Notes under the pieces: model-generated
What the model was told of the DNA's origin: nothing
The model's input: the letters and a program-made list of their open reading frames with translations, nothing else
Databases searched by the model: none
Made by a program: the position numbers and the translations under genes
Source of the DNA: a virus
Lineage: Duplodnaviria > Caudoviricetes
Length of the DNA stretch: 64,000 bases
Direction: 5' to 3' (one strand)
IMG/VR virus record: IMGVR_UViG_3300013901_000005
Coordinates: 64,001 to 128,000 of that record
In this document: piece by piece, positions 1 to 64,000 of the stretch
Numbering within the stretch: the stretch's first letter is position 1
Layout: each line of letters opens with the position of its first letter

Positions 1-263
1 ATTTTAATAACTGGTATTCACAGCAGTCTACTGTAAATTAGAACGATGCTTCTTTGTTGAAAATGCAACCAGAATACTAGAAATATGAAAAAATAATGAG
101 TGATATTAAAATCAAACAAAATGCCAAAGCATTATAGACGTATATGGCAATTACGGGTCAAAATTACATACCAGATAATTATTGGATAAAACCAAAAAAT
201 TTATAGGATAAAAAATATAAGACTGGAGGAAAACTAATTCCTAAAAATAAGTTTTTGAAATGA
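1..263 (+). CDS. C-terminal part of a putative virion cargo protein (5' partial; TAG=Gln)
   Basis: Frame 3 is open from the window edge to TGA 261-263 if TAG is read through. Ends ...KKYKTGGKLIPKNKFLK*. Stop overlaps the next ATG (ATGA). Confidence 0.75.
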
Positions 264-2119
264 AAATAATACCAAAATATCAATAGGGAGGTTATGCCTC
301 TTATTTTGCACAATATACAGCAGTTCCTTTTCCGACTACTTAGCAATAGAAAGCTGTAGCTTCGGAAAAGGAGCCTGTTACAACTAAATCAAAAGATACA
401 AAAGATGAGAATATATCATAGAAAGATATATTAGATTTAATGAAAAATACAAAAGGTCTTGCAAATGAGATGCAGTAGACAATGTCTGGACTTGTCAATT
501 CAATGAAATTGTCATCAATGCTTGGCGCTACATCTGATGATATGCTTCGTATTTATGCATAGTTTAAAGTATAGAGCGAGATAATGGCAAATAATAAGGT
601 TGAGTTTGACAAAGCCGTTGATCAATTAAAAAAAGACGGATCACTTACTGATCCAGCTATTTCCACTACAGGAAATCTTTTATATCAAAAAAGAGATGGA
701 TCACTAGGTGAAGTTTCCGTTTAGGCATATTTATCAAATCCGAAAAACTACACAGTAATATCAAATGATCAATTTACTAAACTTAGGCAATACAGTTCTA
801 GTATGGCTTTTGATAAAGACTATATAAATGTATTGGATAATTCAATGAGTGCATAGAAGTTTAATAAAATAGTCAAAGATTTAAAAAATGATATTGGAGA
901 GTCGAATACGTCATTTAGTGGTGTAGCAAATTATAATTAGAATTTAAAAGAAGGACTTACTGCACTTAACAATCTTTCAGATGAGGATAAAAGCAGAATT
1001 TTAAGTAATTTTAGTAAGACTGGAATATATGATTTTACTGTTGTTCATAATTCAAATGCAAAACAAATACAATAGGTTATAAAGACAATTACTGATCTAA
1101 TGCCAGACAATGCGAAAACCTGGGCTGCATATAAAGTAGGCAAAAAAGACAAGGAAGCCGCCACGATGGCAGTTGTAGCTGGATTACTGCTTGGGGGAAT
1201 AAAGACAACAGATACTTACGATGTCAAATATGGAAAAACAAAAGATGGAACTAGCTCATAGGGCGGAGGTTCTGATAGTGATGATGTTAAAATAAATACA
1301 GCGACTAAATTTGTGATTGGTGGAGGAAACCCAACATAGTTTATTATACATTCCGATGGTGGTTCTGGCATTTAGGTTTCTGCTAGAGTTATGCCACTAA
1401 CTACAAATAATGGAGATTATCTAGGCACAAATGCTACTGCATAGAGTGCCTTTTCTGGGCAGTTTAGCCCTGTTCTTGATGCATAGAATATTACGGTTGC
1501 GGGAAAGCATATTGATACTGCTCTTTTAAATGAGATAATTGTAAGAGATGGAAATATTGCTTCGGTAGATTTTCCTATTATTAGAGATTAGAATGGAGAT
1601 ATCAGACCTGATCTCAGTTTGGAAACTGTTTCAAAGAAATTAAAAGCAGATAAAGAGCTTTAGAGAATGGGAATAAATATTAATGATCCAGAATAGGTTA
1701 AAAACAATATAGATAAAATTAATTAGGTTTATCAGAAATGTTAGTTGCCACCAGCATACAATTAGGATGGAACTCCAAATAATACGACTTGGATGAGATT
1801 TGGTGTTATGAATGTTCAGACAACAGAAAATGTAATTGGCGACGATGTTGATCAAAGGCTAGTTTAGGAAATATAGGATAAAAATATTATTAACAATTTT
1901 AAACGAATAATGAAGGGCGTAGATAAAAATTATCAATTTCCTTCTGGTATTTTTAGCACTGATACAGTGTATAACACTGAATTATGGGTACCTCTTAAAG
2001 TTGATGTTAATACGTCAATGGCTAATGAAAAGATAAAACCTGGTCAATTTAATGATATAGAAGCAAAACAATAGGCTGCTCAAAAGCATGCCTAGTTAAC
2101 AAATAGTAGAATATACTGA
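260..2119 (+). CDS. Putative virion cargo protein, 619 aa (TAG=Gln)
   Basis: ATG 260, MKIIPKYQ(TAG)GGY... In the lines checked, frame 2 is interrupted only by TAG until TGA 2117-2119. Lies upstream of the giant cargo genes typical of Crassvirales. Confidence 0.8.
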
Positions 2120-2120
2120 T

Positions 2121-5100
2121 ATGGACGAGAAAAAATATGACTTGTTTACAAATATGGCATATAATTAGAATTTTTCATATGATGATCTTATATCAGCTGG
2201 ATTAAATTCTAATAACACAGAGTTGAAAGATAAAGATACTTATAAGAATAGTGAAAAGGTCTAGGAGATGTTTAAGAATGATAGCGGCTAGTTCGATGAA
2301 TAGAAATTTAACAATTTCTACAATACAGCCTTGTCATTTTATAATCAAATGGCAACTTCTGATTATGAGACCTCCGTTGCAAAATCTGCAATATACCATA
2401 GGGATAATATATTTGCACCGGCAGAATAGCGACAACAAGGGCCGTAGTTTTAGATGTATTAGACAATAAATCCATGGCATACAACAGAAGGTCTTACGGA
2501 GTTAGGAAAAATAAATGAATCACCATTATCTCTTTCTGAATTAGCCCAGAATTATAAAGTTTTATTAAACCCCGTTGAGGCAGAGAATAATCCTTCAAAA
2601 GCAAAATGGGGAGATGCTCCAAATGATAATTTTATGGGTTATTTCTTTGACACACTTGTCCTTGCTACTTATGATAAAGATACTATTGAAACTGATCCAA
2701 TAACAGGTGAATAGAAAAAACATTTTAAAGGAGAGCCAAAGACAAGCCCAGAAGGTGAGTTCTATTACGAAAGATTGGATGGACGGGATCCATATGGGAA
2801 ATAGGTTTTAAATAAAATGAATATTCTCACAAAAGATGGATCAGCTTGGAATAGATTCGATATATTCGATTCTGATGATAAAGACAATGGATGGGTTAAA
2901 ACAATTTTAAAGAATACGGCTCTTGTTGGAGCCATGTTTCTTCCGTATGTTGGTGGATTCTTTAGAGGGGTAAGTGTGCTTACGCAGTCTGTAGGTTTAT
3001 TAGGTACTTTAGGAAAAATCGCTGTTGGTAGTGATAGTGATTTATTTAACAATATGGAAGGATGGTCGATGTCAGTTAATAGACAGACCGCTCGTTCAGA
3101 ATATGCACAGCAGAATGTTTGGTGCGTAGAAAATATGATAAATCTTATAGGTGATGCTGTAGCTTAGCTTGCTGAATAGAGATGGATATTTGAAAAAGGA
3201 TCTTCACTTATCTCTGGAGCAGATATCATAACAGAAGCTGGATAGGCTAAAAAACAAAAACAATTATTAGACTAGATATTAAAAAACAATCAAATAAAAA
3301 TAGATGCTATTCTGAAAGACCCAAAAAATATTGGAAAAGCCATGGAGGCATCTGCAATATTAACAAAACACGCTGAACTAGAGGCTGCCAATCAATTAAA
3401 AAACTTGGTTAAAAGTTCATAGAATATTTCTAGTATTATTAGTAAAGCATACATGACTGGTATTACGGTAAAAGATATGTATGGTGAAGCCAAGGCAGCT
3501 GGAGCATCCGATACTGATGCTGCTCTTTTAACTATAGGGTATGCAGCCGCTGAGTACGCACTTTTAAGTACAGGTCTTGGTGAATTGGTATTGCCAGAAC
3601 TACGAGCTGGCCGATATAGAATTGAAGCAATTAACAAAGCTCTTTTCCAAAAGAAAAACGAAGCTCTTAAATCAATAACAAATTAGTTTGGAAATACAAC
3701 AACAGAATAGGCTAAAAGAGCATATGTATCAAAAATGATACAATTTGGAAAAGACATTGTTTCTGGAGTAAAAGTTACTGGAGCAAAAACTGCAAATGCT
3801 ACTTTTGCTGCTGCTTTAGGAGAGGCTACAGAAGAAACTTCTGAAGAAGTATTAGCTGATTTTATGAGAAGTTGCCACAATATATCATAGTGGCTTTAGG
3901 GTAAAGACGATTATATGAAAGCGTTTGGATATGATACGACCACTGGGAAATTTGATATGGATGATATATCTTCGAGATATGGAATGTCATTTATAGGAGG
4001 TTTTATAGGAGGTGGTGTAGCAAATGCAGGAATGAATTACAAAGCAATACACTAGGCAATCTCGTATACTCCAGAAACCGCAATGAGAGAACTGGTTAAT
4101 ATGACCAGAAATAATGAACTTGATGAATATAAGAAATACACAAATAAATAGATATTAGGAAATCCGAATTTATCAGCAACAAATTATGATGTTATTGATG
4201 GAAAAATAATTTGGCAATAGGGAACGAAATCGGATAATCAAAATATTGCTGCACACAAAGCACTGGATAAACAACTTGAAATTATTTAGAGTATTTTAAC
4301 AGCAAATGGTGCAAAATCAGATAATGAGTTTTTGGATACAAATACTCTTGGTGATTTTCGTTTTATGGCACTGCACGATTCAACAACAGCTGGAGCATAT
4401 CTTGATCATTATAATAAATTAAATGTTGATTTAGTAAAATCAATGTCAGAATTAGAAACCTTAATAAATACAAAGGCTGATATAAATAATGATGGAGTCG
4501 TAGAGGATAAAGAAAAACGAAATGCATAGAAAGACAAATAGGATGATACACCATCAACTGAAAGAATAAATCAACAAATTGAATAGAAGAAAAAGCAAAT
4601 AGAAGACATTAAAAAAGAATTACAGGATTTACAAGAAGGTAAATATGCATATAAATTTATCGCACAGTCATTATTTGAAATGACTACAGCGTTAAGCAGT
4701 AATTTTACCTCACCAATATATGCAATATATGCCGAAAGAAAATATCACAAAAAATATGATGATTTAAGTGATGAAGAAAAGTAGAAAGCTCTTGACGAAT
4801 GGAAGAATTTCTCAAATCTTGATGGATCAATACGTTTTCAGACTCTTACTGATATGTATCTTGATATTGCAAAAAAGGCAAGTGATGTCATAAAACAACA
4901 CAGTGAGAAGTATCTTTCCGAAGATAAAAATTTTGGAAAATTTGATGCATATTTATCTAGGATTTTTAATTTTAACGCAAAATCTGAAGAAGATTGGATA
5001 GAGAATCTTTCAAAAGCACTTGCAGATCCAAATGAAGTCAATCAACTTGGAATGGCATTACATAATGTCTTCCTTAATGATGAATTGTTTAATCTTTTAA

Positions 5101-8100
5101 AAAACGTTAAAAGTAAATATAAACTTGAAGAACCGAAAGTAGCAGATCCTAAAAATCCAACACAAGATGAACAATTAGCCATAGATGCTTATCAAACAGC
5201 ATATGAATCAATGCAAAAAGAAATGTTAAATACTTATAATCAGTATTTAACTAATAATTTATAGCCGATTTTACAAAAATATATTGATAGGGGATATGCT
5301 ACATAGACTACAAAAGACGCTTTATTAAAGATAATATATAGTAGAATTAATTTTTTAGAAGAAAATGAAGAGTTCGATTTACTTGATTAGCTTAATGACT
5401 TACAAGCTAAAATACAGAATTTAAATCGTACCCCATTTGAGGAAAACTTAGATTAGTTCGCAATATCCGTTGGAAAGAAAGCAATTAAATTAACGGATTT
5501 GATAAATAAATTATAGAAATCTCTTAATACAAATAGAAATAGTATTGAGAGTTTTTAGATGTCAAATGAATTATTTAAAGAGTTAAATAATGCGTTAAAG
5601 TTAATATCATTATATAAAGCAGCAATAGAGGGTGCATAGACTGATAATGCAAATCTTGGAAATCTTTTTGGATTTAACGCTACACTTAATGAAGTTGCAA
5701 AGAAGGTAGGTGATACTGAATTTGATGGACTTGCAGAAATAGACGATAATACAGCGTAGATATTATTGCGTGATTTGGAAGTAAATTATCAAAGACTTCT
5801 TACTATTAAATAGTTATATTTATATAATAGAGGATAGAAATTACAATTATAGGATAGGGTAGCACTTAATTTTAATAGTATTTTATATAAGAAATTTAGA
5901 TATATAATTTCAATTCTTGATAAAGAAAAATTTAAGGATTGGGATAAAATTGATCTTCTTAAAAATGCAATTACAAATAGCGCAATTCATCAAAAAACAA
6001 TTGATGATAATTTAAAAACACTTACATAGGAATAGGAAAAACAATACATAAGAGAATAGATTGATATTGAAAATGCAGTATTTGATGTATTTAATTCAAA
6101 TATTGATAAAATATAGGATTTTATTGAAGAATTAGATATTTTTAATTCTGACGAAAAATTGCTTACTGAAGAATTAGATTCGATTACCGACAAAGAGTTT
6201 ATATGGTATTTGGCGAGTAGGACTGCTGTTAAATCAGAATAGTTTTATACTTTATATAAAGACGTAATTGATCCAGAATCAAAAAAACCAATAGCGCCAT
6301 TGATTACATAGGAACTTGGTATTTACAATCAGTTTGCTAGTATTGTTAATGGAAATATTTTTTCTCAGTTTAGAAAAGCAACAAATAATGCAATATTAAA
6401 TAAATTCCATAAATTATCAGAAGATGATAAGAAAAAAGTCCTTGGAAATACATATGATATTTATTCAAAATCAAAAAATTATGGTGGAGATAAAATAATA
6501 GGAACTTTATTGAATCTTACAAAATTTGATGGATTTGCATTAGTTGAGGGAGCCGCTGGTACTGGCAAAACAAAGGCAATTGATTTTGTTACTGTTTAGA
6601 TGCTAAAAAACTATGCCTCTGATAAAAATAATCCGTTAAGTCATGTTGCAATAGTTCATGGAGGATCGAAAGCCTCTGCAATTGATATTTAGTCTTCAAT
6701 AAATATTGAAAAAAGTGAATCTTTTGGGAAATAGGATTTCATGAAAATAATGAACCCAAATTGGAAAGAATTAGAATGGGATGATAAATCTCAATCATTT
6801 AAAATAGATCCTTCAAAATATTAGATAAATAGCCAAGGATTATTCGTATCAACAGACTAGGCAGCTGCTAGCTCGAATCCGTTTAGTCTTATTATTATTG
6901 ATGAGATTCAATAGTTTAGTACTTTTGATATGGATATTATTATGGATTATGCAAATAAGCATAATATATCCGTAGTAGTATCTGGTGATTTTGACTAGTA
7001 GGGAGTAGAATCTTCAATATAGTTAGATAATTCTAACATATATAATGCTGGATTAACAGAACAGGAATTTATCCATTCTCCAAAATTGGGTGTGATAATG
7101 AGAACCGATAATGAACTAAAATCATAGAATACTATTGGTTTCTAGGCTTTCATGAATGACGAAACACTTCAGCACAATCCTTTTGAATTTAATTATTATG
7201 AAGATGAGAATGGTCTTTGGGGAGATAAAGTGATATATCATGAACATAATAAGATCGAAGAAGAAGATATAAAAGAATTGGATAAATTGTTTAATTATTT
7301 AAATGAAAGTGAGAAAATCGGATTTATATATGACGACGAAACTTCTAAGTTATACTAGCTTTTACAAACTGAAAAATATAAGAATAAAGTTGATTTTAAA
7401 AAAGGTAGTTCTGCTCTTGGTTTAGAAGCTAGATATTATATAATTGAGACAAATCCTAATTCATTAAATAGATATTTAAAAAACATATATACTGGTATTA
7501 CGAGATCTACATAGGGAAGCCTTTTATTTGCTCCATCATCAACTACTAAATAGGGCAAGTAGATCTAGTTGATGAACAAAAAATCTAATGAACTTATTTA
7601 GGAACCTTTGCCTATATCATAGGTTAGGAAGTATGCAAATAAACGAAAAACAATATTAACAGAAGTATTAAATGCTACTGAGAAACCGTAGCTCATACCG
7701 AGAACTGCCGAATAGAAAAAATCACCAGTAAATAATCAATAGACAACACAATAGAAAAAAACATATAATTTTGCAACTGGCTCTGTTTTAGGGAAAAATT
7801 CTAATTATACTAATATTGACGCTTCTAGTTTTACAGAATTTTCAACCGATGAATAGGAATCTCTTTTTGGTGAATTATGGAAATAGAATAAAATCAACGA
7901 TGCAGATATAAAATCATTTACTTTTGTTGGAGATATTGGTAATGGACAATAGAGAGGATAGACAAAAGTAATATATTATAATAATGAATATTATCTAGTA
8001 ACTTCAAAAGGAACTGCAAGATGGGATAAGTCAACAAATTTCTGGAGTTTTGCCAAAAATAATTCTACATCTAATGAAGAGGCAATAAAAATTTTACAAA

Positions 8101-11100
8101 CATTAAACAGTTCTGATAGCGTATTTAGAAAAGGGGTTATCGCAGTTGATTTTGGTGCTTTAGACAAAAGTAATTCTTTTAATTTTTTGAATTACACAAA
8201 TACTTTTACTAATAATGATTATTTAGATGAATCTAAATATCAAAGTAAACAAAACGTTACCCATGGAAATCAAGCTGACCCAAATTATTCACAAAAAGAA
8301 TTAATCGATAGGTTTGGAGATTTATATTCATCTAATCAATTATCATTATTCGGATTTGAAGAGATTGGAAAAACCGGACAAACACCAATTATAAAATCCG
8401 ATGGTGATTATTATGCTATTGATGCATATGAACCAATAGTATATAAATGGAATAATGGAAAATGGGATGTTCTTGATGGCTTTTCCGTATAGCCAGAAAG
8501 AGCATTAGAACGATTGTAGGAAATAAATAGTTTAGATTCTAGTAATGCTATTGATAATGCTGTTGATTATAATCTATTAGTAGATAAGGATAGAATTGCA
8601 TTTTATTCATTTATAAAGAATTTTAATATTAATAAAACACTTTCTGAATAGGATATTATATAGATTACAAATAATTCCAAACCAAGTGATTTAGAAGTTT
8701 TACAAGATATTGCAACAGGAGTTTCTGTATAGGAAAATCAGCAATAGGTTGATACTGATAATGATGATAGGGTATTACCAACAGTAAATATTGATAATAG
8801 TAGTTAGGCTATAAATATAAATTCTATTTTATTTTCTTTTAACACTTTTGAATTAGGAGTAAGATTGGATTAGAATGGAAATCCAATCACCGATGAAAGT
8901 ACACCATATCGTATAGATGGATATAATGGATTAAGTAAAATAAATCCAAATATTTCTGTTTAGGATATAATTAATACACTGAAATTGTTAAGAGAAATTT
9001 TACTTTCTGGTAATGACTAGAAAACTATGGAAAATCTTATTAAAAGTGTATTAATAGCAAATGGTTATTTCGATAATAATTCTGATCCATATATACGTTT
9101 CGCATTTAAGTTCTCTGCAATACTTTCTAAAGGAAAAGAATTTGCAAGTAAAGGAGACAATTTAATATATGAAAAAGGTGCTGATGAGCGTTCTATTTAT
9201 AATGGTAATAATCAAGGTGATAGATCTGGGGAAGTAAATAGACATACAATAGTGGCTATAATAGGAGATAAAAAATCAAGTAAAATAGTTGAAATACCAC
9301 TTTTATCATTAACTTCTCCATTTACTTTAGCATATCAGACTGACTAGAATGGATCTTATATATTCCCAGAAATTGTAGATTATATTGAAACATATCGTCA
9401 AAATAATGCTAATGATATATCACTTCATGAATTATCTAGTAAGATAGTGGAAACATTTGACAATAATCAATATGCAAAATACAAGAGTTTAATTAATTTA
9501 TTTAAATTATTCAATGTTGGTAGCAATACAATAGTTTATCTAAATTATGATAAAAATTCTTTTATGCCTAATATGACAAGACTTGGCCCATAGGTTTCTG
9601 TAAAAAGAGGAGATTATAGTATTGCTGAAGGATTTGAGTATGATTCAAATGACGACGCAAATGAAAAACCAATTTCTGAAATTATAGCAGAATCACCATT
9701 TAACTTTTTATCTGCGCCAATAACACTAATATAGGATAACCCAAATCTACCAGTAAAAAAAGGTTCTCCAATTATGTTGTTTTCGGATTCTTCATTTTAT
9801 ACTTCTGATGAATAGATAATTCAGAGATTTATAGAAGAACAGAGTAATCCATCTCTTCCAAAACATATTAATTATTTTTATGTAAATCCACCTAAATATA
9901 ATATTAGAGATTATTTTATAAACAAATTTAATATTATTAGTAATAATGCATATGTTCCATCTCTTGGAAATCCATTAACTACTTTTAATATATTAGATAA
10001 AATATTTTCAAGTCAAGCGTGTCTTGCTAGATTTAAACAATATTTTAACAATGATGAATATTTTTAGAAAATTAAAAATATATATGATTAGGCGAAGCAA
10101 TTAGACAATATTAAAGACAGAGTTGGATTTTTAATGGGAGTAGATCCTGATGAAAAGTATTCCAGAACTGGATTAATTGATAGGTATATAGTTAATTCAT
10201 TTAGATCTTATCTTTCTGCAACAGATGAAATTTCGGCCAATCTAAATGATCTAGTCTCAATTTGTTAGGATGCTGGAATTTCAGAAGTGTATGTGCATAC
10301 TACTCTTATGAAGGGTTCTGAATATAATGGATTTGTAAAAGTAAATTCATCGAATTACCAATATAATCAAATACCTTTTACTGCAAGGATTAAATTAGAT
10401 TAGACTACTTTCTAGGGAGATGTAAATGGTATGGTTGAGCATGTACTAAAAAATCTCCATTATGACAAATCAACTAAACAATATTGGTCTAATTACGATA
10501 AATCATACAAACAACATGATTGTTCAATTCGGTCTACACCTAATAATAATATTACAATTGATTTAGGCTACATATATCAAAATGCAAATACAATTGCAAA
10601 TAATCATACTTTGTTATAGTAGACAATACAATATTTAGATAATATATATAAAACTACTGGTGAATATATTTTCTTATTTAAAGATATTTCTGGAAAATAC
10701 TGTGCAAAATCGTTAGGCAAAATAACGAATCCGGAAAAAATTCCTGTTGCTTCTGAATATTATAATAAAGAGGAAATAAAAAATCATAAATTTGATCATA
10801 CAGTTTTATTTAAAACTACAGATGAAAGAGGAAGGACGGTATATGTTGAGATAAATAGTATTTCAGCAAAATCATATACAATTGCGAATAATCCAAATAT
10901 AGAAAATTAGGAAAATTAGGAAATATTCGATATTATTAATATAAGTTCATTAGATTCAATAATTGGAAATAAACTTATTAATAATTCACAATATAAAAAT
11001 GAAATAGAATATTTTATGATGGATGATGCGCAATATAATAATATGCTAGCTACACGCTTACAATACGAAGAAGATCCTACAGATAATCAAAATGATCAAT

Positions 11101-11384
11101 AGTAGGTAATTGATCAAGAACAACAACAAAAATAGTTTAAAGAAGACATTAATGCTTTGCTTAGCTTGTTTAATGATGATGTAATAAAGCACGAAATTGA
11201 AGCAAACCGTTTTTATCAAGAAGACATTGAGGCTTGTAGCAATTCAATAGATGATTTTAAATCATTTTTGTCAGCAGCTGGAGTAGATGAATTCAGAAGA
11301 ATATTACAAAAATATATAGGAAAACACAATATAACCAAAGAACTTATAGATAGATTAACAAGAATAGATGGAACTTGTTCATAA
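2121..11384 (+). CDS. Giant virion cargo protein, 3087 aa (TAG=Gln), with Gly/Ala-rich hydrophobic segments and a central SF1 helicase domain
   Basis: The frame-3 fragments of the ORF track (2817, 3453, 4332, 4854, 7152, 8187, 9027, 10431, 11157) join through TAG. Walker A GAAGTGKT (6549-6572), Walker B LIIIDE, motif III SGDFD(TAG)(TAG)G, motif VI YTGITRS. Ends ...DGTCS TAA. Confidence 0.85.
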
Positions 11385-11399
11385 TAAAATAAATATAAT

Positions 11400-14300
11400 A
11401 TGATAACTTGTGCAATAACAATTCCGGCGATAATCGGAAAAGCAAGAATAATTTGTAAGTTATATGAATAGAATAACAGATCTGATGCTCGAAAATTAAT
11501 ATTTGAATTATGCCAATAGATAAAAAACAGTTCAAATAATGACGAATAGAGAAATCAATTTGTTAATAGTTTGATAACTTCTTTAAAAAGAAATGGTTCT
11601 ACAGTAATTGATCCAAATATCACATTTTAGTATTTAACTAATGTGATAATGTCTGATAACAGTTCAATGGAACATTTTGTAAGACAAAGCCGTACTAGCC
11701 AAATTTTTGATGATCCTGAAGAATTTTCAAATATTCAATAGGCTCCATTTAAATTTTTGGAAGATGCTTATGGAGGATCAAGTGCGAAAAAACCAGCTCT
11801 TAGTGAATAGGAGAATAATTTAATAGATGTGATTTTATTTGGGAGGCAAGGATTAAACTTGCCTCACCAAAGAGTTTTGAATATGACTCAATTAAATGAG
11901 AATATAAGAGCTTATCAAGAATATCTTTTTTAGAATATTGTAAAATATTTTGAATATTTGAAAGATAATATATTATAGAATAAGGCAAAAGCAAATATTG
12001 AAACTGATTTAAAAGAAATATTTGATTTTCCGCGTTTGTATATATCAAATGGCGGTTCTTTTGTAAATTCTGGACAATTAGATGTGTTACAGAAATATAT
12101 ATAGACTTATCTTAATTTATCACCAGACGCTCTTACGGATTTATACAATAATACTGCATATAAGAATGATGGTAGTTTTGATAAATTGAAATTAGATGCA
12201 TATAATTCATATGTCTTTTTATAGAATTACGATCATTTCCTTTTAAGTATTTTTGGAAAAAGTATTTAGATAAATGATTTTGGAAAATTAACTGGAAAGG
12301 ATAAATATACTTTAAATAAAGGAACTGGTAGGAATACTTCAAATTGGAATACTGATAATATGGATGTCTCTGAGTAGGCTGATGTACTCACCAAGTTAGT
12401 ATTGAACCATACACCATATTATAAAAACGGCTCAAATTCTCCAGTTATTGGAAAATTTATTTCATTTTAGAATTTTTAGCATATAACTGGAAAAATAAAG
12501 TCATTATATTTCAATCCTATATTTGCAACATTAGATTTTAAAAATCCTATTATACTTGCATAGTTTGGTTTATCAGAGGATGCATGGAAATATTTTGCTG
12601 GGAAAACTTTTAGATAGGCTCTCGCTGAAGTTAAATATAATTATAGGGACAGAATAGGATATATATATGAATTATTATTAAATAATCAATTTTATAATTA
12701 GTATAATAAAGTATTGAATAATCTTTTTACGGAAGATGAATTTAATATATTATATTCTACTTATAAAGAGATTTATCAGAAGGGTGCGAATAGTATTTTT
12801 GAATTATCCAAAATGCAAGGGTTATTTGATATGGCATCATATATATCGTCAACGGCAGTTGATATATATAATAACGAATTAGTATAGTTTTATCGTTCTT
12901 CAGATAATGATATTGTTGCTAGAACGCTTTCGGATTAGTCTGTTTCAAATATAAAAAGGCAATTCGAGGTTTCCCTACAATTATGGAATATGAAAGATCG
13001 TTTTTTAGATTATGATTTGTATTTAGGAAAACATTTTAGACAAATAACGGAAGAAATGACAAAGTCTGGAGTAAAGACAATAAAATTTGTTACAACTGAT
13101 GGATACACAATTAGTTATACGCCTTCTACTTTAAATGTCAATACAATGATTGATGATAAGAGGAAGTGGGATTTAATTAATCTTATTTTAAACCCATTAA
13201 ATTTAAATAACAATATTGATTTTTATAATTCATTTATATAGAAATATGATTCAAGAGAATAGGCCAATAGAGTTCTTTTTGGTCTTGCTATAAATGTTCT
13301 TGGAAATTCATATATATCAGCAAAATATATAGAGCCACTTAATAACAAAACAGATATAAATAATAAAATAACTGAATATTTTGGTACAAAAAGTGCCCCA
13401 AAATTTAACAATAAAACTCTTGATTTTATACATGGATATAATACAAAAGCACTTTAGAATCTAGCCAATACATAGGCTGATTTATCTGGTTTGACAACTG
13501 CTACTTTAGTTAAAAGTGGTGATAAGAAAAACCAAAATAAACAAACGCTTAGCCGATTATTTGGTTCATTTTTTGAGCAATTTGAATTATAGGATAAACA
13601 AGAGACATCAGCAGTACGCACACTTACTTTGTTGTCAAGCCCAAATTATTTTAAAGGAATTTTCTAGGCAAAAGAATATTTTGATTTCTTTGGAAATACA
13701 AAAGAAATTACAGATATGAACGCAGCAGAAATGTTTTTTCCAATGTTTATTACAAATTATATGACTTAGTATTCGCCGAATGGGAATTTCTTAGGTAATG
13801 GATTGGGCGCATTTCTTATTTCTGTAAATTCCGATAAACCTAATATAAGTTGTATGACAACTGATTTAAATGCAATAATATATAATGGGAAATCAATAAA
13901 CTAGATGTCTTCAGAAGAGCTAGATTAGCTTATTTCAAATGATTTTGGAAATGTATATTAGAATATTATAGAAAATGTATTATAGGATTTCGATACTTTT
14001 TATAATGCATTAAAAGTACAGGGAAATTAGGAAATTAGATTAATTTGGAAAAATAAAGCTGAATTGAGAAAAGACTTTTTTGATAATTTTTAGAAATTTA
14101 ATGCATATTGCAATGATAATAATATTTCTCCTAGTAACAAAATGTATGAATTACGAAGAGAATATGAAGATATTGATTAGCATGAGCCAATCAATTTCAT
14201 AGACCAAATTCATTACTATTCTGATAAATCTGGAAATATATGTTCAAATAAAACTTTAATAAGTCAATTATATAGATTTAAACCAGAGTATTTTAACAAA

Positions 14301-17300
14301 ATGAAAAAATCAGTTACAGAAGGAATGGCTGATTATAAATCTTTTTGGAAATACAAAGAATCTGAATTGCTATAGGGAATATTACGATATAATATAGATA
14401 TTAATACAATAGATTCTTTATAGGAAGGAATAAAGCAATTAAAAAATAGGTCTCATCCAACTGACCAAAACTTAGAAAATAGATGGATTGATAAAGCTGG
14501 TGATATTATATGGGCAAAATATCGCGAAAATGATGGAACTGTATATAATTTAACAAATTAGGATGACCTTAATAATTTAATTAATAGTTTAAGAGCAAAA
14601 TTTAAAACAAATTACGATGTTTCTACAATATTAACATATGATGGTTTTGGATCTTTAGATCTTCATCCTGAATTAAGGAAATACAATAAAATAGCGTATT
14701 TTAATTCGTAGTCATTTATGCTTTCAACAGTAGGTACCTTTGCTGCTCATCCTGGAAAAGGAAAATTTGCAAATGTGCTAGAAGAGGAAGCAGCTAGATT
14801 TAATGCTTAGCACAAAAGGAATGTGTCAATGACAGCAGCAATGCACTCATTCCTTTTAAATACAATAAATGGTGTACCTACAAAATATAATATAGCAATT
14901 ATAGAGGATGTAAATGATTATGCTTCTACAGTACATGGAGAAACATCAAAAATAACTGCATTTGATGGTGCTACATTTGTAAATCCTTTTATGGTAATTT
15001 TGGAAAATAATTCACTAGAAGGAAGTGCAGCTGGTGTTACGAAAAAATAGTTTGTACATTATTATAATAAAGAATATGGTACTGGTGGTATTATAAAAAC
15101 TGCTGGATTTGGTCTTACAAATGACTGGATAAGAAATTCTCCATATCTTTAGAGAATGATGGAAAAAATGACTGATAGGACCTGGCCTAGCATGATTGAT
15201 ATTATGGATAGTCGTTCGTATTATAGGGGTTTGGATCCAAAATCATTGTATAAACCAATATTCTTCAAAAGAGACGGAAAGTATTATACGATTGATTTAA
15301 ATTCTGTTCAAATGGATTCTCCATATCATTATAAATATACTATATGGTAGGTAGCTGAAAATGGAGAACCAATAAATGGAACTGATACAGATGGTGAAAC
15401 AAATATAACGTCAAATTATGATCTATGGAAATTCTTTGGTGGAGAATATTCAATGGAATTAAAAAATGGAATATTAAAATATTCTAATATTTCTGTTGAA
15501 TAGGTTGTTACCGCAATGAATGAAATTGGAACTGTATTAAATCCAAATACAAATACAAATACTGTTCTTACATAGGATGAAGTTTATCAACCATTAAAAC
15601 ATACTGATATTCATTATATTCCAACAAAAGGAGCTGTTAAATTTGGTGGCGCAAATATAAATACTGTTGAAACTTTCGAATCTGATGATTAGCCGTTGTC
15701 AACAACTAAAATAGAAATATTATAGGCTGGTATCTAGCTAGACAAAGAGCATCATGCCGATGATGCAGAAATATCACTTATGACGTAGGTTATTAGTGCT
15801 TGTGCTTCTTTGGGTTATACATATGATGCCGCGTCAAAAGTCTATTAGGCTTTAGCTGCTGCAAATATTAATAATACAAAAGAATATTACCAAGGACTTG
15901 TTTCACTATTTAATGGTGATAATTCACAAATAAAAGAGCTGATTAATAAAACCTTAATTGAAGAACTTGCAAATAGTAAAAGTGATAGTATTGCAAAAAG
16001 TATGGCATTATCATTATAGGAAAAGTTACGGAATGGAGAAGTAAAGATTTCTGATAATTTATTACCTTTAAGTGATAACACAATATATGCAAAACTTTTA
16101 TCTACAATTAATTCTTTCCTTACAAATTCTGGTATAAAATCAAAGATTCCAGGTATCCTTTCCGTTTTAACAACTAGTTTTAAAATAAACAAATTATATG
16201 CTGGAAAGAAATACGAACAATTTGATAATCCAGAACAGGAGTTAGAAATATTACAATAGCAAAAAATAAATAATCCAGAATTTGAAGACAATCTTCGATT
16301 AAAATCAGAAAACGAGACAGACGAAGAATATTATAATTATAGAAAATAGGAAATATTAAAAAACAATCCATTTGCAGGTCTTCGTTTTGGAACCACATAT
16401 ACAGTTAATTTCAAAGATGGTCAAACTATCCAATTAGAATTGGATACAATAGAAAAATATTAGAAATTAAAAAAAGATGTATTTTCTGGAAATGTTAGTA
16501 GCTTTTATGAAAATGTAAAAGTAGGAAGAAATCTAGCACCATATAATTCAAGGTTTGAAATATATGGTGATGGAGAAGAATCAATAAAAGCACAATTATG
16601 GGATATTGATTCAATTAATGATCTAAATAGGATTAACCATGCAATTAAGAAAAATGATATTGAAACAATAAATCAAATAGCACAATATTATTTAAGTGAA
16701 AATACAATTAAAATATTAAATGATGACTAGAAGATTAGATTACTTGTTAAGCGTGTAAATGCAAGACTTTAGCAGGATTTGTTAAATCTTTCTACTAATG
16801 TAAATTAGATTTATGATTAGTTTAAAGAAGCAGTTTAGATATTCCAAAATAAAGAAAATCCAGATATTAAAGATCTCTAGATGCTTTAGGATAAAATATG
16901 TATTTTATTCCGGTTAAACCCAAAAAGCAATCCAATAATTAAAAATGGAGAATTAGATAGAGCGGAATTTAATCGGATAGCACAATAGGCATTAAATACA
17001 CAAAAAGTTTCGATAGGCAGAAAATATTATAATATTAATAAAGATTCTATACAAATAGAACCATATGAAGTTATAATGTCTAAAACGTTCTAGTCTGCTT
17101 TTGGATTAGAAGATGATGTGTAGTTAAGTGATATAGTAAATGATCCATTATTCTTTTTAAAACAATATCAAAAAAATATTTAGGCAAAAGTAGATGATGC
17201 AAATTATGATATTGCATTTAAAATGTTTAATGGTAAGCATGTTTATATTATAAATCGAAATAGAGCAAATTTCCAAGATGCTACACAAATCATTCCAATG

Positions 17301-20300
17301 ACAACGAGAGATGATGAGGGAAATATATGGAGATTGGATTCAAATTACAATAAAATGTATTAGATGAATCCAAATGATATTATATATGAAAAAGATGGCT
17401 AGGGAATTATAGTTACAGATAATATTGATCAATATATCAATAATTTAAATTATGATGTTATATAGTTTTCTAGAGGTATTACCCAAAATTCGGAAAATGC
17501 AATAGAAACTTTACAAAATTATTTGAATTTATTAAAAGAATCAAATAATAATACTGCAAATAATATTTATAATGAATTAAATTACGAACTATATGATAGT
17601 GGTGTATTTAGCGCAAATTATGAGGATTAGTTTTTTGAAAATGTTAACAGAATTAATACTACAGATTTAAGTGATACTACTAGTTTTCTATATAAACGTA
17701 GTTAGGAAAAGTATAATTCGTTCTTAACAGCTTTAAATATTGTAGCAGCTCGTGTTCCAGCATAGTCAATGTAGTCATTCATGGCAATGAAAATAGTTGC
17801 TTTTGAAAACGCGGATGTCAATACAGTATATGTCAATACAATGTAGCTTCTTTTACAAGGTTCAGATTTTGATATTGATACAGTAAATCTTGTTACATAT
17901 GATATTAATAGCAATGGATTAATAGATTTGCCATCACCTTTTGCAAAAATAGATTCATAGGAACATATAATGTAGTCTTTTAGTCTTCCTTTCCCAACTG
18001 GAAGAACAATCTCTCTTGATGAAAAAATAAATTCATCAGATGCGATATATAGTATATTATCAAAATACAGAGGATTATTTACATTGAGTTTCCAGCAAAA
18101 TAAAGATGGATCCCTTAATTTTGAAAATGCAAATATAAATATTAATCCAGAGCAACTTGATTTGTTAGCTGAGTTCTTAAAAGATGGATCTGAATTGAGA
18201 TTGCTTGATGAAAATAATTTGGGAATTTCGTTTGAAAATCAAAATTATAATATTATATTTGGTCAAGACGAACAACAGTTTAATATTAATAATACACATA
18301 ATCTTAATATTATATTAAAAGCGCTTATATTACAAGTAGTTAACAAACATAATTTGTATTTTAACACATTATCTTATAATAAAATAGAAAGAATCGTAAA
18401 TAACTATTCAACAGCAAATATGATTGCAACTATACGGACTCCAATTAACCAATGGTAGGGTCACGTATCAGTAGATGGAACGACAGGCCCAATAAAAGAA
18501 ATTGGAAATCAATCAAATAATTCAAAATTGGTAAAAGAAAGAACCGCTGGTAATTTCTTAAATCAGATTGAAAGTATAACGGATAATTAGATTGGTAAAA
18601 AATGTATTGGTATTTGTGCCGTTGCCCTTAAATCGTTTTTTGCAACTACGCATTATTGCAATACAATATTAAATAATGGGAATTTAAATGAATAGTTTAG
18701 CCTTTATAATAATATTGCATTTACTGACAAAAATGGAAGACAAAACTATTACAAAGTAATTGCAAATATACGTGCTAAAAATGTAAATTCAATAACAAAT
18801 CAAGAATTATTAAGTGCAATTGCAACAGCACAATATAATGAAGAAGATGCAGCAGTATTATTAAGTGCCTTACTTTCTCTTAGTACGGATAATGCAAAAG
18901 AGCTTACACTGGCAAAATTAAATGCTGTTTAGTAGATGATTTCTTTATATTTGTATGGAATATCAATTGGAATACCATTTTCTGATCTTGCAAATACAAT
19001 TATGTCTCCTGCTGGAGATATTGTTATAAAAGCAATGTAGGGAAATATGTTTACTGGAAAAAGTGATTTTATGCGCATTTCTGATCCTGTATTTACTTTT
19101 ATAGAAAGTTGTGAGGACAAGAATTTATTGATGTTCAATAAAAGTTATCTTTCTACTAGTGATCGTATAATACCTGCATATAATAAATTGTTAGAATAGT
19201 TAAGAATAGAATATGATGATTAGCAATTTAAAAATAAATCTCTTGGCAGTATATTAGGTATATTGGTGTATTCTGGTAATAGTCCAAAAGATATAAGTGA
19301 ATTAATTGATAAACAAATTCATATAATATTAAGTAATGCTCCAAAAAATACAAAATAGCTACAATCAGTACAACAATTATATGCTTTAAAAAAACGGGCA
19401 ATGTAGGCAGTAGATAATCTGTATACTCTCGTATAGGATCCGGTATAGTCTAGAAATTATGATAATATAAAAACTCTTACAGAAGGAGCTTCGGAAATTT
19501 ATGTTTTAGGTAGACTATTAGGATTGAATTAGGGTATTAGAACAGAAGGTGCTAGGTATATTAGTTAGTTAAATACATTGAAGTATGCAGTTTATAATAA
19601 AAAAGTTGCTTAGGATCGAAGTCATGACGATATTATTGATATTGAAAAATATTGTGTAGATCCAGAATATAGAGCATAGTGTATTAAAGAATATGAATCT
19701 GTAAAAACTGCAATAAATATTCTTGATGTGCTTAATAAAAGTCCACATTTTAGTTCTTATCTTGCAAATCTAGCAGAAAGTTTAGCGATACATAAGTAGG
19801 GATATAAATTTAGAACTATTTATAATAATGTATTACAATTATCAGAAGAATTTAAAATTCCATAGGATTAGGCTACAAGAGGATTAACAAATCTTATAGG
19901 AGATACAATAATCAACAATTATTTATAGGGAAATAATATATCTGTTGTAATAGATGCTGGAGCAAGATTATTTACATCGGAAGAATCTTCTGTTATTGTT
20001 TAGGCGCCTAGTAAAATAAGACTTGGAAATTCATTGAATAATGCCACTTTTAAAAATTGGGTAGAAACTAATCTTATTGCAGAATTAAAAGAACGGCCTG
20101 AGTTAAAAGATAATAAATTTATTTAGGATTTAGTATATGATTTAAATACTAGGACAATTTCTCATAATCCAGAAAATATAATAACCCTTCCATCGACAAT
20201 GCTTCCAAGAACAGATGCGGAAAGGACTTTGTTTAATGAATATAAATAGGCATTTAATCAGTTATCAATATATACTAAAAATGGAATTCCACTTACAGAT

Positions 20301-21014
20301 ATATTTATTTTATATGGAATGATTGTAAATAAATGGAAACTTTCAGAACGTTCTTTAGTTCCTTTGTTTTAGGATTTTAAAGGCACTGGGCTTATTAATA
20401 AATTTTATAAATACGAAACGGATCTAGATGCCAGTGGCGATTCTTTGGATATAGAAAATATGAATGAAAATTTAAAGGCTGCTTATTTAGCGAAACCAGA
20501 AAGTCCTTATTATTCCAGAGCAAAATACATATGGTATAAAGATCCAGAGTCGAAGTTATATAAATTAATGAAACATGTATTTGTGGACACATCTACATAT
20601 GGAGAAGACTTTTAGGATTTTGATTTTTCAGATTTTGATCTGATGGATACTGATTTTAGCCCAATAGATGAAAACAACCTAGGAAGGGTAATACCAAAAG
20701 ATTGGGAGATAATGTAGGAAATTCCAAATCCAAAGAAATTCCCTACTGGTGATTTGTTTAAAGAAAGTACAATTATTAAGCGTATAAATAATGAAGCTGG
20801 ACTTGGTATTGGAATAGAATATTATAATAATGGAGATATTAAACGTATCCAAAAATTTGAGCGTAAAAATGGTCATTGGGTTGTATCTAAAGAAATTTCT
20901 GATTTATATATTAATAAAAATAAATTATTAATGCGAGATCCTGGAACAAACTAGATAGTACCAAATGAAGAATTAATATAGAATATGATTTAGGAAAATT
21001 CTTGTAAATTATGA
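11400..21014 (+). CDS. Virion RNA polymerase (crAss-type), 3204 aa (TAG=Gln)
   Basis: Frame 3 from ATG 11400 (MITC...) to TGA 21012-21014. Catalytic QGSDFDID (DFDID 17865-17879) is preceded by RVPA(TAG)SM(TAG)S, with TAG at the positions expected for Gln. Also FDGATFVNP motif. Confidence 0.9.
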
Positions 21015-22069
21015 GTTGTATAAATACAAAAACCAGCGAGTACCAGACCCTCGAAAAGAGGGCTGGTAACTCTGCTTTATATCTTGAAGGCTAGAGTTCT
21101 AGATATATGGATAAATATGGAAGGCTCCCATATCTTGATGAAGTTATGGGAGCAGATTCTAGTAAATTTCTAAAAAAAGAATTAAATATTAAAGGAAGAA
21201 GTACAGATATTAAAAATATATTAGATTATACAAAATCAGATAGTATAGAAGAATCAGTAATAAAAATTAATGATTAGTTTAGAGACTAGGAAACACAGAT
21301 TCTTCCGATGAATAAAAAGGCACTTGTCATATAGACAAAAAGGCCAGAGGTTGGATTGGATATTGATGATAATTTAAAATAGATAGACACTGCTTCTTCT
21401 AGTCCACTTATCATGAATAATATGCTATAGAAACTTTCCGATTTATATGGTATTAAATTTCACGAAATATCAAATTAGGAACTTTTATCAGATGAATGGG
21501 CAGATAAAATAGAAAATGGCCATTTAGTCAAAGGATTTGTTTATAATGGGGAAATATATATAAATATAGATAATGCTACAGTAGACACAAAAATTCACGA
21601 ATTAATGCATATATTTGTTGGAGCAATGAGATTTTAGGATCCAAATATATATTAGCAATTAGTAGATTCTGTATAGAGTTTTGAAAATTACGATTATTTG
21701 GTTAGCTAGTTTCATAATCGTACAAGATCAGATATTAATGAGGAGATTTTTGTAGAGGAAGTATCAAAATATATTGCAGGATAGCCTTCAAAAATAAATG
21801 AGTTATCTGAAAAACTAAGGCATGAAATAGAATATAATGTAAATAGAGTGTTAGATTCTTCGCTTATGGGGAGCTATACTGTAAAAGCAATATAGAAAAA
21901 TAGAATTGGAAATTTAACTTTAAAATAGGCTGCAAAAATTACAAATTCTGAATTATGTTAGAACAGAACGGAATAGATAATTGAATTAAAAAATTCTGAA
22001 TTACATAGAAAATTAAATAATATAAAATCAGAATTACTAGAAAATGGATCATTAATAGAATAGTGTTGA
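21011..22069 (+). CDS. Zincin-like metalloprotease domain cargo protein, 352 aa (TAG=Gln)
   Basis: ATGA overlap with the RNAP stop. MSCINTK... HELMH (21596-21610) with a downstream NEE. Ends ...LIE(TAG)C TGA. Confidence 0.82.
21041..21068 (+). promoter_or_regulatory. GC-rich stem-loop in the 5' coding region of the zincin gene
   Basis: TACCAGaCCCTC-GAAAA-GAGGGCTGGTA; 11 bp with one bulge in an AT-rich genome. Function unknown. Confidence 0.45.
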
Positions 22070-22070
22070 T

Positions 22071-25000
22071 ATGGCTTGTGTATATTTATATAAAAATCAT
22101 ATATTTAAAAATGAGAATGAGCTAGATGATTTTATATTAGACTCATTACCTTATGAATCAAAATATGGAGATTTAGTATTTTAGGTTACAAAGGAATAGA
22201 TGCGGGTTATAGATTAGATAGAATAGATTAACACAACAAATAAATAGTTAAAAGAAAAAGCCAAAGAATGGCGTAAAAATAATAAATATATATATGGAGA
22301 GGATGGCGAAATGACTATTTCCGATCCACCCTATATTGGTGTTACCAGTTTCCTTTCTGGTTTAAAAAATTCAAAAGGAGAACTTCTTTTCCCAGAATTT
22401 AGGGAAAAAGAATATTGGGAAAGAGAATTTCAAAATTGGGAAACTGGAAAATTCAGTGATTCCGAAATAGAGGAATTTGGAATTGATAAGGATAATCCAC
22501 CAAAAATAACAGATCGTGTAGAATAGGAAGCGAAAATGAACCAAATGAAAAATAGGTGGAAAAATCAGGCAGAAATAGGTACTGCAATCCATAATGTTTT
22601 TCAAATTATTTTTCAAAAAGATGGTGATAATTATAATTTTACAAAATCAGAAAATGATTTAAAATTATATATATTAAAAAATTTAGAACAAAAAAACAAG
22701 AAATTTATTACAGATAATGTATTAAATAATACAATTAAATACGCATTAGAATTTAAAGATAAATTATAGAAAGAATTAGATGATGAAGATTTACAATTTT
22801 ACACAGAGCTCTAGTTGGCATAGGATGCGGTAAATCCAGAAACTGGTAAAACGTAGACGCTTTTTGGTATTATTGACCTATTGATTGTAGATAGTAAAGG
22901 CAAATGCCATATTCTCGATTATAAAACTTCTGTGCATAATTATGCAGATTTTGGTGCTCCAAAAAAATATGCGTATAGTTATCAGATAGCTACTTACCAG
23001 CGTATGCTAGAAAGATAGGGCATAAACTCATATGAAGGAAAATTATTTATAGCTCCAGTCCATTTATTAGGATTTAAAAAGAATGGAAACGAATATTCAA
23101 TAGATGGAATTGATACAGAATCTGTTCTTATAAATCAAGGGTTAGAAATGTCATAGGAAAAAGTGTTAGAAAATATAGAAGACTTTATGCCAGCACCTTT
23201 TTCAGTAAATGTAGGAACAAAAGATATAAACGAGACTGACTCTAAATTTATGTCTGCATGTTTTAAAGACTATTCTGATTCTAGAGTTGTTGATGAAAAA
23301 TCAACAATAAAATTTCTTAAAGATCGCGGTATTCTTACACCAAATGAAAATGGATTATATAGATTTTATAAACATGATAAAGATTCGGTTATCGAAACAA
23401 ATGATGAGGAATCTTTTATTAAATAGGTTACTACTTATTTTAGAACACTTCCAAAAAAACGTTTAGTACTTACTGGGCAGATAAAAGACGCTCTTAAAAA
23501 GGGAATGAAAGATGGTTATAAATCGATGGATTTACCAAGTATCCGGTATAAAGACAATGCCAAAGACTTGAATTGGCTATAGGATATGCTTAAAATATAT
23601 TGTGATGGAAATTGGGAAGTTGTTGATAAACCAGAAATAGAAGGTTTTGGTCTTATAATGTTAAAAACAAAAGGAGAACCAAAATAGATTGACTTTCTTA
23701 GAGTATGTACAAATAACCTATCTGAAAATTATACTACATATATGCAAAAAGACAATCCATTTCGTTCCAGAACTGGACTAACTGGAGCTTTTTAGACTGA
23801 TATTGAAGCTATTTCAAAAGGCGGAAACATACGTATGCATGATGGATTTAACATATCAGAATCAAAAACACTTATGGCTGAAGCAACATAGGGAAATATA
23901 GAACTTATGGAATCAATGGCAATTATTAATTGCCTTACTGGATTGGAAGGGCATATTATAGGACGTATATAGGCAGTAAATCCTGTATATGGAAATGGTA
24001 TGTCACTTTCAAACGAATAGCTTATGTATTGTTTTTCAGAACTTACAAAACTAGATCCGACACATTCTATAGAAAATAATAAATTTGATACTGGAGAATT
24101 AAAATTAGCCACTAAATACGAAATAGCAAAATAGGATTTCAGACTTATAATGTAGGCAGCAGAAAACCATGATTATAAGGATGAATACGCAGGATTATAG
24201 AAATTTAAATCAGCAATACCAGTATTTTTATAGGATATAGAAGGTAATACACAAAAGAAAATAGAGGCGCTTTAGAAAATTTTGGATAAATTAAATGGAG
24301 ATAGGACAATAGCTTCGAAATTGCAAAGATATTCTACGCATTTTTCTGAAAATAATGAGGCTTACAGACAGTTATATAATGATATATTAATTGCAATAGC
24401 ATAGTTAAAAGGTATTAATTTCAGATAGCAAATTTCCGATAATAGTAAATTTATTGAATCTATAAGAATATGGGAAAACGGTCTTTCCGGAACAAATATA
24501 GACAATCCTGGAAATATGAAGTCCGAAACTTTAAATTCAATACAATAGTTATTAAAAGAGGCATATTAGAACACTAGAAACGAAATGCAGAAATTCAGAG
24601 TAGAAGTAGAGGAAAAATTACATAATTTCAAAAAAGCAAAAGATTTTTCTGCTATTAAATAGAGAGCATTTGGAAATTAGACAAAATTATATACTGATTT
24701 ATATAGGGAAACTAAGAATGGAGATCTATTATTTAAACGTGAAGATGAACTTTAGGATGATGCATCAAAAAGGCTGCTTAGATATGCGCTTGATATTATT
24801 AATCATAATAGATATCCACTTAAATCTGAAAAAGAACTGCAACAAATGAGAGATAATGGAGATTATGATTATTATAAAGTTCCTCTTCTTATAGGAGATA
24901 GATAGTCTAGAATTGCCTTAAAAGGCATAGTATATGGATTTAAAGATTTTTTAAAAATTCTTAATCCACACGAGGCATATCGTAGAACAAGACAAAGGTT

Positions 25001-26858
25001 TGAAGGATTAGGAGAAGACTTTGAAAAAGCCGATAGAGATTCTAGTAAAAACTAGGAATTGTATTTCAAAATGACAAATATGTTTGATGAAGGAGAAGAT
25101 TATGATAGATTAGCAGCAATAACAAGAGCAGGAGGAGTTTAGAATATTGAACGAAATTTAGAGACAATATTGTTTAAACACCAATTAGCATATTCAATTT
25201 AGAGGAATGTAGACTAGGTATTCCCTATTATTAAAGCTGCTACCATTTCACTTACAATGGATGGAAATGTCTAGAATAAATCTTTTGATGATACTCTCGA
25301 ATATATTGAAGAATTTATTAAAAACAAAATACAAAATAAATCAATTGTTAACCCAAAATTCAGAATTGCCGATTAGATATTACGTTCATTTAGAGGGTTT
25401 GCGTCAAAGGCTACATTAGCTTTTGCACCAGTATAGTTGTTTTATTAGCCTTTATAGGGATTATGGTAGAGTATAAGCCTTTTTATAAGAAAGCCAGATG
25501 GATCACACGCTTTTACATTATCTAATTTAACAAAGGCATATAAATTGGCATATTCGGATTTAGGTCATTTCTCAGAAAATCCATCTTTTTGTCAGTTAAT
25601 AAATTAGACTTTTGGATTAAATGATATGGATATAAATGATTATAATAACCGTATTTCGGAAAGTAAACGAGGAATATGGAACTTCGAGTAGCTTATGATG
25701 AAATTTTCACAAAGACCTGATTATTATAATCGTTTGGTTATATTTCTATCATAGATGATGGGTGATGGTTGTATTGATGCTTATTCAGTAGAAAACGGAC
25801 AATTAAAATATGATTGGAAAAAAGATAAACGTTTTAATCTTTTTGCAAATGGAATAAATAAAGGGAGTACAGAATACAACAAATAGAAGGCTTTGTATTA
25901 TGCGATTGCAAAACAATTTGTAAATGAGCATGCAAAAAATGCCGATGGTACTAATTTTGAATTAAATATGGATAATCCAATGGCTCTTCCATCAGCATAT
26001 ACAGTATAGCAGGCAGAAAGCTACAAATCTTTGGCAGATGACATTTATGGTTATTATTCTCATGAAAATAAATCATTGGTATAGTCAACTTTAGTAGGTG
26101 CATTATGGATGCAATTTAAAACTTATTGGTCTGGAAAGAAAAATCAATATTTAGCTCCAGGAGGAATAAAAATGAGAGGAAGTTGGCAACAATATGAAGA
26201 AAATGGCAAAAAATATTATTATCAAGTGGATGGATCTGGTAATATATTATTTGATTAGCCATTAACAACTGACGAAACTTCTGCTCCATATATGATATGG
26301 AAAGGATAGTGGTAGGAAGGAATTGTATTGACAATACATGATTTTGCAAAAAATGCAATATAGAAAAAATCTATAAAAGATGCATGGACTGAGATGTGGA
26401 ATAATGACAATGAGATGCTAAAAAATGTCCATAGAAGTAATATAAAATAGTTAGGATATGACTTATTTATGTTTGCCGTAATGGGTAATATTATTGCTTT
26501 CCTTTTAGGTGGATTATTGGACGACCAAAAGAAAAAAGCAAAAGAATCTAGAAATATACGAGATGGTCTTTTGGCAGCCGCTTTAAATGTTATGGTAATG
26601 TCATCAAAAAGTTCATTTAGCGATCTTAATGCAATGACATCAATTGGAAATCCAGTATTTCAGTGGACACCATTTACATTTGAATGGGGTTAGCAAAAAC
26701 TAAAAACTTTATATAAAGTAGCAATAGGAGATGAAGATTTCCAAGATGGTGTTGTAAATTCATTTGGAGCACTTCGATAGATTAAACCATTATTAGATAC
26801 AGTTAAACCAGAAATGTTTAGAACAGAGCGTGAAGGTGGAACCTTCGATGCAGATTAA
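22071..26858 (+). CDS. Large virion cargo protein, 1595 aa (TAG=Gln), N-terminal PD-(D/E)xK nuclease domain and C-terminal hydrophobic helices
   Basis: MACVYIYK...; motifs GTAIH, GIIDLLIVD, ILDYKTS, YQIATY. C-terminal FMFAVMGNIIAFLLGGLL. TAA 26856-26858. Confidence 0.85.
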
Positions 26859-26865
26859 AAAAAAT

Positions 26866-26907
26866 AAGCCCGACAGCAAAGGATTTTACTCCAATGCTGT
26901 CGGGCTT
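26866..26907. terminator. Bidirectional intrinsic terminator between the convergent late and early/middle modules
   Basis: AAGCCCGACAGCA...TGCTGTCGGGCTT 13-bp stem, with an A-run on the left and a T-rich tract on the right, between convergent stop codons. Confidence 0.85.
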
Positions 26908-26910
26908 TCT

Positions 26911-27192
26911 TTATATTAGTTTTTGTGCTTTAAATTTCTCAATAATAATTGAATAATCATCTGGTTTTATAGAAAAAATATATTCTGAATCTTTTTGCTT
27001 CAAAAGAATAGTTTTACTGAATTCAGATTGACATATATCTATATCATCACATATTTCTGCAGCACATATAATTGCGTTAATACTTATTCCAGTTACATCA
27101 ACTCTTTTTTCTACATTATTTAACAATCCATATAAACCACATTTTAGATATTTCAATCCATTATCAAAATCGTGTGTATACATATTATTCAT
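26911..27192 (-). CDS. Hypothetical protein
   Basis: 93-aa ORF, overlaps the upstream gene end. Confidence 0.65.
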   Translation of the reverse strand: MNNMYTHDFDNGLKYLKCGLYGLLNNVEKRVDVTGISINAIICAAEICDDIDICQSEFSKTILLKQKDSEYIFSIKPDDYSIIIEKFKAQKLI

Positions 27193-27514
27193 AAGTTATA
27201 TAATTTATCATAATTGAATCAATCATATGTACTATTATTTTATCATCCTCAATAGTTAACACATAAAAATTATATCCATATATACATATAATATTATTGT
27301 CTTTTTTAGATATTATAGTAATTGTTTTATCACTTTTTATAATACCATAAACAATATCAAAATTTATGTTTTTTATAGTTACTTCCAAAGGATTATCTGG
27401 ATTTATTGACTTATAAAATAGTATATTGCGAATACCTTTCTGTAATTTACCAATACCATCTTTTATTTCATATGAATATTTATAATCCCTCGTTAAGCTG
27501 TCTAATCCGTTCAT
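27185..27514 (-). CDS. Hypothetical protein
   Basis: 109-aa ORF in operon context; start uncertain. Confidence 0.55.
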   Translation of the reverse strand: MNGLDSLTRDYKYSYEIKDGIGKLQKGIRNILFYKSINPDNPLEVTIKNINFDIVYGIIKSDKTITIISKKDNNIICIYGYNFYVLTIEDDKIIVHMIDSIMINYITYE

Positions 27515-27764
27515 TACAAATATGTATAATTTTATTATAGTCCATAATTCTAGAATCTCTTTCTGGTATTCCAGGTTCTTTTTTTGTCCTTAAAACCCTT
27601 TTAATAATATCTGCATCCCAGGCATTTAGATTATAATCAATCCAAATTGACCATGGTTGGATAATATGTTCAGAATAATTGCTATTACCGATATTACCAT
27701 CCCTAATACCAGTATTATCAATTATTCCAAGCTGTTCAAGCCTTTTTTCAAATTCGTCAATCAT
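27480..27764 (-). CDS. DUF3310-like phage protein
   Basis: NIGNSNYSEHIIQPWSIW...NAWDADIIKRVLR resembles the DUF3310 family. Confidence 0.6.
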   Translation of the reverse strand: MIDEFEKRLEQLGIIDNTGIRDGNIGNSNYSEHIIQPWSIWIDYNLNAWDADIIKRVLRTKKEPGIPERDSRIMDYNKIIHICNERIRQLNEGL

Positions 27765-27822
27765 CTCCTCTGGCGTATATTATTAATACAAATATTAATA
27801 TAATTAAAATTGCGGTTACCAT
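27757..27822 (-). CDS. Small hydrophobic membrane peptide (21 aa)
   Basis: MVTAILIILIFVLIIYARGDD; fills the gap and overlaps both neighbouring genes. Confidence 0.4.
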   Translation of the reverse strand: MVTAILIILIFVLIIYARGDD

Positions 27823-28472
27823 TGTATCCAGGTTAAACAATTTACGTTATTCTGTATCTGATATTCTATTTTTGATTTTAATTCCAAAAATGATATTGGC
27901 CTATAATAGTTAAAATCAACTCCTACGTCATATTGATTTGGGAAAAGTAATTTTAACCTTTCGAAATCCTTTCCAGTATTCTTATCTTTAAATACATTTA
28001 AATGAACGTGGCCAAATAATTGCCAAGGCTGATTATTCTTTTTATATGTACCATCAAGGCATAAATATGGATAATGATTTAAATATATTTTTTGATCATC
28101 AATTATAAGTGTCATTTGCTCACTAACTCCATCAAAAAGTTTCATTGTTTTCTCTCCAGGATATCGACTTCGATCGTGATTTCCTAAAATTAGATAATGA
28201 TAACCATTTAATTGATTCAAAAGTTCTTTCCAGCGCCCGTTTGAAGCAAATGCAAAATCTCCTAAATCAAACACGATATCATTAGGTTTGACAAATCTAT
28301 TCCAGTTTTGAATAATATTTGAATCCATATCCTCGGTTGTTTCCCAAGGTCTTTGACAAAACTTTAGAATGTTTTTATGTCCAAAATGCAGTTACAGGTC
28401 GGAGGTGAACCATATATTCACCTCCGACGACTTCAAAATTAAAGGTTTAACATTTTTAAATATATTTTCCAT
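27816..28472 (-). CDS. Calcineurin-like metallophosphoesterase with an in-frame TAA in motif I (candidate ribosomal stop-hop)
   Basis: ATG 28472 MENIFKN...IWFTSD-L-TAA-L-HFGHKNI, in frame with ORF 27816-28328 carrying LGD, GNHD, NHYP and GHVH motifs. Confidence 0.75.
28398..28428 (-). promoter_or_regulatory. Perfect 12-bp hairpin immediately 5' of the CTG-TAA-CTG site
   Basis: GTCGGAGGTGAA-N7-TTCACCTCCGAC. Confidence 0.7.
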
Positions 28473-29331
28473 AAATTTTTATAATTTTAGTTATATTAGA
28501 TGTGGATGTATTAAATTTTTTCGATATATCTTTATTTCTTATTCCAGCTTTATAAGCCTATAAGACTTTTTCTCTTAATCTAGATGCGATAACATATTTA
28601 CTAGTATAATTTAAATTAATAATATCCCATTTTCTAGTTAAAATAGGTATATTTAAACTAAGTATTTTAATTTTTAATTTTTTTAGATCTTCTGTATTTG
28701 AAATTACAAGATTAGCATATCCGCTAGAATTTAATCTAGTTAAATTTTTATCAGAAATCATATTATTAAATTCTTTTAAAATAGATATCCAACTAGAATG
28801 ATTTTTTATTGTTAAATAAAAATCTTTTCTATTGAATTGATTTTTAATGCTACCATCACCATCTATAAACCCTGCTAATAAAGCATAAGTTAAATCTATA
28901 TTAAATTTTAATATCGTATTTGGAGGATTATATGTTTTCTTATCCTTAATATCAAATTTTTCTTTTATTTTACTAACTGTATCTATATCTTTATAAGCTA
29001 TTGAAATAGATTTATCTGTAACACGAATCATTCCAGTATAATTTATAAATTTAGCAAATTTATATAAATGATTAGAATCTTTAATACTTAATGTCAATAC
29101 CAATCTATTATTACAAAAACATCCATCTGCTAGCAAAAACCCCATCCAATAAAATGCCTCTGGAGTATCTAACAATAAATTAGATAAGTTTGCACAATGT
29201 TTTTCTTTCTATTTTTCTTTGCCAGCACAACTTTTGCATATAGAATTGGCTTTAATAGCATGATTATATGTTATTTCATTTTTATATATTAATCTTTTTC
29301 CACAACTTAGACAAATTCTTTCAAATTTCAT
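28456..29331 (-). CDS. Free-standing LAGLIDADG homing endonuclease with N-terminal Zn ribbon and C-terminal HTH-like segment, 291 aa (2 in-frame TAG=Gln)
   Basis: YWMGFLLADG and LLAGFIDGDG motifs. Reading TAG 29209-11 and 28558-60 as Gln extends the ORF to ATG 29331 (CLSC..CKSC) and TAA 28456. Confidence 0.82.
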
Positions 29332-29415
29332 AACATTTATATTTTAGCATATAAAAAATAAAATTATTTATAAATAATCAATTTGTTATTTGTGACAAAA
29401 AATATTCTTCATTTG

Positions 29416-29658
29416 TCATTTTACCCATTCTTTTATTTTATCAACTGTCATTACTCCAGTAAATTTATCAACGACTTTATTATTTTCTATTTTTACAAGA
29501 GTTGGGATACTATGAATTTCATATTTATCAACAATATCTTCAGATGATGGATCTGTAGCATCTATTGATATATATTCTATTCCAGCTGATTTTAAATTCA
29601 TATCAAGGGCTTTGCATGGCCCACAGGTTGGTGAGAAAAATTTAATTATTGTTGCCAT
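29416..29658 (-). CDS. Thioredoxin/glutaredoxin
   Basis: CGPC motif, IPTL cis-Pro motif. Confidence 0.85.
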   Translation of the reverse strand: MATIIKFFSPTCGPCKALDMNLKSAGIEYISIDATDPSSEDIVDKYEIHSIPTLVKIENNKVVDKFTGVMTVDKIKEWVK

Positions 29659-29827
29659 TTTCTTTGTTAATTTCTACTACTTTTTTTAATGTTTCAATTG
29701 TTTCTGCAAATAAAGATATATATTCTTCTGGTATATTAAGAAGTTCTTTATCTATCTGCATATTTAAATAATCTACAAAATGATTTCTTAAATCATTTGT
29801 ATATTTTCCAGGATAGTATTTTGGCAT
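29642..29827 (-). CDS. Hypothetical protein
   Basis: 61-aa ORF, overlaps both neighbours. Confidence 0.6.
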   Translation of the reverse strand: MPKYYPGKYTNDLRNHFVDYLNMQIDKELLNIPEEYISLFAETIETLKKVVEINKENGNNN

Positions 29828-30411
29828 TATACAAAATCTTTTAATATTACAATATGTTCTGCTTTTTTATCTTTTAATTCATCGAAATAATTGGAATAAT
29901 TCTTTTCCTTTAATTTATTAAAAAGATATGGTCCTAATATCCATTCATACCAATGTTTTGCGTCTACTGAATAATGTTTTTCCTGTAATACAAAACTAGA
30001 TGGTATATATTCTTTCCAATCCCAGAAAGTTATTGCATTATCTAATTTTAAATCAAAGTTTTTACTAATAAATTTTATTATTTCCTTAAATAATTCAGAT
30101 AGTCTATCCGCATTTTCTGGCTTTTCTCTATAATCCAATAAAATCCGAATACTAACATCCTGATAATCTATTTCTTCTAGAGCTTTGAATAATCTTTCTT
30201 TATAAATCACATTATTATGGCAAATCCATGGAATATAACCTATATTCGTATCATCTATTTTAATCCTAAAATCAAAATATCTGACACCTTCATTATACTG
30301 TTCTTTTAATGTTTTATTTTGACATTTAGTCCATGGACGAAGAATCGTCATCCACCATTTCTTTTCTTTTAGATAAGTTGCGGAATTATGACTTCCTATC
30401 ATTTTTAACAT
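29827..30411 (-). CDS. PI-PLC X-box-like phosphodiesterase
   Basis: GSHNSATY...CQNKTLKEQYNEGVRYFDFRI...ICH pattern of the PLC-like TIM-barrel X domain. Confidence 0.7.
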   Translation of the reverse strand: MLKMIGSHNSATYLKEKKWWMTILRPWTKCQNKTLKEQYNEGVRYFDFRIKIDDTNIGYIPWICHNNVIYKERLFKALEEIDYQDVSIRILLDYREKPENADRLSELFKEIIKFISKNFDLKLDNAITFWDWKEYIPSSFVLQEKHYSVDAKHWYEWILGPYLFNKLKEKNYSNYFDELKDKKAEHIVILKDFV

Positions 30412-30428
30412 ATATTAATTAATAATTG

Positions 30429-30593
30429 TTAATCTATTAAAATCTTTCCTCGCAATCTTTCAGACCATTTATTATTTAGTATTTCGACCCTACTTACTGT
30501 TGCATAAGCAGGGCCGTCAAATACTATAACATCACGATTTAATTCACTTTCAGAAAGTTTTTGTAATTCCTTTATAAGTTCTTTTCCTGTCAT
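30429..30593 (-). CDS. Hypothetical protein (54 aa)
   Basis: MTGKELIKELQKL...; start overlaps the upstream stop. Confidence 0.55.
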   Translation of the reverse strand: MTGKELIKELQKLSESELNRDVIVFDGPAYATVSRVEILNNKWSERLRGKILID

Positions 30594-30826
30594 ATTTCTA
30601 TTATTTTAGAAACGCAAGTTTCAAATAATTTTTTACCATTATCTAGTTGTAAAACATAATAAAGATCTTCCTCTGTCTCGCACATTCCAATAAGTGTTCC
30701 CTTGATATTTCCATATGTTTTATATCGTTTTCCTATATTTTTCCCAAACTCTATAAACCAATCTGGTAACTCCTTGTGGTTTTTTAAATCTTTGTACGAC
30801 GAGTAAATAATTTCATATTGTTTCAT
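30590..30826 (-). CDS. Hypothetical protein
   Basis: 78-aa ORF in operon context. Confidence 0.65.
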   Translation of the reverse strand: MKQYEIIYSSYKDLKNHKELPDWFIEFGKNIGKRYKTYGNIKGTLIGMCETEEDLYYVLQLDNGKKLFETCVSKIIEI

Positions 30827-30829
30827 ACT

Positions 30830-30988
30830 TTAATTGGTAAATTCTGTTGTAACATAATCATTTGAATTTAATACAATTTGTTCATTTTTATATAATTCCT
30901 TTGCTATACGAATTGCTTCATGTTCATCGTCAGCTTTTATTGGAACTGTTCTTGAAAGTGTTTCGGTTATTTTAATATAATATTTCAT
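30830..30988 (-). CDS. DpnD/PcfM-like small protein (52 aa)
   Basis: MKYYIKITETLSRTVPIKADDEHEAIRIAKELYKNEQIVLNSNDYVTTEF matches the family pattern. Confidence 0.6.
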   Translation of the reverse strand: MKYYIKITETLSRTVPIKADDEHEAIRIAKELYKNEQIVLNSNDYVTTEFTN

Positions 30989-30990
30989 AA

Positions 30991-31512
30991 TCAACTAAAT
31001 TCTGTAAATGCTGAAAATCTCAAACCATCCGAAAAGAAATAATTTCCTATTTGACTAATTCCTAATTCTGGTAACAAATTGTTATATTGAATATATTCAT
31101 TACTATTGGTTCCATCTTCCCCATCTGGACACCAATTTATAGCCATATTCATAAATTCTTCTGGTGTAAATTCATGTTCAGATTTATTGTTATCGTATTT
31201 CCAATATTCATCTATTATTTTTATATTTGGTTTTGATAAAAACTCCAATATTGATTTTTTGTTAAAATCATAATAAGTTTTTATTTTGCCGTTATATTTA
31301 TAAATATTTGGATCCCATAAGAATTTCCATCCTGAAGAACGTTTTCCTAAATGTAGTATTCCATAATTACTGGGATTGTAATTATCAATATCACGATATG
31401 ATATATTATACAATTCCTGTATATTGTCAATATCGTCATTTTGAATTGCATTTATTAATTTTTGCTTTCTTTCTTTTGTTGGTAAAATTACCGCATAATA
31501 ATTTGTTCCCAT
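30991..31512 (-). CDS. Conserved phage hypothetical protein
   Basis: MGTNYY...LHLGKRSSGWKFLW pattern. Confidence 0.7.
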   Translation of the reverse strand: MGTNYYAVILPTKERKQKLINAIQNDDIDNIQELYNISYRDIDNYNPSNYGILHLGKRSSGWKFLWDPNIYKYNGKIKTYYDFNKKSILEFLSKPNIKIIDEYWKYDNNKSEHEFTPEEFMNMAINWCPDGEDGTNSNEYIQYNNLLPELGISQIGNYFFSDGLRFSAFTEFS

Positions 31513-31513
31513 A

Positions 31514-32410
31514 TTATTTCTTTAAAAGTTTTCTGACATTTTTTGCCAATTCTCTAGCCATAGGATGAGCGTGCGGATTATCTCTTCTATATAAAAAATT
31601 ATTCCAGCAATCATCAAATCCGCATAATACCAATTCTGATTTTACAGATAATGGCAAAAGTTGTCTAGCTTGTTCTGCTTTCCATCCAGATTTTAATAAT
31701 ATCATATATTCTGATTCCGCAGATCTTAATCCTAAAAGAAAATTATTTATTGCTAAATTTTCATCATACGATCTTGGTATGTCATTCTCATCACACCATT
31801 GCCCTCCAAAATGTCTATATTCACCTTCTGGAATGTTAATCCAATTTGGTATAACAAATGTTACCTCGTTTCCAAATTTATCCTTATTATATGAACAAAA
31901 CCTAGTAGATTCTGCTATACTTGACATTCCAACATGCGTTCTAAAGGAATCCATTGTCACCCTATCGGTTATAAAATGGATTGTATGCCTCTCTGGAAAT
32001 TTATCATTATTGGAATAAGTAATGAATTTATCTAGATCGTATTTCGTCTTTTTAAATATATCATAGATTCTAAGATAATACCTATAATTTGTTGATACAT
32101 AGACAAGGCTATTAAGTCCATCAATATTCCATTGAAACCATTGTGTTGAATAATCCTTTGTATGGGCAAGATATCGTATTATACTATAAAAAGTATCCAA
32201 TGGAAAAAGCAAATGTACTGTAGCAAATTCAAGTGTTCTTGAATGATCAGAGTCAATCATTCTCTGTACAAACTTTTCGTATGAGTTTTCTGTTATCGTA
32301 TGAGTGCTTTGATAACAAGTTTTTGCTTGTTTTTCAATAAACTTCTTTATTCCGAGTATGCTGAAATCTGTTTGATCGTCAAGATAACAATATTGTTTAA
32401 TTAATTTCAT
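31514..32410 (-). CDS. thyX: FAD-dependent thymidylate synthase
   Basis: HSRTLEF, FRTH...ESTRFC, EQARQLLP, AHPMARELA motifs. Confidence 0.88.
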   Translation of the reverse strand: MKLIKQYCYLDDQTDFSILGIKKFIEKQAKTCYQSTHTITENSYEKFVQRMIDSDHSRTLEFATVHLLFPLDTFYSIIRYLAHTKDYSTQWFQWNIDGLNSLVYVSTNYRYYLRIYDIFKKTKYDLDKFITYSNNDKFPERHTIHFITDRVTMDSFRTHVGMSSIAESTRFCSYNKDKFGNEVTFVIPNWINIPEGEYRHFGGQWCDENDIPRSYDENLAINNFLLGLRSAESEYMILLKSGWKAEQARQLLPLSVKSELVLCGFDDCWNNFLYRRDNPHAHPMARELAKNVRKLLKK

Positions 32411-32774
32411 TTATAATTCCTTTACGTTTTAATAAAATTTCAACTTCTTTCCAGTCTACGTATGGCCATTTTTCATTTGGATCTTTTATAAGAGGTATTC
32501 CTAAAGCAGTGTCATCAATATATAAATGTGCATATACTTTTCTAGACATTGATATTTCTGGATTATCATTAATTGCAAAAAGTGGTATATTATTATCTTT
32601 AAACCATTTAATTGCAACATCTATAAAATGACCAGTATCTCTCATTGTATATAATATTAATTTATGACCATTATCAACCAATTTCTTTAACACTGGTGCG
32701 GCTCCTATATCCTTTCCTAAATATGGATAATTTGAAGAAACACAAGTTCCATCAAAATCAATCGCTATCATCAT
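32397..32774 (-). CDS. HAD-superfamily phosphatase (BT0820-like)
   Basis: IAIDFDGT, LYTMR, KVYAHLYIDD. Start placed at MMIAIDF. Confidence 0.75.
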   Translation of the reverse strand: MMIAIDFDGTCVSSNYPYLGKDIGAAPVLKKLVDNGHKLILYTMRDTGHFIDVAIKWFKDNNIPLFAINDNPEISMSRKVYAHLYIDDTALGIPLIKDPNEKWPYVDWKEVEILLKRKGIINEIN

Positions 32775-32976
32775 TTTTAAATACTTTAATATTCTCTCCA
32801 AACATTACAGAACAATTATCCAGATCGTGTCCGAGTTCCTTTAAAAGATTCTCAACATTATATCCTTCTAATTCTTCTGTTATATCATAGATATATACAT
32901 TATTTGTATTATAATCAAGTATTGCAATTTGCTCCATAGTTAATAATTTGTTATTTCTAAATCTTCGATATCCCAT
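32758..32976 (-). CDS. Hypothetical protein
   Basis: ORF in operon; the real start is probably the internal MEQIAIL. Confidence 0.55.
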   Translation of the reverse strand: MGYRRFRNNKLLTMEQIAILDYNTNNVYIYDITEELEGYNVENLLKELGHDLDNCSVMFGENIKVFKNDDSD

Positions 32977-33164
32977 CCTCTAAGCTCATCTTTCATTTCT
33001 GAATAAATCTGATTTTTAATTTCTTTTTCCGTCATATCTTTTGTGACAAAAGTATTATATGGTATACTTATTTTTGCTGTTACAAAATAAGTACTTAACT
33101 TTTGTTCTGTTTGGTTCCACGGTGCAATAGATTCTTCATAGCTAGTGAGCGTTGGAGTATTCAT
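32940..33164 (-). CDS. Hypothetical protein
   Basis: 74-aa ORF, ATGA overlap. Confidence 0.6.
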   Translation of the reverse strand: MNTPTLTSYEESIAPWNQTEQKLSTYFVTAKISIPYNTFVTKDMTEKEIKNQIYSEMKDELRGWDIEDLEITNY

Positions 33165-33388
33165 TTCAATATTTTAAATTTTACTTTGTCGACAGTCCAA
33201 TCTTCAATATCTAATTTTGGTATCTGAATATTTAATTTTCTTAATAATCCTCTGATTTTTATTAAACCGGCAGTAGGAAGAACCAAGTCTTCCTCTGCCT
33301 TTTTCTTTATTTCCGGATTTTTTATATTGTCTGGAACATCTAAATAGATGGTCTTTGACATATTCAAAGTTATTTTAACGCCTTTCAA
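33161..33388 (-). CDS. Hypothetical protein
   Basis: 75-aa ORF, ATGA overlap. Confidence 0.6.
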   Translation of the reverse strand: MKGVKITLNMSKTIYLDVPDNIKNPEIKKKAEEDLVLPTAGLIKIRGLLRKLNIQIPKLDIEDWTVDKVKFKILK

Positions 33389-33783
33389 CTAATATTACAA
33401 AATACGTGTTCAACATCATTTCCAAATTGGATATCTGAAATAATATCCTCAATGGTTAATATCTTATAATATGTAATTTCCAAATCTTTTACATATTCTT
33501 TTAACTGAATTATCTCATTAATACATTCTGGATTTCCATTAGCATGTTTTTCGTATTCTTGTATGCGTTTTTCCGCTGAATCAATATCTTTTCGCAAATC
33601 ATTTAAAACTAGCGTAATATCTCCTTCTGTTAATTCTGTATAAACAATTTTATTATAACAAAAAGCAATATTCATATTTTCATCAAACGCTCTATATATA
33701 TCATTATTTCTTGAATAAGACATTATCGGATGTTTTTTATCATCACCCTTATGTTGTACATAAAAAGTTAAATAACTACTCAT
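33385..33783 (-). CDS. Hypothetical protein
   Basis: 132-aa ORF downstream of polA. Confidence 0.7.
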   Translation of the reverse strand: MSSYLTFYVQHKGDDKKHPIMSYSRNNDIYRAFDENMNIAFCYNKIVYTELTEGDITLVLNDLRKDIDSAEKRIQEYEKHANGNPECINEIIQLKEYVKDLEITYYKILTIEDIISDIQFGNDVEHVFCNIS

Positions 33784-33787
33784 AATT

Positions 33788-36372
33788 TTAATGTATCCAA
33801 TGTTTTCCGATATTTATATCGGTACTTAATTTTACGTTTTTGCATATTAACGACGCTCCTTTTTCCATACATTTTTGCAGTATTTTTGCCATTTTATCCG
33901 CAATTTCTTCTGGACATTCGATATTACATTCATCATATGGTGGTATTAACAGTTTTACTGTGTTTATTAAATTATTATTTCTGATATAATTCCATAGAAA
34001 GATCATAGATAATTTAAAAATAACTGCTCCTCTTCCCTGAATACGATAATTGATAGCTCTCTTGTCGTATTCTGCTTTCTTTTTATAAAAGAATTTTACA
34101 TCTTTTATATATTGGGAATCTGGATAATTTCTTTTTTCATATTTATATCTTTCCCAAAAACCGTCTTGATGCATTAATTGATAGATTCTTCTTAATTCAT
34201 CAATATCATCAAAATATGCTTTATGACCAGTTTGTGGACATATTAATACAAACCCATCTTTTAATACTGATTTTTGACAATAATTTTGATATTTTTTAAC
34301 TCCAGGAAAACCTTTCATATAATTATTATATATTTCTTCTGCCTCTTCCAAAGAAATTGTTGGATCATTTTTATGGATTGTATTTGCATTACCAAAATAG
34401 GAAATTGCAAACTCGACTTTCTTTGCATCCTGCCTTTGCTTCGGAAACTTTTCTTTTATTTCCTCAATCGGACAATTACCAATTATTCTCTTATATGCCT
34501 TACTAGCTACCAACGAGTGCATATCCCCGCATCCTGTATTATATAAATCAAGCATTGCCGGATCTTGACTTATATCTGCTAGGATTCTGCTTTCCTGCAT
34601 AGTACCCACTATGGACTTTCTCTTTATCATGCCATTTTATGGTTTAGATATTTCGTATAAAGTCTCTACACCTTCCTATTTAAGGCTTGGCTCGGGATTG
34701 GAGTTGCACTTCTCGTTCCCCGAATTTACGAAATTACTTCTATTAAATTTCTTTAATAAAGGGCCAAATTTTTCATATTTTCTTTTTAGAAAATAACGTG
34801 CATTTGAATATAAATTATTGTATATTTTTAAATTTATTCTGATTATTCAAAATAAATAATCAAAATAAATTTAAAAATATACAATAATTTATATGGGTAT
34901 TTTTAACCTATGAAGTCTTCGCTAATCCAGACATTTCCTTCGTCTGGTATAAAACAAGCTCTAGTTTCAAAATCTTTTGGTAAAGTCAATATACTTATAG
35001 TATCCGGATCATCTGGATCACCACTACTTATTCTTCCGGTATTAGTGCCTAGCTGATGATATTCCGGATGGATTCTTCCATCAATATTAACTATATCCAA
35101 CCATTTCTGACCATAGGACTGGCAAATTTTAGCTGCTTTCTTATATTTAATATATGGTATTGAAATATCGCATATATCTTTTTGTTCCTGTATAATATCC
35201 GCGCTTACAGACTTCCTTTTCTGTTTTGTTTTCTTGTCAATAATATCTAGATTAAATCCTAAAAACTCAAAAAGGACAACCAGTTGTTGTGGACTATTCC
35301 AGTTTATTGAACAATATTGTCCTGTATCGAATCCGTCAAAAAGATCCCCTTCGCAGTTTGTATATACAAAAGGTTTGAATTCTTTTCCTTCATAATAACC
35401 GAAAGGAACTAGGAATTTTCCAACATCATAAATAACCCTTTTCCCATCTTCTTCTGCTATTTCCTGTTTTCCAGTAATCATTTTCGATTTTGGTGGTAGA
35501 TTATTTGTAATCTCCTCGTATTTCCCGTTTATATTCCTTCCAACTCTTCTGTCGACTTTAAGATATCCATTCTCGCCATTAAATGAATTATAATAATTTA
35601 TAACCCAATTATTTAGGTCATCATTATATTTACTCATTTCAGCGATATCATGGCTCATTTTCTCTCTCCATCGTTTTGTATCAAGTTTAACCCCGCAATA
35701 CTTAAAATAGGCCAGGCAAGGCGCAAACTTATTCTCAATAGTAAGCGCCTTGTCTAGACCTTGTTGTTTAATTAATTTTAGTTGTTCATTCCGTATTCTG
35801 ATTTCATATTCTACGTCTTTTGCAGCATATACTACTACTTCAGGTGTCAATCCCACATTTATTATTTTTCCTCTTACCGATTTATCCAAAACCTCATTAC
35901 AATATCTTCGTACCGCGGTTTTCAGCGAAAAAGGAGTATATTCCCTTCCAAATTTATCAGCAGTGTTTTTTAAAAGATTCTTATAGTTAAGTCCATTATA
36001 TAACAACTGTTCCGCAAGCATACCGTCATATATGTTTTTTGGGAATATATTGTTCTTATATAAAAAAGGTAAGTCAAATATAGAATTCCACCATATTGTT
36101 GTTGTATCGTCGTCTTCCAATATATCTTTTAAAATAGATATATTTACTGTAGTGCAATCCCAGACGATCTGAAAATCTTCATTTCCAAGCTGTATGGTAA
36201 GTATTTTCTTCTGCACGAAATCCAGTCCTTCAGTTTCCGTATCTGCTCCAAGTAAACGTTTATTGTCAGTTTTCGGAATATTATTTAACATATTTAGGGC
36301 AGCATCAGGAGATATTATTATATAATCATCATTATTAAATAATTCTGTCTGAGTACTTACTAAATATATCAT
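33788..36372 (-). CDS. polA: Family A DNA polymerase, spliced (exons 36372-34906 and 34597-33788; 758 aa)
   Basis: Exonuclease motif DTETEG. Splicing restores motif A ISEDFIG|QESRILA. Motif B RQDAKKVEFAISY, motif C PYDE. Confidence 0.9.
34598..34905 (-). mobile_element. Group I intron in polA (308 nt; no intact ORF, LAGLIDADG remnant in L1)
   Basis: 5' exon ends in U, intron ends in G. P1 GGUUAAA/UUUGGCC. Core elements AATCCCGAGC, GGTGTAGAGACT, AAGAGAAAGTCC. Confidence 0.85.
34808..34894. repeat. Long AT-rich inverted repeat (~40-bp arms) in the polA intron L1 loop
   Basis: ATATAAATTATTGTATATTTTTAAATTTATTcTGATTATT...AATAATCAaAATAAATTTAAAAATATACAATAATTTATAT. Confidence 0.85.
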
Positions 36373-36593
36373 AGTGTAAGTATAGGTTCGTTATTATCTT
36401 TGGTATATATCTCTATTGAATGACCATCCTCATCCTCTATTTCATCTGCCGTATTCTCTATTAAATGTGCATCTTTTGTTGTATTCATCTGTAATACCTT
36501 TATACAGGCATCCTTTAAATTATCTGCATTTATTGCCACTTCCTTACGAAGCCAGCATTTAACATATTTATCGACAGTGAATTTATATATCAT
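36369..36593 (-). CDS. Hypothetical protein
   Basis: 74-aa ORF, ATGA overlaps. Confidence 0.6.
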   Translation of the reverse strand: MIYKFTVDKYVKCWLRKEVAINADNLKDACIKVLQMNTTKDAHLIENTADEIEDEDGHSIEIYTKDNNEPILTL

Positions 36594-37477
36594 AATAATC
36601 CCTTTAAATTCTTTGAATATCTACGTCGTATTTTTGATATTGCTTTCTTTAATAATTGCCGTACTCTTTCCGGCCCTATACCCAGTCTTCTTGCAATCTC
36701 ACTTGGCGTCATTGATGATCTACCAATACCAAAATACATACGTATAATATCTTGATCCCTACTACTTAACTTATTTAGAACATTGTTTATCTTCTCAGAT
36801 ATATCTTTTTGTTCTAATTTCTCTACTACAGGCTCTGCATTATCATTCTCTATTAAATCTATTGGTGCCAGGTCATTAAACTCTCTTAACGGCTTATCAT
36901 AGGATATTGTGTTTATACTTGATGCCATTATTGAATAAATTCTATCGTGCTCAATCCCCGTATTCTCCTCCAGCTCTAATATTGACGGACTTCTATTATT
37001 ATCCTGCTCGAATCTCTCAGTCTCATTTTTTATTTTTGTATATTTCGTAAGCTGATTATGTGGCAGTCTTATTGTCCTACTCTGATATTGCAAAGCCTTT
37101 ATAATATATACCCTTATCCAGTACACTGCATATGTAACGAATTTACAACCTTTTTTCGGATCAAATTTATTTATAGAATGAATTAATCCCAAAGATCCCT
37201 CCTGGATAAGATCACACAAATCCAGTCCTTTTCCCTGATATTGTTTGGCTACGGTAATAACAAAACGCATATTTGACCCTATTAACCTGTCAAATGCCTT
37301 TTTGTCATTTTTCTCCTTCACCAACCTTATTAATTCATTTTCTTCATTTTCTGATACAATTTCCTGTTTTCTTATATCCTTAAAAAAGATATTCATTATA
37401 TCGTCACAGTTGCTAAGCATCCTGTTTAAGACTTTAAACTCCTTTAGTCTTTTCCTTTTTGACATAGGATATTCCAT
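36590..37477 (-). CDS. RpoD/SigA-family sigma-70 factor
   Basis: NMRFVITVAKQYQ..DLIQEGSLGL..KFDPKKGCKFVTYAVYWIR, region 3, and region 4 ERVRQL. Size matches the Bacteroidota primary sigma. Confidence 0.88.
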   Translation of the reverse strand: MEYPMSKRKRLKEFKVLNRMLSNCDDIMNIFFKDIRKQEIVSENEENELIRLVKEKNDKKAFDRLIGSNMRFVITVAKQYQGKGLDLCDLIQEGSLGLIHSINKFDPKKGCKFVTYAVYWIRVYIIKALQYQSRTIRLPHNQLTKYTKIKNETERFEQDNNRSPSILELEENTGIEHDRIYSIMASSINTISYDKPLREFNDLAPIDLIENDNAEPVVEKLEQKDISEKINNVLNKLSSRDQDIIRMYFGIGRSSMTPSEIARRLGIGPERVRQLLKKAISKIRRRYSKNLKGLL

Positions 37478-37746
37478 AGATCCTCAATAGTCTCTGATGG
37501 CATTTCTACTTTATCAACATAATATTTAAGTTCGGGGTTTTCCCTTCTCTCGTAAAGCCACCAGTCAATATCTTCAATATCCTGTTCATTAAAAGACTGT
37601 TCTAGTATTTTATGAAACATTCGGTCTACAAAGCCATATTCCTTTGTTTCGTATATACAGGCATGTAATATATCATCAATTTTATCAATCGTATTGGTAA
37701 AATCAATATATTCTTCTATAAGCTCTATAAATTCCTCTTTTTCCAT
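37444..37746 (-). CDS. Hypothetical protein
   Basis: 100-aa ORF. Confidence 0.7.
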   Translation of the reverse strand: MEKEEFIELIEEYIDFTNTIDKIDDILHACIYETKEYGFVDRMFHKILEQSFNEQDIEDIDWWLYERRENPELKYYVDKVEMPSETIEDLWNILCQKGKD

Positions 37747-37748
37747 AA

Positions 37749-38183
37749 TTATTTTCCGGTTGACCCAAAGCCGCCAAGCCCTCTTTCTGTTGATGATAAG
37801 GTATCTGTCTCAATGATATTAACATCCTCTAGTTTCTGTATAATCATTTGTCCTACCCTTTCTCCAACCTGATATGGCGGTTCTCGTAAATTTGTGAAAT
37901 CTCTGCTTTTAAGACATACTTTCCAGGAATTTCTATAATCTGCGTCAACAACCCCAATAGAATTTGGTAAATAAAAGTCTGTCTTTCTATTCGAACTTCT
38001 AGGGAATATCAAAGCAACGTATTCCGGACTAAATTCCGTAGCAAATCCCAAATCATAAACCCAACAATCATTTTTCTCGTCATAAACGACAGCAGCGGCT
38101 GTTAAATCAAAGCCTGCTGAAAAAGGTGTTGCACGATATGGCAATACCGCATTATCCAAGATCTTCTTAAATTTTATTTCCAT
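37749..38183 (-). CDS. dut: Trimeric dUTPase
   Basis: AGFDL, PRSS, GVVDADYR, RVGQM, RGLGGFGSTG. Confidence 0.93.
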   Translation of the reverse strand: MEIKFKKILDNAVLPYRATPFSAGFDLTAAAVVYDEKNDCWVYDLGFATEFSPEYVALIFPRSSNRKTDFYLPNSIGVVDADYRNSWKVCLKSRDFTNLREPPYQVGERVGQMIIQKLEDVNIIETDTLSSTERGLGGFGSTGK

Positions 38184-38439
38184 TACTTATAAAATTAATT
38201 AGTTGATTTATTGCGTTATCTCCAGTCTCACTGTAAAACCCTCTCATATTCTCCTTGTTATTTATTAAAACAAAAGGCAATATTGTTGAGGCATAATAAT
38301 ACATTCTTTTCTTAATCCTAGACCTCATATGGCGGTTATTAATATCATATATCTGGAAATATGCCCTTTTGGCAATTCCTTTTAATTCGTTAATCCGCCC
38401 TGCGTCTTTCTTTAAATCACAGAATATTGTTATATCCAT
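38167..38439 (-). CDS. Hypothetical protein
   Basis: 90-aa ORF. Confidence 0.6.
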   Translation of the reverse strand: MDITIFCDLKKDAGRINELKGIAKRAYFQIYDINNRHMRSRIKKRMYYYASTILPFVLINNKENMRGFYSETGDNAINQLINFISNGNKI

Positions 38440-38609
38440 TGTCTAGCTAATATACCAATATCAATTAATAACAATCCTCCAATAATATTCATAATAAATG
38501 ATATTTTTGTAAAAGGGCTTATACGCTCATCACTATATAACTTAATAGCAAAATATGCGCCATAAACACATTGGAGAATACCGATAATTTGTAAAACAAA
38601 ACTTAACAT
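38430..38609 (-). CDS. Small two-helix membrane protein (59 aa)
   Basis: MLSFVLQIIGILQCVYGAYFAIKL...IIGGLLLIDIGIL; fills the gap and overlaps both neighbours. Confidence 0.55.
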   Translation of the reverse strand: MLSFVLQIIGILQCVYGAYFAIKLYSDERISPFTKISFIMNIIGGLLLIDIGILARQWI

Positions 38610-39064
38610 AATTTCCAGAATTTATAGGTTATATCAATTAATTTCCCATCATCATTCTCATACATAACCTGGTTAGTCGTACATTTGTTTAAAGGCCCAT
38701 ATTCTTCGATATACGGCCCTATTTTAATATAGTCGAAGAATTGCCTATCAATCTTACTTGAAAGCGTCTCAGCGCCACTATACCATCCTGTTTTTAATTT
38801 ATAGTTGGATTTGACATATTCGGCTAACTTATTAACCTTATCTGGCTCTCTATCTCCTCCCATAAATCCTATACAGGTTATACCATTATTGTCTTTTATT
38901 AATTTATCAATTGCCTTTCTATCAAGCTGGTCTCCGATATCTTCTTTCAGATATGCGGAATGGCATCCAACACAGGAATTTGGGCAATTCGATATATTAA
39001 TGCATAATGATATCTCATCTGGAAACTCACTAAAAGTTACCGCTGTATCAACATATTTCAGCAT
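38603..39064 (-). CDS. nrdG: Anaerobic ribonucleotide reductase activase
   Basis: CxxxCxxC (CPNSCVGCH), GGD, DYIKIGPY, TNQ. Confidence 0.9.
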   Translation of the reverse strand: MLKYVDTAVTFSEFPDEISLCINISNCPNSCVGCHSAYLKEDIGDQLDRKAIDKLIKDNNGITCIGFMGGDREPDKVNKLAEYVKSNYKLKTGWYSGAETLSSKIDRQFFDYIKIGPYIEEYGPLNKCTTNQVMYENDDGKLIDITYKFWKLC

Positions 39065-40119
39065 TTTATTCCTTTCTTTATATTACATATTTTATGCGCT
39101 AACTGAAAATTCTTATAAGTCGTAGTACCTCCCTTTGCCCATGGAATAATATGATCTCCCTCTGCTTCGTTTAGACTTGTTATTGGTTTTCCGCAGATTG
39201 CGCAGGTATTGTCTTTTCTATATGCATTAAGAACAAAAGATATTGGAAATCTTCTATTATACAGAATCTGATCATTTTGGTTTTCTTTTAATGCATACTC
39301 GAAAATTCCGGAAGTCTTAAACGCTGGTTCGTTATTACGGGAAAGCGCCTTGTCTAATCTTTCTCCAAGAAGCTCTTTATTATAGAAATTCTTATGGTAT
39401 TTATTATACAATTTCCCGATATTAACTTTCTTTGCGAGTATACAGTCTGGTAAAAGATCATAGAAAAGATCATGGAACCATAATATAATAGCCATAAACT
39501 GATCTTTAAACTCCTTTGCATCTGGTTTTGAGTATTGTAATGCCATATATTTATTTACTGGCATATCACCACATACCGTTTTGATACATTGTTCCATTTT
39601 CTGGCATCTCATCATATTTCCGGATATATATATATTCAACAAATCCGCGATTTCACTTTCATTATTTGCAAAAGTATTCATCATATCATCCAGCCATGGC
39701 CCATAAAAAAGGGAATTTGTAATTTCCTGCGACTTATAGAACTCTGGTCTTATCTGTTTTAGATATGTAGGTAATAAAGTCTCGGTAGTATGTATAAATT
39801 CTAAATTGATTTCAGTATTCAGTATCTGTCTTTTATTCTCTTCTGTCAGATTGTCAAAATATGTCTTATATATAGGATATTTATTATTTCTATATTCAAT
39901 CAGAGAATTTAGCATATAGTGCCCATCTATTATAAAATACTTTCCATCAATCTCAATATACTTTGCATAGTCCGTTATCAGTCTTCCACCCAGTATTGCC
40001 GGCACATACTCATTTCTTTTTAAAAGCGCCCTATCGTATCCAGCTATGAAAAACGGTTTTACATTAATATTTGTTCCTTCTATTACTCCATTAACTACAT
40101 TAATATCTGATAATTTCAT
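39058..40119 (-). CDS. DUF262/GmrSD-like protein with C-terminal HNH nuclease
   Basis: IIDGHYML (DGQQR position, degenerate), YGPWL, CAIC...EGDHIIPWAKGG..NFQLAHKICN. Confidence 0.65.
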   Translation of the reverse strand: MKLSDINVVNGVIEGTNINVKPFFIAGYDRALLKRNEYVPAILGGRLITDYAKYIEIDGKYFIIDGHYMLNSLIEYRNNKYPIYKTYFDNLTEENKRQILNTEINLEFIHTTETLLPTYLKQIRPEFYKSQEITNSLFYGPWLDDMMNTFANNESEIADLLNIYISGNMMRCQKMEQCIKTVCGDMPVNKYMALQYSKPDAKEFKDQFMAIILWFHDLFYDLLPDCILAKKVNIGKLYNKYHKNFYNKELLGERLDKALSRNNEPAFKTSGIFEYALKENQNDQILYNRRFPISFVLNAYRKDNTCAICGKPITSLNEAEGDHIIPWAKGGTTTYKNFQLAHKICNIKKGIKC

Positions 40120-40143
40120 ATAATCTGTTTGTTAAATACAATT

Positions 40144-40199
40144 AACAAAAACAGATCTATTATTTATATTATCTATCACAAAAATAATCTGTTTTTGTT
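40144..40199. repeat. Inverted repeat upstream of the DUF262-HNH gene
   Basis: AACAAAAACAGAT...ATCTGTTTTTGTT; contains a TAnnTTTG-type -7 element on the minus strand. Confidence 0.55.
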
Positions 40200-40250
40200 A
40201 CAAAATAATATATCTCATAATACTTGATTTTACATCTAAACACTAAAACG

Positions 40251-40276
40251 GGGATACCAGTACATCCTGATATCCC
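40251..40276 (-). terminator. Probable intrinsic terminator
   Basis: GGGATAcCAG...CTGaTATCCC stem just after stop 40296, followed on the minus strand by GTTTT. Confidence 0.5.
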
Positions 40277-40295
40277 CTAAATAAAAAACAAATTA

Positions 40296-40883
40296 TTAAC
40301 CTTTCCTACACTTCTCGCATAGGGTTTTTATCCAGCCCTTTCCTGCCTGTTTTACATTATCGGTGCTTCCGCAATATTCACAGACTTTATATGACTGGTC
40401 TTCTGCTTCTTTTATCATTTTATCCAATTCCTTGGTAGTATTAGAAACATAAATCCGAAGTCCTCCGAATTTTTCCTTTATCTGGTATACTTGAATTTTA
40501 TTTTCCTCTTTCTGTCCGGAATTATAAATATCGATATAGTCTAGTATTGGCGTTATTAATTTATTCCATCCTTTACCGCACTCAATACCGAAAAGCTCAT
40601 ACGGTTCCTGCTCCTTATTATTAAATTTATCTGTTATAATATAGATACCATGACAGTTAATAATTTTCTTAACTATACCAATTTCCGGTATCTTATCTTC
40701 TACGCTTATCATTGGCCCGTCAGGTGGATCAACAGAAACTGGAAATAACTTACTTTTATTGAATATAATACGTATATTGTCATATTCAGAATGTAATAGG
40801 TATTTCCCCTCCTGTATTTCCTCCAGCCAATTATCGGCTCCTCTTGATTTTAATTTAATCTTTTTCATATTTAAAATATCCAA
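40296..40883 (-). CDS. Conserved phage hypothetical protein
   Basis: ECGKGW...QIKEKFGGLRIY...CEYCG...TLC. Confidence 0.7.
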   Translation of the reverse strand: MDILNMKKIKLKSRGADNWLEEIQEGKYLLHSEYDNIRIIFNKSKLFPVSVDPPDGPMISVEDKIPEIGIVKKIINCHGIYIITDKFNNKEQEPYELFGIECGKGWNKLITPILDYIDIYNSGQKEENKIQVYQIKEKFGGLRIYVSNTTKELDKMIKEAEDQSYKVCEYCGSTDNVKQAGKGWIKTLCEKCRKG

Positions 40884-41376
40884 TAATTGGTATTTGTTCT
40901 CCTCTTTTTTCGTAATCGGCTATCTCATTTTGTAAATCACTTTCCGATTTTACAGAATGTGTATTATCATTTTCATCCATTATAAATGCGTAGTCTTTGA
41001 AATATTTATGATCTACATCATTTGAATGAAAATACTCGCATCCCCATTCAACATCCTGATAATATACTCTGATATTTGGAAATCTTTTTTCAATAGTTTT
41101 CCTGACATCCTCTTGCTCACACCAGGCAGTATCCATCCAGATTTCCAATATATTATCTTTAGGCTTTGCAAAATCAACGATAACGCCTCTACAGCGTTTA
41201 TCTTTAACATCTTTACATCCGCATGCAAGTAGAATGTTTCCAAGCCACATATTACCAAAATCATTTGGTATTTTATTAATTTTACCTTTTTGACATTTTT
41301 TAATTAATCCGTATAATTGATCAATTTGTCTTTTAGGCCCCTCGCATATATAAGTTGTGTCACACCAGTTTGGCAT
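40855..41376 (-). CDS. Hypothetical protein (DUF1281/YubB-like)
   Basis: MPNWC start and DTAW motif. Confidence 0.6.
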   Translation of the reverse strand: MPNWCDTTYICEGPKRQIDQLYGLIKKCQKGKINKIPNDFGNMWLGNILLACGCKDVKDKRCRGVIVDFAKPKDNILEIWMDTAWCEQEDVRKTIEKRFPNIRVYYQDVEWGCEYFHSNDVDHKYFKDYAFIMDENDNTHSVKSESDLQNEIADYEKRGEQIPIIGYFKYEKD

Positions 41377-41377
41377 A

Positions 41378-41539
41378 TTAAAATCCTAATTTACTTTTTG
41401 GCGGTATCATATCCTCAACCTCCTCGCGTATTGCCGTCTCACGATACCAGGTTGAGAATAGTATACCAAACAAATATTTTTTCTTTACATAGACGGCTTT
41501 ATTCTCTTTTAAATATTCCTTTGAAATTTCCTTATACAT
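41378..41539 (-). CDS. Hypothetical protein (53 aa)
   Basis: MYKEISKEY...KLGF; TAATG coupling with the upstream gene. Confidence 0.5.
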   Translation of the reverse strand: MYKEISKEYLKENKAVYVKKKYLFGILFSTWYRETAIREEVEDMIPPKSKLGF

Positions 41540-41757
41540 TATTGTATTCTTATTGGTTTTCCGTCTTCATATTTAAAATGGAAATACTTATCTCCAGTTT
41601 TCTGTTTCTTATAATCAAAGGCATCATTAAAACCATCAATATATGCAAATTTTATTGCATTACGTACTTCCAAATCATCAATATCATCTGACCAATTGGA
41701 TAATATATATTTTTCTGCTAAATCATCAACGCTCATATATTCTGTTTTTCTTTTCAC
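41539..41757 (-). CDS. Hypothetical protein
   Basis: 72-aa ORF. Confidence 0.6.
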   Translation of the reverse strand: MKRKTEYMSVDDLAEKYILSNWSDDIDDLEVRNAIKFAYIDGFNDAFDYKKQKTGDKYFHFKYEDGKPIRIQ

Positions 41758-42017
41758 ATCTGCTCTTTTATTATTTCTATACGCTCATTGAGAATGTCTG
41801 CATATTCCTTCATGTATGACCGCTGGGCATAGAGTAGTGTTGTTTGAGCGATGCCGATTTGGTCTGCTACTTCTTCTACGTTCCTGTCAAGAAAGCGCGA
41901 GAGATTTGTAAGTCTGTCGCTAACTTCGTCATATTCAATCTTCAATTGGTTTAGAAGTGTCTCTGAAGGGCGGTAGGTTTGTTCAAAGGCCTGTTTTGTT
42001 TCTGTGTACTGTTTCAT
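41754..42017 (-). CDS. Small helical phage protein (crAss001_48-related)
   Basis: L..E..E...RL..L..FL...LL.AQ..YM..Y..IL.ERI pattern. Confidence 0.6.
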   Translation of the reverse strand: MKQYTETKQAFEQTYRPSETLLNQLKIEYDEVSDRLTNLSRFLDRNVEEVADQIGIAQTTLLYAQRSYMKEYADILNERIEIIKEQM

Positions 42018-42126
42018 TTTTTATTCTTTTATTAAAATTAAATTAACAAATCACTATACAGGGTCAATAAAGCCGATATTTATATATTCTATTCTACTGA
42101 TTGTTCTAAATTTCTTATTATAACTT

Positions 42127-42615
42127 TTAATAACCAAATTGTGCTCTTTCAATTTCTTTTTTTATTTCTAAATACATAAGAAATTCCGTGTAATTAAAAT
42201 CACTTTCTATAGATATGCTGTCATTACATAATACAAATAAGTGTGTAGTATTACCGTATAATTCTTTATATGAATTATAAAATAAATTTAGCATATGAAT
42301 AATAGAATCTTTTTTTGTCGTCCGTAGATCCTTTAATATTATTATGTTATTCTTTTTTATATTTGATCTAAGTGGGATTTCTTTACTTTCATAACCAAGA
42401 CTACAAATTCTAATAGTATTACCAATATTTCCTTTGATAACAAATTTGCCTTCTGTATCAGACATCGTAGAATTACCAGTATCAATATTTTCTATACTTG
42501 CTCCAACAAGTGGATATTTTAGTACATCATATACCGTTCCTCTAAACATTTCATTTTGCGAAAAAACATTTGTTTTAATTATAAAAACTATTGTTAATAA
42601 TAATATTTTTTTCAT
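42127..42615 (-). CDS. Secreted protein with carboxypeptidase-regulatory-like (SusC N-terminal extension) domain
   Basis: Signal peptide MKKILLLTIVF; GTVYD...PLVGASI...SDTEGKF...SLGYE. Confidence 0.75.
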   Translation of the reverse strand: MKKILLLTIVFIIKTNVFSQNEMFRGTVYDVLKYPLVGASIENIDTGNSTMSDTEGKFVIKGNIGNTIRICSLGYESKEIPLRSNIKKNNIIILKDLRTTKKDSIIHMLNLFYNSYKELYGNTTHLFVLCNDSISIESDFNYTEFLMYLEIKKEIERAQFGY

Positions 42616-42626
42616 TATATTTAAAG

Positions 42627-42899
42627 TTAATCTATATTAAAAAGATCATCACAATATGCCCAGTATTTAGCACCTAATCCGATTATTTTATGCCATTCTT
42701 TGTCAATCATCTTATCTAGTAAAATATAATAATGATTTTCAAATTTATCATTTTCTACATAAAAGATAATTGTTTTGTTATCGGTGGGTTTAACATCTAT
42801 TGTATTCCAATATGTTTTATCAATATTGTATACAATATTCTCATATTCTGATTTTAAATTATTAAAATGTTCCCGTACTTTTTTTGGAAACTAATTCAA
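42627..42899 (-). CDS. Possible hypothetical protein (TTG start, TAG at codon 3)
   Basis: 90-codon frame filling the gap; open from its only coupled start only if TAG=Gln. Confidence 0.35.
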
Positions 42900-43120
42900 T
42901 TATTTTTATTGTTATTTTTAACTTCTTGTTCATTATCATATCTAATTATTATTTGCCAAAAAAGAAACGAAATATTTAAATAATAACTTATAAAGTTAGC
43001 ATATTTCAATTTTGAGATACATACCATTGGTAAAAGAAAAATGGAATAGCCACTTTTCAAAGAAAGGGTATTTGAAAATTCACTCGTCAATATCATCTTT
43101 GCTATATCCAAAATGGTCAA
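42896..43120 (-). CDS. Hypothetical membrane protein
   Basis: 74-aa ORF; start uncertain. Confidence 0.4.
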   Translation of the reverse strand: MTILDIAKMILTSEFSNTLSLKSGYSIFLLPMVCISKLKYANFISYYLNISFLFWQIIIRYDNEQEVKNNNKNN

Positions 43121-43277
43121 TTAATCCTTCGATAACCATATCTTCATTTACATTTGTATCTTCTATAATCTTTATGAAAAGATCCGCAAGATTATACGGT
43201 GCGTTATCATTCGATACGTCTGTTGAAAGGTTGATATCGATATTTCCTAATTGATAATTAATGTTTAATGTATCCAT
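43080..43277 (-). CDS. Hypothetical acidic protein
   Basis: 65-aa ORF after the terminator. Confidence 0.6.
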   Translation of the reverse strand: MDTLNINYQLGNIDINLSTDVSNDNAPYNLADLFIKIIEDTNVNEDMVIEGLIDHFGYSKDDIDE

Positions 43278-43291
43278 ATTGTATTAATATT

Positions 43292-43328
43292 AAAAAACCG
43301 CCAATCCCTATAAAAGGGAAAGGCGGTT
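43292..43328 (-). terminator. Intrinsic terminator after nrdD
   Basis: AACCGCC-aa-TCCCT-loop-AGGGA-aa-GGCGGTT with a T-run on the minus strand. Confidence 0.8.
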
Positions 43329-43361
43329 AAATTGTTTATAAATTATAAATTAAATTTATTC

Positions 43362-46300
43362 TCATTCATCTTCTAAATGGGAATAAACTCTTGTCTTTTG
43401 CTCTATTTGTCTACCTTTAGACCAATTCTTAATTTTTGTTAAATATCCGATTATTCTATCATAATAGCTTATATTTTTACTTCCACATTTAGGACATTCC
43501 TTTATTGGTACTTTTGTAATATATCCACAATCGTCACATTCGCTATTTGGTATATTAAAAGTAAAATATTGACACCCGTTTTCTGCAGCAAAATTCAATA
43601 TTTTCCAATATTGTTCTTTTGATAAATGCGAATCCAGGTTGCAATGCAGAGCAACTCCACCGTCTAGATATTCTCCAATATAATTTCTTCCATGAAGAAC
43701 AAATTTATCTAATACAGAAATTTCTGGATCATTTGGTTTAAATATGTATGATGCATACAAATTTGTATCTTCCGGTGTCCAATACCCATCGTTTTTATCC
43801 CAATTATAATTCTTTACTGCAAGACTTTCGGCTGGTATTAACTCACTGTTCAGAATTATTTTATGTCCATTAAATTCTCCTTTATGCTTTGAATTTTCTT
43901 CTTTTATAAAATCAAATATAAATTGACAATAATCTTGGTATTCATTATTTACATTACATTTTAAGCCTAAATATTCAGCTCCTTGATTTAATCCATTTAA
44001 TCCAATTGTTAAATATTGTTTATCAAGATCTATGAATCCAGCTTTATATACGGGTAATAAATCAGCTTTATACATATCCCAAAGCGATTCATTATATGCT
44101 ATATGATATTTATATACTCTTTCAAGTATATCATATAAATAATCTTTTATTGCATTTTTAGCATCATTTCCCCAGTATCGATATTTACTTTCATCTTCTC
44201 CGTGTTCTTTTGCATATTCTTTAATTGCATTTTGTATTATCCTACTTAAATTCAATGTAATAACTGATTTTGATCCAGTCATTACTCCTAGATTGCCATT
44301 TGTAAAAGTAAATTCTTTTGTCGTAATCATATTTTTTAAACGGCAATTATGGGTTATTACCCTTGAATTTGGTAAAACAAAATATGGATTTTCCAAATTC
44401 TCTACATATTGAAAACAAAAACAATCACAGTTTTCAGCTTTTACGTATTGAATATTTTCAATTTTATAGTTAAGATCAAGATATACTGTGAAACGATCTT
44501 CAATTTTTATGTCTTTAGCATATTTTTCAACATATTCATTTGTTGAAGAATCGAAAACTGGGAATATATGGTCTTTAGTGCATTTTATAGTTCTTTCTGG
44601 TATTCCTCCTATTGAAAATATTATAAAATCATCAGTTTTTCTTTTTATTACTTTAGCTGGATGATACTTTCTTGTTTCAGGATTAAAAACATAAATTATT
44701 TTATTTTTATATTTTTTATATGCATCTTGAAAAGATGTTATTATACTAATATCGTTTTCACTTTCCCTAAAACTACATTGAGTATATCCATCAAAACAAC
44801 AAGAACTTAGGCTATCAACTGTATCAGAAATATATGTAAAAAAGCTATGTCCTCTTGCATATTCTTCTGTTACAAACTTTGCATTTTCTTCATCAAGAAA
44901 TTTTCCATCTTTATAAACAAGTGCAAAAGACTCAACTGGGAAAGTAAGAATACATTTTGATCGCTCGTTGTTAAACCATTGCATAAATTCTTTTTGTATC
45001 CAATTTAAAGAATCCCAATCCGGCTGAGTTCCATCTGGAAAATAAAAATCTCCAAACATTCCATCAAAAAATGGATGATCAAAATACGAAAAATTTATAA
45101 ATGCACTTTGAAGTCCTCTGGCGGCTGCAGGCTGATTAATTGAATCATAACATTCCATATAATACGCAACTATTATATGCGTAGATTTTACTACTGCTTA
45201 TAGTTTCCTATAAGATTAGACTATATCACCATCCTTTTTAGTAGGATGCTTTGCATTTCCACTACCATTAACTTGTAGTGTACCCTACTCACTTATATCA
45301 TTAGATATGTTTTCGGTAGTCGTTGAACCTTCTCTTTTTTGAGCTTGGCTACTGATTTGCCTGTAATTTATATTATAATTTGTATATGGATGATAAATTG
45401 TATAATGGCATTTTTCACATACCACTTTTATATTGTTTAAATCCAAATATTTCGGGTGCCTAATTACTATGTTATATAATTCTTCCATATTTTTGTTTCT
45501 GTAATCTTTTATAATATCGCTAATTATTAAACTTTGTGGCCTCAAATGGTGTGCATGTAAATTATTGGTTGATCCACAAATTTCACATTTATTTCCACGC
45601 ATTTCTTTTACTTTTGAAGCAATGTGATTTTTAAAAAACGATTGGCATTTTCTTTTAATTTTGGATTGACTTTTTAGTGTTTTAAAGTCAAAATTAACAA
45701 ATTTTTCTTTATCTCCTAAATTTATACATTGGCAAGAAGATTTATCCCGTAGCTTTATATTATTTTTAATAAGAATTTTTCGTATTCTGCTTTTGGGCAT
45801 TTTGGTTATTTGAGATATTTGTGACAGACTTTTCATTTCCTTTAAATACATATTAGAAAGCTAATTTTCAGTCCAATTAATATATTTATTAAAATTACCA
45901 TAAAATTTTAAATTCTTTCTTATTGTCTATTCACAATATCCTGTTAGTTTTTGAATTTCTATTACTGATTTTTTGTCAATAACGAATAATTGATAAAGCA
46001 AATCTTTATCAATTGAAATTCTCCTTGGATCTTCTTTTCTATTAATATGAAATTTATGCAACATGTTTCTAACAGTACATACTTTTGTATTGTATTTTTC
46101 TGCAATTTCTGTAGCTGTCAATTTTTGTGCTACATATAAATTTTCTAATATTTTTTTTGTATAAATTGTATTTTTTTCATAATCAATAAAAGTTGTTTTA
46201 ATAAATTTAATTAAAATAATTTAATTATCAAACAATTTTATTGATTATTTAACCATATAATATATTTATTATTTAGCATCCCAGTAATTAACAAAGTTTG

Positions 46301-47206
46301 CTATATATATTACTATATAAAGGTGCGTTCATTCCACACTACCTGCTGCCAATATTGGTGTATTTGAGATCTTATTGTTTTCTTTCTAGTAGAATAATCA
46401 TTTGAAATAACAGTATCTGGTTTTATAAAAAAATCATTTCCCCATTCTTTTTTACAAAAATATGTAAAATATAAAAGAAATTCAGAAGTGGCTACGGCTC
46501 CAGCAAACATTGCAGAGGTAGCGAATATAAGATTTATATACATTCCACAAAAGCTGTCTAGATTTTTGGGAGCCGCGCTTAACCCGCCTATATTCTTCAA
46601 ACCATTTAATAGGAACGGATACATCGATATTGAACAACAATATGGAGATATTGCACCAGAAAAAGAGTTTTCGTCATTTTTATAAATAATATGAGATTCC
46701 AAATCTCTTTTATATTGTTTATAATCAAAATCTGGAAACAATTGCTCTAACTTATTCATAATCATCCTTCTTGAAATCTGGAGATTATCTTCTTTATGGA
46801 TTTCTGCATTTAGGATTCCAATGTTCTTTCCGCGAACATTACTATTGTCGTCAATTGTTGCATTTGCAGTATTATCAGATTTTGCATAATTTTTTATAAA
46901 ATCTATTTTAGCGTCCGCAAATTCTCTGATATTTTTATGCTTTTCTCTATACAGAATAAATTCCTTTGCAACATCATAAAATCCGGATCGCATAAGTGTC
47001 TCTTCAACTGTATCCTGTATAAGCTCAATATCGATATTATCATTATTAAGTAATTCCAGAACTTCTATGATTCGCCTCATCATTGATTTTATTGTTATAT
47101 CAGAAATTTCCTTTCCTGCCGAATCGAACGCTTTCTTTATTGCAATTTCAATTTTATTTGGTTCGAACTTTTCCTTATTTCCATTTCTTTTAATTACGTT
47201 AATCAT
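43362..47206 (-). CDS. nrdD: Anaerobic (class III) ribonucleotide reductase with ATP cone, spliced (exons 47206-46336 and 45145-43362), containing an intein
   Basis: VIKRNG ATP cone. Splicing restores QQVVYSINQPAAARG; intein removal restores SLSSCCRLKN. C-terminal RIIGY glycyl-radical loop. Confidence 0.92.
44346..44798 (-). mobile_element. Mini-intein (151 aa, no endonuclease) in NrdD
   Basis: C1-FDGYT...TKDH...ITHN|C inserted between the active-site cysteines. Confidence 0.88.
45216..46180 (-). CDS. Intron-encoded HNH homing endonuclease with HTH repeats (TAG=Gln; ATG one base out of frame at an A7 run)
   Basis: ORFs 45927-46121 and 45285-45851 join through two in-frame TAGs. CEICG..LHAHH..CEKCH. 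Confidence 0.7.
46202..46232 (-). promoter_or_regulatory. Bacteroidota-type promoter inside a hairpin upstream of the HNH gene
   Basis: TTTG-N19-TAAATTTA, nested in inverted repeat 46180-46247. Confidence 0.5.
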
Positions 47207-47466
47207 TGATTTATTTTTGAAGGTATAATACCGATATATCTGAATTTATCTGGGTCTATTGTATCTAAAAAGGTAACGAAGTCGCCATAATTCTTTATAC
47301 GGACAAATTCTCCTTGCCATTCTTTCTGAGTTGAAAGGTAATCCACAAGTTTCTGGGTATAATCCAATGCATCATTATAATCACTGAACGATTTTATACA
47401 TTCAACAATTGAATCCTCGCCAACACCAGAAACGCTGATAATATTATAAAATATTGTCATAGTCAA
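47203..47466 (-). CDS. Hypothetical protein
   Basis: 87-aa ORF coupled to nrdD. Confidence 0.6.
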   Translation of the reverse strand: MTMTIFYNIISVSGVGEDSIVECIKSFSDYNDALDYTQKLVDYLSTQKEWQGEFVRIKNYGDFVTFLDTIDPDKFRYIGIIPSKINQ

Positions 47467-47803
47467 TTATATTATTATCAATATATGGAAGTTCCTTAAT
47501 ATACGCTCCATAATAATGATAGTACATTTTACTATAAAAACTTATTGCGGCCTTTATTTCGTATTTTGTATATTCATTATTCTCATGAAGATATTTATAA
47601 TAATTATTCTGCAATATTTCCGGATATTTATCTAGAATCTCATTTAACTTATTCTCTGATAGTTCATTGGCTATTTTCGGGAGATCGGCAGAAAAACTGT
47701 CAATCTCCCTACATAGCTTTATTGCGAGATCCTTAGTATCACATATTGCGACATTATTAAAATTATCTTCAATTTGCGTGTATACCAAAAATTTCTTTTT
47801 CAT
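47444..47803 (-). CDS. Hypothetical protein
   Basis: 119-aa ORF. Confidence 0.65.
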   Translation of the reverse strand: MKKKFLVYTQIEDNFNNVAICDTKDLAIKLCREIDSFSADLPKIANELSENKLNEILDKYPEILQNNYYKYLHENNEYTKYEIKAAISFYSKMYYHYYGAYIKELPYIDNNIIDYDNIL

Positions 47804-48066
47804 TCAAAATCTTTCTTTTCAATATCATCAAACTCGACATCATATTCTTCCCATTCATCATCCTTTTTCTCGGATATTGACGAGATAATATACGTCTTTT
47901 TAGGTTTAATATCAAGTGATCCTATTTTTGCCGTCATACCAAATGCTGCGGCTTTCTCCTTTGCATCTTTATATGCAAATCTAAGATCGTCAATAGCTCT
48001 TGATATCATCAACGGTATTTTTATTTTTGGATTCTCTGATTCTACAATAATTGCGTATGTCTTCAT
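47800..48066 (-). CDS. Hypothetical protein
   Basis: 88-aa ORF with acidic tail. Confidence 0.65.
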   Translation of the reverse strand: MKTYAIIVESENPKIKIPLMISRAIDDLRFAYKDAKEKAAAFGMTAKIGSLDIKPKKTYIISSISEKKDDEWEEYDVEFDDIEKKDFE

Positions 48067-48077
48067 ATTAATTTAAA

Positions 48078-48578
48078 TTAAAGTCTTCCTAATACAATGT
48101 ATTCTCCCTCTTTCATATTAGCAGAAGGTGTATATTTTGTCTGTATTGGCAGATCTTCTCCCTCGGTAACCATATGTATCAGCCGACAATTAATATCGCC
48201 TGTGTAGCCCTCAGAATAGATTCGCTCAATTTCCGCCTTTACATCCTTCAAAGTACCACCCATTTCTGAAAGTATTGTATTACTGCTCTGGTCAATAAGA
48301 ATATATGCTTTCTTGAATACCCGCCTTCCATTATTTACATTGATCATTACTTTATATGGGCGCTTTTTTGAATTCAATACTGGTTTATCTAACTCAATAT
48401 AATATGCTTCTCCTTCTGTTTGTGGAAGTTTATCCCATACTCGTCGCATGGCTTCATCCTCATCTCCCTCCTCACGGAAGATCTCGTCAAATTCCTTTTT
48501 GGGAAATTCCTTAATAGAAGAGAACCCTACATTTGTCAGATATTCTTCAATTGAAAATGTCTTAATTGTCTTAATCAT
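48078..48578 (-). CDS. Hypothetical protein
   Basis: 166-aa ORF. Confidence 0.7.
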   Translation of the reverse strand: MIKTIKTFSIEEYLTNVGFSSIKEFPKKEFDEIFREEGDEDEAMRRVWDKLPQTEGEAYYIELDKPVLNSKKRPYKVMINVNNGRRVFKKAYILIDQSSNTILSEMGGTLKDVKAEIERIYSEGYTGDINCRLIHMVTEGEDLPIQTKYTPSANMKEGEYIVLGRL

Positions 48579-48580
48579 AA

Positions 48581-48910
48581 TTAAAATGGTAAATAAGTCA
48601 TTAAAATTCTTTTTATCTCTTTCGGCATATCCTTTGGCTCAAAGCCGAAACTTGGGAAATCTACACAATTATACGAGAAATCCTCGCATACTACAGAAAG
48701 ACCTTTTATAAAAGTTTCCGGAAGCTGCTCACCTATAATTTTCTTGATTATCTGATAATGAGTAACATCCGGTTTTTTCTGTGATAATAAATATCTCAAT
48801 TTACAAACTAGGGAAATCAATACAAATTTCTCCTGAATACCTCCATTTAGATTTCCAAGTGAGAAATTTTTATTATAGAAATCCCTTAATTGTCGATATG
48901 TTAATTCCAT
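48581..48910 (-). CDS. Hypothetical protein
   Basis: 109-aa ORF. Confidence 0.7.
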   Translation of the reverse strand: MELTYRQLRDFYNKNFSLGNLNGGIQEKFVLISLVCKLRYLLSQKKPDVTHYQIIKKIIGEQLPETFIKGLSVVCEDFSYNCVDFPSFGFEPKDMPKEIKRILMTYLPF

Positions 48911-51220
48911 CGATATCCCTTATAATAATAATAGGCTACCTTTTTCATATAGAATAAAAACTCCTTCCAGCCTTTTGCCAGTTCCTCTCTTGTTACCCGA
49001 TAAACTCCGGTATTAAACGGTGCTCTTGTTGATACGACTAAACAATTTGACTTTATTTCAAATCCATTTACGTCGTATTCTTCTTTTGCTACAAGTCTAA
49101 GGAGACCGCAATACATGCCAAGCTCCCGATAATAATTAAAATTGATAAAATTGTCATGGAATTTATCTACGCCTCTGCCGATAGTTTTTATATCATTTAC
49201 GGTTATGGTAGCCGTATCGTAGTCAATTACATAATTATCTAATTTGGATTTAATATGGAAAACGTATTTCTGTCCTTCTGGCATTGTCGCTTCCATATCA
49301 ACGGTTATTGCCTGTTCGTTCTCGATAATTGGCTTCTCATTAAAATATATAGGATGAAGTAAGTTATAGATTACATTATTATTAAGAAGGGCAAAAACAC
49401 AGCTTTGTACTGTATTTCTTGCATATCCTCCCAAATGTATCATTTCCTTTCCTTCTTCACCATCATAGTTTAATCTGTTTTTCCAATACGTTGTACATCT
49501 CTGAATGACATTCGAACATATTTTGGCATCAATCTTTCCTTTATAATAATCAACCTTATTTGATGCACGGATAATATCCTCCATCATTATAGGTCTTTCT
49601 TTGAATACCTCAAATAGCTCATCTGCCATTGCCCCTAGTTTTTCTGATGGCTTCCCAAGGTCTGGTGCCATTGCAAAATATTCGGGCTGCAATACCAACT
49701 CATGTACAGCACTCATACCACTACAATTTTCATTGCCATTTCTGTTTGTGGTCTGGACTATGTCTTCAACCTATTTCTAGGTTGCACCTGTATTTAGCCT
49801 CTTGGGCTGAATCTATAATAATATAGCCTATGCCTCTTCAAGTTAACATATCAATTTCTTGACTTAGTCTTCGAAGATATCCAGGTGTTATAATATAATT
49901 AATTACTTAATTATACGGCAGTTTTTAGAAATATTTCAATAGTTTGATCAACATTTTGATCATATTTGATCTCTAGTAATTTAATATTTGAATCTTTGCA
50001 AAATTGTTTCAAATCCTCATCTCGCTCTTTTTGCTGTTTAAATTTTTCTTCACCTCCAAAAATATCAACAGCATAATAATGCTATTGTCCATTAAATTCG
50101 ATAATCGTATTTAATTCTGGAATATAAAAATCTACAACAAACCGACCTTTTTTATTTTTCTTTTCAAAAGATTTCTAATATACATATAATATATTATGTT
50201 TGTTTAAAAAGTGCATAATTAATTCTTCGCCATGTGACATTTTGCATTTCTAACACCCACATCCAACATTATAATGAATATATGGAAGCTAATAAAATGC
50301 CCCATGTTTCTTACAAATTATTTTTATTGGAGTGTTTACATCTTTATATTCAGAAAAAGAATAATCATATAAATTTTTATGAGTTTGTTTACTTAATCTT
50401 ATAAATTCTTCAGTGTCTATTCTTCCTTTGCATTTTGGACAATGTTGACCATTTAAATGATGTCCTGGTGTTTGCCAAAAACTTCCGTGAATTGGACAAA
50501 TAATTTCTACTTTTGAATTATATGATGTATAATTTACTTTTGAATAATCATAAAAATTATTATGAATTTTAATTGACCTTTCAATAAATTGATCTTTTGA
50601 TAGTCTTTGAGAATCTGATACTCTTTTTACGGCGCATTTATTACAACCAAATTTTAATATATTATTAGCTGTTGTATCTCGTATATAACCGCAAATTTTA
50701 CATTTTACAATGACTTTTTGAAACGAATAATAATGTACTAACTTAAAATTAGTAGATTTCAATCTTTTTATAAAAAGATTTTTTTGCTCTATCATGCTTT
50801 GACTTTGCAACTTGGCACTATGGACATCCACATTTTGAATGTGAAACAGATCTTGGAATAGCCTCCCAAATATATCCGCATAAATTGCATTTTATTTTAC
50901 ATTTATTATTTGCTCCAGTATATTTACTTATTAATTGTAGAAATGGAAATTTTTGCTATATTTCTTTTTCCATTTCTTTTGTTGATTTTAACTAATTCAT
51001 ATTTTTAAATTTTACCTAGCTGAAAACATCCCTTAAATCCTTGATCAGTAAATCCCTTAAAAAACTTTTCTGGAGATCCCTCTTTAGCTGGATCTAATAA
51101 TCCTAGCCTAGAATTACTTATGTAATTTTTATATTTTTCACTGAAATATACTTTATCCTCAATTTTGGAAAGTTTAAAAGTTCCAGGAATAAGCCTTAGT
51201 TTGATATCCTCCGCTTTCAT
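48901..51220 (-). CDS. PD-(D/E)xK (RecE/exonuclease VIII-like) nuclease, spliced (exons 51220-51014 and 49713-48901; 339 aa)
   Basis: ISNSRL; splicing restores FQLG|SAVHELVLQP; KSKLD...NDIKT...YYRELGMY. Confidence 0.82.
49714..51013 (-). mobile_element. Group I intron in the PD-(D/E)xK nuclease gene
   Basis: Exon ends GGU, P1 partner UGCC lies after the ORF. P7 GGCTA/TAGTC (GAAGACATAGTCC); terminal G. Confidence 0.82.
49911..51000 (-). pseudogene. Intron-encoded DUF559/Vsr-like homing endonuclease with Zn-ribbon (DUF723-like) repeats; TAG=Gln; one frameshift near 50772-50785
   Basis: CPIHG/CKKHG repeats; SHGEE...VDFYIP..IEFNGQ(TAG)HY..RD. The N-terminal frame from ATG 51000 is shifted by one base. 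Confidence 0.7.
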
Positions 51221-51723
51221 AGTTCACTTATTTCCAGATTATATATATATTCGACCTCATCATATTTTAGTGATGATATACGATATTTAAAATCATATTT
51301 AATATTATGCGGTCTTGTTATTAATAATGCCGGAATGCCTTTCTTAATAGCTTTCAATACGTTACTGATACTGTCATCAATAAGTACATCACATCTTCCC
51401 TTTATTATATCTGCTTTATTTCCGTGTTGATATAGCGTCTGATATATTGGTTTTACTGGAAGTCCATATTTCTTTAAACAGTTTCTAGTATATGATTTAC
51501 TATTTATACGTTTTGTAGCATAGATAGTAGCCTCAAAGTCCGGCTTTTCAATTAGCGGTAGGTTCTCCCAGAAATATTTATCATTCCGAAGATTCCATAC
51601 ATTTTTTGTTATTCTCGCGTCCTCCCATTCTTTTGGATTAGGAAAGTATCTCTGATATGTATTATAGAAATCAAATATACAGTCATCAAGATCTAGCGCG
51701 ATTCTTAGTTTAAAATTCATCAA
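51217..51723 (-). CDS. 5'(3')-deoxyribonucleotidase-like HAD protein
   Basis: IALDLDDC, K, VLIDDS, PHN. Confidence 0.75.
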   Translation of the reverse strand: MMNFKLRIALDLDDCIFDFYNTYQRYFPNPKEWEDARITKNVWNLRNDKYFWENLPLIEKPDFEATIYATKRINSKSYTRNCLKKYGLPVKPIYQTLYQHGNKADIIKGRCDVLIDDSISNVLKAIKKGIPALLITRPHNIKYDFKYRISSLKYDEVEYIYNLEISEL

Positions 51724-51925
51724 TCTCTTTAATTTCTCCTATTAATATATCTTGATTCTTATCGAGATCCTTTATAAATTCAGAATATTCATCCTCTTCG
51801 GAATAATCCCTGAATAATTCCATAATCTTATCCTCACAATGGGAAAGGGAAACGGCATCCAAACATATATTATATATTTTGCTTTTTTGGATCTCGCAAA
51901 TTGGAATAATATATTTATTATACAT
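51710..51925 (-). CDS. Hypothetical protein
   Basis: 71-aa ORF. Confidence 0.6.
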   Translation of the reverse strand: MYNKYIIPICEIQKSKIYNICLDAVSLSHCEDKIMELFRDYSEEDEYSEFIKDLDKNQDILIGEIKEIDEF

Positions 51926-52466
51926 TATTTATCAATTTATAGAAATAATCCTTTGGAATACATACAAACTCCTCCTTATTTGTAGATCCATTTACTTTTT
52001 TCCAGAATATTGCCAATGGTTTATCTTTCAGTCCTACTTCATTATTTATTGTGGAAATATTGGGTTGATTTGCCGTATATTTACACTGTACATAGAAATC
52101 TAGTTGATTCTCTGTATCACAAATATCAATTTTTGCATTATCAAGATTCTTGCTTTGACTTCTTGAACTTACCAATCCTTTAAATCCTAGATCTGTCAAT
52201 TCCCTGATAATAGCCAGCTCATACGAGTTTCCTTTTTTCCTTGATCGTTTTGCCGAGTATTTTCTAAAAGTACTGTCATTTACCCATCTGCATAAATAAC
52301 CATCCTTACCGGTGTTCCCCTGTCTAGAGGAATTACACCGGTTTCGGATAGTTTTTTCTGAAAGACCTGTAATTTCACAGGCCTTTTTTACTGTTTTATA
52401 TTCTACTGGAGGAGAATCCTTGTAGATTATTTCAACTCTTTCGTCTGTCTAATTAACTTTAGCCAT
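51918..52466 (-). CDS. Holliday junction resolvase (PD-(D/E)xK) with N-terminal HTH-like segment, 182 aa; TAG at codon 6
   Basis: ATG 52466 MAKVN(TAG)TDERV... in frame to SRKKGNSYE...IDI...VQCK. The essential KG..YE motif lies upstream of the track's TTG start. Confidence 0.75.
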
Positions 52467-53455
52467 TTTATTACATTTAATATAGCTTTCTTTGTCTTCA
52501 TAAATCCATATTTTTTTCTGAAATCTGAGAAATCCTTTGCGCCATATTCTTTTGGGATTACCAAATATATTAATTCCGGATGTTCAGAACGAATCTTGGC
52601 CATATTCAGTTTGCCCGTTCTGTCCTGATCATATAGGACAATAATATATTTAAATCGTTTTTTGAGATTTTCCAAAACATTATCTGATATAAATAAATGT
52701 TCGGAATTTGGCGCAATGGCTGGTATCTTATATGCGAAAAGAGCCATAATATCCTTCATTGATTTTGTGACAATACACACTTTACCGTTTTTTGGTAACT
52801 GGTCAAAACCTTGTATTTTCTTTGCTGACCAATTCGTAATAAACCGATAATTTTTTCTAAAAGGGAAATAGCACCTCCATAATTCTCTTTTGTCCTTATC
52901 CTTACCGCCGTAATATCCATAGATAGGACATTTATCTGTTGATTCCGCAACAATCACATTATTTAGAAATACATATTTACAACTAAATACGTTATATCTT
53001 TTTAATATATCAATTGTTATTCCAAAATCATTCCACCATTCTAACTCTTTTTCAGAAAAATTCTGTATTTCAATTTGGATTTTCGAAGGTTCTTTATCTG
53101 TTATCTTTACTGGTTTTGGATTTATTCTTCCCTCATTTTTTATCAGATTATCATTTTTAACCAACCCGAAATCATTTGCGATAATATCCAAAGCCTTGAA
53201 ATAATCACATCTGAATTTCTCCATTACAACACCAAAACAGTTTAGATGCTGTCCTGTTGCAAAATCCTTAAATATTAATATTCCTTTATCATTTCTGAAT
53301 ATATTGCAAGTTGGTCTTCGGTCTGTCCTTAATGGACTTCTGAATAATTTCCTTTTATTAATAGGAATATTTAGATAGTATTCCATAATCTGCTCTTCGG
53401 TTAAATGGGAAAGAATAAAATCCTTATCAATGATAGGATCGAACCGAAAATCCAT
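52427..53455 (-). CDS. DNA primase (DnaG-type, Toprim)
   Basis: SPLRTD..PTC, FKDFATG, TKSMKD, YDQD, AKDFSDF. Confidence 0.85.
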   Translation of the reverse strand: MDFRFDPIIDKDFILSHLTEEQIMEYYLNIPINKRKLFRSPLRTDRRPTCNIFRNDKGILIFKDFATGQHLNCFGVVMEKFRCDYFKALDIIANDFGLVKNDNLIKNEGRINPKPVKITDKEPSKIQIEIQNFSEKELEWWNDFGITIDILKRYNVFSCKYVFLNNVIVAESTDKCPIYGYYGGKDKDKRELWRCYFPFRKNYRFITNWSAKKIQGFDQLPKNGKVCIVTKSMKDIMALFAYKIPAIAPNSEHLFISDNVLENLKKRFKYIIVLYDQDRTGKLNMAKIRSEHPELIYLVIPKEYGAKDFSDFRKKYGFMKTKKAILNVIKWLKLIRQTKELK

Positions 53456-53465
53456 ATGGATTTAT

Positions 53466-54167
53466 TTAGAGTGAATTGAAATCTATACCATCTAAATCAT
53501 CCTTTTCTTCGGTCTTATCAATACCGAGATCATCAGCCATTTGAGTAGGCTTGGCATTTTCCATATTTGCCTTCTGCCGCTCCTCATATGCGCTGAAATA
53601 TAGTTTATCTCCGACAAAATTATCAGATACAAATAATTTCCCTTCCTTATTGATGGCTACAAATCTTGGAAGCTGTGCATTGACATTACCGTTCTTGTCA
53701 GTATGTCCTACCAGTTTAAGATTTGTCTCCTTTCCTTCTGCGGGCACCATAATTTTTACAAAGCCCTTTACCACATCATCAAAACTCTTGAAGGCACCTT
53801 TTCGGCTAGCGGCCTGATACTTTTCAAAACCTTCCTTATTGAGTACTGTACCGAGCTGGGCAATCATTGTCTGAACGCGTTCCCAGTTTGAAGGCATCTG
53901 GTATTCGCCTCCATCTCGGTTGGTAAAAGTTCTCCGCTCGAAGAACTGATCATCACTGGGATAAAATACAGACTCCTCATAATAGCCGTCCTCTCCCTCA
54001 AATCTGATTTTAAGAACGTCATATGTTTTTGTAGGATCTTTCTTACCAGTGATGGAGTCCTTTTTAGCTCCCATAAACTTTACCTTATAAATACCCCATG
54101 GGGCAAGTCTTCTATTACCACTAGCTACTGCGTCTAAATCTCCAAAAGTGTTAAAATTCATATTCAT
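53466..54167 (-). CDS. Putative single-stranded DNA-binding protein
   Basis: DUF669-like N-terminus, acidic C-terminal tail, located between the ATPase and primase genes. Confidence 0.6.
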   Translation of the reverse strand: MNMNFNTFGDLDAVASGNRRLAPWGIYKVKFMGAKKDSITGKKDPTKTYDVLKIRFEGEDGYYEESVFYPSDDQFFERRTFTNRDGGEYQMPSNWERVQTMIAQLGTVLNKEGFEKYQAASRKGAFKSFDDVVKGFVKIMVPAEGKETNLKLVGHTDKNGNVNAQLPRFVAINKEGKLFVSDNFVGDKLYFSAYEERQKANMENAKPTQMADDLGIDKTEEKDDLDGIDFNSL

Positions 54168-54181
54168 TTTTTATTTAATAA

Positions 54182-54730
54182 TTAAAATTTAAAAATATCA
54201 TCATCAGCTTCAAGGTCATCCGGATTATCTATTTCTACTGGTTCTGGTTCCCAGTGTTCAGCCTCGTCAATTCCTATCTTATCATTAATTTGAACATTAT
54301 TCTCTTTATTGACAAGATTAAACTCTCCTTTTCGAAGTGTCTTTTCAAGTATAAACCTGGTACCATATTCAGCAAGTGTCTGGTGTTTTGCCCCTCTGAA
54401 AGAAAGGGTTCCAGACTTTGTAAGTCTGTTTCCTCCCTCTACATTAAAAGCATCAGCGGTTCCCAATACAGGAACCATATTACCGTTAACCACCTTATAC
54501 CGTACATCCATCAGTGTACCATTTTTCAGATCCATTAACTGAAGTGCGGCTTTATTAAATACCAAACGATTTTCTTCCAGTATTGCTATTGGCGTCTCGT
54601 CATTTGGATCCAGTTTATCAGAAAGTGATACCTTCTTATCCAGAAGTTTTGTTTCCAATATTTCTCCAGTTTCCGTATCTACTGTCTGTTCATATGTAAA
54701 TACGGTTGTCATAATAAATGTTGTCTTCAT
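54182..54730 (-). CDS. Hypothetical protein with acidic tail
   Basis: Start placed at MKTTFIM, after the upstream stop. Confidence 0.65.
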   Translation of the reverse strand: MKTTFIMTTVFTYEQTVDTETGEILETKLLDKKVSLSDKLDPNDETPIAILEENRLVFNKAALQLMDLKNGTLMDVRYKVVNGNMVPVLGTADAFNVEGGNRLTKSGTLSFRGAKHQTLAEYGTRFILEKTLRKGEFNLVNKENNVQINDKIGIDEAEHWEPEPVEIDNPDDLEADDDIFKF

Positions 54731-54732
54731 AA

Positions 54733-56552
54733 TTAATGTTTCAATGATGGGTATATACGATCCCAATGTGAAATAAATGATCCATCTTCCTGCCTTTCGG
54801 CTACTATGATATCTTTATTTGCTAAATGTGCCGGTCTTGCTCCGGCTGAGGCAATGCCTCCAGTCTCAAAATTAATACAAAGGTTGCTATTTTCGTCTCT
54901 ATGAACAAAACCTATGGCATCAGATTTTGCCGCAAAGACTCTTGCGCTTTTACCTGTGAGGTCGAAATCCTTAACGGAGCCGACTTCCTTACCTTCTGCA
55001 GAAATGATTGACTTGTCTTTTACATGACCTACAATAATTACATTATTAGTTACAGATTTAATTTTATCAATAACTGATTCCATTGCCGCTCTGATATACG
55101 TGAATCCGATTCCCATTGGTGCTTGGGTTATATCGCCATTATAATTAGCTCCGGCAGGAGTATCACGATATAATTTCAATGCCAGTGGCTTTACAAATTC
55201 CTCCAAAGCAGTCACAGTATCAATTGTGATAAACTTATATTTGTGTTCAGACTCTTTCAGAGCCTTATAAACCTCAGCAAAATCCTTCAGGCTATTAATT
55301 TCAACTTTTAAAGCCGATACGTACTTACTACCAGATTCAAACATTTATATTCCAAATGATTCGCAACATCATTTGCGCTTTCGCTGCTATATATTACTAT
55401 ATAGATTAGACTATATCTTATTCCTTTTTTAGGAATCCCGCCGTTTCCACCATCATTTGCTTATGGCGTACTCTACTCACTTCTATTGTTATTCAATAGG
55501 TTTTCGATAGTCGTTGAACCTTTACAATAATTTGATATTTTATAAACGTGATTTACAAAATCGTTTAAAGTATAATCCATTTTCATCCTATTGCACATAG
55601 AACAACAAGGTACACAATTTTCGATAGTATATCCTAAATTGCTATCTATCCTATCAACCCCATTTACGTTAATAGGTTCTTTGACTTTTATATATCTTTT
55701 TAAACTTTGTATTGGTCTTGGTTCAGAACCACAATAAAAACATGGTTTTGATATTATATTATAAAATTCTTCGTCTGATATTTCCCAACTAAAACCTCTA
55801 CTTCTAGCACCTTCTTTATAATAATATTTATATACATTTAAGGGACCAAATTTACTAGGAGTTTTATTATTTCCAATACAATTTATACAATGACATATTT
55901 TTGCATTTAATATATTATCTTTTCGCATTGTTAATATACTATTACAATTTTTGCATTGTACTTGATAATATAATTTGTAATTTACTGCTTTTTTAAAACC
56001 TATAACTTTAAATGCAATATTTTCAAAACCAATAAAATCATTTTGATATTTTATTTGATTGCATTTTGCACATGAATTATAATTTTTAAATGATGTTTTT
56101 GCTATTCTTATTATATGCCCACAATCTTTACAGATTATTACATAATTATACAAGTTAATCTTTTTACTATCTTTATATTTTTCTCTTATTAATTCTATGA
56201 CATCATATTTATTATTACTTAAATTAATATTTCTGTCAATTTGTAAAATTGATCCTATATGATTGGAATGTTCATATCCTTCTACCTTTTGTTTTTGTTC
56301 TTCAGTTAATTTATCAAATATCATACTTGGTATATGGTTGTCCAAATTTGTATTAAAATGGAGTTTCCACTATTAAACGGGTTTTCACTATAACATTACT
56401 GTTATATGCGACTTTAATTAATCGAGAATCAGGTTGTCATCAAGTGTTGATAATACGGTAGTCTTGCCTATCTTTGGTACTCCGTAGATAATTAAGTTCT
56501 GAGGATCTTGTGTTGCTGCTGGTAATTTTGTTGTAGGTAATTTAATAGCCAT
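54733..56552 (-). CDS. AAA (Sak4-like) ATPase, spliced (exons 56552-56421 and 55341-54733; 246 aa)
   Basis: IYGVPKIGKTT; splicing restores LILD|FESGS; ITIDT, IIVGHVK. Confidence 0.85.
55342..56420 (-). mobile_element. Group I intron (IA-like) in the AAA ATPase gene
   Basis: P1 CGAU/GUCG; core GGTTCAACGACTA and AAGATATAGTCT; terminal G. Confidence 0.88.
55461..56345 (-). CDS. Intron-encoded HNH homing endonuclease
   Basis: PCFYCG...NGVDRIDSNLGY..NCVPCC..CN.MK. Ends at TAG 55473, or TAA 55461 under code 15. Confidence 0.82.
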
Positions 56553-58575
56553 TATAATACAAATTTAGAAGAATTATTATTTTTTATCTCTCTGTTCTCT
56601 GTATTATCTTCACTATCTAGAATCCACATTGGATTCTTGTATTTTTCATAATTAGTTATACATTCTGGTCTTGGTATTTCGGCAAAATAATTGATCCAGC
56701 CATAAAATGCACATCCAACTTCTATATCACAGTCTCCAAACCTATTTTTTAACACCTGGATACTTCTGAAGTTTCCTCCTAATCTTTCAATATCATATTG
56801 CTTATATGTTTTCAGTCCATCTCTAAATGGATTATAAACTGCAATCATAATATTGCTGTCATTTACCGTATTCCCTGTGTCTTTTGCATCATTAATACTG
56901 AATGAGCTACGCCCCTGTTTGAGGCGTTCAATGTTTCCCTGTTCCCTATTGGCTTGTTGGATAACAATTGGACTTATTTTACATTTTTCCCTAAAAAAGA
57001 CCATATATTTTGAAAACAGATCAATTTCCTGCTTTAGTGTATGGCCTTGCGTAGGATTTAACAAACCAACATGATCCACGATAACATTATATATTAGATT
57101 TGGATTATTCGGTGTATAAGTCAGTCTTGTCTCGGTTTCTGCAAAAGTACCCATTTTAGATAATCTGTCTTTTAATATTGCATATATTGTATTCGCATTG
57201 ACATTCTTATCATAAATCTCTACTTTATTTGAAATCTTCTCAATCCATGGCATACATTTCATAACCAGTTCATAATCATCATCAGAAAGAACATACTCTC
57301 TCTCACGAGAAAGTATTTTCTTAAATGATAACTGTCTGCCGAAATTCTCAAAAATATAAATGGACAATAATTTTACAAAAAGGGACATACGATTCATTTC
57401 CAGTGAAAAATATAGGACTTTAAAGTCATCATTGTCTATTGTTGCCATTAAAGGCCTGTATAAATAGGCATATAATGCATAACTGGTCTTCAGTTTTGTT
57501 ATCATACAGTTTTTTATCTGTATTTCTTATTCTTTTATTTGAATAAGCTCCGCATATCTTTTCATCCTAAAAAAAAGGATGATAACCACTCGTGGGAATA
57601 TTTTATTCCTATCCAATATTAATTTTAATATTAAATTCTCCTTTTTCTAATATTTGCCTACGGATTTTTAAATCTCCTTTCCAGAAAATTTGTGGATTAA
57701 TTTTAAATTCACCCATTTCTCCTGTTATTAAACCTTTCTGTTTTAATAAACGCAAACTATTTGCAACCATATTTTTACCTAGGTCAAATTCTTTTTCAAT
57801 TCGTTTCCTATCAGCTGGTGTTAGTTTTACTATTCCTGTATTAAATTCTGCGTGTTCGCACATCCAAATTAGTAATTGTTGCGCCCTTACTGAGTTTAAT
57901 TCATAAAACGGTGCGATAAATTTAGTAAATACCATATAAAAAGAATCTTCATTTACTGCAGTTTTAAAAACTTTCGAAGTCTCAATTGACTTCAATTCTC
58001 CCGTTTCCGCATCAATAAATTGGTGCTCAATTGATTGTACTATTTTTTTCATATTATATAATTTTTAATTATATTAAATATAATTAAAAAAATTATAAAA
58101 TCAAACAATTGAATCGTTTATTATTATAATTTTAAAAATTATATTTATCCCTCTATAAATTAGATTATGCCCTATTTAGCGGGAATTATTCCCTCTTTAG
58201 AGGGATTAGATATTTTCGGAATTAATTGAAAATCAATAAATAACATCATTTTTTTTGGTATTTTCTTCTTATCTAATTGGTAGGTTTCAATTCCTATGCT
58301 GTACAGTGTTATAAATCTTTTAAAATTTATAATTACCTCGGGATTGTCATCTCAGATTTTCCCGATTTTGGTTATTAATAATTTATAATATTACTATTAT
58401 AAACGGCAAATTCTTGTTATTTACCTGCGCCTGAATTTGAAATAATTAATGTGTATGTCTCACGACATACTCCATCAATTATACTTTCAAGTTTAGGCAG
58501 TCCCATACTTAATCCTTGATTGCTTCCTGCTCTTCCTTTTTGTACTTCCGTTATGATCTCATCTTTTACTGTCAT
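56552..58575 (-). CDS. dnaB: DnaB-like (SF4) replicative helicase, spliced (exons 58575-58423 and 57490-56552; 363 aa)
   Basis: Splicing restores Walker A SNSGAG|KTS; FSLEM, IVDH, QQANR, LKNRFG. Confidence 0.88.
57603..58052 (-). CDS. RepL-family winged-helix replication/maintenance protein
   Basis: IDAETGE, helix-turn-helix-like core, FKINPQIFWKG; no nuclease motif seen. Ends TAG 57609, or TAA 57603 under code 15. Confidence 0.7.
58075..58105 (-). promoter_or_regulatory. Bacteroidota-type promoter overlapping a hairpin upstream of the RepL-like gene
   Basis: TTTG-N19-TATATTTA; inverted repeat 58057-58097. Confidence 0.5.
58143..58205. repeat. Three degenerate 21-bp direct repeats (iteron-like)
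   Basis: atttatCCCTctataaattag / attatgCCCTatttagcggga / attattCCCTctttagaggga; CCC starts at 58149, 58170, 58191. Confidence 0.65.
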
Positions 58576-59177
58576 AAAAGCCTCATTGCATCAAAGTTAA
58601 TATTAACTTTATCTCCGTTTTTAAGACTTTTAATATCCTCCCAACTTCTGTCAATAATAAACTTAGCCAGGCTTTTACAGATAAGATTATGATCTCCGGC
58701 CCATTTTACCAGTTGTATAATTTCATTATGTTTCACAGGGTTCCATTTTATCGCCTTTCCATATGCGAAATACGCATCTTCTAGCGAATTAAATTTTGTA
58801 GCAACACCTCTTAGTGCCACTGCCTCTCCATTGATTGTACCGAACTGCGGATATGCATTAAAAAGTTCCTCTCCCATTTCAAAAGAACTCTTATAGAAAT
58901 TCTTTAAAAATATCCTATTGATTGGTATACCAACTGGATCAAACGGTTCTCCTGTTTTTGGGGTATTATATTTATTAATAATCCCTATATTCTGAAGTCT
59001 CTGTAGCATTTCCCGTACATCAATATTCCTATCGTGCATTATTGTAAGAAATTGTTTCAGATACTTCCCATTGGCTTCATCCTGTAGAATCAATATACTT
59101 GTTAAAAGCATTAATTCATTTGGTGTCAGCCTATTTGCCTGAAGAAAGTCAAGCTCTTTATCAAATGGAAAATACAT
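58572..59177 (-). CDS. Hypothetical replication-associated protein
   Basis: 201-aa ORF coupled to dnaB (ATGA); ELFNAYP motif. Confidence 0.65.
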   Translation of the reverse strand: MYFPFDKELDFLQANRLTPNELMLLTSILILQDEANGKYLKQFLTIMHDRNIDVREMLQRLQNIGIINKYNTPKTGEPFDPVGIPINRIFLKNFYKSSFEMGEELFNAYPQFGTINGEAVALRGVATKFNSLEDAYFAYGKAIKWNPVKHNEIIQLVKWAGDHNLICKSLAKFIIDRSWEDIKSLKNGDKVNINFDAMRLL

Positions 59178-59219
59178 TATAATATGATAAATATGACTAA
59201 TTCCGTATCTATCATCTAT

Positions 59220-61592
59220 TCAGAATCTGAATTGTATTTTCTGTACCGGTTTATCGTATGCCCTAGGATCATTTCCATTTAGAACATCCCGTAAACCTCC
59301 CTCATCTATTTTTATTACATTTTCAGTGACCTGTGAGTTTGCAGCCCACTTTTCCTCTACAGTATTTCTGATAACCAAAACAAATATCTCTGCCTGTTTA
59401 TCACCTTCCTTTCTTATCGCCCTTCCTATTCTCTGGGTTCTGCGAATCTTGCTTGAATCAATACCAAGCATTATCGCTACTCCCAAACCTGGTATATCGA
59501 GTCCCTCATCGGCTTTACGAATTGTACTCAAAACATTGAATTTTCCATTTCTAAAATCATCCATTATCTGTTTTCCGTGTTTTCCAGTATCTCTACCAGA
59601 ATATACAGAACCAATGCCGATTTTCTCCGCCATTTTGATATTATTACTGAAAGTGATAATTTTCTTTCCACCTCTAGCTTTTATAATATCCCTGGCGATT
59701 TCGATTTTCTTTGGATGATTATTAATAAAAGTCTTTCTTTCCTGAATCGTTTTCATAAAAGCCATTGCATAAGAAGTGATATCCTTAAATTTCTCATATA
59801 CCTTCTTTTTCCTTAATTCTGGATTTTTCTCCAGAACCATTTTTTCTGCAAGATTTCTGCGAAATTTATATCCATTCTTACCTAGACACTTCATTGCCAG
59901 ATTGAAATCAAAATTGAAAAAACTGAAAAAATGAACAAACCTTTTATTCATCTCCCTGTATTTCTCAATATCAGGAACATCAATCATTACCTGATATTCC
60001 TTATATGGACTTACCCAACCATTGATTAAAGCCTCTGTAAGCGTAATTCTATCAATAACTGGACAATGCTCCATCACAATACTTTCAAGGCCGTCAAGAC
60101 GCTCTAAAGTAGCTGTAAGACACATTACATATTTATATTGTATTGTATCAAACGTAGCTCTGAAAGTAGAACTTGGAACTCTTTGTACTTCGTCTATAAT
60201 TAATATATCGCATTTATAATTATGCTTAATTACTGTATTAATTACAAGAACATTACAGTTGAGACCATATCCGAGTTTATCAAGTATTTCTGTCCACTGA
60301 TCTTTCAATACAGTCGTAGGAACGACTATAATAAATTTAGAAGTTGGATATTTGTTTAGTATTTTCCCAATCATATTTGTTGCTATACGGGTTTTCAGTT
60401 GTGTTATCGTTCAACTTTTTATTTGAACTTCTTACTATCACTAGTAAGCTCCGCATATATTTTTACCCACTTATTTCAGTTGGGGTATCGGACACTCGTG
60501 GAAATATTATATTCTGATATAGTCAGTTTCAATTTCTATGCTGTACAATATTATATAATATTATTTATATAATTATCTCGGTATTATCTGATAAAAGATT
60601 TTTACCGATATTGTCCGATTGTAATAAAATCCATTCCTGGATTAAACGGCTTCCATTTTTAAAAAATGTAAATAATTTAAATTTTCTATTTAAATAAATC
60701 ATACTTTTATCATATAAATAATTAATTAATTTGATTCCATTTTCTTTATTATATTCTAATATCCATGTATTGTTAGAATGTCTCTTGTCATGGCGAAATT
60801 TTCCTTTTATTTTAGAATATTTAATTATTGCATTTAAAAAATTTTTTGTTCCAATAAACTCGCAAGCTGGTGATATTATTTTTATATATTTATGATATGT
60901 TAAACATCCATCTCCGTCAAAATATCCTCTTATAAAATGTCTTATTAAATCTTTTGATTTAAATATTTTAATATCTGGAAATTTTAATGTCAAAGATTTT
61001 CTAGGAGTACAACCATATTCATTTAATACATTCCATAAATGTTTGTTTGTTAAACATATACGACACCTTTTGAATTGCTTATTATTAACTTTGCAATCAC
61101 TAATTTTTAAATTAGTATTTTCGTTTTCTATAAATTTATTAAATTTTATTAAATGTTCATAATCTAAAATTTGTAAAGAGATTTCAAAGGTATATAATGA
61201 TTTTTTGTTATTGTCAAGCGGAGAGTAACTTATATATCCATCTGCAAATATAAATCCTAACCAATATGCTTTTTCTTCTGTATCTATACAATCAAAAATA
61301 TGATTATTAAATTTAACTCTATTATGATTGTTAATAATTTTAACATTTAATTTTTTAAACCATTCTGTTAAAGTATATCTTGAAATTCCCTCTCTTTTCG
61401 CCATTTTAGTTAATGAAATATCAGTATTTATATATTCATATGATAATTTTTTAAAATACTATAATTTATTTTCCATATATTTAATTATTTTTTTTTGAAA
61501 CCCAGCCCCGTAGGTGCAATGACCGTTCCGATACCTTTATTATCAAACCATTTCTGTAGAGCTATATTCTGTCTCTCATCACGAGAAATCAT
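59220..61592 (-). CDS. Superfamily 2 helicase, spliced (exons 61592-61500 and 60395-59220; 422 aa)
   Basis: Splicing restores APTGLG|KTR; IIDEVQ, LTAT, EGLDIP, QRIGRAIR. Confidence 0.88.
60396..61499 (-). mobile_element. Group I intron in the SF2 helicase gene
   Basis: P1 GGUUUC/GAAGCC enclosing the ORF; P7 GCATA/TATGC; ends ACACAACTG. Confidence 0.87.
60565..61476 (-). CDS. Intron-encoded LAGLIDADG homing endonuclease, 303 aa (2 in-frame TAG=Gln)
   Basis: YWLGFIFADG, FIRGYFDGDG. ATG 61476 MENKL(TAG)YFKKLS(TAG)EY is in frame with the track ORF. Confidence 0.85.
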
Positions 61593-61593
61593 T

Positions 61594-62472
61594 TTAGGCC
61601 TCTGGATTTACCAAATTGATGCCTCTTTTTTCTGCTACAAGTTCAATTCGTCGGATTTGCTCTTTCCATTGGCTGATATGATAATTAACCTCTTCCTCGA
61701 GTTTAAAAAGTGCTTTATTTCTAAGTACTGTAAGCTGATTGGTGGTTAAATCATTATATCGTGCCGTTTTAAGGTTAAGCATTGCCCGAAGTTCATCATA
61801 ACTCAGTCCGGATGGCTTTATTGTAAGCTGTACTTTTGGATTTATTCCTAGTTTTTCTTTAAGAACTTCTGGCTTTTTACGAAGTTTTCCATCTGGACCT
61901 GTTACATTAAGCTCGTTCAGTTCCTGTGGTGTAAGGCATACTCCCAGGTTAAGTATAAAACTGAAAGTAATATGCTTATTCTGGAAAATTCCCAATTGTG
62001 AAAGGCAACCATCAATAACATCTGCTATTGATATTCTCTCAAACTCCCTTGGAAGTCCTCCTGTTATCATTGATATTGGAAGCTCTGCCAGTTTTTCTGT
62101 CGGGAACTGATCCTTTGACTTATTCATAAGTGCCCTGATATCCTGAAGATACAAATATCTAGGATATGGCTTTCCATCCGCTACGATTGCACCTGTTTCT
62201 AGTTTACGAAGGAAAAGTTCAACATTGCATTTCCTGCGTTGTTCATCTATAATCCCTAAAAGTGTATATCTACCGGGATTATCCTTATCGGTATTATAAA
62301 GCATTGAAAAACAATGATTATAAAATTTCTGTAAATCTTCTGGTGTAGCATCCATCAATGCAATGGATTCCTGGCTTCTGTCTTCTTTTCTAGGGAATTT
62401 CCATACAAAAGATTTAACATCATTATTTTTTGTCTCTATAGCTGCGATAAGTTTCTCTTTCATTGTTTGCAT
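61594..62472 (-). CDS. Hypothetical protein
   Basis: 292-aa ORF. Confidence 0.75.
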   Translation of the reverse strand: MQTMKEKLIAAIETKNNDVKSFVWKFPRKEDRSQESIALMDATPEDLQKFYNHCFSMLYNTDKDNPGRYTLLGIIDEQRRKCNVELFLRKLETGAIVADGKPYPRYLYLQDIRALMNKSKDQFPTEKLAELPISMITGGLPREFERISIADVIDGCLSQLGIFQNKHITFSFILNLGVCLTPQELNELNVTGPDGKLRKKPEVLKEKLGINPKVQLTIKPSGLSYDELRAMLNLKTARYNDLTTNQLTVLRNKALFKLEEEVNYHISQWKEQIRRIELVAEKRGINLVNPEA

Positions 62473-62494
62473 AGTATATATTTCTAAAATATAT

Positions 62495-62806
62495 TTAAAC
62501 TATATATCTATTTTCTTCTAATTTCTCATCTTCTTGTTGCTCTATAAATCTAATAAACTGAATCATATTATAACGATACGGAATTTGATTGGCTCCGTCA
62601 AACCAAGTATCCTTTCCTGCCTCGATCTCAACAAACTCTAAATATCCTGTTTCCCCAATCTCGATTTCCCTGTGGTTCCAATTTGGGAATTTGGTACACA
62701 TAACATATGGAGTCTGTTTTATCACTTCCTTATCAAGACATTTGAATACATAAATCATATATCCGTTATCATCCCTTTTTGCTACTAGTTTTGACAATAT
62801 AGTCAT
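62495..62806 (-). CDS. Hypothetical protein
   Basis: 103-aa ORF. Confidence 0.7.
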   Translation of the reverse strand: MTILSKLVAKRDDNGYMIYVFKCLDKEVIKQTPYVMCTKFPNWNHREIEIGETGYLEFVEIEAGKDTWFDGANQIPYRYNMIQFIRFIEQQEDEKLEENRYIV

Positions 62807-62862
62807 TTAAGAATGATCACGGAATAACTATTAATACATTCTAGATCTTTGAATTTCAACAT

Positions 62863-63243
62863 TTATTTAAACAATATAGCCAAAATAAAAGCCAATCCTA
62901 TGGACAGTGATGATATGCCGAAAACGTTTTTCTGTTTCTTTATTTTTTTTCTCAGATCATTATTTTCCTTTTCAATAATATTGAGAAAATCCGTTTTTAT
63001 AGAATCCGTTTTTGTATTCAGACTGTCGAGCACTCTATAATTATCTATCTGTCTCTTTAAAAGGTCATTTTCCTTTAAAAGTTTACTGTGCTCAATAAAA
63101 ATTAAGTTGGCGGTCTTTAATTGCTTATCTGTTATGACTATTCTTGTTGTATCTAATACTGTCGTACTTTTTTGTATAATCTGAGAAGAACAAAAAGTTG
63201 TCGTTATTACTAGCATTGACAATAGAATCGCGAATCTTTTCAT
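62863..63243 (-). CDS. Membrane/secreted coiled-coil protein (possible spanin-like)
   Basis: Signal peptide, coiled coil, C-terminal TM helix; overlaps the upstream gene by 119 nt. Confidence 0.55.
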   Translation of the reverse strand: MKRFAILLSMLVITTTFCSSQIIQKSTTVLDTTRIVITDKQLKTANLIFIEHSKLLKENDLLKRQIDNYRVLDSLNTKTDSIKTDFLNIIEKENNDLRKKIKKQKNVFGISSLSIGLAFILAILFK

Positions 63244-63457
63244 ATATATAATTATTTTTAATTATTTCCTTATTATTATTATCGATATCCTTTATTATCT
63301 CGTATCTTTTTAAATTAATACGATATAATACTGTATCCTGTTTAGCACATGGATGCCCATCATGCTTATCAATATAATAAATTCCTACGAATATATTTAC
63401 TGTCAGAAGAATAATAACAATTGCAATTATAATACTCCTTAGATTAAATTTCATCAA
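63125..63457 (-). CDS. N-terminal TM anchor protein (possible spanin-like)
   Basis: IIIAIVIILLTVNIFVGIYYI TM followed by a helical domain. Confidence 0.55.
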   Translation of the reverse strand: MMKFNLRSIIIAIVIILLTVNIFVGIYYIDKHDGHPCAKQDTVLYRINLKRYEIIKDIDNNNKEIIKNNYIYEKIRDSIVNASNNDNFLFFSDYTKKYDSIRYNKNSHNR

Positions 63458-63684
63458 AGAACAACCTCTGTCTCAAATTCAAATTTATTTAATCTTGAAA
63501 TTTTAACATTATTTGCCAGAAACTCTATAACTTTTCCGAGTTCCGTAATATTATTAATACTGAACGATCCTTCCTGTATATGATCGGGATTATCCTGTGT
63601 TATAAAACTAGCCTTTACCAATAATTTAGTACTGACTTTAGGCTCTTTATTGACTTTCGTTACGTCTTTCTTTTCCTCTGCCAT
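63454..63684 (-). CDS. Hypothetical protein
   Basis: 76-aa ORF. Confidence 0.65.
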   Translation of the reverse strand: MAEEKKDVTKVNKEPKVSTKLLVKASFITQDNPDHIQEGSFSINNITELGKVIEFLANNVKISRLNKFEFETEVVL

Positions 63685-64000
63685 AATTAATTAAAATAAA
63701 AAGGTAATTCATCTGGCCCATATGTACGGCCATTAAAATAATATCTCAATACAGTATTCTGATTATTCCCCTTCTTCGATGTAAAATGGAAAAACCGAAG
63801 TATCTGTGGTATTTCGTGCTGATAGCATTTCTTTGAATAAGTAGTATTCTTAAAATGCGTATTTTTCTTCAGCCATACTATCAGATTGCCATAAACCGGT
63901 ATATTTCTTGGCTTTGGTATTGAGAAATGCCTCTTCTGCTTATGCCGGCATCTTAACTTTCTTAATTGTCGGTTCTCGCCATTAGACCGTTTCCCATACT

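Follow-up and report, generated by a model that had tools for sequence, protein, structure and literature searches.

The window examined here, a 64,000-nucleotide stretch, comes from a 155-kb crAss-like phage whose late genes are recoded at TAG. The same genome encodes a tRNA with the anticodon CUA, and TAA and TGA act as genuine stops throughout. All features described below lie on the minus strand. A thioredoxin gene is followed by a leader (29332..29415, from the thioredoxin stop to the start of the next gene), by a free-standing LAGLIDADG homing endonuclease gene (HEG, 28456-29331), and by a metallophosphoesterase (PE) gene with a stop codon near its 5′ end. The leader is missing in the HEG-less relatives L001-L005 and L012, in which the PE ATG and the thioredoxin stop are 3-7 nt apart. 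It shares 83-87% identity with its counterpart in the HEG-bearing L015, the other flanks of which are unrelated, and presumably contains the HEG promoter. A sigma-70 promoter scan gave a score not above those of shuffled sequences and no terminator-like site was found, and an Rfam scan of 27500-29800 returned a single snoRNA-like match at chance level (E 0.83).

The HEG comprises 291 codons, which form one open frame only when TAG is read as sense. Two TAG codons are present. The first, at codon 41 (29209-29211), is conserved at one alignment column among three HEGs (those of the window, L015 and L028) that share 47-75% identity. The second, at codon 258 (28558-28560), must be sense for a full-length protein because the HTH domain is encoded beyond it. 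The predicted protein has an N-terminal CxxC...CxxC zinc finger, two LAGLIDADG domains and the C-terminal HTH, and the Asp residues of its two LAGLIDADG motifs, GFLLADG (D69) and GFIDGDG (D159), are invariant among 21 homologues. PHROG 4645 ('endonuclease') recognizes it at 2.5e-21; its Pfam scores lie below the gathering thresholds (21.1 vs 22.5 for LAGLIDADG_3 and 19.7 vs 23.1 for LAGLIDADG_1). A profile of the family matches I-CreI, I-DmoI and I-CvuI in the PDB, with E values of 2e-6 to 4e-3 for the I-CreI/I-DmoI chains. An AF2 model (pLDDT 93.3) displays the tandem alpha-beta-beta-alpha-beta-beta-alpha fold, and its top Foldseek matches are I-GzeII, I-AniI, I-HjeMI and I-SmaMI (E 2e-8 to 2e-7), which are matched with probability 1.00, as is I-OnuI. 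Judged by its sequence, the family is a divergent LAGLIDADG subfamily. The gene is under purifying selection (dN/dS ~0.15 between the window and L015 copies). A DNA match between the HEG region and Lak megaphages was set aside as a distant LAGLIDADG gene (~30% identity) that adjoins neither PE nor the second target gene described below.

The PE gene begins at 28470-28472, the same codon at which the HEG-less relatives start. The HEG stop (28456-28458) falls inside this ORF, creating a 17-nt overlap, and lies 62 nt from a 6-nt insert, TAA CTG (28389-28394). This confirms the arrangement recognized in the first-pass annotation, which had put the overlapping HEG stop about 60 nt from the insert. 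The PE coding region can be divided into segment 1, from the ATG to the putative take-off codon Leu26 (28395..28472; MENIFKNVKPLILKSSEVNIWFTSDL), whose first 17 nt are those shared with the HEG, and segment 2, from the putative landing codon (HFGHKNILKF...) to the stop at 27816-27818 (27816..28391). The candidate stop-hop site (28389..28397) consists of the take-off CTG (28395-28397), the TAA (28392-28394) and the landing CTG (28389-28391). As read, motif I is therefore S-D-L-TAA-L-H-F-G-H. Every uninterrupted homologue reads SD(L/T)HFGH at this position, and thus the PE gene of the window carries exactly two extra codons. The closest uninterrupted allele is P0005. Assembly error was ruled out as the source of the interruption because three independent assemblies (L006, L007, L008) have the identical sequence.

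Segment 2 is recognized by Pfam Metallophos (PF00149, 22.7 bits; cut-off 21.5) and by PHROG 547 (4e-43), and the other calcineurin-like motifs, GDF, GNHD and GHVH, are found in the gene. The DxH motif is whole only when the 6 nt are skipped. PE contains about five 22-mers of equal conservation, and motif I is only one of them. Purifying selection is indicated by a dN/dS of 0.075, with saturated dS, over the 21 codons that follow the insert, up to the first internal ATG (28326-28328). In comparisons with the HEG-less L001/L012, dS is 0.069 in segment 1 and 0.8-1.1 downstream; the low value at the 5′ end could reflect RNA-level constraint instead of recent transfer. HEG-less sister alleles carry CTG TGA CTG at the hop site. 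Gene callers annotate only a 170-aa downstream PE ORF (P0001, P0003, P0004).

CTG TAA CTG is located directly 3′ of a hairpin (28398..28428; fold z -4.4) with 12 Watson-Crick pairs, one G-U pair and a 5-nt loop, whose 3′ arm ends on the Asp codon adjoining the take-off codon. Among alleles, three of the 10 outer pairs have changed in a compensatory manner, and 68 of 70 cells in the comparison are paired, a level reached in none of 2000 shuffles. These counts were scripted on hand-anchored arms; MAFFT placed a gap inside a hairpin arm. The median folding energy is -19.8 kcal/mol in hop alleles versus -3 to -5 in intact alleles (p 1e-7), and the hairpin is also present in four uninterrupted alleles (L013, L019, L020, L023). 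An SD-like GGAGGTG in the 5′ arm was not included in the proposed hop signal because other hop alleles differ there (GGGGTG, GGACGTG, GGCGTA).

Relatives of PE were located by an alignment query, as a single-protein locus search returned none. About 40 of 80 relatives of the HEG on viral contigs lie within ~700 nt of a PE 5′ end, in either orientation. The constant partner of the HEG across loci is the PE 5′ end and not thioredoxin, as the upstream neighbour varies. About half of the HEG-adjacent PE genes carry differing inserts of 1-12 nt within ~20 nt of motif I. There are at least 17 distinct PE interruptions, all inside the ~20 nt coding for SDxHFGHxN; outside this stretch, every interrupted allele has an intact gene. 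They include candidate hop inserts of +5 to +12 nt (5, 6, 7, 8, 9, 12) with a stop directly after the take-off codon and, with one exception, a synonymous landing codon, and four +1 interruptions at TTT, among them TTT TAA C and TTT CGA C. When PE is combined with the second target gene, the stop directly follows take-off in 15/15 distinct hop alleles, and take-off and landing codons are synonymous in 14 of them.

After dereplication, 16-18 HEG-adjacent PE genes are interrupted and 17 are intact, versus 2-4 interrupted and 26-35 intact among HEG-less genes. The first-pass annotation had suggested examining co-occurrence of the HEG and the insert across related phages, and the two are indeed associated (odds ratio 9-12), with exceptions in both directions; the Fisher p-values (1e-4 to 5e-4) are indicative only, because the two locus sets come from different searches and are not phylogenetically independent. 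Inserts occur without the HEG in L001-L005, L012, L172 and L087, and intact PE genes adjoin the HEG in L028, L065, L086, L098 and many distant alleles. Neither element strictly needs the other, since all four combinations exist. In L175 the HEG has been deleted except for its last ~45 nt, and the insert is kept. The Ser codon at SD is AGY in 9/17 HEG-adjacent intact alleles versus 1/45 HEG-less alleles, which suggests that target sites might diverge by further routes besides the insert.

The HEG is polymorphic in presence at a fixed site among otherwise similar genomes (L015 vs L009/L011, L093 vs L067/L069, L173 vs L017, and the window vs L001/L012). Three genome pairs show an uninterrupted allele replaced, as a single block, by the HEG together with the hairpin, the insert and the 5′ end of PE. 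L015 is a genome of the L009/L011 type (flanks 95-100% identical) that additionally has the HEG, and its PE 5′ end resembles that of the window, including CTG TAA CTG. When L093 is compared with L067/L069, and L173 with L017, homology to the HEG-less intact allele restarts exactly at the landing codon. The PE gene of L173 also has, in addition to the motif-I cassette, an intron-like insert of ~1 kb with another LAGLIDADG ORF at GNH|D.

A sister clade of the HEG is located 5′ of polynucleotide kinase-phosphatase (PNKP) genes. The HEG tree is a quick IQ-TREE reconstruction, in the grouping of which one +12 row is mislabelled. In these PNKP genes, Walker A is interrupted by CAG TGA CAG or CCA TAATAT CCA, again directly 3′ of a hairpin, and HEG-less PNKP genes are intact. 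The block of HEG and hop site is 91-100% identical between genomes that share only 40-70% identity in its flanks.

We place a probability of roughly 0.6 on a model where the ~1 kb from about 29415 to 28389 is a mobile element that joins a HEG to an immunity insert, which splits motif I and is skipped by a ribosome hop. This agrees with the first-pass annotation, which had proposed that the HEG and the insert form one mobile cassette; the block transfer, the constant PE 5′ end and the recurrence on PNKP all support such an arrangement. The cassette would comprise the leader, the two-domain LAGLIDADG HEG, and the first 26 PE codons with the hairpin and the 6-nt stop insert. Synthesis of the nuclease would require the amber-suppressor tRNA of the phage to read both TAG codons, and for this reason it probably occurs late in infection. 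In a mixed infection, the nuclease is predicted to cut the uninterrupted motif I (...TTY ACN TCN GAY NNN | CAY TTY GGN CAY...) of HEG-less relatives, and repair from the HEG-bearing genome would copy the HEG along with the PE 5′ end. The insert, positioned mid-way in the presumed target site, would split the target and spare the carrier genome. Enrichment of inserts beside the HEG and the block edges at the landing codon lend indirect support to such a protective role.

Translation of the interrupted gene most likely involves ribosomes hopping over the insert. Once the Leu26 CUG occupies the P site and UAA the A site, termination would be slow, and the hairpin would re-form on the mRNA as it exits the ribosome. 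The hop would restore the whole SDLHFGH metal-binding motif, and the predicted product has ...WFTSDL joined to HFGHK..., with a junction peptide of ...IWFTSDLHFGHK.... The dN/dS of 0.075 after the stop is indirect support for one polypeptide across the gap. Moreover, for the 5-, 7- and 8-nt inserts of relatives, only a hop would restore both frame and motif. Support for the cassette comes from sequence comparison; where the nuclease cuts, immunity through the insert, the hopping and its efficiency, and the late timing are inferred.

An unlikely alternative is that the HEG and the insert lie side by side but work independently. The nuclease would then recognize the junction between the genes, ahead of the PE start, a site destroyed by insertion of the HEG itself, and the stop-hop would be a separate recoding device, limiting or timing the synthesis of PE, that is co-converted passively. 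The existence of all four HEG/insert combinations and of hairpins in uninterrupted alleles speaks for this explanation, and co-conversion by itself would bring along any nearby marker. However, it is the PE 5′ end that stays constant among HEG-bearing loci, and the upstream junction varies. Independence also leaves unexplained why such varied inserts are clustered in a single ~20-nt stretch and enriched ~10-fold beside the HEG, why the edge of the block falls exactly at the landing codon in two pairs, and why the same pairing of HEG and insert is seen again on PNKP.

It is similarly improbable that the HEG cuts motif I but the insert is merely a scar of imprecise rejoining that survives where a hop or +1 shift rescues the protein, with immunity as a by-product or arising mainly from other substitutions. 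The diverse insert lengths (1, 5, 6, 7, 8, 9 and 12 nt) at a nearly constant position are consistent with scars, and the AGY Ser codons in intact HEG-adjacent alleles could be such other substitutions. However, nearly all inserts have a stop after the take-off codon plus a synonymous landing codon, the hop site directly adjoins a covarying hairpin, and the module is conserved and has passed intact across lineages. These three characteristics favour a selected device over random scars.

Two further readings can be given little weight. That PE is a pseudogene, or is made without motif I and without a hop from the internal ATG, would suit the shorter ORF chosen by gene callers, but we rejected both versions because selection acts upstream of that ATG, the remaining gene is intact in all interrupted alleles, and the take-off and landing codons match. 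It is just as implausible that TAA is decoded as sense, by readthrough or by recoding as for TAG, to yield SDL-X-LHFGH with two added residues: the phage does recode TAG and the 6-, 9- and 12-nt inserts are in frame, but TAA and TGA are genuine stops, readthrough could not rescue sister alleles with 5-, 7- or 8-nt inserts, and in calcineurin-like phosphoesterases a DxH motif with two more residues separating Asp from His would disrupt the metal site.

The proposed cassette shares features with several known systems. Intron- and intein-borne LAGLIDADG enzymes, like the free-standing seg and mob endonucleases of T-even phages, target conserved coding motifs, leave their carriers immune and co-convert flanking sequence. 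The cassette likewise involves a conserved-motif target, a split or altered site (predicted here) and co-conversion of flanking markers. Unlike the intron- and intein-borne enzymes, the sequence that splits the site stays in the RNA, where it is putatively skipped by the ribosome rather than excised.

The arrangement also resembles the T4 mobA-gene 60 element (Bonocora et al. 2011 PNAS, via Manning & Atkins). Both have a free-standing homing endonuclease beside a gene with an essential motif, a non-coding insert with matched take-off and landing codons and a stop directly after take-off, and a replacement N-terminal coding piece that ends at or just past the landing codon. Both also have an upstream stem-loop and nuclease-less lineages that keep the bypass. 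In T4, the 5′ stem-loop of gene 60 has been proposed to propel bypassing, and some lineages have lost the nuclease while retaining the bypass (bioRxiv 10.1101/2022.08.31.505936). MobA is an HNH nicking enzyme whereas the window cassette encodes a two-domain LAGLIDADG protein, the gap is 50 nt in gene 60 versus 5-12 nt in the phage cassettes (6 nt in the window), and gene 60 uses a take-off stem-loop, a nascent-peptide signal and an internal SD whereas a single 5′ hairpin is found here. As further differences from T4, the PE host gene is unsplit, the hosts of the cassette are Crassvirales-like gut phages, at least two genes are targeted, and the two elements lack sequence homology. That the cassette descends from the MobA element (HNH, 50-nt gap, topoisomerase gene) is not supported, as nuclease fold, gap and host genes differ, and the window cassette is an analogue of MobA/gene 60 and not a member by descent. 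The independent origin claimed in the first-pass annotation fits these findings, as the T4 MobA/gene 60 element differs in nuclease family, in insert length and in host genes.

Short ribosome hops in E. coli were reportedly described by Weiss and colleagues in 1987. In reporter and mutant studies of this species, ribosomes hop a short way past a stop codon or a slowly decoded one (refs 5-8 in bioRxiv 10.1101/2022.08.31.505936). As in the model proposed here, peptidyl-tRNA detaches before the stop and re-pairs at a matched codon nearby, such that 9 nt are read as one amino acid. These E. coli hops have low efficiency and are not known as natural gene designs, whereas the phage arrangement is conserved, has a covarying putative stimulatory hairpin, and lies within the catalytic motifs of natural genes. 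The mitochondrial 'byps' of Magnusiomyces capitatus (refs 13-15 of the preprint) are likewise numerous, short and mobile, and they interrupt essential genes, where translational bypassing makes them tolerable; they differ in being 27-55 nt long and GC-cluster-like, in having no associated endonuclease, and in using a mitochondrial translation system.

We found no published description of this HEG/stop-hop cassette in the literature. The locus probably represents another, widely distributed form of the rare strategy known from gene 60 of T4, with many variants in related phages. A broader reading, for which we consider the odds to be about even, is that gut phages carry a class of LAGLIDADG-borne 'translational mini-introns', each consisting of a portable hairpin and a 5-12-nt stop-hop, or of a +1 slip site, in the codons of a catalytic motif. 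Such inserts would split the nuclease target in at least two genes (PE at DxH, PNKP at Walker A) and be removed by the ribosome.

Programmed bypassing in phages has so far been based on a single system, gene 60 of T4 and its homologues. The loci described here provide more than 15 natural, sequence-diverse short sites of putative bypassing and four candidate +1 sites, which share a simple covarying hairpin as the presumed stimulator, are found in two unrelated host genes and are linked to a different nuclease family. They make it possible to test what a hop minimally requires, whether mRNA refolding at the exit provides forward drive, and whether homing endonucleases have repeatedly recruited recoding as an immunity device. 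There are also consequences for annotation, as gene callers truncate the interrupted PE and kinase genes and split the TAG-containing nuclease. If the mini-intron reading is true, programmed short-range bypassing would be common and efficient on Bacteroidota ribosomes and not a curiosity of T4.

The minus-strand metallophosphoesterase gene starts at 28472, reads MENIFKNVKPLILKSSEVNIWFTSDL, TAA and then LHFGHK, and stops at 27816. Its motif I, which includes the metal-binding DxH, is SD(L/T)HFGH in uninterrupted homologues, and the window gene therefore carries two extra codons at the site CTG TAA CTG (28389-28397, minus strand). A hairpin (28398-28428, minus strand) ends on the Asp codon, and the identical interrupted sequence is found in three other assemblies. 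Re-reading of the sequence upheld the positions and spacing that the first-pass annotation had assigned to the insert, the phosphoesterase gene and the neighboring free-standing LAGLIDADG endonuclease gene.

A ribosome could hop from the take-off codon over the stop to the matched landing codon. Compared with L001, a related locus without the endonuclease gene, the 21 codons that begin with the landing codon and run up to the first internal ATG give dS 1.08 and dN 0.08. This ratio of 0.075 after the interruption excludes both a pseudogene and re-initiation at the internal ATG at 28328. As judged from sequence, the interruption is probably translated through, with a protein product predicted across the gap.

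The endonuclease ORF (28456-29331, minus strand; 291 amino acids) is open through two TAGs, at 29209-29211 and 28558-28560. In its product, two LAGLIDADG motifs follow a CxxC...CxxC finger, and profile comparison finds the C-terminal HTH similar to resolvase- and paired-type HTH domains. The protein matches PHROG 4645 (2.5e-21), its Pfam LAGLIDADG matches fall slightly below threshold, and its sequence profile matches I-CreI, I-DmoI and I-CvuI. The closest structures to its AF2 model (pLDDT 93) are the monomeric LAGLIDADG enzymes I-GzeII, I-AniI, I-HjeMI and I-SmaMI (E 2e-8 to 2e-7), and D69 and D159 are invariant in 21 homologues. Comparison with the copy in locus L015 (74% identical) gives dN 0.13 and dS 0.87, and the TAG at codon 41 is common to three of these genes that are 47-75% identical. 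The low dN relative to dS and the retained TAG argue that this is a live gene requiring TAG decoding.

The window (29% G+C) has crAss-like phages as its DNA matches, and the full genome is 155,233 bp. Plus-strand genes in 1-26858 reach giant ORF lengths (maximum 3,204 amino acids) only with TAG as sense (about 100 TAGs per gene), and TAG is nearly absent from the minus-strand block at 26911-64000. Outside the window, at genome positions 131923-151662, are genes for a tRNA with anticodon CUA, tRNA-Thr(UGU), tRNA-Gln(UUG) and tRNA-Leu(UAA). The endonuclease gene may not be the sole TAG-dependent gene of its block. Several further minus-strand ORFs in 40296-62529 stay open only with TAG as sense, including one for a RepL-like protein (57603-58052) and one for an HTH protein (45216-46121), and exon/intron boundary artefacts may be the source of some of these. 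A second LAGLIDADG-like ORF (60565-61476, minus strand; Pfam LAGLIDADG_3, 1.6e-4) has one in-frame TAG and is distant from the studied protein (~30% identity over 130 amino acids).

Related loci record movement of the block. The flanks of L015 are 95-100% identical on both sides to L009 and L011, which are uninterrupted and lack the endonuclease gene. L015 additionally carries ~1 kb comprising this gene and a window-like phosphoesterase 5' end, hairpin and CTG TAA CTG, and identity to L011 resumes 100-170 nt past the insert. In L093, whose flanks are 93-96% identical to L067 and L069, ~1,000 nt (leader, endonuclease gene, new N-terminal coding piece and insert) replace the first 48 nt of the phosphoesterase gene, and identity is perfect from the landing codon on. 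L173 has a third endonuclease variant with CTG TAA CTG, and its alignment to L017, which lacks the endonuclease gene, begins exactly at the landing codon. The same L173 phosphoesterase gene also holds a ~1 kb intron-like insert (1144-2163) after GNH of GNHD, which contains another, unrelated LAGLIDADG ORF and is missing from L017.

Compared with L001 and L012, the window has dS of 0.069 in the first 26 phosphoesterase codons and 0.8-1.1 downstream. The low value is consistent with a recent shared origin of the 5' piece, and RNA-level constraint could contribute to it. In L175 (3990-4125), the endonuclease ORF is deleted except for its final ~45 nt (ending NVIRILKTYGEYI before the stop), and the locus still has the hairpin and CTG TAA CTG. 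Thus, insert alleles without the endonuclease can arise through its loss, as has likewise been reported for MobA elements (bioRxiv 10.1101/2022.08.31.505936).

Interruptions in endonuclease-adjacent phosphoesterase genes are of many kinds, all inside the ~20 nt coding for SDxHFGHxN. Besides CTG TAA CTG (+6), they include ACC/ACT TA ACT and ACT TG ACT (+5); ACG TAGTT ACG, ACC TAGTG ACC and ACC TAGGC ACT (+8); ACA TAGTGA ACT (+9); ACC TAGGTAGGA ACT (+12); CAT TAGG CAC and the less clear CAC TAGT TAT (+7, one codon later); and ACT TA ACA (+5, after GHT). With the 5-, 7- and 8-nt inserts, DxH is restored by a hop only. The hop reading of L120 (3793-3850) is uncertain: CAC TAGT TAT lacks a synonymous landing codon, and therefore a G-U pair would be needed at the first codon position. 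A hairpin encloses the phosphoesterase start codon at this locus. The commonest take-off codons among related hop alleles are Thr codons, and the phage encodes tRNA-Thr(UGU). Four of these endonuclease-adjacent genes carry a 1-nt insertion at TTT, following the Phe of DxHF (TTT TAA C, TTT CGA C, TTT CAA T and TTTTTT C; L103 ~3790-3815, L104 ~3770-3790, L105 ~3775-3795 and L140, minus strand), and are candidates for programmed +1 frameshifts. The design of TTT TAA C is like that of the prfB site.

In distinct hop alleles, the hairpin folds at -15.9 to -23.5 kcal/mol, and the Asp codon is where its 3' arm ends. Their median of -19.8 kcal/mol (n=11) compares with -3.0 for intact endonuclease-adjacent and -4.9 for endonuclease-less alleles (p 1.3e-7). 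Across seven distinct stems, both sides change in 3 of 10 pairs and 68 of 70 cells remain paired, which none of 2,000 shuffles equaled; 5'-arm amino acid changes (E, G, D) are matched by synonymous 3'-arm changes. Four uninterrupted, endonuclease-less alleles (L013, L019, L020 and L023) also have a stem (10-12 bp, -15 to -16 kcal/mol) occupying the ~30 nt before the motif I Asp codon and ending there. These could be precursors or revertants.

A phosphoesterase-family search gave 80 loci and an endonuclease-family search 80 more. The phosphoesterase gene starts within a few hundred nucleotides of the endonuclease gene in ~40 of the 80 endonuclease loci, where the latter is mostly directly upstream and sometimes divergent. 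Genes farther upstream vary (thioredoxin in the window, others in L015, L028, L065 and L093). After clustering at 80-95% identity, 16-18 endonuclease-adjacent phosphoesterase genes were interrupted and 17 intact, versus 2-4 and 26-35 without the endonuclease (odds ratio 9-12, p 1e-4 to 5e-4, for locus sets from pattern-seeded searches that are not independent samples). The linkage of endonuclease and insert expected from the first-pass annotation thus holds as an association, with exceptions in both directions: inserts without the endonuclease (L001-L005, L012, L172 and L087) and endonuclease genes beside an intact motif (L028, L065, L086 and L098). In a quick tree, 9 of 13 members of the window's endonuclease subclade adjoin a hop. 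The motif I Ser codon is AGY rather than TCN in 9 of 17 intact endonuclease-adjacent alleles versus 1 of 45 without the endonuclease (endonuclease-adjacent loci listed for AGY: L065, L086, L098, L104, L105, L109, L115, L129, L140 and L149-L151). This may reflect target-site divergence at an unchanged amino acid, a comparison confounded by phylogenetic distance.

In L124 (2880-3930), L126, L132-L139, L143, L146 and L029 (1670-2640), members of a sister endonuclease clade lie on the 5' side of a gene for polynucleotide kinase-phosphatase (PNKP; PF13671 and PF25109). Here the Walker A motif is interrupted as RGLQ-TGA-QGSGKST (CAG TGA CAG, +6) or, in L029, as GPP-TAA-Y-PASGKST (CCA TAATAT CCA, +9), and both sites directly follow a 12-16-bp hairpin. 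Three PNKP genes without the endonuclease are uninterrupted. Between L124 and L126, the endonuclease gene, PNKP 5' end and hop are 91-100% identical and both flanks 40-70%.

We propose that the block from ~29415 to 28389 (minus strand) is a homing cassette, for which we infer the cut position, immunity, hopping and timing. Production of the nuclease would probably be limited to the period of active suppressor tRNA. The nuclease would cut the uninterrupted motif I sequence in relatives, repair would copy its gene, the phosphoesterase 5' end and the insert into the cut genome, and in the carrier the target site would be split by the insert. During translation, slow UAA termination with CUG in the P site, together with refolding of the hairpin as it exits, would enable peptidyl-tRNA-Leu to re-pair 6 nt downstream. 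A 5' stem-loop has been proposed to propel bypassing in gene 60 (bioRxiv 10.1101/2022.08.31.505936; related to this role, bioRxiv 10.1101/2024.12.09.627546).

In full-text literature searches, neither short bypass linked to a LAGLIDADG endonuclease nor bypass sites of this type in crAss-like phages turned up. Some RNA polymerase genes of crAss-like phages are reported to have unexplained stops and frameshifts within conserved motifs (PMC7886860). The window block shares the logic of the T4 MobA/gene 60 cassette, but its nuclease family and phage group are different, as are the gap length, the signals and the host genes. It is therefore an analogue and not a relative, in agreement with the independent origin first suggested for it.

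Follow-up and report, generated by a model that had tools for sequence, protein, structure and literature searches.

Programmed translational bypassing has essentially two natural paradigms, phage T4 gene 60 with its homologues and the byps of yeast mitochondria. In T4 gene 60, a 50-nt gap within the MobA homing-endonuclease element is bypassed between matched Gly GGA codons, with a stop directly after take-off, a stem-loop 5' of the take-off site, a take-off (A-site) stem-loop, an internal SD and a nascent-peptide signal (Huang, 1988; Bonocora, 2011, as cited in Manning and Atkins, 2022, bioRxiv 10.1101/2022.08.31.505936). The gene 60 insert protects against MobA, travels with it and outlives it, and other endonuclease types can replace MobA (bioRxiv 10.1101/2022.08.31.505936). 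Pairing of the mRNA as it exits the ribosome is reported to drive forward bypassing (bioRxiv 10.1101/2024.12.09.627546). The byps of Magnusiomyces capitatus mitochondria are mobile, GC-cluster-like inserts of 27–55 nt in essential coding regions, present in many copies per genome and made harmless by bypassing between matched codons (Lang, 2014; Nosek, 2015). A 29-nt translational hop was also reported in plaA of Prevotella loescheii, but was never followed up (PMC5009743). Finally, in synthetic "stop-hops" in Escherichia coli, nine nucleotides specify one amino acid (Weiss, Dunn, Atkins and Gesteland, 1987; O'Connor, 1989), although with low efficiency and without stimulators. Natural stop-hops have been predicted since 1987, but a 2016 review states that no natural in-frame occurrence is known (PMC5009743), and a 2022 preprint states that no similar bypassing had been reported in other phages beyond the gene 60 homologues (bioRxiv 10.1101/2022.08.31.505936). 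Our literature searches found no description of the system reported here.

We analyzed a 64,000-nt stretch of a 155-kb crAss-like phage genome (hereafter, the window), in which a phosphoesterase gene is interrupted by a stop and a repeated Leu codon. Like T4 gene 60, this locus has matched codons, an adjacent stop, a 5' stem-loop, an insert near the 5' end of the gene in a conserved metal-binding region, and a homing-endonuclease gene directly upstream. As in gene 60, the distribution of the cassettes is patchy and polyphyletic with signs of co-conversion, cassettes persist after the endonuclease is lost, and different endonuclease types occur (a possible HNH in allele L092). It differs from gene 60 in that the gap is 6 nt (5–14 nt in sister cassettes), the codon is Leu CUN (or Thr ACY), there is no room for an internal SD, the stem ends exactly at the codon 5' of take-off, the endonuclease family is LAGLIDADG, and the endonuclease sits between genes and does not split the host gene, a calcineurin-like phosphoesterase. 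The 45 nt from the take-off codon onward folded no better than shuffled sequences (z −2.2 to +1.1) in 14 alleles, so no take-off stem-loop was detected. No conserved nascent-peptide signal was recognized, although function cannot be judged from sequence; the upstream peptides are 10–38 residues long and variable apart from the enzyme's own [VI][FWY]FTSD[LT], and they show no similarity to the gene 60 peptide. The codon–stop–codon arrangement is that of the synthetic stop-hops, but here it is natural, conserved in many phage lineages, and preceded by a strong stem. In the byps the codon after take-off is an unassigned sense codon and no homing endonuclease is involved. The plaA case concerns a cellular adhesin gene with a longer gap, in a host of the phylum Bacteroidota, which crAss-like phages infect.

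The interrupted phosphoesterase gene and its neighborhood

We first examined whether the interruption is real. On the minus strand the gene reads MENIFKNVKPLILKSSEVNIWFTSD-CTG-TAA-CTG-HFGHKNILKFCQRPW, and the stem GTCGGAGGTGAA/TTCACCTCCGAC is directly next to the take-off CTG (Table 1). The observation in the initial annotation, CTG-TAA-CTG with a perfect hairpin inside a phosphoesterase catalytic motif, was therefore confirmed, although it overlooked the in-frame ATG 24 codons upstream of the Asp and the adjacent homing-endonuclease gene. The 48 nt ending at the Asp codon fold at −23.5 kcal/mol (z = −6.0), and the 111-nt context gives z = −3.56. In the whole 155-kb genome, this is the only matched-codon/stop site with such a stem. 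The downstream motifs (GDFAF, GNHD, NHYP, and GHVH) are intact, the Pfam Metallophos family (PF00149) is hit with 25.3 bits against a cut-off of 21.5, phrog_547 (phosphoesterase) matches at 2e-42, and the closest structure is PDB 1xm7. Skipping 6 nt gives SSEVNIWFTSDLHFGHKNILKFC, which matches uninterrupted homologues residue for residue, and the D-x-H motif is intact only if the 6 nt are skipped.

Table 1. Features of the interrupted locus, in coordinates of the window.
Feature	Coordinates	Strand	Remarks
Phosphoesterase ORF part 2	27816..28388	−	Resumes at CAT (His of D-x-H); 190 codons plus stop; motifs GD, GNHD, H, and GHxH
Proposed landing codon	28389..28391	−	CTG
In-frame stop	28392..28394	−	TAA; TGA in relatives L001–L005 and L009, TAG in other lineages
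Proposed take-off codon	28395..28397	−	CTG (Leu of the D-L-H motif)
Phosphoesterase ORF part 1	28395..28472	−	26 codons, MENIFKNVKPLILKSSEVNIWFTSDL; ATG at 28472-28470; ends at the take-off codon; aligns with the N-termini of uninterrupted homologues P0008 and P0019
5' stem-loop	28398..28428	−	Arms 28428-28417 and 28409-28398; perfect 12-bp stem (8 G-C pairs; 13 bp with a U-G pair), 7-nt loop; 3' arm encodes F-T-S-D and ends at the last base of the Asp codon
Homing-endonuclease gene	28456..29331	−	Free-standing; 291 codons if TAG is read as sense; in-frame TAG at codon 41 (29209-29211) and codon 258 (28558-28560); last 17 nt overlap the start of the phosphoesterase gene
Thioredoxin gene	29416..29658	−	Directly precedes the phosphoesterase gene in relatives without the endonuclease, which marks the endonuclease as an insertion

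The genome has 31% GC, and its nearest DNA matches are crAss-like phages. Positions 1–26000 of the window give long ORFs (up to 3208 aa) only if TAG is a sense codon, and the genome encodes a tRNA with anticodon CTA; TAG is therefore reassigned, whereas TAA and TGA remain stops. This accounts for the apparent stops in the endonuclease gene but not for the stop in the phosphoesterase gene. The endonuclease gene has a Cys4 N-terminus (Zn-ribbon), two LAGLIDADG motifs (LLADGCF and LAGFIDGDGS), and a C-terminal HTH, and it matches the phrog_4645 endonuclease at 2e-21. Its Pfam LAGLIDADG_3/_1 scores are just below the cut-off (21.2/22.5 and 19.7/23.1), but that of its homologue at locus L101 is above it (31.4). 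A group I intron with a distant exon 1 was rejected, because both halves of the motif flank the 6 nt and an in-frame ATG lies upstream. A start at the ATG in the stem loop behind GGAGGTGA was also rejected, because it gives a 12-codon ORF in another frame that lacks the Asp and is not conserved outside the crAss group.

Distribution, selection, and stem structure of the gap alleles

Near-identical copies with the same TAA were found in three independent assemblies (L006–L008). The protein clusters P0003 and P0005 (169 aa, about 80% identical) are called from the internal Met, and their DNA (L001–L005) and locus L009 show why: the identical stem is followed by CTG-TGA-CTG. The stop is thus retained but has changed identity, and these relatives have no endonuclease. 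Uninterrupted homologues (P0008, P0019, and others) read SSEV[ND]I[WF]FTSDLHFGH. A search of viral contigs with the window protein alone found nothing, whereas an alignment query was successful. We then used a pattern that fixed only F-T-S-D and H-F-G-H and left both flanking codons and the middle purines free. It found six viral contigs, all of which are D-Leu-stop-Leu-H, and four of which come from unrelated phosphoesterase lineages, including one at 57% GC. A metagenome scan raised the total to at least eight very different lineages, with the codon sets CTG-TAA/TGA/TAG-CTG, CTT-TAA-CTC/CTT/CTA, CTT-TGA/TAG-CTT, CTT-TAG-CTA, and CTA-TAG-CTC. All 2 × 21 Leu codons are CTN although the pattern allowed TTR, whereas uninterrupted D-L-H genes use TTA in 4 of 8 cases and the uninterrupted group B relative L121 uses TTG. 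Each lineage has its own stem sequence, ending at or within 3 nt of the Asp codon. A scan of prokaryotic genomes with the Leu-stop-Leu pattern gave 0 hits, so no cultured prophage example is in hand, and a TAG-sense test on the short loci of lineages C, E, and H was uninformative.

We next asked whether other gap lengths occur at the same site. A variable-gap pattern anchored on Leu codons found only 6-nt gaps plus two chance hits (L118 and L119), but anchoring on the 3' arm of the stem found phosphoesterase genes of the D-T-H type with 8 extra nt (ACC-TAG-GT-ACT and ACC-TAG-TA-ACC), 5 extra nt (ACT-TAA-CT and ACT-TGA-CT, in which the landing codon overlaps the stop), and 12 or 14 extra nt. 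All have matched Thr codons, a stop right after take-off, a stem of about −18 kcal/mol, and intact downstream ORFs of about 185 aa in the shifted frame. Four uninterrupted genes with the same 3'-arm codons have no comparable stem (−0.3 to −10.2 kcal/mol). Among 31 distinct gap alleles, 30 have a stop after take-off (TAA 15, TAG 11, TGA 4), and the codon pairs are matched or synonymous in 30, the exception being L147 (TCC/GCT); an apparent gap of 7 nt in L073 was a mis-registration of an uninterrupted allele and was excluded. The median stem dG was −18.6 for gap alleles and −6.6 for 41 uninterrupted alleles, although the alleles are not phylogenetically independent, the uninterrupted set is mostly crAss-type, and stems are weak (−7.6 to −12) in lineages E, F, and H and in allele L148.

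Analysis of substitution rates indicated that the downstream ORF is under purifying selection. Among interrupted crAss-type alleles, dN/dS downstream was 0.08–0.18 with dS of 0.08–2.8 (0.10–0.13 for the window against L001/L003/L009), and in group B it was 0.04–0.08 where dS was not saturated; in the Thr-type group dS was saturated with dN of 0.05–0.35. The region between the landing codon and the first Met is also under purifying selection, suggesting that translation continues in frame right after the stop. Upstream dS was 5–10 times lower than downstream dS, and the core of roughly 60 nt is invariant. Because the 5' cassette moves laterally, part of the downstream conservation may reflect evolution before each insertion. 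The cleanest evidence of maintenance after insertion comes from the endonuclease-less TGA clade (L001/L003/L009), with dS of 0.27–0.30 and omega of 0.12–0.14.

In the crAss-type lineage, the stem shows four compensatory pairs at synonymous third positions, with 96% of cells paired, 0 of 500 shuffles scoring as high, and 35–48% paired in slid controls. It is invariant among interrupted alleles although the flanks have dS of about 1. However, this alignment includes uninterrupted alleles, some of which carry weaker, AT-richer versions, so the stem is not private to interrupted alleles in the crAss lineage; it either predates the insert or survives its loss, and may have another role. In group B the stem is nearly invariant, and covariation alone was not significant (one covarying pair). 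The closest uninterrupted relative, L121 (87% identical downstream), has a different N-terminal peptide and no stem.

Association with homing endonucleases

Homologues of the endonuclease (40–74% identity) lie directly upstream of gap alleles of both the Leu type and the Thr type. This was the case in 10 of 27 gap alleles with enough flank and in 1 of 40 uninterrupted ones (Fisher p about 4e-4, not independent); most gap alleles (17 of 27) therefore have no such endonuclease nearby, and allele L092 has a possible HNH/NUMOD1 ORF instead. Allele L020 is about 90% identical to the window from at least 280 nt upstream to about 40 nt downstream of the Asp codon, and is then 93–99% identical to the uninterrupted alleles L014 and L016. 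In a quick maximum-likelihood tree (IQ-TREE with SH-aLRT support), interrupted crAss-type alleles fall into two separately supported clades among uninterrupted ones; the all-interrupted outer clade in this tree reflects sampling, not biology. The mosaic allele and the two clades are what co-conversion during homing would produce.

Interpretation of the interruption

Based on these results, we consider that the 6 nt (TAA plus a second CTG) form a minimal programmed stop-hop cassette, as the initial annotation had proposed by analogy with T4 gene 60, although only some of the gene 60 signals are present. This rests on comparative evidence, without protein, ribosome-profiling, or RNA data; we put the probability of a productive hop at about 0.7, and its efficiency cannot be inferred. 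In the proposed mechanism, ribosomes translate part 1 and pause with peptidyl-tRNA-Leu on CUG in the P site and UAA in the A site, and slow termination gives the peptidyl-tRNA time to unpair. The 3' arm of the stem then lies in the E site and exit path; as it emerges, it can pair with the exposed 5' arm and draw the mRNA forward, and re-pairing at the next CUG places CAU in the A site, restoring SDLHFGH. The pulling role of the stem is inferred here; a driver role of such pairing is supported for gene 60. The insert most likely belongs to a mobile unit together with the upstream endonuclease gene. We infer that it would break the endonuclease's target, the conserved motif DNA of uninterrupted alleles, and would spread by co-conversion during homing, as in T4 gene 60/mobA.

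The main alternative is that the cassette carries an insert that simply inactivates a dispensable phosphoesterase gene, with no or only negligible hopping, and spreads by homing into intact genes faster than these decay. The 5' cassette does move laterally, the low upstream dS is as a recent spread would give, and MobA elements have been considered possibly mildly parasitic and mostly recent (Manning and Atkins, 2022). Nevertheless, we regard this as unlikely, because a neutral scar would not keep a stop right after take-off and a matched landing codon directly before CAT across gap lengths of 5–14 nt, no gap allele with a full-length locus has a frameshift or nonsense mutation in the downstream ORF, the endonuclease-less TGA clade diverged to dS of about 0.3 under constraint, and the divergence of the endonuclease copies indicates that the cassettes are old.

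Other explanations appear improbable. Readthrough giving D-L-X-L-H is compatible with the in-frame 6-nt insert, and the phage encodes a suppressor tRNA, but only for TAG, and in the TAG-recoded crAss clade the stop is TAA or TGA, never TAG. Two extra residues would also separate the Asp and His metal ligands of D-x-H, as established for calcineurin-like phosphoesterases, and the sister cassettes with 5, 8, and 14 extra nt change frame and cannot be read through. Termination followed by re-initiation, giving a two-piece enzyme, is equally doubtful, because the landing codons CTC, CTT, CTA, and ACT are not start codons and part 1 can be as short as 10 residues (allele L105). The stem abuts the insert and could in principle be a processing signal for removal of the 6 nt from the RNA or from a subpopulation of genomes, and RNA data to exclude this are lacking; however, no known bacterial or phage mechanism removes 5–14 nt precisely, there is no intron-like structure, nothing 3' of the take-off codon folds (z about 0), and matched codons with an obligatory stop are features expected of ribosomal re-pairing, not of splicing. 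A sequencing or assembly artifact has nothing in its favor, as the same allele is present in independent Logan, ENA, JGI, and IMG/VR assemblies.

A broader reading, which we consider somewhat more likely than not, is that phage calcineurin-like phosphoesterase genes host a widespread family of minimal "translational introns", 5–14-nt gaps at the D-x-H motif that ribosomes hop over, driven mainly by a stem that re-forms behind the ribosome, without a gene 60-style A-site stem-loop or nascent-peptide signal, and that are installed and spread by LAGLIDADG (and possibly HNH) homing endonucleases as self-immunity devices. The CTG-TAA-CTG of the window would then be a natural in-frame stop-hop and part of a second, independent endonuclease-plus-bypass system besides T4 gene 60/mobA. 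It would show that pairing a homing endonuclease with a bypass insert is a general way for selfish elements to enter catalytic motifs without introns or inteins, and the natural series of gaps (5, 6, 8, 12, and 14 nt), codons, stops, and stem strengths would bear on what is sufficient for take-off, forward movement, and landing. Gene callers currently truncate these genes to the internal Met: clusters P0001, P0003, and P0005 are called at 169–170 aa, and P0003 alone has 206 member sequences.

Codon usage in the phage genome and in the endonuclease gene

We found that the late-gene block opens only when TAG is read as a sense codon, which gives ORFs of up to 3208 aa, and that the phage encodes a tRNA with anticodon CTA. 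This is a TAG-recoded crAss-like phage of 155 kb. In contrast, the block that follows on the minus strand reads well in the standard code. The homing-endonuclease gene contains two in-frame TAG codons, the first of which, between the Zn-ribbon and the LAGLIDADG domain, is shared at the same position by the homologues at loci L020, L100, and L048 (47–74% identical). This may confine endonuclease synthesis to the phase when the suppressor tRNA is active.

Coordinates of the recoding features and of the ATG within the stem loop
Feature	Position	Strand
Late-gene block	window 1-26000	+
tRNA with anticodon CTA	genome C1:151589-151662	
Block reading in the standard code	window 26000-64000	minus
First in-frame TAG of the endonuclease gene	window 29209-29211	minus
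Second in-frame TAG of the endonuclease gene	window 28558-28560	minus
ATG in the loop of the stem	window 28411-28413	minus

Structured 5′ regions and the ATG in the stem loop

The ATG in the loop of the stem, 7 nt after GGAGGTGA (the 5′ arm of the stem), opens a 12-codon ORF in another frame (MVHLRPVTAFWT). The TAA/TGA difference is synonymous in that frame too, but this ORF is not conserved outside the crAss-type group. In the uninterrupted DSSKQGIW-type alleles L013 and L022, a different stem (−14 to −17 kcal/mol) lies a few codons further 5′. Structured 5′ coding regions may therefore be a general feature of this gene family, for unknown reasons.

Exceptional alleles and additional insertions

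The gap allele L145 (ATT-CATTTTTT-ATC, 11 extra nt) has matched Ile codons and the endonuclease upstream, but no stop after take-off and only a weak stem (−6.6). It may be a variant that uses a sense codon, or a decaying allele. In the gap alleles L096 and L100, the same phosphoesterase gene is broken a second time, 77 codons after the landing codon, by an insertion encoding a different LAGLIDADG-type ORF (...YVLGFLYADGS...). This insertion is probably an intron or another free-standing homing element, and the gene is thus a hotspot for such elements. Finally, L048 (FFVSDTHWSH) is the only uninterrupted allele with the full endonuclease directly upstream. Its motif DNA differs from the consensus at several positions, which might give immunity by substitution rather than by an insert.

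Follow-up and report, generated by a model that had tools for sequence, protein, structure and literature searches.

The insert that we describe here, lodged in the P7.1 loop of a mobile group I intron, is best explained as a complete RepL-type basic-replicon cassette that would give its phage an additional replication start or plasmid-like maintenance function. We put the probability of this reading at roughly 0.6; origin activity is inferred. The intron interrupts a DnaB-like helicase gene of a virus described as a gut phage, the complete record of which is 155,233 bp long. ‘The window’ refers throughout to the 64,000-nucleotide stretch of this record that was analyzed, and coordinates are window positions unless stated otherwise. 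The replication genes of the phage lie on the minus strand, as do all of the window features described below. To our knowledge, group I introns nearly always carry a homing endonuclease or a maturase as their cargo.

The helicase gene is interrupted within its P-loop codons, at GGT|AAG. Exon 1 (58423–58575) comprises 51 codons and ends with the P-loop residues ...SNSGAG; exon 2 (56552–57490) starts with KTSYALY and contains a Pfam DnaB_C domain (29.5 bits). The 932 nt between them (57491–58422) have the hallmarks of an IA-type group I intron: a P1 helix with a U-G wobble, P, Q, R and S elements, and a terminal G. The 5' splice site follows GGT (58425–58423), the intron is preceded by U, and its last base is the G at 57491. 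In P1, GGU|AAA pairs with a guide at about 58409–58404, with the U-G wobble at the 5' splice site; across sister introns, changes in this guide are matched by changes in the first bases of the intron. P4 can be read in the sequence from the P- and Q-like elements and P7 from the R- and S-like elements, as can P3, P6, P8, P9 and P9.1. Between P7 and the 3' strand of P3 lies an additional helix, at the site that P7.1 occupies in subgroup IA.

The Rfam group I model did not match the dnaB intron of the window in either gathering or E-value mode, even at E 10, and in E-value mode it found nothing in two insert-less relatives (L001 and L002, copies of about 340 nt). Such short relatives come from Prevotella phage Lak-A1 and the crAss-like phage cr118_1. 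Because Rfam finds nothing, the intron was demonstrated by covariation instead. Eight related introns were aligned with their inserts cut out, and pairs were counted. Canonical pairing occurs in 86–100% of the cells of this alignment, and there are 38 compensatory pairs, distributed over P2 (7), P3 (3), P4 (3), P6 (8), P7 (1), P7.1 (3), P8 (3), P9 (5) and P9.1 (5). In IMG/VR, some 50 related dnaB genes run without interruption through SNSGAG|KTSYALY, exactly the predicted junction. One of the intron-less genes (L045, 1300–1600), encoding a DnaB that is 90% identical, is a natural empty site for the intron. We regard the architecture of the intron and its junction as established, and the intron as real, on the strength of covariation and of these exact intron-less junctions; splicing itself is predicted, without RNA data. 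Given P1, the terminal G and the covariation, we read the Rfam miss as a blind spot of the group I model.

A sister intron (60396–61499) interrupts the P-loop of the SF2 helicase gene, likewise between Gly and Lys. It carries a LAGLIDADG gene (60565–61404) in L1, and its P7.1 is capped by a hairpin of only 11 nt. Between it and the dnaB intron there are compensatory changes in the guide sequence, P3, P8 and P9. The intron lineage follows GGT in at least five different genes (window 57491–58422; L004, L009, L024, L033 and L041). P1 pairs with only three exon bases, and such low target specificity could account for ectopic spread. At L033, the ATPase gene that hosts a RepL intron has further introns of the same family (1500–1830 and 3200–4600), one of them with a LAGLIDADG gene.

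The cassette fills the P7.1 loop of the dnaB intron (57609–58283; 675 nt), its borders as a unit being set by comparison of P7.1-borne copies with a P8-borne copy, and core words of the intron flank it at 58294–58284 and 57608–57594. A stem of nine pairs and one bulge, read by eye, closes it: the 5' arm (58276–58284) pairs with 57608–57617, and the 3' arm overlaps the last codons of the open reading frame. Closing stems at the equivalent place differ in other loci. The left edge of the cassette is marked by a conserved box of 24 nt (58257–58280), which is unique in the 155-kb genome and which may resemble the nick sequence of pC194-type replicons. Loci of the family match the box consensus 190–330 nt before the ATG. 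Of the 15 listed, about 12 match strongly; in L019, L023 and L026 the match is weak. Next to the box is a second conserved block (58218–58245), with a short inverted repeat of the TTGA-N-TCAA type. A stable hairpin in this upstream conserved region was considered and rejected: folding was no better than that of shuffled sequence, with z-scores near 0 in five of six loci.

Three iteron-like repeats of 21 bp follow (58143–58205; units 58205–58185, 58184–58164 and 58163–58143), with an exact 21-bp period. A search with exact 7-nt seeds missed these imperfect repeats, and a lag-match test with shuffles was used instead. Units 1 and 2 match at 86% of positions, a level reached by none of 200 shuffles. 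Both have palindromic cores (58204–58191 and 58183–58170) that occur nowhere else in the 155-kb genome, and unit 3 retains one half-site. Between the repeats and the gene is an A+T-rich tract of 90 nt (58053–58142), 94% A+T as against 70.6% for the window, and within it a promoter-like site of the Bacteroidota type (TTTG, 58105–58102; –7 element, 58082–58075), the function of which is inferred. The spacing of its elements is identical in L033. The –33-like element lies 38 nt downstream of the last repeat, so that repeats and promoter do not overlap. The sequence features expected of an iteron-type origin, namely helically phased repeats beside an initiator gene, an adjacent A+T-rich unwinding region and a layout kept among relatives, are all present here; that the initiator binds the repeats and that replication starts there is inferred. 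In most respects this agrees with the first-pass annotation, which had placed at this very site a dnaB group I intron carrying a RepL-like gene and repeats and no homing endonuclease. Its insert of about 660 nt closed by a stem, its three palindrome-cored repeats (palindromic, in fact, in units 1 and 2 only), its A+T-rich tract, its 147–149 aa RepL-like protein free of nuclease motifs and its sister intron with no more than a tiny hairpin at the equivalent place all hold. The promoter-like hairpin that it reported is merely a set of A+T-rich inverted repeats.

The gene itself (57609–58052) encodes a winged-helix protein of the RepL family, 147 aa long if TAG is a stop and 149 aa if TAG is Gln. 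At 57603–57611 the frame ends TAG, then GAA TAA, and the true C-terminus hinges on whether TAG is recoded in the phage; a relative with 92% identity is recorded as 149 aa only when TAG is read as Gln. Residues 2–136 match Pfam RepL (PF05732) at 29.2 bits (cut-off 20.3), and PHROGs and NCBIfam add nothing for this frame. Homologues fall into 34 clusters, all of about 147–160 aa and all with PF05732. In tblastn searches, 82–91% of the protein length aligns at 21–27% identity with RepL genes of 1.2–5-kb plasmids. The same kind of search against GenBank phages gave one weak match, and does not link the window protein to GenBank crAss phages. A caveat is that the Pfam score is modest and that identity to plasmid RepL proteins is only about 25%.

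AlphaFold predicts a winged helix, with pLDDT values of 84–93 over residues 41–120 and low confidence in the first 35 residues. Foldseek with VIA-align returned winged-helix DNA binders only (best Z 7.7, rmsd 2.7 Å, 83 residues aligned); a VIA-align list made up of winged helices does not by itself exclude other folds. Profile and structure searches found no domain or fold of the LAGLIDADG, GIY-YIG, HNH, His-Cys, PD-(D/E)xK or EDxHD kind, and no nuclease family was found for the frame in Pfam, PHROGs or NCBIfam. We consider the family and the fold of the protein established. Modeled as a homodimer, it scores 0.49 against 0.24 for the best control, with contacts that agree to at least 88% between runs and a partner pLDDT of at least 74. 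It reaches a mark that 20 of 30 proteins solved as same-chain pairs also attain, as does one of 23 solved as single chains. The model supports, without showing, that RepL dimerizes, which would fit palindromic sites; there are no binding data. That RepL is a classical rolling-circle nickase acting through a covalent tyrosine was considered and is unlikely, as no tyrosine is invariant (Y39 is replaced by F in P0032).

The module is conserved as a whole. Upstream DNA was read for 17 loci of the family (the window and 16 others), intron-borne and free-standing, and in most of them the order is box, second block, two to four tandem repeats of 20–22 bp, promoter and gene. The sequences of the repeats are locus-specific and their relative position is constant. 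They are significant (0/200 shuffles) in nine of 15 phage loci and in two of three plasmids, and weaker in the remaining phage loci. The closest relative of the cassette (L033, 92% amino acid identity) differs from it at 52% of synonymous and 4% of non-synonymous sites (dN/dS 0.05, dS 0.89), and the box and second block, about 90 nt together, are 96% identical. The L033 repeats have drifted, yet their half-sites stay in 21-bp phase. Judged by these substitutions, the gene and the conserved region are both under strong purifying selection, and the gene and the DNA upstream of it are therefore functional. At four loci (L014, L019, L022 and L023), runs of G or C (six to nine G, or CCCTCCCCC-like) occur 150–250 nt upstream of the box; the runs that precede free-standing cassettes match no Rfam family. 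At L015, a match to the type III hammerhead ribozyme (3717–3772, minus strand; 52.1 bits, cut-off 48.5) lies among tRNA genes about 800 nt downstream of a free-standing RepL cassette.

Among plasmids, close counterparts of the cassette belong to the pSN2 family, which has been little studied and whose initiator is RepL (PMC5703833). Three of them, the 1.2–1.8-kb plasmids pCCSH121-2, pSRD191 and pHELV-5 (L028, L029 and L030), have two 22-bp tandem repeats each upstream of repL, beginning about 75–130 bp before its start, and an Aeromonas plasmid (L043) has three palindromic tandem repeats at repL. The likeness extends to the protein (PF05732, about 150 aa, winged helix) and to the arrangement of two to three tandem repeats, 21–22 bp long and in many cases palindromic at their core, ahead of the rep promoter. 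The cassette differs in residing in a phage intron rather than a circle, in being only about 25% identical, and in lacking a G+C-rich single-strand origin. Its conserved box is specific to the phage family, with no more than a loose resemblance in pSRD191. Four real RepL mini-plasmids, all with 21–22-bp repeats, are thus arranged like the insert, which supports the plasmid-replicon layout proposed in the first-pass annotation; that an origin fires here is inferred.

More distant counterparts are the pHW126-like plasmids of Gammaproteobacteria (pHW126, pIGRK and pIGMS31), which likewise have a conserved region and iterons, here of 20 bp, and whose Rep is a wHTH protein distantly related to RepL; they differ in having four iterons, an ssi site and a Rep of about 200 aa. 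The 258-bp minimal origin of pIGMS31 combines four 20-bp iterons with a conserved region and an operator, and the Rep of this plasmid binds the iterons, autoregulates, and nicks and relaxes DNA (bioRxiv 10.1101/2022.12.05.519187). Homology between this group and the window protein is limited to one weak tblastn match, to an unidentified 3.4-kb Klebsiella plasmid (E 0.2). Among phages, Carjivirus communis has two free-standing repL genes, with an origin predicted upstream of one (PMC10983915). Like the cassette, such Crassvirales genes combine a RepL-type gene of a crAss-like phage with a presumed origin; unlike it, they lie between genes, whereas in the window a self-splicing intron carries the entire unit as cargo.

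The cassette occurs in many settings. It is found in the dnaB intron (the window, L009/L010), in the SF2 helicase intron (L003–5, L039/40, and probably L124, where only the helicase exon downstream is present), in an ATPase gene intron almost identical to that of the window (L033), and at the P7.1 site of an intron in yet another gene (L041). Intron and cassette together always follow GGT. At L024, a sister gene occupies the P8 loop of a related intron, and cassettes thus reside in introns of at least four genes, in two different loops. Homology between the P7.1-borne and P8-borne copies begins at the box and ends with the open reading frame, and this delimits a discrete unit of about 0.65–0.7 kb. 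Free-standing copies lie between genes at L006–8, L012–23 and others. In the protein tree, intron-borne copies fall into at least three clades, interleaved with free-standing ones, and the phage family stands apart from three plasmid RepL sequences. The window genome and the complete L024 genome each have only the intron-borne copy. Short contigs that might have been free mini-circles (L124 and L125) were rejected as such: each is a fragment of an assembly that broke off within the A+T-rich tract, and a helicase exon follows downstream. The survey of homologues and the family and structure searches proposed in the first-pass annotation came out in its favor: repeats of 20–22-bp period occur at the same relative position in intron-borne RepL loci, and in free-standing ones too, and the frame is a RepL-family winged helix, neither nuclease nor maturase.

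None of 24 related genomes (149–192 kb; 19 at least 90% complete) has a member of the cassette family, in a search that recovered the family in five of five known carriers, and all related dnaB genes are intron-less. The closest relative (L045) has no copy of the cassette in 130 kb, its record being without the last ~25 kb or so. From these distributions we conclude that the cassette is a mobile unit that spreads among phage genomes. Since its presence is patchy and related dnaB genes have no intron, it is an accessory, recently moving element, not the standard origin of the phage group; and since it is missing from 24 related genomes, the group replicates without it. The idea that the cassette is the essential or universal origin of the group is rejected on the same count. 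GC skew has no inflection at the cassette locus: it follows gene orientation and turns near 90 kb and at the genome ends. The first-pass annotation had left the choice between phage origin and selfish element, and had suggested this inspection of skew. Of its two options, a selfish or accessory element fits better than the phage’s main origin. Elsewhere in the same genome, outside the window (C1:150246–150947, equivalent to L032 1441–2142), is a gene for a 233-aa HTH protein that partially matches the RepL profile and resembles the HTH_36 genes adjoining free-standing RepL cassettes in L006–8 and L015–17. It lies near a turn of the GC skew and is a candidate for the region of the regular initiator.

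How such a cassette might work can be outlined, each step being inferred. Splicing would remove it from the helicase mRNA, which would make the loop a harmless landing site, and RepL would be made from its own promoter. A RepL dimer would then bind the palindromic cores of the repeats and either open the adjacent A+T-rich DNA, or nick near the conserved region as its distant plasmid relatives do. The phage genome would thereby gain either an additional, accessory site at which replication starts or a means of maintenance like that of a plasmid.

A replicon in this position might also do more, and act as an analogue of homing without a nuclease, driving the spread of both itself and its intron. 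RepL would fire or nick the donor origin; through over-replication, or by means of the displaced strand, donor DNA would invade a co-infecting genome that lacks the cassette, via exon homology, and convert the empty allele without cutting it. We think this possible but unlikely. The population signature is that of a homing endonuclease (patchy presence, two loops occupied independently, at least four host genes), and nearly identical copies of intron plus cassette are found in dnaB in the window and in the ATPase gene at L033, but reverse splicing after GGU alone can explain the movement of introns between genes. The introns that bear the cassette have no nuclease gene and the distant plasmid relatives of RepL nick DNA, but RepL has no conserved catalytic tyrosine, and it is the element, not the empty target, that contains its binding sites. 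Neither crosses nor coverage data lie behind this interpretation.

Somewhat less probable again is that RepL is only a self-regulated DNA-binding protein, a transcription or exclusion factor for which the repeats serve as operators, with no role in replication. Its fold does match mostly transcription regulators, and the plasmid relatives autoregulate too; but the repeats stop 38 nt short of the –33-like element and so do not overlap the promoter, and strong constraint also acts on an additional conserved region that lies over 50 nt beyond them on the upstream side. Moreover, the layout as a whole equals an experimentally defined minimal origin, which again points away from regulation alone. 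Finally, that the frame encodes a homing endonuclease, whether degenerate or of a novel kind, or else a maturase that helps the intron to splice, is suggested by its peripheral-loop position with a promoter of its own, typical of homing endonuclease genes, and by the LAGLIDADG gene of the sister intron, but is very improbable given the absence of any nuclease family (Pfam, PHROGs, NCBIfam) or nuclease fold, the presence of the gene and its upstream module outside introns in many phages, and a dN/dS of 0.05, which excludes decay.

The replicon cassette that we favor nevertheless behaves in several respects like the homing endonuclease genes of the I-TevI type, and like the LAGLIDADG gene of the sister intron: its gene stands alone in a peripheral loop and has a promoter of its own, its distribution is patchy, and it has invaded different loops and intergenic sites independently. 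It differs from them in having no nuclease domain, and in bringing its own cis-acting repeats. Published work already describes RepL genes of crAss-like phages and the density of introns in the Zeta and Delta groups of these phages (PMC10983915, PMC7886860, PMC10136315). Our literature search found no published account of a RepL cassette inside an intron, and this location is new.

As recurrent intron cargo, a conserved and selected replicon of plasmid type represents a new kind of passenger, and it connects small replicons with self-splicing introns, both of them classes of selfish DNA. This opens the question of whether the initiation of replication can take the place of DNA cutting as a mechanism of drive; if it can, nuclease-free drive by an initiator and its origin would be a new route by which selfish introns spread. 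The self-contained unit of 0.68 kb is also a candidate minimal replicon for the genetics of Bacteroidota. Standard annotation will miss introns of the dnaB-intron family, the Rfam model being blind even to insert-less copies, and origins or accessory replicons of large crAss-like phages may lie hidden in introns that current RNA models do not detect.
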